From Candidatus Undinarchaeota archaeon (GTDB taxonomy: Archaea; SpSt-1190; JASMDC01): a stretch of 21,732 nucleotides of DNA. The notes under the pieces were generated by a model. That model did not search any database, was not told where the DNA came from, and saw nothing but the letters and a program-made list of their open reading frames with translations. This document shows, piece by piece, positions 1 to 21,732 of the stretch. The stretch spans positions 1-21,732 of the forward strand of contig CAZFHY010000020.1 of the NCBI GenBank assembly GCA_964519305.1, read 5' to 3'. How positions within the stretch are numbered: the stretch's first letter is position 1; each line of letters opens with the position of its first letter. A program made the position numbers and the translations under genes.

Positions 1-132
1 ATCAGAAATCGCTTTTATCATGAATCGAATCGTGAAATGTCAAACCCGGGCTGGCCCTGAAATATAAAAAGAACCTGAGGTTATTAATAGCATTACGGTC
101 TTATCGTTAATGCGAGAATAGGTGGTCTTTCG

Positions 133-759
133 ATGAAGCGCGCTCATCGTTTTAACAGGAACACAAAAGGTCAGGCAGGACCCATCCTTCTGGTACTCGG
201 ACTTGTCATCGGCCTCATGGTGGTATCGTTCGTCGGGAAATATATCAAGGATACTGCCGGTCAGGCCATGACAAAGGGCAAGCAGGAGAGCGATCAGCTC
301 CACAAGGTCATTTCCGGACGACTGGAGATATCATCGATCTACCCGACCGAGGATGTTCTGAAGAATGGATTCTGCGGTACGGCTGCGAACAATCTGTGCG
401 AGCTCACAACCACGAGCCCCAACGCCGCCAAGCTCGTGCTCCAGATCAAGAACTCGGGCGACAACACCATCCGCGCCTCACAACTCTGGGGAATGCGCCT
501 GTACGTCAACGAAGCTCCCCTAGCGAACGCCACTGACTGGGGCATCACGAAGGGCTTCAACACACCCTGGAATCCCAAGGACACAAAGACCGTCGCCATG
601 AACATCGACTGTGCAAAGCTCGCGGAACGACCTGACGGCCTCATGAGCATCAGGATCATGCCATCGGTGGGAAGCCTCGCGACGGCAGACATCACCTGCG
701 AAGCTTGTTGCCAGCGTCAGTCCAGCCACCACGCTGAGTGCCTAGAACTCTGTAAGTAG
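133..759 (+). CDS. Archaeal type IV pilin/archaellin-like protein with class III signal peptide (FlaG/FlaF-like beta domain)
   Basis: Basic N-terminus ending KG|QAG, followed by the hydrophobic helix PILLVLGLVIGLMVVSFVG. LQIKNSG and WNPKDTKTV resemble the kNtG and W-P-GE motifs of archaeal pilin/FlaG-like domains. Cys/His-rich C-terminus. Confidence 0.7.
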   Translation: MKRAHRFNRNTKGQAGPILLVLGLVIGLMVVSFVGKYIKDTAGQAMTKGKQESDQLHKVISGRLEISSIYPTEDVLKNGFCGTAANNLCELTTTSPNAAKLVLQIKNSGDNTIRASQLWGMRLYVNEAPLANATDWGITKGFNTPWNPKDTKTVAMNIDCAKLAERPDGLMSIRIMPSVGSLATADITCEACCQRQSSHHAECLELCK

Positions 760-770
760 GTAGTCGATCC

Positions 771-1652
771 TCACGAGGGTGTCTCGAATGACAGCACCGC
801 CCGTAGGAACTCCTCTCTGCTCGCGCCCCAGTGGAGCACGTTCCCTTGAACATCATCGATGACCACTGGCCCCGTCCTCGAGGTGCGGCAGCATCGAGTG
901 ATGAACGGACCATCAGGATCGGAAAGCCGTTCATGTGGACAGATTGTCACGGTCCTGACGTCCTTGGCTCCGAACGTTTCGAGGATGTCCCTGCCGAGAA
1001 CGCACCCGAAGGCGACAGTATCACGGGGTGGGAGCGAGGCGACGGTCTCCCTGTCGCACTGGTCGAAGAAAAGGACACTGCGTCCGTGGAGCTCTAACTG
1101 GTCCGCTGCAACGGAGCAGGGGAGTACGACCGTGCCCTCGGAGGCTTTCAGTGCCTCATCGGCCAGGTCACACAGGTGGAGCTCGAACTGCACTGGGAGC
1201 AAGTGCTCAGTCTCTTTGATGAAGCGGATGAGCCGGGTGGGCTCGGGGGGAATTATGTCGTACACGTGGATTACCGAGAGCGAGGTGCGCAGGTCCACGA
1301 ACATCACATGGTCCGTACGGCCGAATAGCACAGTCACAGGGGCGCCCGAGCCATCGACGGCAGCCAGCACGTGAAAGGCATCGTGCACCTCCACATCCGC
1401 TGTCACGACAGCCGTGTCGTCCCATCCGGCCAGGCACGTCACCCGCTCGACGGGTTGAAGGGTGCCATCGGCACCAGCCTCACGCACAAGCTGGAACACG
1501 CACGCCCGTTCGCGGCCCTCGGTCGTGACGACGACGAAGTCGGTGCGGAAGAACGCCAGGTCGGCGGAGAGCCTATCGGCCAGTTCGTCCTCAGGAAGGG
1601 ATTGTGGGACGGTCTTGTGGGCCACATGCTTGCAGTGCGTTGGGATGTACAC
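771..1652 (-). CDS. Conserved archaeal hypothetical protein with scattered Cys motifs (resembles DUF7714-type proteins)
   Basis: Long ORF with motifs IP-x-HCK-x-V, LPC, FGC, ICP, RCC and VLHWGA. The start is uncertain (GTG 1652, GTG 1661 or ATG 1706); the 1844 start overlaps the TPR gene and is unlikely. The family name is from recall only. Confidence 0.6.
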   Translation of the reverse strand: MYIPTHCKHVAHKTVPQSLPEDELADRLSADLAFFRTDFVVVTTEGRERACVFQLVREAGADGTLQPVERVTCLAGWDDTAVVTADVEVHDAFHVLAAVDGSGAPVTVLFGRTDHVMFVDLRTSLSVIHVYDIIPPEPTRLIRFIKETEHLLPVQFELHLCDLADEALKASEGTVVLPCSVAADQLELHGRSVLFFDQCDRETVASLPPRDTVAFGCVLGRDILETFGAKDVRTVTICPHERLSDPDGPFITRCCRTSRTGPVVIDDVQGNVLHWGASREEFLRAVLSFETPS

Positions 1653-1758
1653 GATGTCCACCCCGCCGGGACCGGCGGACGGTGGTTGAGAAGGGGGAAC
1701 AGACATAAATCTTGGCCCCTTCGAAGGAGCCATGGGCCAGGCAGGAGGTGGCTGAGGA

Positions 1759-2841
1759 ATGGCTGGTGAGCCCGAGACCGTCGAGGGGTGGATGCATCTC
1801 GGGAACGATGTGAGGGAGCATGGTGACCTGCGTCGGGCCATCATGTGCTACGTTAAGGCCGTCGAGATGGAACCTAACAACGTGAACATCCATAACATCC
1901 TCGCCCTGGCCTTCCTCGAGGACGGTGCCATCGACCAGGCCGCTAAGGCGTTCAATAACGTGCTCAAGCTCGATCCCGAGAACGTGATGGCCCTCACCAA
2001 CCTCGGCGTCGTGCTCCACCGGATGGGGCGAGTTGATGAGGCCATTGAGGCCTTTGCTAAAGCATTGAAGGCGGAGCCGGGACATGCCGAGGCCCTCAAC
2101 AACCTAGCGGTCATAATTGCTGACAAGGGCGACATCGACAAGGCCATCGACATGCTCAAGGGGGCTGTCAAATCGGATCCCAAGTACGTCGAGGGGTGGT
2201 ACAATCTCGCCGTGTTCCTCGAGCGCAAGAGTGCGCTGCAGGATGCGGAACAAGCAGCACGGAAGGCAATCTCGCTGGACCACGACCATGTCAAGGCGCA
2301 ATACATCCTCGGCGTCGTGCTCTCCGATATGGGGAGGACCGATCCTGCTATCGAGGCGTTCACCCAGGTTCTCAAGCTGGCCCCGGAAATGGGTAGGGCC
2401 TGGTACAAGCTGGGTATCCTGCAGTCGCGCAGAGAACGACACGAAGAGGCGATCGGATGCTACGACAGGGCCCTCAGGTACGACCCGAACGACGCGGACG
2501 CCTGGCTCAACCTGGGAGCGGCCTATCACCTGAACCATCTCTACGATAAAGCGATCGACTCCTATATCAAGGCGATCAACCTAAGACCCGACCTTCACGA
2601 GGCCTGGTTCAACAAGGGCACCGCCTACCTCACGAAGGGTCATGAGGACAAGGCCATCGAGGACTTCAAGCGAGCGCTCTCGATCAAGCCCGACTATGTG
2701 GACGCCCTGGTCAATCTGGGGGTCGTTCTGCGCAGGCGTGGCAACATCGACCAGGCACGTGCCCTATTCCTCAAGGCGCTGGACATCCAGCCCGATAACG
2801 AGCAGGCCAACCGCAACATCATGGAGCTGGAGGGATCCTGA
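1759..2841 (+). CDS. Tetratricopeptide repeat protein (~10 TPRs)
   Basis: Regular 34-aa repeats (A-x-x-N-L-G ... A-x-x-x-F/Y-x-x-A-L-x-x-x-P) along the whole 360-aa ORF. Confidence 0.95.
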   Translation: MAGEPETVEGWMHLGNDVREHGDLRRAIMCYVKAVEMEPNNVNIHNILALAFLEDGAIDQAAKAFNNVLKLDPENVMALTNLGVVLHRMGRVDEAIEAFAKALKAEPGHAEALNNLAVIIADKGDIDKAIDMLKGAVKSDPKYVEGWYNLAVFLERKSALQDAEQAARKAISLDHDHVKAQYILGVVLSDMGRTDPAIEAFTQVLKLAPEMGRAWYKLGILQSRRERHEEAIGCYDRALRYDPNDADAWLNLGAAYHLNHLYDKAIDSYIKAINLRPDLHEAWFNKGTAYLTKGHEDKAIEDFKRALSIKPDYVDALVNLGVVLRRRGNIDQARALFLKALDIQPDNEQANRNIMELEGS

Positions 2842-2870
2842 CCATCGCTAGAGAGTATCCCCTGTACGGG

Positions 2871-3506
2871 GTGGCCCTCCTGGATATGGATGGCACCCTC
2901 ATGGATTCGGGGGAGGCACATTTCGTCTCCTGGAAGGCGGCGTTCGAGGCCAACGGTCATCCATTCACCCACGAGCAATGGAACGTTCTGTTCGGAAGGA
3001 CAGCGAACGACTTCTTCGATCTGGTGATGCCCGGCTCCTCATCCGCTGAGCGTGCGGCCATATTGGATGAAAAGCGCCGCCTATTCCTTGGTGATGCGGT
3101 ACGGAGTGTGCAGCTCTGTCCGGGAGTAAGAGAGCTGTTCGCTGTGTTCGCAGAACAGCATATCGCACCATATATAGTATCATCGTCCTCCAAGGCCAAT
3201 GTCGAGGCCATGCTGCATATGCACGGATTCGACCTGCCCTCGGTGCACGCCGCCGACGTCGAGCGGGGGAAGCCTGCTCCGGACATTTTCCTGCTTGCTC
3301 TGGAGCGAGCTCGTAACGATGGTAACACGGGACGCGCGCTAGTACTGGAGGACTCGCCTTCGGGTGTCCGCGCAGGTGTGGCCGCCGGAATCGACACATA
3401 TGGTGTGCTCACCGGTGGGTTCCATGAGAAGGAGCTCGTGGCGGCCGGCGCCCGGAAAGTGTTCCCGGACGCCGACGGCCTTGCGCGGGCCCTGCGCGAG
3501 GGATGA
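2871..3506 (+). CDS. HAD-superfamily phosphatase (beta-PGM/CbbY-like)
   Basis: Motif I DMDGTL, motif II VSSS, motif III GKPAPDIF, motif IV LEDSPSG. Lies 29 nt downstream of the TPR gene; start uncertain. Confidence 0.9.
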   Translation: MALLDMDGTLMDSGEAHFVSWKAAFEANGHPFTHEQWNVLFGRTANDFFDLVMPGSSSAERAAILDEKRRLFLGDAVRSVQLCPGVRELFAVFAEQHIAPYIVSSSSKANVEAMLHMHGFDLPSVHAADVERGKPAPDIFLLALERARNDGNTGRALVLEDSPSGVRAGVAAGIDTYGVLTGGFHEKELVAAGARKVFPDADGLARALREG

Positions 3507-3509
3507 GTC

Positions 3510-4322
3510 TCACTCGTCCTCTTCGGCCATCTCCTCGAGCTTTTCGAAGATGATCCGGCGACGTCGGGTCAGGAGCAGGGAGTAGCCCATGGCCACGCAT
3601 CCGATCGCCAGTAGGACCGGACCGAGGATGCCGCTCCTGCGAGAGGCACTGGCCGTCAGGTCAGGCGGGGCACTCCGTTCCTCCTTCGCCTTCGCGACGA
3701 AGCTCTCCTCTTCGACGGCCGCTCCCTTATCGGTCTCGACGGCCATGTCTTCGCTGACAGCAGCGGCACGAGGTGCTCCGGCGGCCATCATCGTAGGCTG
3801 TGGAGCGGGCATATCGGCATCGGCCAGTTCCGGTCCCGGTATTCGCTCGACCGGTGGCTCTTCTCCAAGGGTCGTACCGCCACCACCCCCGGTCATGATC
3901 TGACGGTCCTCGCGCGGTGCTTCTTGCACCGTCTTTATGCGCGCGGGCTCCACCGCCCGGTCCATCGGCATGACGCCCTCGAAGGCAGGGCCGAAGGGAG
4001 CGATGAGGTTCTGGATCCCCCCTGCCATCACCAGGAAACCGATGAGGAACACGACCGATACATCGCTTATGAACGGTAGTAGGATGCGCGATCCTTCATT
4101 TGATAGGGTGTAGAAAACGAATTTCCTACCTGGTTGCTTGTCCTTTTCCACTAATCCGACCCGCTCCAGGACCTGCAAGTGCTCCTTGACCGTTGTCACA
4201 TGCTTCCCGAGAGCGCGGGCGAGGTCCGACAGGATGATCCCGTGGTGGTCCTTGAGCGCATGTAGGATGTCCCTCCGGGTTCCGGATGACAGCGCCTTCA
4301 TCAATGATGCGTCAAGCCTCAT
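3510..4322 (-). CDS. Membrane-anchored ArsR/winged-HTH transcriptional regulator
   Basis: N-terminal KALSSGTRRDILHAL...LSDLARALG...TTVKEHLQVLERVGLV wHTH. Two hydrophobic segments flank a low-complexity linker. SD GAGGTGA on the minus strand upstream of the ATG. Confidence 0.85.
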   Translation of the reverse strand: MRLDASLMKALSSGTRRDILHALKDHHGIILSDLARALGKHVTTVKEHLQVLERVGLVEKDKQPGRKFVFYTLSNEGSRILLPFISDVSVVFLIGFLVMAGGIQNLIAPFGPAFEGVMPMDRAVEPARIKTVQEAPREDRQIMTGGGGGTTLGEEPPVERIPGPELADADMPAPQPTMMAAGAPRAAAVSEDMAVETDKGAAVEEESFVAKAKEERSAPPDLTASASRRSGILGPVLLAIGCVAMGYSLLLTRRRRIIFEKLEEMAEEDE

Positions 4323-4364
4323 CGTCCTTTTTCACCTCAGTAGGATACCGTGGTCGGGCAGGGA

Positions 4365-4562
4365 TCACTCTACGCCTGATCCCATCTCGCTTAGGTCCGT
4401 TGTATTGGATATCCTTTTTATCCTTGTACCTAAGGCGGGTGTCGCGACGTCGAGGAGCACGTGACAGGTGAGAAAGCAGCCGTAAGCGAGTGCTGCGTCG
4501 TCAGGAACATCATCATTGGCCGCAATGCGCTGAAGGAGCTCGATTGTAGCGTCCATTTCCAT
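4365..4562 (-). CDS. Small hypothetical protein; possible diverged paralog of the 12.35-12.67 kb microproteins
   Basis: TATA-like TTTTTAAG ~25 nt upstream, AAGGA before the ATG. The first 32 aa share M-x-M-D/E-x-T-h-E-L-h and LAY-x-x-h-L-T with the twin microproteins. Confidence 0.5.
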   Translation of the reverse strand: MEMDATIELLQRIAANDDVPDDAALAYGCFLTCHVLLDVATPALGTRIKRISNTTDLSEMGSGVE

Positions 4563-4667
4563 AGTTATCCTTTGTCTCTGGGAACTTAAAAAGCCCCAAA
4601 GGTTGGTTTGGTCACCGCCCTAGAAAACGTGTTCACTGGCGAGTGAGGATTCCTATACGATAATTAT

Positions 4668-5234
4668 CTATTCGGGACCGAGCACCTCGACCTTGATGTC
4701 GCTGGGATTCGGATTGCACCAGTGCCGGTCCGGGCACGCCGACAGGCCGACGGTCACATCACGCTCCGCACGCAGCACGACATAATCGCCCTTCTCTGCG
4801 GTCTTGTGGATCGTGAGCGCCATGTCCTCGTCCACGAACATGAAGAACGTGGCCGTGGGAGGGAGGGATGCCAGCGGGATGTCCAAGACACCAGAGAGCA
4901 TGTCGCGGCAGCCATCGAGCTCGCCCTCGTAAATTTTCGAGCGACAGCCGGGGAAGAGCAGGTCATGTGGCGCCTCAGTGTGGTTCTCCACAAGAGTGAG
5001 CACCGCTTCGCCAGTCCCGTCGTAGAGCGCCATGTCCAGGTCCAGTGTTGACACGAGCTTCGGGAAATCGAACCTTTTCAGCCCGTTCAGGTCCCGACTG
5101 AGCGCCTGATTGAAGTCCTTGAAGCAGAGGTCGACAACCTGACCACCCTCGAGGGTGGTGATCCTCAGCCGCTGACCCTTGGTAAGCTTGAATGCACGGG
5201 TCGTACCGTGCGCCAGGACCACGTCCTCTCCCAT
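4668..5234 (-). CDS. DUF1989 / urea carboxylase-associated family protein
   Basis: KGQRLRITTLEGGQVVDL, HDLLFPGC, GC, KGDYVVLRAERDVTVGLSACP and CN motifs typical of DUF1989. Start 5234 chosen because TTTAAA lies ~25 nt upstream on the minus strand. Confidence 0.85.
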   Translation of the reverse strand: MGEDVVLAHGTTRAFKLTKGQRLRITTLEGGQVVDLCFKDFNQALSRDLNGLKRFDFPKLVSTLDLDMALYDGTGEAVLTLVENHTEAPHDLLFPGCRSKIYEGELDGCRDMLSGVLDIPLASLPPTATFFMFVDEDMALTIHKTAEKGDYVVLRAERDVTVGLSACPDRHWCNPNPSDIKVEVLGPE

Positions 5235-5335
5235 GGAGGGAGGCCCTCGGTTAATATTTTTAAATGCCACCTTTCGGCCGGCCTGAAAATAACATTGAAA
5301 AACCTTTTTCTTCTTCCGAGAACCGGAGAACTGAA

Positions 5336-5992
5336 ATGGGTGACGCGGACGATGGAAAAATCAGGGTGCGCGAGACCAGTACGGAGCCGGACACCCAAGA
5401 AGAACCGAGACCAGAAAAGGCTACACGGGACGGCAAATCCGACACACGCATCGAAGACTTGAGGAATAGCCTCGATGAGCAGGCGCGCGAAAGCAAAGAA
5501 CAGCTCGACCGGCTAGTTCGTGTCCAGGCCGACTTCGATAACTTCCGCAAGCGTGTCGAACGCGATCGGGAGGAGTCCGTCAAGACCGCTGCCGAGGGCC
5601 TCATACGCAGGATCCTCGATGTGGTCGACAATCTTGAGCGTGCGATCGAGCACATGCGGTCCGACGAGCGTGCGCATGAGCACACTCGTGGCGTGGAGAT
5701 GATCAAGGACCAGCTCTTTGGTGTGCTCACCGTAGAAGGCCTCAAGGAGATGGAGTGCCTCGAAGAACCTTTCAATCCACTCTACCATGAGGCCATAGCT
5801 CGTGAGACTGTAGAAGGTATCGATGCGGAGACTATCTCGGAGGTGTTCCAGAAGGGCTACATCCTCAAGGGCAGGGTCATCCGCCACGCTCGCGTCAAGG
5901 TATCCGTACCGGGGTCCTCAGGAGACGGGTCCGGTAAAGAGAAATCATCGACTAATCCTAACGAATCACAGAAGAAAGACAAGGAGGAATGA
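5336..5992 (+). CDS. grpE: Nucleotide exchange factor GrpE
   Basis: [25 protein letters not shown] and FQKGY...[10 protein letters not shown] motifs. Directly upstream of dnaK. ATG 5336 follows an AT-rich promoter region and GGAG. Confidence 0.95.
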
Positions 5993-5994
5993 AC

Positions 5995-7839
5995 ATGGCT
6001 TCGGATAAAATCATAGGAATCGACCTCGGAACCACCTTCTCCGCTATGGCGGTGATGGAGGGCGGCAAGGCGACCATCATCCCCAACGCTGAAGGGGAGC
6101 GCACCACGGCCTCCGTGGTGGCGTTCACAAAGGATAAAGAGCGCCTGGTGGGGAGCATCGCCCGCCGACAGGCCATCGTGAATCCCGACCACACGGTGTA
6201 CTCGATCAAGCGTGAGATGGGCACTAAGCACACAGTGAAGATCGACGACAAGAAGTACACACCGCAGGAGATATCCGCAATCATCCTTCAGAAGCTCAAG
6301 AAGGATGCTGAGGCATATATCGGACAGCCCGTATCTCAAGTTGTACTCACCGTGCCTGCCTACTTCAACGACTCGCAGCGCCAAGCGACCAAGGACGCTG
6401 GCAAGATCGCCGGCCTAGAGGTCCTGCGCATCATCAACGAGCCAACAGCGGCCGCACTCGCATACGGTCTTGACAAGGAGGGCACTCAGACCGTGCTCAT
6501 CTTCGACCTGGGCGGTGGCACCTTCGATGTGTCGATCCTCGAGATCGGTGACGAGCTCTACGAGGTCAAGGCCACGAGCGGCAACACACGTCTGGGCGGC
6601 GATGACTTCGATGAGCGCGTCATGAACTGGCTGGCCGACGAGTTCAAGAAGCAGGAGGGTATCGACCTGCGCAAGGACAAGCAGGCCCTCCAGCGGCTCA
6701 AGGAAGCCGGGGAAAAGGCCAAGATCGAGCTGTCGAACGTCACGCAGACTACCGTGAACCTCCCGTTCATCACTGCTAATCAGGACGGCCCCAAGCACCT
6801 CAACATCACCCTCACCCGGGCGACGTTCGAGAAGCTCGTTGACGACCTCCTAGAGAAGACCATGGAGCCGATAAACGCTGCCCTCAAGGACGCGGAGATG
6901 ACCGAAAAGGACATCGACAAGATCCTGTTGGTAGGCGGTTCCACACGCATCCCCAAGGTGCAGGAGCTGATCAAGAAACGTCTGAAAAAGGATCCGTCCA
7001 AGGAGATCAATCCCGATGAGGTCGTCGCCATGGGCGCCGCTCTTCAGGGAGGAGTTCTCTCTGGCGATGTCAAGGACATAGTCCTTCTCGACGTCTCACC
7101 GCTCACCCTGGGTATCGAGACGCTAGGGGGTGTCCGGACACCGCTCATCGAGCGTAACACCACCATCCCCGTCACCAAGTCGGAGATCTTCTCCACGGCG
7201 GCAGACAACCAGACCAGTGTGGAGATCCACGTGCTCCAGGGAGAGCGCCCCATGGCGGGTGATAATATGACATTGGGCAAGTTCCACCTCGTAGGCATTC
7301 CGCCCGCACCCAGGGGTATGCCTCAGATCGAGGTCACCTTCGATATTGACGCCAACGGTATCGTCAACGTCTCTGCCAAGGACCTGGGGACTGGTCGGGA
7401 GCAGAAGATCACGATCACTGCCTCGACGAACCTTTCCAAAGATGAGGTGGACAACATGGTGTCCGAGTCCAAGGAATACGCGTCCCAGGACCAGGAGCGT
7501 AAGGAGAAGGTCGACCTTATCAACGAGTGCGACTCCCTCGGATACTCCATGGAGAAGACCCTCACTGATCTAGGTGACAAGGTGGACGCGGCCAAGAAGG
7601 AATCGGTAACTAAGGTCATCGAGGAACTGCGTCAGGCCGTCAAGGACGAGGACGTGGCCAAGATGAAGGAGCTGAAGGACAAGCTGATGCAGGAAATGCA
7701 TCAGATCTCGTCTGAGCTCTATCAGCAGGGAGCACCGGGCGCCGGCGCCCCCCCTCCGCCCGGAGGCGATCCGGGGGCCTACGGCAACAACGTCAATCCC
7801 GACGATGTTGTGGACGCCGACTACGAGGTAAAGGACTAG
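5995..7839 (+). CDS. dnaK: Molecular chaperone DnaK (Hsp70)
   Basis: [44 protein letters not shown] and [19 protein letters not shown] at 5982-5987 favours ATG 5995; ATG 5989 overlapping the grpE stop is an alternative. Confidence 0.99.
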
Positions 7840-7863
7840 GTCCGTCCCCCTGTGGGGCGGCCC
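7839..7863 (+). terminator. GC-rich intercistronic hairpin between dnaK and dnaJ
   Basis: CCGTCCC...GGGGCGG stem (one G-U pair) immediately after the dnaK stop. Function is inferred. Confidence 0.35.
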
Positions 7864-7882
7864 GGGAACCATGTGAACGGAC

Positions 7883-9112
7883 GTGGCCAAAAAGAACAAG
7901 CGGGACTATTATGAGGTGCTGGGCGTCCCACGCTCAGCCTCCAAAGAGGAGATCAAGAAGTCGTTCCGCCAGCTCGCCCGCAAGCATCACCCGGATGTGA
8001 ACCCTGAGGATCCGGAGGGTGCTGCCGAGCGGTTCAAGGAAGTGCGTGAGGCCTACGAGGTGCTCTCCAAGGACGAGAAGCGTGCCAGGTACGACAGGTT
8101 CGGGCATGCCGGTGTCGGCGGCCGCAGTGGTGCGGGAGGATTCGACTTCGGCGGGTTCGAGGACATCTTCGCTGGTTTCGGGGACATATTCAACGTGGGA
8201 GGGTTCGGTGGACGACGACGTCCGACCGGTCCCGTACGTGGGAACGACCTGAGGTACGACCTGGAGGTCACCTTCGAGGAGGCCGCGGCAGGGCTCGAGA
8301 CGACCATCCACGTACCCCGTCACAAAGAGTGCACTACCTGCAACGGTACTGGTGCAAAGCCAGGCACCGAGAAGCGTCGATGCACGCAATGCAATGGCAC
8401 GGGTAAGGTGGAGAACCGCCGACAGGCAGGATTCACGACTTTCGTGTCCGTTTCGGCCTGCCCGACCTGTCGTGGGGCCGGTGAGGTCGTTGACGATCCG
8501 TGCACCGAATGTGGGGGCGACGGCACCGTACAGGTAAAAGAGACAATCGATATCAAGATACCTCCCGGTGTGGACACAGGTTCGCACCTCCGGGTGCCGG
8601 GTCGTGGTGAGGCAGGTCATCGAGGGGGGCCCACCGGCGACCTCTACGTTGTAATCCACATCCGCGCCCACGACTTCTTCCAGCGGGACGGTTTTGATAT
8701 CTACTGTTCGATCCCCATCACGTTCGCTCTGGCGTCCCTTGGAGGGGAGACTCGGGTCCCCACCCTGGACGGGGACGCTATCATCAAGGTCCCGGCCGGA
8801 ACACAGAGCGGTCAGGTATTCTCCATGAAGGGAAAGGGCTTCCCACACCTACGCGGGGGTGGGCGGGGTGACCAGTACGTAAAAGTAGGTGTCACAGTAC
8901 CTCAGAAGATTTCCCCCACCCAGCGTCGCAAGCTCCGCCAGTTCGCGGCCTCTATGGGATGGGAGGCAGATGGCGTGATCTCCGAGGACGGGCTCGATGA
9001 TGCAGTTCGTATCGAGGCCGAACCGACCGATGGCGAGAGGAAGGGTTTCTTCGAACGGATCTTCGGCGGTTGGGGCGGCGGAGCGGACGAGAGATCGGAC
9101 GAAACGGCCTAA
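7883..9112 (+). CDS. dnaJ: Molecular chaperone DnaJ
   Basis: J domain with HPD, G/F-rich region, four CxxCxGxG zinc motifs, and GDLYV and GDQYV C-terminal domains. GTG start. Confidence 0.98.
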
Positions 9113-9190
9113 TAGAACTCCTTGGGGCGCCGTTCTGCGCACAATCCTACCACTTATGGTACGAAGTGTCAGCGAACCGGAAGTGACGGA

Positions 9191-10279
9191 TCAGCCCCAG
9201 AGCTCGTAGGCGGGATCGCCTTCCTCGCCATCTATGGCCTCGATGGCCTCCTTCTCGGGTGAGACGTTCCCGTAGAGGTCGAGCTGGTGGGTACCGCTGT
9301 CGTACTCTCGTGCGCGCACGTACCCGAACACACCCTTTTTGAGGGCGTTCTGGTTCAGGTAGGTGGTGGTCTCCCATTCGCGCTCGTTGAAGGTGACGTG
9401 GGTCTCCCGTTCACGGCGGTTCTCCCGTATCTGGAGGCTGCCCATGTCGATGCAGTAGCCACCCCCGTCCATCTTGGTGAGCTTGATCTCCTCGCCGTCG
9501 ATCTTCACACCGTTCTCGAGCTGCTCGTAGTCGAGGGTGCGCCTGTAGCCGTTCTCCTTCTTGAGCTTGACCTCCTTGCGGTCCAGGTCGAAGAATAGCT
9601 CGAAGTCATCCTTCCAGGCCCGCACCTCGCACCCGTAGGCGTGGGTGTGGCCCGACACCGAGAGCAGCGGGCGGATCTCGTCGGTGAAGGCGCGCAGCTC
9701 GCTCTCGTAGTTGTTGCGGAAGCGGTGGTAACCGGTTCCCTTGGGCGGGGCGTGGCTGACCACGATGGTGTCCTTACCCTGGCTCCCGGAGTCCTTTGCC
9801 AGCTTGTAGCCGTCATCGAGCCATCCGCGGATGATGTCGTTCTCGTGATGGCCAGGCGTGTGGGGGTACTGGGTGGGGCCCTCGCCGCCCATGGCGACGA
9901 ACGAGTAGCCACCGGCCTTCCGGTGGTCGCCCACGACGTAGTCGACGTTATCGAACTTGTTGCACACCTTCTCCACGACCTCCATGCGGTCGTGATTGCC
10001 GTGGATGGTGTACACGGGCTTCCCGACGGCGTTCAGCTTCTCGAACGCATAATCGAGGTGCTTCTCCTCCCAGAACGGTGTGTCGTAATCGGTGTAGTCA
10101 CCAGCGGTCACGATTGCATCGACTTCAAGCTCCTTTGCCTTGTCATCGATGTCCTGGAAGTATCTATCGAGCTCCTGGCGGTTAGAACGGGGTCGGTCGC
10201 GGACGTGCACGTCAGTAACAAAGAGCATCTTGACGTCCTTTGTCACGCCCTGATCTGTCGGCCCGTAATCCTCGAACAT
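9191..10279 (-). CDS. Calcineurin-like metallophosphoesterase with C-terminal extension
   Basis: TDVH, AGDY, GNHD, SHAPP and SGHTH metal-binding motifs. Confidence 0.9.
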   Translation of the reverse strand: MFEDYGPTDQGVTKDVKMLFVTDVHVRDRPRSNRQELDRYFQDIDDKAKELEVDAIVTAGDYTDYDTPFWEEKHLDYAFEKLNAVGKPVYTIHGNHDRMEVVEKVCNKFDNVDYVVGDHRKAGGYSFVAMGGEGPTQYPHTPGHHENDIIRGWLDDGYKLAKDSGSQGKDTIVVSHAPPKGTGYHRFRNNYESELRAFTDEIRPLLSVSGHTHAYGCEVRAWKDDFELFFDLDRKEVKLKKENGYRRTLDYEQLENGVKIDGEEIKLTKMDGGGYCIDMGSLQIRENRRERETHVTFNEREWETTTYLNQNALKKGVFGYVRAREYDSGTHQLDLYGNVSPEKEAIEAIDGEEGDPAYELWG

Positions 10280-10307
10280 GGTATATCACGCTGTAGCGCA
10301 GGAGTTA

Positions 10308-11279
10308 CTACTCTATAGTAGTTTCAGCTATATAAACCTTTTCCTTTTCGGCCTCAATCGTCGCACGTAGCCCCTCTTCGAGGGTGGTCCGGGCTACGAA
10401 TTCCAGACATTTCTTCGCGGATCCCACATCGGCCTTGCTCTCTTGGATGTCCCCTGGGCGGGGCGGACCATGCTTCACAGCTACAGGATCGTCAAGGGAA
10501 GCGTTCACGGCCATAGCGAGGTCGTTTACCGTCACCGGCGCTCCGGGTGCGATATTGAAGGCCCGACCAGGGTAGTCCGCGGTCCGCTCCAGTGCGGTCA
10601 CAAAGGCGTCGCATACGTCGCTCACGTACACAAGTTCACGGGTCTGCGTACCATCGCCGTGCACCTTCATCGATTCGCCAGCGAGCCCTGCTGACACGAA
10701 CGCCGGCACAACTGCGGCGTACTCGGAGTCTGCCCGTTGCCGGGGACCGTACACGTTGAAAAGCCTCAGTGAGATGCCCATAAGTCCACGTTCCAATCCG
10801 AACATGCGCACCAGGGACTCAGCTGCGAGCTTGGAGGTGCCGTAGGGAGAGAGGGGACGCACGGGTGAGTCCTCTGACAGCGGAGGCGGCGTATCACCGT
10901 ACACGGCGGCCGATGAGGCAAAGACAAATGATGTAATCCCGGCATCAGCAGCGTCCTCGAGCACTGCCAGCGTGCCTCTGACGTTCGCGTCGAAGGTCGC
11001 CCAAGGGTCCTTCATGGAGGCGGCCACGCTCACGTCTGCAGCGAGGTGTACAACGCCATCAACCTTTCGGAACTCTCGCGATGTTGCGTCTCGGACATCC
11101 ATATCATAGAGCGTCACTCGCTCCTCGGGGAGGGGATTGAGGTTCTCGAGACTGCCTGTGGAGAGGTCATCGATCACCAATACCTCTTTGGCACCACGCT
11201 GGAGCAATGCCCCTACAAGATGGGAGCCGATGAACCCGGCCCCACCGGTAACCAGGATACGCGCCCCGTCAACCTGCAT
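10308..11279 (-). CDS. NAD-dependent epimerase/dehydratase (UDP-glucose 4-epimerase-like SDR)
   Basis: ILVTGGAGFIGSHL, HLAA, ASSAAVYG, SPYGTSK (YxxxK) and RLFNVYGP. The true start is ATG 11279 (MQVDG); the longer ORF overlaps aroD. Confidence 0.93.
   Translation of the reverse strand: MQVDGARILVTGGAGFIGSHLVGALLQRGAKEVLVIDDLSTGSLENLNPLPEERVTLYDMDVRDATSREFRKVDGVVHLAADVSVAASMKDPWATFDANVRGTLAVLEDAADAGITSFVFASSAAVYGDTPPPLSEDSPVRPLSPYGTSKLAAESLVRMFGLERGLMGISLRLFNVYGPRQRADSEYAAVVPAFVSAGLAGESMKVHGDGTQTRELVYVSDVCDAFVTALERTADYPGRAFNIAPGAPVTVNDLAMAVNASLDDPVAVKHGPPRPGDIQESKADVGSAKKCLEFVARTTLEEGLRATIEAEKEKVYIAETTIE
10328..10346 (-). promoter_or_regulatory. BRE/TATA promoter for the metallophosphoesterase, inside the 3' end of the epimerase gene
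   Basis: Minus strand reads GGAAAAGGTTTATATAG, ~50 nt upstream of ATG 10279. Confidence 0.55.
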
Positions 11280-11295
11280 GGAAAACGTGACCGAG

Positions 11296-11313
11296 TGGCA
11301 TTTAAATGGTTTT
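11296..11313. promoter_or_regulatory. Palindromic TATA box shared by the divergent epimerase and aroD genes
   Basis: CATTTAAATG palindrome at 11299-11308, centred ~25 nt from ATG 11279 (minus) and ~28 nt from GTG 11331 (plus). Confidence 0.55.
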
Positions 11314-11330
11314 GCTGCGACCTCCGATAC

Positions 11331-12017
11331 GTGAAGGGCACGGAAAATGAACGGGCTCGTATCTGTGCGGTGGTAGCCGCCGATACGGTCGATGCGATGG
11401 TGGACCGGGCCATGGAGGCAGTAGAGGACGCCGACCTCGTTGAGTTCCGTATCGACCATCTTATCTCTCTTGAGCAGCTTGATGGACTGAAGGAGTACGC
11501 CGCTCTCCCGGCGATCCTGACCCTCCGGTCCGCTACACAGGGCGGAAAGAGTGAACTGACAGGGGACGCGCGTCGGACGGTCCTGGAGCGCATTATACAT
11601 CTCGGACCGGCGTACATCGACCTTGAGTTCGGGAACGGTGACAATGAGCTGATTGCGACCGCCAAGGACGCTGGAGTGGGCACCATCCTCTCTTTCCACG
11701 ACTTCGAGGGTACTCCCGAAGGGATCTCGGACATCGCTCAGGAGATGGCGGGCACTGATGCCGACATCATCAAGCTGGTCACCACTGCTGGCTCATGGAG
11801 GGACGAGCTCGCGTTGCTGACGCTTGATCAACGATACACCGAGCGAGGAATCGTCGCCTTCTGCATGGGCGAACTCGGCGTGCTATCCCGCGTTCTCTGT
11901 CCACTAATCGGTGGGCGGTTCACATATGCCTTCGCGGGCAGGAGTACGGCCAATGGCCAGATTTCGTTATCAGAGCTACGAAATATGTTTAATAACGCTC
12001 ATTTGTACGGCGAATAA
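11331..12017 (+). CDS. aroD: Type I 3-dehydroquinate dehydratase
   Basis: ADLVEFRID, ILTLRS..QGG, YIDLE, ILSFHDF..TP, ADIIKLV (Schiff-base Lys), MGELG..SR, FTYA and GQI motifs. Confidence 0.92.
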   Translation: MKGTENERARICAVVAADTVDAMVDRAMEAVEDADLVEFRIDHLISLEQLDGLKEYAALPAILTLRSATQGGKSELTGDARRTVLERIIHLGPAYIDLEFGNGDNELIATAKDAGVGTILSFHDFEGTPEGISDIAQEMAGTDADIIKLVTTAGSWRDELALLTLDQRYTERGIVAFCMGELGVLSRVLCPLIGGRFTYAFAGRSTANGQISLSELRNMFNNAHLYGE

Positions 12018-12040
12018 CGTAGAAATATATACAATCCTAC

Positions 12041-12057
12041 CGGAAGGTATTTATACC
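12041..12057 (+). promoter_or_regulatory. BRE/TATA promoter of the leader-microprotein locus
   Basis: CGGAAGGTATTTATACC with TTTATA at 12050-12055, implying a TSS near 12080. Confidence 0.55.
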
Positions 12058-12080
12058 ATACCGTGCTAGACTATAGCATA

Positions 12081-12275
12081 ATCATTCCCGGAGCAGGACC
12101 ATATGATTGCGTATACAAGAGGAAAGGTATTGGTACCGATCTTTATTATTGCGCGCAATCATGCCTGCATGCGCTGGTTGTAGCGCAAGGGGATGATGAA
12201 AACAACGCCGCGATTGTTTTTTGACCCTCTTTCTAAGACGCCATACGGCTAACAGTCGTTCCCGTCGCGGCGTTG
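12081..12275 (+). ncRNA. Candidate structured leader RNA or sRNA (three-way junction plus T-tract hairpin)
   Basis: Hand-found helices 12081-12089/12189-12197, 12093-12097/12164-12168, 12103-12111/12154-12162 and 12170-12175/12182-12187. Hairpin 12199-12220 runs into T6. Alternative 11-bp pairing 12203-12213/12265-12275. I recognise no known family. Confidence 0.45.
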
Positions 12276-12351
12276 GGGGCGCACGCGCCGATATCCGAAC
12301 TCCACGAGATAACCGAGAACACGACAAGGACGACACAAGGAGGTAATGACT

Positions 12352-12489
12352 ATGTCACTTGAAGAGACCATGGAACTTATCATAAACGTCATGCAATTCG
12401 CTGACTCGTGGGAGAGCCGCCGCGCTCAGGCCCCGGAGGAACAGGCCAGTGCCCCGCTCTTCCTCGCATACGAAGGAATGCTCTCCTGA
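12352..12489 (+). CDS. 45-aa microprotein A: MSLEETMELIINVMQFADSWESRRAQAPEEQASAPLFLAYEGMLS (not in the ORF track)
   Basis: SD AAGGAGGT upstream; 30/45 aa identical to the adjacent paralog with mostly synonymous differences. In-frame ATG 12346 is an alternative start. Confidence 0.85.
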   Translation: MSLEETMELIINVMQFADSWESRRAQAPEEQASAPLFLAYEGMLS

Positions 12490-12527
12490 GCAGACACACA
12501 CCATCAACGACACAAGAGGAACAGATC

Positions 12528-12665
12528 ATGTCAATGGAAGAGACTATGGAGCTGATCATCGACGTAATGCAGTTCGCCGACTCATGGGAGAGCCAGCGAT
12601 ACAATGAGGACACGCCGATGGCCGAGACTCCTCTCCTACTCGCCTATGAGGGCTTGCTCACCTAG
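12528..12665 (+). CDS. 45-aa microprotein B: MSMEETMELIIDVMQFADSWESQRYNEDTPMAETPLLLAYEGLLT
   Basis: SD GAGGA upstream, same length as and paralogous to microprotein A. The 85-aa ORF-track version has a spurious N-terminal extension. Confidence 0.85.
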   Translation: MSMEETMELIIDVMQFADSWESQRYNEDTPMAETPLLLAYEGLLT

Positions 12666-12680
12666 GCGAGTTATGTTCAT

Positions 12681-12797
12681 GTGCCGGGGCGGGACTCCCC
12701 TCCTTCCCCTCCCCGCCCCGAGCACTCCCTATGCGGTGGTCCGTGCGACCACACCGGACCGCCGCACCTCTTTCTCGGGCTTGGTCGGGCACCGACC
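12681..12797 (+). terminator. Three GC-rich hairpins downstream of the microproteins (3' UTR structure/terminator)
   Basis: Stems 12681-12693/12712-12725 (one bulge), 12732-12743/12755-12766 (12 bp, one G-U) and 12783-12788/12792-12797. Confidence 0.55.
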
Positions 12798-12832
12798 CCT
12801 TAATAAAGATTGGCCCCATCCTCCTTTTCAGG

Positions 12833-13564
12833 ATGCATGAGGTGTCCAAGGTCGCTAGGGCTTGGCTTGTCGTGTTTACGGCGGTCGCACTCATCCTTAC
12901 CCTAGCAGTTGCAGATGACGTTCTTGTTGAGTGCGAGGACCTGCAGGGGCGTGATTTCGACCAGTGCGTCAGGGACGCGATCGCGACCATCCCGCTAAAC
13001 CTGTCCAAGGAGATGCTCGGTTCCTGCGCGACCGTCCAGGACGAGTACCTCAGGGCAGAGTGTATAGCCATCATCGCGTATCGCCTCCTCCCCGTCGACG
13101 CGAACCGTGCACTCGACGCATGCAACTCGATCGAATCGGAGGAGCATCGGAGCGCATGCCTCGGCCTCATCGCTGCTCGACGTGCGGAGAACGATCCTGC
13201 TCTTGTCGCACAGGAGAGCGCACGACTGCCCTCCGATGAGGCCCGCATCTGGCTTGTGGCGCTCCTTCGCGATTACACTGACAGACATGGCGCTGCCAAA
13301 GGGCTCGGGTTGTGCACAACCTTCGCTCCCTCGCTCCAGCGTTATTGTGTCGACCTGAGCGTATCCTGGCTGAACACGTCCCACGCAGATCTGTGCGAGG
13401 GGATCCAGTTTCCGGACTTGAAACGACGATGCAGGGCGCGAACATCGGGGGACCTCTTATCCGAGCCCCAAGCTGATGGCACGACCTTCGCTGTTTTCGT
13501 ACTCCTGATCGTCTCTGTTGGAACACTCGGGATAATGCACATCGAGGTCAAGCACTACTACTGA
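12833..13564 (+). CDS. Secreted, C-terminally anchored Cys-repeat surface protein
   Basis: Signal peptide MHEVSKVARAWLVVFTAVALILTLAVA, five C-x10/11-C pairs and a C-terminal TM helix FAVFVLLIVSVGTLGIM. TTAATAAA lies ~30 nt upstream of ATG 12833. Confidence 0.75.
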   Translation: MHEVSKVARAWLVVFTAVALILTLAVADDVLVECEDLQGRDFDQCVRDAIATIPLNLSKEMLGSCATVQDEYLRAECIAIIAYRLLPVDANRALDACNSIESEEHRSACLGLIAARRAENDPALVAQESARLPSDEARIWLVALLRDYTDRHGAAKGLGLCTTFAPSLQRYCVDLSVSWLNTSHADLCEGIQFPDLKRRCRARTSGDLLSEPQADGTTFAVFVLLIVSVGTLGIMHIEVKHYY

Positions 13565-14046
13565 TCATCCCTCGAGGGAACCAACCGGCCTTCCCGGTCG
13601 ATGACACCCTCCCTGATGCGTGTTGACGAGATACGTACGCGATCATCGGCCATCACGAACTCGATTGTGACTATGTCCATGGGCGGCAGGCCGTTGCTCT
13701 GTCGCTGCTCGTTGATGCCAATGGCGATGGGCTCCGTCTCAGGTGATACCACCAAAGCATCTATCACAGGATCAGTTGCCGTCGGTCCAGCCGTATCGGT
13801 AAGGACGATAATCTCGGCCCGCTCATCGAGCCCGCTGGAGGAAAGGAACACTTCCACGGCCTTTCTGCGCGCTTCGAGTCCCTCGAGTTGTTGGCCTGCT
13901 CGTTTCCGACCGAGCATCTCTTCTGCAGTTATCCCGATTAGTACGTGGTCGCCGAGGTCGAAGGCCTTTCTGAGGATCGCCTCGTGGCCTCGATGGAACC
14001 GGTCGAAGGTCCCTCCAACCGCCACACGGGCGTATCGGCGCACCAT
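13558..14046 (-). CDS. coaD: Phosphopantetheine adenylyltransferase (archaeal type)
   Basis: VAVGGTFDRFHRGH (HxGH), LVVSPET, IN..R..NGL.P and ISSTRIREG.ID..G motifs. TTTTAAAA ~25 nt upstream. Confidence 0.93.
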   Translation of the reverse strand: MVRRYARVAVGGTFDRFHRGHEAILRKAFDLGDHVLIGITAEEMLGRKRAGQQLEGLEARRKAVEVFLSSSGLDERAEIIVLTDTAGPTATDPVIDALVVSPETEPIAIGINEQRQSNGLPPMDIVTIEFVMADDRVRISSTRIREGVIDREGRLVPSRDDQ

Positions 14047-14102
14047 GTGTCACGAGAAGTCGGGGAGATTTTAAAAAACGTGGGGCGGCCGGACCGGCCG
14101 GT

Positions 14103-14549
14103 TCACGTCGGAGGGAAAGCGTCCAGCGGACCTCGGGAACCACTACGTCGTTTCCCCTTAGCCTTACCGCTCCGCCAGATGAAGACGTATCTTGAGGGCA
14201 CTCCACCCTCAGCGCCCATATGCAGCCCACAGGCCGTGCACACGCGCCCCTGGAGGCGCCGCTTCCCGAACAGGTCCTTGCCCCATCGGGCATGGAGATT
14301 GGCTCCGCAGCAAGGGCAGCTGTCCAGTTCGGTCTCGTCCCCCTGGCGCAGTTCCACCTGCACCTCGACCTGCGGGATCCGCAAGGCGATGCGTCGGAGT
14401 CGCCCCCCACCTACGGCGTAGGCTGAGTCGAGGTCACGGAGTCGCGCTGCCACCATCTGGGCAAGCTTCCGCTGGGAATGTATCACACCATGGGAACGGA
14501 GGACCTCTATGATGGCCCAGGACACTATATCATCGGACGGCTTGCGCAC
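14103..14549 (-). CDS. Hypothetical protein with wHTH-like N-terminus and zinc ribbon
   Basis: CPCCG...CTACG Cys pairs, SQ..L..MV helix and P.RY.F motif; basic protein; GTG start. Confidence 0.7.
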   Translation of the reverse strand: MRKPSDDIVSWAIIEVLRSHGVIHSQRKLAQMVAARLRDLDSAYAVGGGRLRRIALRIPQVEVQVELRQGDETELDSCPCCGANLHARWGKDLFGKRRLQGRVCTACGLHMGAEGGVPSRYVFIWRSGKAKGKRRSGSRGPLDAFPPT

Positions 14550-14601
14550 GGTGGGAGGTTCCCCACCTATACATTTAATCCTTGCGGACAGGCACGTTCG
14601 A

Positions 14602-15642
14602 CTAGGCCCCGACCAAGGTCTCGTAGAGGTCGATGATGCCTGCTCCGTACTCGTGATCGTTGTACTCGGCAGGCTGTCGTGCCCCTCCCTTCATAGCGCC
14701 CATGATGTCGTCAGGCGTCATGCTCGTGTCCTTGCCCTTGAGCAGAGCGGCCGCACCGGCTGCGTGCGGAGACGCGAACGAAGTACCGGACCCAAGCCGG
14801 TAGCCACCACCCACCTTGGGCAGGGTGACCTTCTCCCCTGGTGCCATGAGGTCGAGACCGGTCGTCTCCCCGTAGCATGAGAACGAGGACCGTTTCTCGC
14901 CACTGTTCACCGAGCCGACGCTTAGGTTCCAGTCGTAGGCCGAGGGATAGTGCCAGATGTGGTCGGTACCGTAGTTACCAGATGAGCACGCCACCGTGAT
15001 GCCCGCATCGTGCACACGCTTGTACACTTCCTTCTCTGCAGAGCTTTCCCGGCCATACCTCCCGAACGAGCAGTTGATCACGTCCACGCCAAGGTCCATG
15101 GCCTTGTCGATGCCCTTGAGCGTGGTCGAGAACTTCGTGTCCGAGGCATTTGTCCCGAACACCTTGATCGAGTAGACCTCTACGTCAGGAGCGACCTGTG
15201 CCACCAGGCCCGCAGTGCCTGTGCCGTGACCGTGCGTATCGCGCACGTTGTCAGAATCATCGAGCACGTTGTAGCCGTGGACGTCCATACCGTTAAAGAC
15301 CTCATGGGAAAAGTCGCATCCCGTATCGACGACAGCTACTTTCACTCCGGCCCCGGTATAACCTGCTTCGTGGGCCTCTTGCACTCGGAGCATATCGAGG
15401 TTCCATCCGGACTCCGGTACGTCCGTCGGTTCATCGGGCTGCTCCTCAAGCTCCTCGAGGTGAACGTCGAAGTCCTCCACTACCATTCCGTAGGCCTTGA
15501 GGGCGGTGTCGTCCTCAGCCCGTACCAGGGCGGCCCGCAGGTGGGTATAGGTCTCGACGATTTTCGCACCCGTGGTCTCGATCTCCTTAAAGGATTTTGA
15601 GGCCACACCATCTCTCGCAAGGACGATATATTCTCGCACCAT
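14602..15642 (-). CDS. Subtilisin-like S8 serine protease with short I9-like propeptide, no signal peptide
   Basis: Catalytic triad VAVVDTG / HGHGT / SGTSFASPH and oxyanion SSGN. BRE/TATA GGAAAAGATTATATA upstream on the minus strand. Confidence 0.95.
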   Translation of the reverse strand: MVREYIVLARDGVASKSFKEIETTGAKIVETYTHLRAALVRAEDDTALKAYGMVVEDFDVHLEELEEQPDEPTDVPESGWNLDMLRVQEAHEAGYTGAGVKVAVVDTGCDFSHEVFNGMDVHGYNVLDDSDNVRDTHGHGTGTAGLVAQVAPDVEVYSIKVFGTNASDTKFSTTLKGIDKAMDLGVDVINCSFGRYGRESSAEKEVYKRVHDAGITVACSSGNYGTDHIWHYPSAYDWNLSVGSVNSGEKRSSFSCYGETTGLDLMAPGEKVTLPKVGGGYRLGSGTSFASPHAAGAAALLKGKDTSMTPDDIMGAMKGGARQPAEYNDHEYGAGIIDLYETLVGA

Positions 15643-15703
15643 ACTGTCCCGGTCCCAGCGAGAATCTGCGGGTCAGCCGGTATATAATCTTTTCCATAAG
15701 ACG

Positions 15704-16327
15704 TCAGGACACCATCCCCGCAAGTGTCCCCGCGACCGATGGAAAAGCCACTTCGACACCGCCGCGCTTGTGCGGTAGGAAGTATGCACGCTCCCGGTCC
15801 ACGATGAGGATGTCGGCTTCCCCCTCGACCTGACGCACCGTGACTGGTATACGCTCTGATACCTCGTTGAGCGTCCGTCGGAACTTCTTCTCCGTCCCGT
15901 TGGCATTGAGCAGGATGAGCTCACGCTTGGCCGAGCGCATCATGTCCCGGAGGCGGCCCCGGGCGACCTCCTTCATGGTGTGGTACCACACGCCTGCCGT
16001 TTCAGGGGACTCACGGGACATCGATCCGGCCCGCTGGACGAAGTCGTGCTTGAGCTCGTCCTTCTCCCGTCGCCGGACCTCAAGGAGGCGTTCGATGCAC
16101 AAGTGCGGCTCCTCGGCCCGGTAGACGAAGGGGGAGCGGACCGAGCGGGTAACGAAGCCGATGGACTCCAGGCCTCTGGCCGCCTCGTAGCACTTATTGC
16201 TCGGAATGTCGCCATATCTGGCGATGCGTGATGCCGTCAGGTCGCCGTACCTCAGGAGGGTGAGGTACACACGCGCCTGGTACGTTGTGAGCCCTAGCTC
16301 GTTCAGGTTCGCGATGAGCTGCTTCAT
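15704..16327 (-). CDS. TrmB family transcriptional regulator
   Basis: LNELGLTTYQARVYLTLL..G.LTAS.IA....IP..K.Y.....L...GFV N-terminal HTH and ILIVDRE C-terminal motif. Confidence 0.9.
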   Translation of the reverse strand: MKQLIANLNELGLTTYQARVYLTLLRYGDLTASRIARYGDIPSNKCYEAARGLESIGFVTRSVRSPFVYRAEEPHLCIERLLEVRRREKDELKHDFVQRAGSMSRESPETAGVWYHTMKEVARGRLRDMMRSAKRELILLNANGTEKKFRRTLNEVSERIPVTVRQVEGEADILIVDRERAYFLPHKRGGVEVAFPSVAGTLAGMVS

Positions 16328-16414
16328 GAATGGAGTTTCGTTCGTCGACGCTTAAACGCCTGACAGGGGCAGGGTTCCGGCAATGAGTGTTAAGTGGAAC
16401 GTTCCATCGACGGC

Positions 16415-17308
16415 TTAAGAAGGTTGCTCTTCCGGAGCGCCCTCAATGAGCCGGCGTGGACGGTCGACCACCATCCTCGCAAGCTCGTCCTCGGGAACCC
16501 CGGCCACGGCCAGCTCTTGGCAATACCGGGCGAGCGCGTCGGGGGAAAGGGGATTCCCGACCTGCCCGGTGTCGCTGACCAACACCCACTTGGCGTCGGG
16601 CAACGCTGCTACAGCGCTGGCCACTTGCGCGGGAGTCGTGGCGCGAGCAAGCGGCGACACGGAGTAGTAGGAGAGCTCGAACCAGGTCCGGTCATCGATG
16701 AGCTCCCGGACCTCGTCGATGGAGAGCGAGGGAACTGTGAAGAACACGTGGTCAACGAGCAGCTGTAGGGATGGTCGCTCCTCACGTGCGTAGCCGTGGA
16801 TGGCCAAGACCTCCCGAGGTGAAAGGTGTCCGGTAGCGAGGACGGCGCCCCGGTCGGCCACCAGGTCTATGACAGTGCGCGCTTCGGGCAGTAGTTCGCC
16901 TGAACGGTCGAGCACTGTAAGGCCCTTTCCAGCGCCGAGAGAAGCATGGCTCGCATGGGCTGACGACATGGCCTTTCCAGCGAACCGCTCGACATGGTGC
17001 CTTGCATGTATGGTAGGTAGCCAGACGATGCGTCCGCCGAGGGCAAGAGCGCACTCTACGGTGGATGGGTTCAGGCCACCTGTGAAGTTGTTGAGCGTGA
17101 CGCCCCCGTACACCTCGATGTCCGTGTACCGCTCACGAGCGAGCGCTGCGACCTCGACGCTGCTCCCGTGGTGGGACTTGAGCACGACGCCCCCCATACC
17201 GGCGTCCCTGCACAATCGGACCAGCTCGAACGCATCGGCGGCACGCGGGAAGAGGCTGGGGGCCGCATGGACATGGATGTCCCACGCGCCCTCCAACAGG
17301 CCTTTCAC
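16415..17308 (-). CDS. DUF6282-like amidohydrolase-fold (TIM barrel) protein
   Basis: DIHVH..PS..PR, GM.GVVLKSH, GG.TLN..GGLNP, VWLPT, LATGHLS and SDTGQ motifs. Overlaps the upstream GATase by 4 nt (GTGA). Confidence 0.8.
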   Translation of the reverse strand: MKGLLEGAWDIHVHAAPSLFPRAADAFELVRLCRDAGMGGVVLKSHHGSSVEVAALARERYTDIEVYGGVTLNNFTGGLNPSTVECALALGGRIVWLPTIHARHHVERFAGKAMSSAHASHASLGAGKGLTVLDRSGELLPEARTVIDLVADRGAVLATGHLSPREVLAIHGYAREERPSLQLLVDHVFFTVPSLSIDEVRELIDDRTWFELSYYSVSPLARATTPAQVASAVAALPDAKWVLVSDTGQVGNPLSPDALARYCQELAVAGVPEDELARMVVDRPRRLIEGAPEEQPS

Positions 17309-17943
17309 GCACGCATCCCTCCTTGCAGGACCAATCGCTCGAAGTTCCTGAGCAGCTGTCCGGAGCTCTCCATACCGGGGAGGTCCTCGGCGTTCTCGAG
17401 ATGCAGCTGTGAGCCGTAGACCGGCCGCGTGCTGTGCCGCATCAGCGCCACGGGACAGAGCTCGGTGCTGGCGAGGAGCACGAAGCTCTCGGGCAGGGTG
17501 ATCGTATCCCGGTGATGGGCACAGGACATGAAGCTGGGCTTCCCCTCACGGTCCTCGAGCTCAACATCAGTGAAGAGCGGGTCCTGGACGCCTTCCTCTG
17601 TCACGAACACAGGGTAGAGACCGAGCGGTTCGGCATCATTACGTCGGAGGTCGGCACCGAATAGGAGCCCAATCACCTGATGACCCCCACAGATACCGAT
17701 GAGGGGGACCTCTAAGTCGGAAATCCAGCCGAAGTTATCATGCACTGCCTCCCGTGTATGCGAAGGATCAGTAACGGGCTGGCCGGACAGCACGATGCCG
17801 TCGACATCATCGAGAGCACGAACGTCGGACCAGTGGACAACGGACACGGGGCTGGCGAACGCTCTGCGGAACGGCTCGACGTACCGGAGCTCATGCTTGT
17901 CGAAGGCAAGGTTCACCACGATGATGCCCGTCCGATTCGCCAC
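17305..17943 (-). CDS. Type 1 glutamine amidotransferase (GuaA-A-like, stand-alone)
   Basis: DGIVLSG, PLIGICGGHQ (catalytic Cys), H.D and YGSQLHLE (His-x-Glu). Confidence 0.88.
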   Translation of the reverse strand: MANRTGIIVVNLAFDKHELRYVEPFRRAFASPVSVVHWSDVRALDDVDGIVLSGQPVTDPSHTREAVHDNFGWISDLEVPLIGICGGHQVIGLLFGADLRRNDAEPLGLYPVFVTEEGVQDPLFTDVELEDREGKPSFMSCAHHRDTITLPESFVLLASTELCPVALMRHSTRPVYGSQLHLENAEDLPGMESSGQLLRNFERLVLQGGMRA

Positions 17944-18046
17944 GGACCGGCCAGCCCCCGTTCACGGTTATATGTGTTATCTTGCCCCCCGTGACACACC
18001 ATACCATGGAAACCCTTATTAACCACCTGTCGTGCCGGGCATCGTG

Positions 18047-18616
18047 ATGCGGGACGTGGACACGCTCCTTGATGAGATGGACTCCCACGACTGGGACGCC
18101 GTCAAGGACTACTCCCATCCCGGGTACGAGGCCGCGGCCCCGAAGCGGTTCAAGGAGGACATCGAGCGGTACGGCCTAGAGCTGAACGGCTCGGTCCTCG
18201 ACGTGTGCTCCGGTCCGGTGTCACTTGCCTCCGTGTACGACGATGTGGTGGCCACCGATATAGATCCGAGCATGGTCAAGAACATGCGCGAGCATGGGAC
18301 CCGGGCGATCATCGCCGACATGCGCGACCTGCCCTTCGATCCCGACTCATTCGACTACGCGGTGAGCTTCTGGCCGCCAATGGCCATATACGAGGACAAG
18401 GCCCAAGGCGTAGAGGACTTCATCGAGGACCTCTTCACCATCGCACGTGAAAAAGTGATCCTCCAGTCGTCACCCATGTCACGCTACCTTCCGGAGCGGT
18501 TCAACGACTATCTCGAGTCCAGCGACGGGCGGATGATCGTGTACGATGTGGCCGCTTATAAACAGGACATGGCTGCAGAAGAAGCGCTGAACGACGTCTA
18601 CGGAATGGTCGCTTGA
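18047..18616 (+). CDS. Class I SAM-dependent methyltransferase
   Basis: VLDVCSGP, ATDID..MV and IADMRDLPF..DSFD motifs. TTATTAA at 18016-18022 favours a start at 18044/18047 over 18032. Confidence 0.85.
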   Translation: MRDVDTLLDEMDSHDWDAVKDYSHPGYEAAAPKRFKEDIERYGLELNGSVLDVCSGPVSLASVYDDVVATDIDPSMVKNMREHGTRAIIADMRDLPFDPDSFDYAVSFWPPMAIYEDKAQGVEDFIEDLFTIAREKVILQSSPMSRYLPERFNDYLESSDGRMIVYDVAAYKQDMAAEEALNDVYGMVA

Positions 18617-18743
18617 TAGAAGAACCACTCAATTCGTTTAGAGCAGTTACTACCACTCCCACCTCGTAAAACATGCGTTTTTCAGAAAAATTTATATTCG
18701 GGGACAGCCACAGAACCCGCGGGACGGATAGGGGTACGTACGA

Positions 18744-19091
18744 ATGGTACCGTTACTAAGAGCCAGGAGAGGATGCGGAGGCCTCCCCATAGACGAGGCC
18801 TTCTACGTAATCCTCATCCTCATCTTCGTGTTCGGTTACGAACCCTATGACGCCATGATGCTCACGGGGCGCATCGGCTACTGGACCTTCGTATCATTGG
18901 TAGGCCCCTTGGTCCTGTTCCTTCTATTCTTCCTCTCCTACGACGGCGGGCCCATCGGCGGCGAGCGGGAGGACTGGTGGGCACCGTACGCAAGCCAGGT
19001 CAACCATCGCATGGGGATCGAGCGTCTTAACGCCATGAACTTCGGCGGTCAGGACCATGACCACCATCACGGCTGCTCGCACAACCATTAG
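18744..19091 (+). CDS. Two-TM membrane protein with His-rich tail, paralog 1 of 3
   Basis: RRG N-terminal motif, two hydrophobic segments, PIGG..WW..YA.QV motif, tail HDHHHGCSHNH. Own BRE/TATA GAAAAATTTATA at 18685-18696. Confidence 0.88.
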   Translation: MVPLLRARRGCGGLPIDEAFYVILILIFVFGYEPYDAMMLTGRIGYWTFVSLVGPLVLFLLFFLSYDGGPIGGEREDWWAPYASQVNHRMGIERLNAMNFGGQDHDHHHGCSHNH

Positions 19092-19177
19092 GTGACTGGC
19101 CCCCCGGACCCCGGGGAAACGTTTTTAAACCCGTTCTAGCTCTGGCCATTCACTCCCCCCAGGAGGAAGGAACCACC

Positions 19178-19525
19178 GTGAGGCTGTTACAGAGCAAACG
19201 TGGCCAGGGCGTCGCAGGTCCCGTGGACGAGATCCTTTTATTCGTCCTCATCCTGATCTTCGTGTTCGGCTACTCACCGATGGAGGCTATGTCACTCACG
19301 GGACGCATCAGCTACTGGGTGTTCGTGCTGTTCCTGGCCCCGATCGCGGCCGTGTTCCTTTCGCACCTACTCTTCGATCCCGAGCCCATCGGCGGCGACC
19401 ACGACCATTGGTGGGACGGTTACGCGCGACAGGTGCACGTGACGGCCGGTACCGAGAACCTCAACAAGCTCACCATCACCGAGGCGAGACACCCCGACCA
19501 TCACTATGCCTATCGCACCCTATAG
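19178..19525 (+). CDS. Two-TM membrane protein with His-rich tail, paralog 2 of 3
   Basis: KRGQ N-terminal motif and the same conserved blocks. SD AGGAGG; TTTTTAAA at 19122-19129. Confidence 0.88.
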   Translation: MRLLQSKRGQGVAGPVDEILLFVLILIFVFGYSPMEAMSLTGRISYWVFVLFLAPIAAVFLSHLLFDPEPIGGDHDHWWDGYARQVHVTAGTENLNKLTITEARHPDHHYAYRTL

Positions 19526-19576
19526 GTCGTCGTCCGAAAGCTATTTAACCCCCGTCAGGATATCTTCTAGTGGGAG

Positions 19577-19939
19577 ATGGGTGTAACGCGAGACCTGCTT
19601 CGTGCACGGAGAGGGCACGGCCCCGCCGGGCCTTTCGACGAGATCGTTCTATTCATCCTTATCCTCATTCTAGTATTCGGCTACACACCGCTGGAGGCCC
19701 TGAACCTCACAGGGGAGATCAGCTACTGGACCTTCGTCGCGATCGTCGCGCCCATATGCCTCCTCTTCGTCGCCTACCTGGCGTACGACTCTGAGCCTAT
19801 CGGCGGCGAGCGGGACGATTGGTGGGATTCGTACGCGAGCCAGGTGAACCAGCGACACGGGATCGAGCGCATCAACAAGGTGACGCTCACCGAGGGCAGC
19901 AAGCACCATGAGTGTGACGACGATCATCATCACCACTGA
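19577..19939 (+). CDS. Two-TM membrane protein with His-rich tail, paralog 3 of 3
   Basis: RRGH N-terminal motif, the same conserved blocks, tail HHECDDDHHHH. GAAAGCTATTTAA at 19536-19548. Confidence 0.88.
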   Translation: MGVTRDLLRARRGHGPAGPFDEIVLFILILILVFGYTPLEALNLTGEISYWTFVAIVAPICLLFVAYLAYDSEPIGGERDDWWDSYASQVNQRHGIERINKVTLTEGSKHHECDDDHHHH

Positions 19940-19973
19940 TAACTTGGCCCGAGGTCGTCCTGAATTGCGCGTT

Positions 19974-20579
19974 TCACCCGCCTGATATCTTTCCCGAGCA
20001 GATCGCCCGTTGGGAATGTTCACCAACGGCCCCCAGCACATCGTAGGTCACCCGTACCTTCGATGTGTACTGGCTACCCCCATGGAGGTCCGTGGCGCCG
20101 TTGCCCACGTCCTCTACAGAGAACATGACTTGCGAGGACTCCATCACGAGCTGTGCCTGGCAACCGCTCGTAGGATCGCCCTCGATATTATAGAAAGAGC
20201 AATCGATACCACGCTCCGACCACTTCACCTCGGTACCGTCGGGATACTCGACGAACATATCGGTCACCCGGATCACCCCTACCACCGTGTTGAGCAGGTG
20301 GAGGTCGAACCGGCTCTCGCGGTCGTTCCCGTCCGGATCGTCGATGGGGAGGTTCCATGTCCCGGGCTCGCGGGTGGCCACGAGGAGATGGTCCTTGTAT
20401 TGGAGCCGGTCGAATCCCACGCACGACGTCTTCATGTAGGAGAGCGGATTGAAGAAGCCCATGGAGTAGAGTGCGGCGCTAGCGATGGCGATGATGAGGA
20501 ACGCCCACCCATATGTCCCAAGGAATTCCATCCCGGCCTGACCGGATGAAGAACGGACAAGCCGATACCGGGCTACCAC
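19974..20579 (-). CDS. Archaeal type IV pilin-like protein (class III signal peptide, MEFL-TYGW type)
   Basis: G|QAGMEFLGTYGWAFLIIAIASAALYSMGFFNP with Glu at +5; four Cys; Y...V.VTY C-terminal strand; TATATA ~26 nt upstream. Confidence 0.85.
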   Translation of the reverse strand: MVARYRLVRSSSGQAGMEFLGTYGWAFLIIAIASAALYSMGFFNPLSYMKTSCVGFDRLQYKDHLLVATREPGTWNLPIDDPDGNDRESRFDLHLLNTVVGVIRVTDMFVEYPDGTEVKWSERGIDCSFYNIEGDPTSGCQAQLVMESSQVMFSVEDVGNGATDLHGGSQYTSKVRVTYDVLGAVGEHSQRAICSGKISGG

Positions 20580-20640
20580 AGAAGAGGAGATATCGCTCTT
20601 CGACTATATAGGTAACGTATAGGGCATAAGGACGTGTACA

Positions 20641-21732
20641 TCACACGATGTCCAGGTCGTTGATGTGCCAGTTCGAGGTCCAGATGTGTTCTGCGGTCCA
20701 CGAACCGCTGTCATAGTGGTGGACATGGACCTTCTTGTCCTTGCCCGCGGAGATTATGTCGCCGTCGCCGTCGTTGTCGACGTCATAGGCGTTCACCGAG
20801 ATGGCGTACACCGAACCGGTGGCCTGATAGATGATGCTCTGCTGGAAGCTGGAGGCACCGCCCAGGTTACGGTGGAAGAGCACACGCTTGGCCTCGTCAC
20901 CGGTCACGATATCGAGCTGGCCGTCCTCGTCCACGTCGGTCACGTCCAGCGTCCGGATGTTCCCTCCAAGAGTGGCGAGGGTAGTGCTGCTCCACGAGGA
21001 GCCTCCTCCGCCGTTGGAGATGTAGTAAAGCTGTTTGTTCTTGCCGCCAGCAACGATATCGATCCCGTTCTGGCCGTTCAGGTCGCCTATGTCGACGGCG
21101 TAGATGTCCTTGGTGTAGTGAGCAACCAGGGTCGATGTCCACGAGCCGGACCCGCCGGGGTTTATATGGACATAGACGTCCCCCTTGTTGTCCCCGGTGA
21201 CTATGTCCAGGTCACCGTCACCGTCCACATCGCCTTGTGTGATGTCGTTGTAGGCCCGTGGCGCCAGTTGTGCCACCGTGACCGGGTCCCAGGTCGTGCC
21301 CTGGTGGTCTGCGTTGAGGAAGAGTAACACGTTCCCGCCCTCGTCAGCATAGGCTATGTCGGCATAGTTATCACCATCGTAGTCGAACACCGAGATGGCG
21401 CTCACCGCCGATGGCAGGCTATCCCACATGGTCGTGGTCCACGAGGTGCCCCAGCCGTACGAGGTGTCCTTGTGTAGGTATAGCTTCTTGGTGGATGAGC
21501 CCGATACTATGTCCCGGTAGCCGTCACCGTCGAAGTCACCGGTGGCCACGGCCTTGATGATGTTGTTGGGTGAGTCGACGAGAGTCTCCTCCCACACAGT
21601 GCCATCGCCGTTGACGTTCCGGAGGACGTTGACCTTGCCACCGGTGTCCACGGTGACGATTCCGACTGCACCGACGGGCGCAGGCGTTGGCCGGGGCGTG
21701 GCGGTCGGGGTTGGCGTAGGCGTCGGGGTTGG
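20641..21732 (-). CDS. FG-GAP/VCBS-type beta-propeller surface protein, 5'-truncated at the window edge, preceded by a Pro/Thr linker
   Basis: Six D-x-D/N-x-D-x-x-x-D-I-h repeats (one with Q at the third acidic position). The frame stays open to 21732 and reads PTPTPTPTPTATPRPTPAP. Confidence 0.9.
   Translation of the reverse strand, partial: PTPTPTPTPTATPRPTPAPVGAVGIVTVDTGGKVNVLRNVNGDGTVWEETLVDSPNNIIKAVATGDFDGDGYRDIVSGSSTKKLYLHKDTSYGWGTSWTTTMWDSLPSAVSAISVFDYDGDNYADIAYADEGGNVLLFLNADHQGTTWDPVTVAQLAPRAYNDITQGDVDGDGDLDIVTGDNKGDVYVHINPGGSGSWTSTLVAHYTKDIYAVDIGDLNGQNGIDIVAGGKNKQLYYISNGGGGSSWSSTTLATLGGNIRTLDVTDVDEDGQLDIVTGDEAKRVLFHRNLGGASSFQQSIIYQATGSVYAISVNAYDVDNDGDGDIISAGKDKKVHVHHYDSGSWTAEHIWTSNWHINDLDIV

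Follow-up and report, generated by a model that had tools for sequence, protein, structure and literature searches.

The locus and its promoter

The window analysed here, a stretch of 21,732 nt, comes from an uncultured marine archaeon with a genome of 3.6 Mb, in a phylum whose other 15 genomes compared measure 0.6-1.2 Mb. Its plus strand carries, in close succession, a promoter, a compact three-way junction, a hairpin that ends in a run of six T, a variable linker, a conserved block with a Shine-Dalgarno sequence (SD), and two genes for paralogous 45-aa microproteins (Table 1).

Table 1. Features of the leader region and the microprotein genes (positions in the window)
Feature	Position	Strand	Description
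BRE/TATA promoter, GGAAGGTA-TTTATACC	12042-12057	+	predicted TSS 12079-12081
Three-way junction	12081-12197	+	117 nt; MFE and centroid structures agree
P1, ATCATTCCC / GGGGATGAT	12081-12089 / 12189-12197	+	9 bp, one G.U
P2	12093-12168	+	GCAGG/CCTGC, ATGATTGCG/CGCAATCAT, apical GGTA/TACC stem
P3, TGCGCT/AGCGCA	within 12170-12187	+
Junction linkers			GGA, A, A
T-tract hairpin, GAAAACAA-CGCCGCGA-TTGTTTTT	12198-12222	+	paired 12198-12221; T6 at 12217-12222; pair probabilities 0.83-0.88
11-bp helix, 5' strand CAACGCCGCGA	12203-12213	+	part of the hairpin stem and loop
11-bp helix, 3' strand TCGCGGCGTTG	12265-12275	+	perfect complement of CAACGCCGCGA
Box C/D-type K-turn motif	12189-12227	+	T-tract hairpin inside
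K-turn C helix, GGG / CCC	12189-12191 / 12225-12227	+	3 bp, Watson-Crick
K-turn bulge, GAU	12192-12194		followed by G12195.A12224, A12196.G12223, U12197.U12222, G12198.U12221
K-turn NC helix			the T-tract hairpin: U.U, G.U, then 7 Watson-Crick pairs
C box AUGAUGA; D-like UUGA	12193-12199; 12221-12224
Variable linker	12223-12264	+	contains predicted anti-SD CCTCTTT, 12226-12232
Conserved 3' leader block	12265-12351	+	11-bp 3' strand, GC hairpin, SD AAGGAGGT at 12337-12344
ORF1, 45-aa microprotein (MSLEE...)	12352-12489	+	98% identical to the protein of genus-mate G001
ORF2, 45-aa paralogue	12528-12665	+	67% identical to ORF1; own SD

The promoter matches those of stable RNA genes of the same genome: the TATA boxes of the SRP RNA and 5S rRNA genes begin 29-30 nt ahead of the mature 5' ends, and this spacing, applied from the TTTATA at 12050-12055 that the earlier note had located, gives a start at 12079-12080. 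Transcription thus probably begins near 12080, exactly where P1 begins, as the note had proposed. The box is retained as TATATATACC in the genus-mate, and no BRE/TATA resembling the local consensus was seen by eye between the T-run and ORF1 (12223-12351). The note's remark that most other genes look leaderless also fits, in that the closest genes for which a TATA box can be recognised show a short leader or none at all. A scan for sigma-70 promoters and intrinsic terminators, which relies on a bacterial model, found nothing.

A stable, strand-specific three-way junction

The minimum free energy structure predicted by RNAfold consists of exactly the three-way junction and the hairpin behind it (−55.3 kcal/mol, z = −5.19), and none of 200 dinucleotide shuffles folded as well, the outcome that the earlier note had expected of this comparison; all helices and motifs that it described lie where it had placed them. 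The minus strand folds less well (z = −3.22). Among all stretches of 117 nt tested along the 21.7-kb window, plus and minus strand alike, the element is the most extreme (GC-adjusted z −4.47), and of 2998 random genomic windows only one was as low after adjustment for GC. Within the full leader, the P1 pairs have probabilities of 0.85-1.0, and the plus-strand consensus fold contains seven positions where one or both of two sequences form a G.U pair. The region, then, holds an RNA structure in statistical excess, specific to the plus strand.

Several further features were considered. By eye, neither an H/ACA-like pocket nor a K-turn of consensus form was found within P2, and a pseudoknot drawn by eye between the P2 bulge and the P3 loop (ACCA/UGGU) is broken by changes in the genus-mate at 12099-12102. 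An internal duplication of the promoter and the P2 apex is weak (p = 0.033). Coding readings were rejected as well: in a 26-aa ORF at 12103-12183, five changes in the genus-mate, read from the alignment, alter three codons, all with a change of amino acid, and no position of 12141-12183 varies, synonymous ones included, while a 53-aa ORF at 12063-12224 has no Pfam match.

The element is known from a single genus. A covariance model built on it (R1) recovers it from two of 151 archaeal genomes, its own included, and finds no homologue in the other 149; the count is two of 17 both in the phylum and in the class, which comprise the same genomes here. BLAST on 41 genomes and microprotein-based scans of genome and metagenome contigs returned only the variant of the genus-mate. 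The search against Rfam 15 that the note had called for produced no family: there were no matches at gathering thresholds across the whole window, and at E<=10 (4227 families, 11950-12400) no usable one, with four sub-threshold matches comprising two C/D snoRNA families, one scaRNA and one Drosophila cis-element. A tRNA/tmRNA search yielded nothing usable. The element is not a divergent 5S, SRP or RNase P RNA, all three of which are present elsewhere in the genome above cut-off. It is single-copy by BLAST and by the covariance model, which dismisses a repeat or MITE, and a phage or plasmid origin was rejected after searches of plasmids, phages and viral contigs gave no match (in viral contigs, for one 21-nt pattern). 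A literature search judged by title did not turn up this RNA, which is weak evidence of its being unpublished.

Conservation and variation

Comparison with the genus-mate, the sole sister species, delimits strongly conserved blocks. Against a mean identity of 87.5% over the 6.1-kb locus and of 64-82% at third codon positions of five flanking genes, none of 18 positions differs in 12081-12098, two of 105 in 12118-12222 and three of 87 in 12265-12351; the linker 12223-12264 differs at 11 of 42 (74% identity). To judge from this alignment, the element is far better conserved than neighbouring third codon positions. In environmental contigs, the majority of variants lie at 12229-12320, and one such variant, X11, carries A12200>G and T12221>C, both pair-preserving.

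The substitutions largely respect the fold. With eight changes in the 117-nt junction, the sister sequence reaches an energy of −49.3, as did only 2.5% of 1000 random eight-mutation sets; folding energy is preserved better than in 97.5% of random sets for the 117 nt and 95% for 142 nt. None of nine changes breaks a consensus pair, and three of them (U12102>C, U12140>C, C12211>U) exchange G.U and G-C; in the minimum free energy structure of the reference genome, the TT>CA change at 12107-08 breaks pairs inside P2 at both positions. Covariation can be assessed only between two sequences because the element is single-copy and found only in its own genome and the genus-mate: of 52 predicted pairs, none shows a double change and three a one-sided, wobble-preserving one.

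This pattern bears on two readings without any switching. One holds that the RNA is a passive 5' stabiliser, a structural leader that would shield the short mRNA against 5'-to-3' decay, and the start of P1 at the predicted first nucleotide and the great stability of the fold accord with it. However, loops and junctions are near-invariant too (the 2/105 above), which is more than a stable stem needs, and the 11-bp helix and the complete K-turn motif described below would be left unexplained, so that we consider it improbable. The other takes the conservation to reside in the DNA, as operator palindromes or internal promoters, or to be chance, and regards the RNA fold as incidental. In P2, the 5' strand varies (7 of 19 positions changed) and the facing 3' strand is invariant, so that the conservation of the latter may have a reason other than P2, and it is in this invariant half that a perfect 12-bp palindrome, ATTGCGCGCAAT (12148-12159), and an AT-rich TATA-like run, CTTTATTATT (12141-12150), are found. 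Such an account sits poorly with a strand-specific fold that is a 1-in-3000 genomic outlier, with RNA-library contigs that begin upstream of 12141, at 12096 and 12126, and with substitutions that preserve folding energy; we regard it as very unlikely.

Mutually exclusive helices behind the junction

The T-tract hairpin differs from that of the sister species by one change in the loop region, C12211>T, which is also the sole change in either strand of the 11-bp helix, where it keeps a G.U pair. The two structures share a strand and, as predicted in silico, exclude each other, as the earlier note had observed, and their complementarity is non-random. An 11-bp complement arose in two of 2000 dinucleotide shuffles when the element was compared with the shuffled downstream leader and in one of 2000 for the hairpin only (P about 0.001). 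Forcing the long helix costs the leader little (−90.9 to −92.8 vs −94.6 kcal/mol for the minimum), and its probability in the free ensemble is about 0.12. In silico, the hairpin and 11-bp conformers differ by about 2-4 kcal/mol in both species (1.8-3.7). Trans targets of the hairpin loop are not indicated, its 11-mer occurring three further times over the two genome strands, at chance level.

The case for the T-tract as a functional signal, which the note had suggested, is weakened. The T6 is there, and runs of this length or longer are rare: long ORFs contain 0.013 of them per kb, and the 100 nt that follow stops 0.25 per kb; on the other side, T12221>C in X11 breaks the run, converting G12198.U12221 to G-C, and the tract is spanned by contigs.

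A compact three-way junction whose linkers are short and whose junction, P3 and P1 are near-invariant, followed by mutually exclusive helices, is also what a metabolite or ion riboswitch of a new class might look like, with the junction as aptamer and the hairpin and T-run, or the 11-bp helix, as expression platform; the lack of a match to any known class leaves room for it. Yet the element turned up in one genus only, none of its pairs shows a compensatory double change between the two sequences, and it sits ahead of family-less 45-aa proteins with no link to a metabolic or transport gene; since the genes that it would regulate are two orphans, the metabolite reading is unsupported. Moreover, P1 does not overlap the 11-bp helix, so there is no evident path from aptamer to platform except via the K-turn. 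We consider this proposal, which takes up the note's riboswitch-like reading, quite unlikely.

A box C/D-type K-turn motif

Around the T-tract hairpin lies a box C/D-type K-turn motif that the earlier note had missed. As read from the letters, it is complete, with all consensus positions present. Its C helix draws on the 3' strand of P1, so that the K-turn and P1 cannot coexist, and the hairpin serves as its NC helix; the T12221>C change in X11 turns the D-like box into a canonical CUGA and puts G-C at 4b:4n. Two of the sub-threshold Rfam matches cover exactly 12189-12227, namely, snoR4a (19.5 bits, gathering 50) and snoPyro_CD (13 bits, gathering 45). The motif was recognised after the fact, and a generic K-turn pattern is expected about 0.002 times per 300 nt of one strand. 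Genome-wide, it is one of 14 matches to a pattern of C box, D box and 3-bp stem, roughly the chance number by our own arithmetic, and one of 53 matches to a generic K-turn-hairpin pattern, which is not enriched over three shuffles (36-46).

In archaeal l7ae leaders, the operator bound by L7Ae is described as a K-turn with a GAU bulge and tandem G.A pairs, and the protein is said there to bind other mRNAs too; the K-turn operators treated in detail in these accounts are simple hairpins beside the SD (Daume et al. 2017, PMC5539422; Huang, Ashraf and Lilley 2019, PMC6298567). By the rules set out in PMC6298567, the present motif, with G:C at -1b:-1n and U:U at 3b:3n, should fold only with protein. 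L7Ae, encoded in this genome at C1:179770-180042, is a candidate partner by analogy; no convincing K-turn could be drawn by eye in the leader of that gene itself. Thermodynamically, the 9 bp of P1 are much stronger than the 3-bp C helix, and the SD lies about 110 nt from the K-turn.

The microproteins and the probable continuity of the transcript

Few sequences of the locus are conserved as well as the microproteins, which are, to all appearances, specific to the lineage. ORF1 and ORF2, which in their N-terminal halves differ mostly at synonymous sites, are the only two copies in the genome; neither has a Pfam family, a search of 1.84 bn representatives returned one cluster, the ESM Atlas contained no usable match, and an AF2 model, a two-helix hairpin with pLDDT 79.6, is uninformative. 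Upstream, the predicted anti-SD pairs with the SD with a probability of 0.62-0.87 in the reference genome, whereas a different SD partner is predicted in the sister species. The unpaired probability of the SD rises from about 0.01-0.15 to 0.2-0.75 when the 11-bp helix forms.

Contigs of relatives cross the T-run: X15 at 12096-12353, X9, flagged as 'probably DNA', at 12126-12449, and X16, tiling 12126-12518. The run is bridged in three of three RNA-type runs, by contigs in which transcript ends are not resolvable and DNA within RNA libraries is not excludable (X9 being the flagged case). The segment 11900-12088 is uncovered in four runs, which is uninformative because the relatives may be too diverged there. 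In a more distant copy, the P2 apex, ORF1 and ORF2 follow one another as they do here, and 214 unlike letters stand where this sequence has 213. Co-transcription of the element with ORF1 and ORF2 seems probable on this basis, and the bridging contigs fit a long leader. The earlier note had left the choice between a cis-regulatory RNA and a ~140-nt small RNA co-transcribed with the microproteins; its long-leader component gains from contigs that join the element to ORF1.

The main rival is a small RNA gene in its own right, about 140 nt long, from the TATA at 12050 to the T6 at 12222, whose stable non-coding product might act in an L7Ae-containing RNP or as a trans regulator; read-through, or a weak separate promoter, would then account for the expression of the microproteins. 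The element is laid out like the 5S rRNA gene of this genome, with a TATA near −30, a terminal helix in which the first nucleotides pair with the last, and a T6 directly after; the T6 immediately behind the hairpin resembles the 5S terminator, so a discrete small RNA is possible. T-runs of six or more occur in the 100 nt after stops at 20 times their frequency inside ORFs, and the divergent linker between two conserved blocks is what would be expected between two units. Against it stand the RNA-type contigs that bridge the run in all three RNA-type runs and the X11 variant that interrupts it, as do the K-turn, which needs the GA-CCC beyond the run, and the 11-nt complement, which lies downstream of it. 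Furthermore, 12223-12351 has no visible promoter of the local consensus, and there is neither a second genomic copy by the covariance model nor more than three further occurrences, over both strands, of the 11-mer complementary to the hairpin. On balance, we think a separate small RNA unlikely, while taking it seriously.

A possible three-state leader switch

The reading that we prefer, with a probability of about 40%, is a cis-acting, multi-state leader switch upstream of the two microproteins, perhaps read by L7Ae. Plus-strand RNA starting from the BRE/TATA near 12080 would form a 5' leader of about 270 nt for a lineage-specific operon of two microproteins, and the three mutually exclusive pairings around 12189-12227 would constitute a conformational switch. 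In one state, P1 would close the 117-nt junction, the adjacent hairpin would form, and the SD is predicted to be paired. In a second, the K-turn would assemble from the 3' strand of P1 (GGG-GAU-GA-U) and the UGA-CCC just past the T-run, with the hairpin as NC helix; this state would depend on a protein that binds K-turns, such as L7Ae, and would open P1 and occupy part of the predicted anti-SD. In a third, the 11-bp helix (12203-12213/12265-12275) would dissolve the hairpin and leave the SD more open. The most likely output would be the initiation of ORF1 translation, partial termination at the T-run being conceivable as well; the assignment of on and off to these states is inferred.

It is conceivable, if rather unlikely, that the element represents an undescribed class of archaeal RNA switch, a three-state leader toggled by a protein or a small molecule, in which the closing strand of a junction sensor is shared with a K-turn and a long-range helix. 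Such a switch would give the Undinarchaeota-like lineage its first described cis-regulatory RNA; few such RNAs have been characterised in archaea. A K-turn strand that doubles as the closing helix of a junction would make for a more elaborate protein- or ligand-responsive switch than the operators formed by simple hairpins. The leader would also offer a handle on two orphan microproteins, and the small size of the element lends itself to direct testing in vitro.

Comparison with known systems

Four known systems resemble parts of the element. The 5S rRNA gene of the host, located at C1:192444-192559 (84.5 bits), matches it in length (about 117 nt) and likewise has a terminal helix of 9 bp, a three-way junction, a TATA near −30 and a trailing T6; in contrast, RF00001 does not match the element, whose arms, at 76 and 18 nt, have different proportions. 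Three-way-junction riboswitch aptamers, such as those for purines and TPP, also have two arms joined by short junction strands above a closing P1, close to the promoter and followed by alternative helices, but the element has no match at E<=10 among the 4227 Rfam families, a narrow taxonomic range and no metabolic gene. With archaeal box C/D sRNAs (snoPyro_CD, RF00095) it has in common the C box AUGAUGA, a D-like UUGA or CUGA and a 3-bp GGG/CCC terminal stem. Unlike them, it has only 21 nt between the boxes, folded into a hairpin, which leaves neither C'/D' boxes nor space for guides of 10-12 nt, whereas the host's own C/D candidates, with C, C'-like and D boxes, read GGCGATGATGA...CTGAGCC and have 47-49 nt in between.

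The fourth system, the l7ae leader, differs in that the element does not lie upstream of l7ae and has its SD about 110 nt away rather than adjacent, and in that, compared with these operators as described in PMC5539422 and PMC6298567, it shares its K-turn strand with P1 and its loop with the 11-bp helix. What the two have in common, on the same accounts, is the GAU bulge with tandem G.A pairs and the placement of a K-turn in the 5' leader of an SD-bearing mRNA, here in a host whose nearby genes look leaderless or short-leadered.

A structured RNA ahead of two microprotein genes

A real, conserved, structured RNA of no known class lies upstream of ORF1 and ORF2, two tandem microprotein genes. 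On re-reading, the motifs and helices described in the earlier note lie where it placed them, to the base, and both the MFE and the centroid structure of the 142-nt element (RNAfold) are exactly its three-way junction plus hairpin. The MFE, -55.3 kcal/mol (z = -5.19), is equalled by none of 200 dinucleotide shuffles, the comparison that the note had proposed, and the reverse complement folds more weakly (z = -3.22). To guard against choosing a segment post hoc, MFE was regressed on G+C over 117-nt windows drawn at random from the genome, 2998 in all: 12081-12197 has a GC-adjusted residual of -4.47 sd, lower than any other segment scanned on either strand of the 21.7-kb window, and just one of the 2998 folds as low. 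The second-strongest fold in the window, 7646-7782 on the minus strand (GC-adjusted z down to -4.0), is antisense, inside the 3' part of dnaK (5989-7839). A perfect 12-bp palindrome, ATTGCGCGCAAT, occupies 12148-12159; the P2 apex AAGGTATTGGTACC (12124-12137) resembles the element's own promoter AAGGTATTTATACC (12044-12057; p = 0.033 for the local alignment when compared with shuffles), a likeness that is probably due to chance.

Features of the locus, its environmental relatives and the calibration genes (window coordinates unless a contig is named; changes are relative to the genus-mate genome G001)
Feature	Position	Strand	Remark
TATA motif TTTATA	12050-12055	+	sequence
P1, ATCATTCCC / GGGGATGAT	12081-12089 / 12189-12197	+	base pairing in sequence
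P2, long irregular hairpin	12093-12168	+	sequence and RNAfold
P3, 7-bp hairpin	12170-12187	+	sequence and RNAfold
Junction linkers GGA, A, A		+	sequence
Hairpin GAAAACAA-CGCCGCGA-TTGTTTTT	12198-12221	+	immediately 3' of P1; sequence
T6 closing the hairpin	12217-12222	+	sequence
Alternative 11-bp helix, CAACGCCGCGA / TCGCGGCGTTG	12203-12213 / 12265-12275	+	perfect complement; sequence
Predicted K-turn, C helix GGG / CCC	12189-91 / 12225-27	+	sequence
Predicted K-turn, bulge GAU	12192-94	+	sequence
Predicted K-turn, tandem pairs	G12195.A12224, A12196.G12223	+	sequence
Predicted K-turn, next pairs	U12197.U12222, G12198.U12221	+	sequence
Predicted K-turn, non-canonical helix		+	hairpin 3' of tandem pairs; sequence
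Segment	12081-12098		0/18 changed
Segment	12099-12117		7/19 changed
Segment	12118-12222		2/105 changed
Segment	12223-12264		11/42 changed
Segment	12265-12351		3/87 changed
X15 (wetland RNA library)	12096-12353		one 258-nt contig
X16 (marine RNA library)	12126-12251, 12222-12362, 12356-12518		tiling contigs
X9	12126-12449		one contig
Type I 3-dehydroquinase gene			PF01487; upstream of element
ORF1	12352-12489		45 aa; own Shine-Dalgarno
ORF2	12528-12665		45 aa; tandem paralogue, 67% identical to ORF1; own Shine-Dalgarno
GC-rich inverted repeat GGGGCGGG...CCCGCCCC	12686-12719		after ORF2, without T-run
Next gene	ATG 12833 (region 12801-12835)		~30 nt after TAATAAAGA; apparently leaderless
5S rRNA gene	C1:192444-192559		T6 directly after gene
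SRP RNA gene	C42:144-445

No Rfam family matches the element, and the true 5S, SRP and RNase P RNAs sit elsewhere in the genome, which rejects it as any of these. The riboswitch label of the earlier note is unsupported: a metabolite riboswitch is a less likely reading, favored by the shape of the RNA and by nothing else.

The SRP RNA and 5S rRNA genes, which serve well to calibrate promoters and terminators here, carry GAAAGG-TTTATAA and TATAAAAA, which start 29-30 nt ahead of the mature 5' end. The element promoter, GGAAGGTA-TTTATACC, has the same form, and the same spacing places the predicted start at 12079-12081, at the first base of P1, as had been proposed. The TATA is kept in G001 (TATATATACC), the spacer varying at 12069-12072; between 12223 and 12351 no BRE/TATA of this type was seen by eye. 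Several neighboring genes have their TATA boxes 24-50 nt ahead of the start codon, so that a leader of ~270 nt would indeed stand out. The main rival reading, an independent small RNA of ~140 nt, draws on the 5S-like layout of the gene. Runs of at least six Ts are uncommon in this genome: 0.013/kb within 2042 long ORFs, 0.25/kb over the 100 nt past ORF stops and 0.11/kb over the 300 nt ahead of starts.

Downstream, the differences between ORF1 and ORF2 in their N-terminal halves are mostly synonymous, and between ORF1 and its G001 orthologue 5 nucleotides but only 1 residue differ; by this pattern of divergence, therefore, both are real genes. They are also orphans, with no Pfam match, one match in a word-indexed database of 5.8 bn, one cluster when 1.84 bn representatives were searched by profile, and no third copy in the 3.63-Mb, 42-contig genome, whose contig C20 opens with the 21.7 kb of the window. 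The AF2 model predicts a two-helix hairpin; both proteins share two conserved stretches, the N-terminal helix EETMELII.VMQFADSWE and PL.LAYEG.L at the C terminus. The GC-rich inverted repeat after ORF2 may mark the operon end.

Conservation, distribution and environmental relatives

In BLAST searches of 41 genomes, G001 was the source of the sole further distinct element sequence, and microprotein-based scans of genome_contigs and metagenome_contigs gave three loci, all with the G001 sequence across the element region. R1, a covariance model built from the two sequences, found one copy in the genome studied, the G001 copy and nothing further among 17 genomes of the phylum, and 2 positives among 151 archaeal genomes, the genome studied included; nothing was found in plasmid, phage and viral collections. 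Both genomes (3.63 and ~3.8 Mb) exceed the 15 other phylum/class genomes (0.6-1.2 Mb) three- to sixfold in size, reflecting either a branch of a DPANN phylum with unusually large genomes or possibly a fault in placement or binning (stated contamination 4.3%).

Across the 6.1-kb locus, the two genomes are 87.5% identical, with an identity of 64-82% at third codon positions in five flanking genes; the 100-nt window 12127-12226, at 98%, lies beyond the 99th percentile of the locus. Judged from this alignment, nucleotide-level constraint acts on non-coding sequence here. Two ORFs were rejected as its cause, one of 53 aa (12063-12224) and one of 26 aa (12103-12183), where five G001 changes fall in three codons, all amino-acid-changing. 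Third codon positions within ORF1 reach 91% identity, against 64-82% in the flanking genes, which hints that RNA-level constraint extends into it.

The 9 changes in 12081-12222 leave every pair of the consensus fold intact, a partly circular count, the consensus coming from the same two sequences; three of them swap G.U and G-C pairs, which works on the plus strand only. For the covariation that the earlier note proposed to look for, the homologue retrieved was that of G001, and none of the 9 changes is compensatory. In a non-circular test, the G001 fold energies, -49.3 (117 nt) and -53.8 (142 nt), were attained by just 2.5% and 5%, respectively, of 1000 random mutation sets matched to G001 in transition and transversion numbers. 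Counting against the structure are TT>CA at 12107-08 in G001, which costs two pairs of the MFE fold, and P2, whose 5' strand varies opposite an invariant 3' strand.

Part of the stretch is matched in 20 public runs, eight of them probable sources. Six have an RNA record; another two, the metatranscriptomic libraries X9 and X10, bear the flag 'RNA? (probably DNA)'. Four runs were compared at no less than 80% likeness. The X15, X16 and X9 contigs all span the T-run, and in the four runs no contig covers sequence upstream of 12096; among the differences listed, a cluster lies at 12229-12320 and almost none within 12126-12222. These contigs, which give no ends, strand or level and come from RNA libraries that may contain DNA, hint that the element and the microprotein genes are co-transcribed. 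Another copy in X9, more distant, retains 12113-12143, followed by 214 unlike letters (213 in the window) and pieces of ORF1 and ORF2; the association therefore predates the genus pair. In a variant from the DNA run X11, A12200>G and T12221>C both keep hairpin pairs, and the latter breaks up the T-run, suggesting that the conserved feature is the hairpin pair and not the T-run.

A putative K-turn and a possible leader switch

Two weak Rfam matches to C/D families both span exactly 12189-12227, and we therefore read this segment as a candidate K-turn, with boxes AUGAUGA ... UUGA (CUGA in the X11 variant). A box C/D guide RNA was rejected, with only 21 nt between boxes, no C'/D' boxes, and scores far under gathering. 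Elsewhere in the genome, two candidate box C/D sRNAs (GGCGATGATGA ... CTGAGCC; C2:85602 and C9:78534, both plus strand) enclose a C'-like GATGA(T/C), their boxes being 47-49 nt apart, and a second K-turn-like hairpin, C11:107209 (minus strand), has the GGG-GAT-GA ... GA-CCC frame of the element, with stops in all three frames of that strand. The motif was recognised after the fact: a generic K-turn-hairpin pattern is matched 53 times genome-wide, compared with 36-46 times in each of three block shuffles, and a C/D-with-stem pattern has 14 matches, about the chance expectation by our own arithmetic. The motif alone is therefore worth ~0.002 per 300 nt and, by itself, is a suggestive supporting sign, not proof.

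Three segments have mutually exclusive predicted pairings: 12189-12197 is either the P1 3' strand or the bulged strand of the K-turn, 12203-12213 forms the hairpin or the 11-bp helix, and C12226-27 belongs to the C helix or to the predicted partner of the ORF1 Shine-Dalgarno. Shuffling the downstream leader gave a complement as long as the 11-bp one in 2 of 2000 trials (1 of 2000 with the hairpin alone). In both species, the modeled hairpin and 11-bp conformers are 1.8-3.7 kcal/mol apart of ~95, and the predicted unpaired probability of the Shine-Dalgarno rises from ~0.01-0.15 to ~0.2-0.75 in the 11-bp conformer; its predicted partner is not the same in the two genomes, which weakens the release detail. 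Together, the exclusive pairings, close energies and Shine-Dalgarno opening lead us to read the leader as a multi-state switch that would act mainly on translation, with L7Ae as a possible reader of its state. The caveat already made in the earlier note holds: with its alternative strand downstream of the T-run, the leader is not a classical antiterminator. At present the best reading is a leader switch that contains a K-turn, at a probability of roughly 40%. The element is compact and testable, and its taxonomic range is narrow.

In the passages of PMC6298567 on K-turn rules, a G:C pair at -1b:-1n blocks metal-ion folding, and ion-induced folding takes 3b = C or 3n = G. The element has G:C at -1b:-1n and, at 3b:3n, U:U, which is neither of the two; by these rules, the predicted K-turn should fold only with protein. 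In Sulfolobus acidocaldarius, according to PMC5539422, the operator combines a GAU bulge and two G.A pairs with a 4-bp stem and one single G-C pair, and L7Ae was found on other mRNAs as well. The K-turn operators in these parts of PMC6298567 and PMC5539422 are simple, and the element is unlike them.

What the first reader, a model, noticed from the sequence alone, without database searches (positions are those of the whole stretch)
12330..12665. Unannotated tandem pair of 45-aa microproteins with conserved ends and a hypervariable core
Seen: two equal-length ORFs (12352-12489 and 12528-12665), each preceded by the identical 10-mer ACGACACAAG (12330-12339 and 12507-12516) and an SD. Residues 1-22 are 20/22 identical, with 8 synonymous and 2 non-synonymous codon differences. 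Residues 23-34 are only 2/12 identical, and residues 35-45 (PLxLAYEGxL) are 8/11 identical with 5 synonymous differences. This pattern indicates purifying selection at protein level. Inference: conserved-variable-conserved architecture resembles leader-core-follower peptide precursors. It could equally be a two-motif binding microprotein with a flexible acidic linker. No modifying enzyme is adjacent, and I do not recognise the family.
Basis: partly seen in the sequence, partly recalled or inferred. Interest (0 to 1): 0.82.

Follow-up and report, generated by a model that had tools for sequence, protein, structure and literature searches.

The report
Orphan tandem acidic microprotein gene pair
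Two neighbouring 45-codon genes in an uncultured marine archaeon are real, strongly conserved protein-coding genes with no known relatives, most likely small helical binding proteins rather than precursors of modified peptides.

Summary
ORF1 is 12352-12489 and ORF2 is 12528-12665. Each has 45 codons, its own Shine-Dalgarno site and the same upstream 10-mer.

Both are coding. Between the paralogs, synonymous sites of the conserved ends are saturated (pS 0.73) while replacement sites barely differ (pN 0.069). Only this frame is open in both units.

The family is an orphan:
- No hit in Pfam, NCBIfam, PHROGs or PADLOC.
- One hit, its own cluster, among 1.84 billion representative proteins.
- Matches in 2 of 401 archaeal genomes read in six frames: this one and a same-genus relative.

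The "hypervariable core" holds only between paralogs. Between species, ORF1's core is 12/12 identical and ORF2's is 9/12.

AlphaFold2 gives a confident N-terminal helix (pLDDT above 90) and a weaker C-terminal helix. The peptides are very acidic, have no Cys or His and no signal peptide. No modifying enzyme lies in the window.

Best reading (0.5): cytoplasmic helical microproteins that act by binding a partner. A leader-core-follower precursor is unlikely (0.05).

A 334-nt upstream spacer with a 70-nt invariant block, and contigs from RNA libraries covering it and ORF1, suggest a regulated transcript.

The parts
12018..12351 (+). Conserved non-coding spacer upstream of ORF1: a presumed promoter plus long 5' leader. 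It has 31 substitutions and no indel against the sister species.
   Evidence: Identity is 90.7%, the highest of 13 intergenic stretches (0.615-0.893 for the others). There are 0 gaps in 334 nt, and the candidate ORFs on both strands are broken by stops in G001. The stretch is unique in its own genome. No Rfam match.
12141..12210 (+). 70-nt invariant block within the spacer. It starts with an AT-rich TATA-like TTTATTATT (12142-12150). A T6 run follows at 12217-12222.
   Evidence: It is the third-longest perfect-identity run in the 14.8-kb alignment. The TATA-like and T-run readings are mine; archaeal promoter and terminator rules are recalled, not tested.
12330..12339 (+). 10-mer ACGACACAAG before ORF1, part of the duplicated unit.
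12337..12344 (+). Shine-Dalgarno site AAGGAGGT of ORF1, 7 nt before the ATG.
   Evidence: Read. Complementary to the 16S 3' end ...GATCACCTCCT.
12352..12489 (+). ORF1: 45-aa acidic microprotein (pI 4.05, net charge about -6.5).
   Evidence: Against the ortholog dN is 0.009 and dS 0.155. AF2 gives helix 3-26 with pLDDT above 90.
12507..12516 (+). Second copy of the 10-mer ACGACACAAG before ORF2. It has one mismatch in G001.
12516..12519 (+). Weak Shine-Dalgarno site GAGG of ORF2, 8 nt before the ATG.
   Evidence: Read.
12528..12665 (+). ORF2: 45-aa acidic microprotein (pI 4.05, net charge about -9.5), paralog of ORF1.
   Evidence: Against the ortholog dN is 0.069 and dS 0.203. AF2 gives helix 3-27 with pLDDT above 90.
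12681..12725 (+). G+C-rich hairpin 1 after ORF2. The stem is kept in G001 while the loop carries a 3-nt deletion and substitutions.
12732..12777 (+). Hairpin 2 (12732-12766) followed by the pyrimidine tract ACCTCTTTCTC. Presumed transcript end.
   Evidence: The 12660-12800 fold has z -3.64, and 0 of 200 shuffles fold as well. The hairpin is kept in G001. The terminator role is inferred.

Best explanation
ORF1 and ORF2 are two anciently duplicated, separately translated genes for 45-residue cytoplasmic microproteins. The family is so far seen only in this genus-level lineage.

Each protein has three parts:
- A 20-25-residue acidic amphipathic N-terminal helix that is nearly invariant.
- A Pro-containing acidic linker of about 12 residues that is specific to each paralog.
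- A short hydrophobic C-terminal motif, PL(F/L)LAYEG(M/L/F)L.

Proposed mechanism: they work by protein-protein contact. The invariant hydrophobic residues of the N-helix and the C-motif would form the binding surface, either on a larger partner or on each other. The paralog-specific linker would tune what each copy does.

They appear to be expressed from one unit: a long conserved leader, then ORF1, ORF2 and two terminator-like hairpins.

Shown: coding status, purifying selection, narrow distribution, predicted N-helix, absence of linked enzymes. Inferred: cytoplasmic location, binding function, extent of the transcript.
For: Coding status:
- Paralog ends have pS 0.731 against pN 0.069 (ratio about 0.03). 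The core has pS 0.71 against pN 0.69.
- In the ends, 16 of 22 differences are at codon position 3.
- Only one of six frames is open in both units.
- Both ORFs, both stops and the 176-nt spacing are kept in G001.
- Among the 15 variants that read laying listed inside the ORFs, ORF1 has 6 synonymous and 1 non-synonymous; ORF2 has 4 and 4, with 3 of the 4 non-synonymous ones in the linker. The tool did not show 30 further variants.

Both copies are constrained:
- Ortholog dN/dS is 0.06 for ORF1 and 0.34 for ORF2.
- ORF1 is 96.4% identical in nucleotides, against 87.4% for the whole 14.8-kb alignment.

Protein features:
- AF2 predicts helix 3-26/27 with pLDDT 91-93 in both paralogs, and a C-terminal helix with pLDDT 60-71.
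- The hydrophobic moment of residues 3-22 is 0.33. It is reached by 84 and 125 of 2000 shuffles.
- Variable positions 12 and 22 lie on the polar face.
- pI is 4.05, against a proteome median of 5.46 over 1,747 long frames.
- There is no Cys or His and no hydrophobic N-terminus.

No enzyme, exporter or mobile-element gene was found among the 24 window ORFs scanned against Pfam.

Expression hints:
- The ORF1 SD is complementary to the 16S 3' end.
- Contigs from three RNA libraries of three studies tile 12096-12518 at about 86-97% likeness.
Against: - No partner is identified and no homolog of known function exists, so 'binding protein' rests on composition and a predicted helix only.
- The C-terminal helix and any hairpin packing are low-confidence (pLDDT 60-71, pTM 0.42-0.43).
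- The amphipathicity is moderate, not extreme.
- RNA-library contigs may contain DNA, were found with this locus and come from relatives. They show neither strand nor transcript ends.
- Synonymous divergence of both ORFs (dS 0.155 and 0.203) is below that of all 13 neighbouring genes (0.32-0.64). Some constraint therefore acts on the RNA or DNA itself, and the peptide may not be the whole story.
- SD-like motifs are only modestly enriched before long ORFs in this genome: 35% against 23-25% for control motifs.
Confidence: 0.5

Rival explanations
1. Leader-core-follower precursors of processed, modified or secreted peptides (RiPP-like or signalling peptides). Enzymes would be encoded elsewhere, or processing would use the S8 subtilase 2 kb downstream.
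For: - Tandem small ORFs with conserved ends and a core that has diverged to saturation between paralogs.
- A subtilase-family gene at 14602-15642 on the minus strand.
- Two YcaO-family genes elsewhere in the genome, on contigs C1 and C4.
Against: - No modifying enzyme, RiPP recognition protein or exporter was found among the 24 window ORFs scanned.
- No Peptidase_C39 match in the genome.
- The cores (RRAQAPEEQASA and QRYNEDTPMAET) have no Cys, few Ser/Thr and no Gly-Gly type cleavage site.
- ORF1's core is 12/12 identical in the sister species, and only synonymous variants are listed there in further relatives.
- The peptides are strongly acidic with no signal sequence.
- YcaO genes are also found in 5 of 14 control genomes, so their presence says little.
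Confidence: 0.05
2. The locus acts mainly at RNA level, as a regulatory or dual-function RNA or an attenuator-type leader. Translation of the small ORFs would be a means of regulation rather than a source of functional peptides.
For: - The upstream spacer is the best conserved of 13 intergenic stretches, with a 70-nt invariant block, no indels and a T6 run.
- dS of both ORFs is lower than in all 13 neighbours.
- RNA-library contigs cover the leader and ORF1.
Against: - Between the paralogs, synonymous sites are saturated while the encoded ends stay 28/33 identical. This selects on the peptide, not on the RNA.
- The leader fold is not more stable than shuffles: z -1.30 on the plus strand and -0.57 on the minus strand.
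- No Rfam family matches.
- Two strong hairpins and a separate TATA-like box stand between ORF2 and the next gene.
Confidence: 0.1
3. A degenerate fragment or mimic of an ankyrin repeat (helix 2, loop, helix 1). It would act as a decoy for an ankyrin-type interaction.
For: - A profile of the family matches a designed ankyrin protein (7b4t_A) at E 0.0031. The match is ETPLlLAYEGlL against ETPLHLAAYEGHL.
- By eye, the N-helix resembles the ankyrin second helix. The ankyrin consensus is recalled, not tested.
Against: - Per-stretch E-values are 9.6 and 60, so only the sum over repeats passes.
- The only other PDB hits up to E 10 are one more DARPin fusion and a TEM-1 beta-lactamase chain.
- Pfam ankyrin models gave nothing at E up to 10.
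- The own genome has no Ank_2 match, while 5 of 14 control genomes do.
- The loop is about 5 residues longer than in an ankyrin repeat (my reading).
Confidence: 0.04
4. Not functional genes: a chance or decaying duplication, or a fragment of a larger repeat protein.
For: Very narrow distribution: 2 of 401 genomes. No named homolog.
Against: - dN/dS is far below 1 in the paralog and ortholog comparisons.
- Both units keep start, stop and length in two species at 87% genome identity.
- The units lie in different frames, 176 nt apart, each with its own stop.
- No longer fused form turned up: 147 candidates, none at E up to 1.
Confidence: 0.03

Closest known systems
RiPP precursor peptides with leader, core and follower or recognition sequences (e.g. 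cyanobactin or bottromycin type; recalled, not from a call)
   Same: Small tandem ORFs with conserved flanks and a middle part that differs between paralogs.
   Different: - No linked enzyme, protease or exporter.
- No modifiable-residue pattern or cleavage motif.
- The core is conserved between species.
- Acidic and predicted helical over most of its length.
Small helical regulatory proteins that inhibit or modulate a larger protein: Sda of Bacillus subtilis (46 aa helical hairpin) and small proteins of Methanosarcina mazei and Haloferax volcanii. The examples are recalled. General context comes only from the listings and abstracts of PMC7217052 and PMC8765459.
   Same: Size (about 45 aa), predicted helix-linker-helix, no cofactor-binding residues, stand-alone gene with its own ribosome-binding site.
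   Different: No sequence or fold match to any solved small protein: Foldseek gave 0 hits and the best VIA Z was 4.7, to generic helices. No partner is known. Present as a conserved paralog pair.
Tandem leaderless amphipathic peptides: staphylococcal PSM-beta 1/2 (44 aa) and enterocin L50A/B (recalled)
   Same: Two adjacent paralogous genes of about 44-45 codons, each with its own SD, no signal peptide, helical.
   Different: Those peptides are membrane-active and hydrophobic or cationic, and are exported by dedicated transporters. These are net -6.5 and -9.5, and no transporter gene is in the window.
Ankyrin repeat (TPLHLAA..G motif)
   Same: The C-terminal motif (S/T)(A/T)PL(F/L)LAYEG(M/L/F)L aligns to the first ankyrin helix of a DARPin.
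   Different: Not significant per repeat. No Pfam Ank hit. A single truncated unit, with no ankyrin proteins in the genome.

Membership tests
Protein-coding gene (as opposed to non-coding repeat) | Open frame kept in all copies and relatives | tested here: met
   In both units only one of six frames has no stops. Both ORFs are intact in G001 and in loci L011-L013.
Protein-coding gene (as opposed to non-coding repeat) | Excess of synonymous over replacement change | tested here: met
   Paralog ends have pS 0.73 against pN 0.069. Ortholog dN/dS is 0.06 and 0.34.
Protein-coding gene (as opposed to non-coding repeat) | Translation observed (ribosome footprints or peptide) | not testable with these tools
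   Only contigs of RNA libraries could be laid. They show presence, not translation.
RiPP precursor (leader-core-follower) | Modifying enzyme, protease or exporter encoded nearby | tested here: not met
   Pfam scan of 24 window ORFs found none apart from an S8 subtilase 2 kb away on the other strand. No C39 peptidase in the genome. The LanC search is uninformative because no control genome matched.
RiPP precursor (leader-core-follower) | Core with modifiable residues and a defined cleavage motif | tested here: not met
   The cores have no Cys and 1-2 Ser/Thr. There is no GG/GA motif at the leader end (read).
RiPP precursor (leader-core-follower) | Core varies between orthologs while the ends are kept | tested here: not met
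   ORF1's core is 12/12 identical and ORF2's 9/12 between species. ORF1 core variants in further relatives are synonymous.
RiPP precursor (leader-core-follower) | Processed or modified product detected | not testable with these tools
   Needs peptidomics.
Any described protein family (Pfam, NCBIfam, PHROGs, PADLOC) | Profile match | tested here: not met
   0 families at E up to 10 in all four libraries.
Ankyrin repeat | Match to ankyrin profiles, and a 33-residue helix-turn-helix-loop unit | tested here: inconclusive
   No Pfam hit. Weak summed match to a DARPin at E 0.0031, with per-stretch E-values of 9.6 and 60. No ankyrin fold is listed among the structure matches, which does not exclude it.

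The most novel reading that the evidence does not exclude
The pair are precursors of a new kind of archaeal processed peptide. The invariant N-terminal helix and C-terminal motif would be recognition handles, and the paralog-specific 12-residue middle the released product. It would be made by unlinked enzymes (for instance the nearby subtilase), with expression gated by the ultraconserved upstream leader.
Probability: 0.05. Interest if true: 0.8.

Novelty: new variant of a known kind. Interest (0 to 1): 0.4.

Why it matters
Small proteins under 50 residues are the least charted part of archaeal proteomes. This pair carries clean evolutionary evidence of function: replacement sites are kept while synonymous sites are saturated. 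It has no relative in billions of database proteins.

It sits in a 3.6-Mb genome placed in a phylum whose other 15 held genomes outside this genus are 0.6-1.2 Mb. It is preceded by one of the most conserved non-coding stretches of the region.

If a partner were found, it would add a lineage-specific regulator to a poorly known archaeal group. As it stands it is a well-supported orphan gene pair, not a new mechanism.

Tried and rejected
**Co-folding**
- Complex prediction of ORF1 with ORF2 returned 'no answer' (score 0.03 against a mark of 0.32; controls were not run). This is no evidence either way.

**Structure and feature searches**
- Foldseek against the PDB: 0 matches.
- VIA-align wide: best Z 4.7, all generic long helices.
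- ESM Atlas: best score 0.77 to unnamed clusters for ORF2, and no usable named hit for ORF1.

**Wider homolog searches**
- Longer or fused forms: 147 candidates, none at E up to 1.
- Viral contigs: 112 pattern matches, none a relative.
- Own genome, hmmsearch --max over 92,460 six-frame pieces: only the two ORFs; the next best E is 1.9.
- Weak class-level hits in G004, G006 and G013 (E 0.05-0.1) were rejected. The G004 frame has no start codon and the G006 match lies inside a 131-residue frame. G013's match lies in a 482-residue frame. All three vanish at E up to 0.01.

**RNA and signal scans**
- Rfam: nothing at E up to 1 on 11900-12900, nor at gathering score on the whole window.
- No tRNA.
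- The sigma-70 and intrinsic-terminator scan found nothing and is not designed for archaea.
- The leader fold is no more stable than shuffles.
- Candidate small ORFs in the upstream spacer (53 aa on plus, 84 aa on minus, 19 aa) are broken by stops in G001.

**RNA libraries**
- Contigs of the three RNA libraries did not cover ORF2, the end of aroD or the next gene.
- Small-share runs say nothing about habitat.

**Other ideas tested**
- Ankyrin idea: see the rivals.
- RiPP enzymes elsewhere in the genome: 2 unlinked YcaO genes, 0 C39, and 0 LanC with no control genome matching.
- SD motif enrichment is only modest.
- Recent gene conversion as the cause of the conserved ends is rejected, because synonymous sites in the ends are saturated.
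- A longer ORF2 (85 aa from the GTG at 12408) and a 47-aa ORF1 (ATG at 12346) are rejected. Paralog similarity starts at the 45-aa starts, the upstream open frame differs in length in G001 (75 against 86), and the SD lies 1 nt from the 12346 ATG.

**Literature**
- PMC10936187 and PMC13473441: passages seen through 'find' only. Neither was seen to mention this peptide family or a large-genome lineage of this phylum.
- All other papers: search listings and abstract starts only.
- I searched no paper for the peptide sequence itself, so I make no claim that it is absent from print beyond these searches.
- Supplements are closed. MAG size tables there could bear on the genome-size remark.

Full report
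**Observation.** The window holds two ORFs on the plus strand, 12352-12489 and 12528-12665. Each has 45 codons plus a stop.
- Residues 1-22: 20/22 identical, with 8 synonymous and 2 non-synonymous codon differences.
- Residues 23-34: 2/12 identical.
- Residues 35-45: 8/11 identical, with 5 synonymous and 3 non-synonymous differences.

The 10-mer ACGACACAAG stands at 12330 and at 12507. ORF1 is preceded by AAGGAGGT (12337-12344), 7 nt before the ATG. This is complementary to the 3' end of the genome's own 16S rRNA...GGATCACCTCCT. ORF2 has only GAGG, 8 nt before its ATG. The two starts lie 176 nt apart, so the units are in different frames. Each has its own stop (TGA, TAG).

**Are they coding?** Yes, with high confidence.
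- In the conserved ends, 16 of 22 nucleotide differences between the paralogs fall on codon position 3 (binomial P 1.8e-4).
- By Nei-Gojobori counting, the ends have pS 0.731 (saturated) against pN 0.069. The core has pS 0.708 against pN 0.690.
- The duplication is therefore old, and the ends have been held by selection on the peptide. Recent gene conversion is excluded.
- Of the six frames, only the named one has no stops in both units.

**Distribution.**
- In the window's genome (G000, 3.63 Mb, 42 contigs) there are just these two copies. This holds for the tool search and for my hmmsearch --max over 92,460 six-frame pieces, where the next best E is 1.9.
- The genome's phylum and class hold 17 genomes. 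Only G000 and the same-genus G001 carry the pair. Three weak hits (E 0.05-0.1) are not genes.
- A six-frame search of 401 archaeal genomes (268 genera) found the pair in 2 of 401.
- A profile search of 1,835,955,588 representative proteins gave one hit, the family's own cluster.
- The 5.8-billion-protein index gave three unnamed clusters of 3-4 members. No longer or fused form appeared.
- Genome contigs gave one relative, L011, whose record title reads 'Candidatus Undinarchaeales archaeon'.
- Metagenome contigs gave two, L012 and L013, with the same peptide pair as G001. Viral contigs gave none.
- Pfam, NCBIfam, PHROGs and PADLOC give nothing at E up to 10.

**Orthologs.** The window and L011 are collinear over 14.8 kb at 87.4-87.5% identity.
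- ORF1 differs by 5 of 138 nt and one residue (S22T). Its 12-residue core is unchanged.
- ORF2 differs at six residues (3, 22, 26, 28, 29, 43). Three are in the core and all are conservative.
- Two more ORF2 variants in the protein index vary at the same places.
- The core is thus diverged between paralogs but held within each paralog. It is not hypervariable.
- dN/dS between species is 0.06 for ORF1 and 0.34 for ORF2.
- dS of both ORFs (0.155 and 0.203) is lower than in all 13 neighbouring genes (0.32-0.64). I cannot explain this fully. High expression with codon constraint, or an RNA-level role, are candidates.

**Transcription unit (mostly inferred).**
- The 334-nt spacer between aroD (stop at 12017) and ORF1 is 90.7% identical between species. 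That is the highest of 13 intergenic stretches. It has no indel and 31 substitutions.
- It contains a 70-nt invariant run (12141-12210), the third longest in the alignment.
- The run begins with a TATA-like TTTATTATT and is followed by a T6 run at 12217-12222 (read).
- Candidate ORFs in the spacer are broken in G001. The spacer is unique in the genome and matches no Rfam family. It does not fold better than shuffles.
- After ORF2 come two G+C-rich hairpins and a pyrimidine tract. The fold has z -3.64, and 0 of 200 shuffles fold as well. The stems are kept in G001 while one loop carries a deletion and substitutions.
- The next gene has its own TATA-like box (TTAATAAA, 12800-12807) 33 nt before its ATG at 12833.
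- Contigs from three RNA libraries of three studies (X19, X20, X18) tile 12096-12518, that is leader plus ORF1, at about 86-97% likeness. This is a weak hint of expression in relatives. Such libraries can hold DNA, and contigs show neither strand nor ends.
- A 611-nt contig of run X9 matches in three collinear pieces, with unlike stretches of nearly the same length between them. Read by hand in ORF2's frame, its loose end keeps FADSW. More diverged relatives with the same layout therefore exist.

**The proteins.**
- Both are very acidic: pI 4.05, net charge about -6.5 and -9.5. The proteome median pI is 5.46 and the 10th percentile 4.52, over 1,747 long frames.
- They have no Cys or His and no hydrophobic N-terminal segment.
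- AlphaFold2, with a shallow 6-row alignment, gives helix 3-26/27 at pLDDT 91-93 in both. A second helix (29-44 or 33-44) has only pLDDT 60-71. Mean pLDDT is 77.7 and 75.6.
- Residues 3-22 are moderately amphipathic: moment 0.33, reached by 84 and 125 of 2000 shuffles.
- The positions that vary (12 and 22) lie on the polar face.
- The C-terminal motif is simply hydrophobic.

**What it most likely is.** I read them as cytoplasmic helical microproteins that act through protein contacts. The invariant hydrophobic residues of the N-helix and the C-motif would form the interface, and the paralog-specific acidic linker a tuning element (confidence 0.5).

The precursor (leader-core-follower) reading gets 0.05:
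- No enzyme, protease domain of the usual kinds or exporter was found among 24 scanned ORFs, save an S8 subtilase 2 kb away on the other strand.
- There is no C39 peptidase in the genome.
- The cores lack modifiable residues and cleavage motifs.
- The cores are conserved between species.

An RNA-level reading gets 0.1. It explains the low dS and the leader, but not the saturated synonymous sites with kept residues between paralogs. A weak likeness of the C-motif to the first ankyrin helix (E 0.0031 to one DARPin, per-stretch E 9.6 and 60) is not backed by Pfam or by any ankyrin gene in the genome.

**Verdict.** This is a real, well-constrained, lineage-restricted pair of microprotein genes of a new family. 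The kind (small helical orphan proteins) is familiar. The function is unproven, and the RiPP-like idea that made the finding look striking is not supported. Interest is moderate (0.4).

Noticed in passing
window 12018-12351: The spacer upstream of ORF1 is the best conserved of 13 intergenic stretches against the sister species (90.7%, no indel). It contains a 70-nt invariant block (12141-12210) that begins with a TATA-like TTTATTATT, followed by a T6 run at 12217-12222. There is no Rfam match, no conserved ORF and no second copy in the genome. It could be a promoter with regulator sites, a structured leader or attenuator, or a separate small RNA.
   Followed up: partly
whole genome G000 (window = contig C20): G000 is 3.63 Mb (99.83% complete, 4.29% contamination) and its congener G001 about 3.8 Mb. 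The other 15 genomes of the same phylum and class held here are 0.6-1.2 Mb. The congener's record is titled 'Candidatus Undinarchaeales archaeon'. A genome of free-living size in a phylum known for reduced genomes deserves its own look, covering both placement and possible bin chimerism.
   Followed up: partly
window 12352-12665: Synonymous divergence of both microprotein genes between species (dS 0.155 and 0.203) is below that of all 13 neighbouring genes (0.32-0.64), including dnaK. This is unexplained.
   Followed up: partly
window 12833-13564 (+): The next gene encodes a 243-aa protein (the ORF scanned started one codon later, 242 aa). It has a hydrophobic N-terminus, a hydrophobic C-terminal anchor and five Cys pairs spaced 10-11 residues apart (read). 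It has no Pfam match and its own TATA-like box at 12800-12807.
   Followed up: no
window 4664-4769: The longest perfectly conserved run (106 nt) in the 14.8-kb alignment with the sister species lies at the 3' end of the DUF1989 gene (4668-5270, minus strand). The cause is unknown.
   Followed up: no
run X9, contig laid on window 12113-12557: A 611-nt contig from a sediment library matches the leader, ORF1 and ORF2 in three collinear pieces, with diverged stretches of nearly equal length between them (214 against 213 nt, and 104 against 96 nt). This points to a more distant relative with the same layout. Its sequence could not be fetched.
   Followed up: partly
window 5264-9112 (+): A grpE-dnaK-dnaJ gene row lies 3 kb upstream. 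Also in the window are a TrmB-family regulator next to an S8 subtilase (14602-16327, minus strand), and families typical of haloarchaea (HVO_A0114, DUF7714).
   Followed up: no
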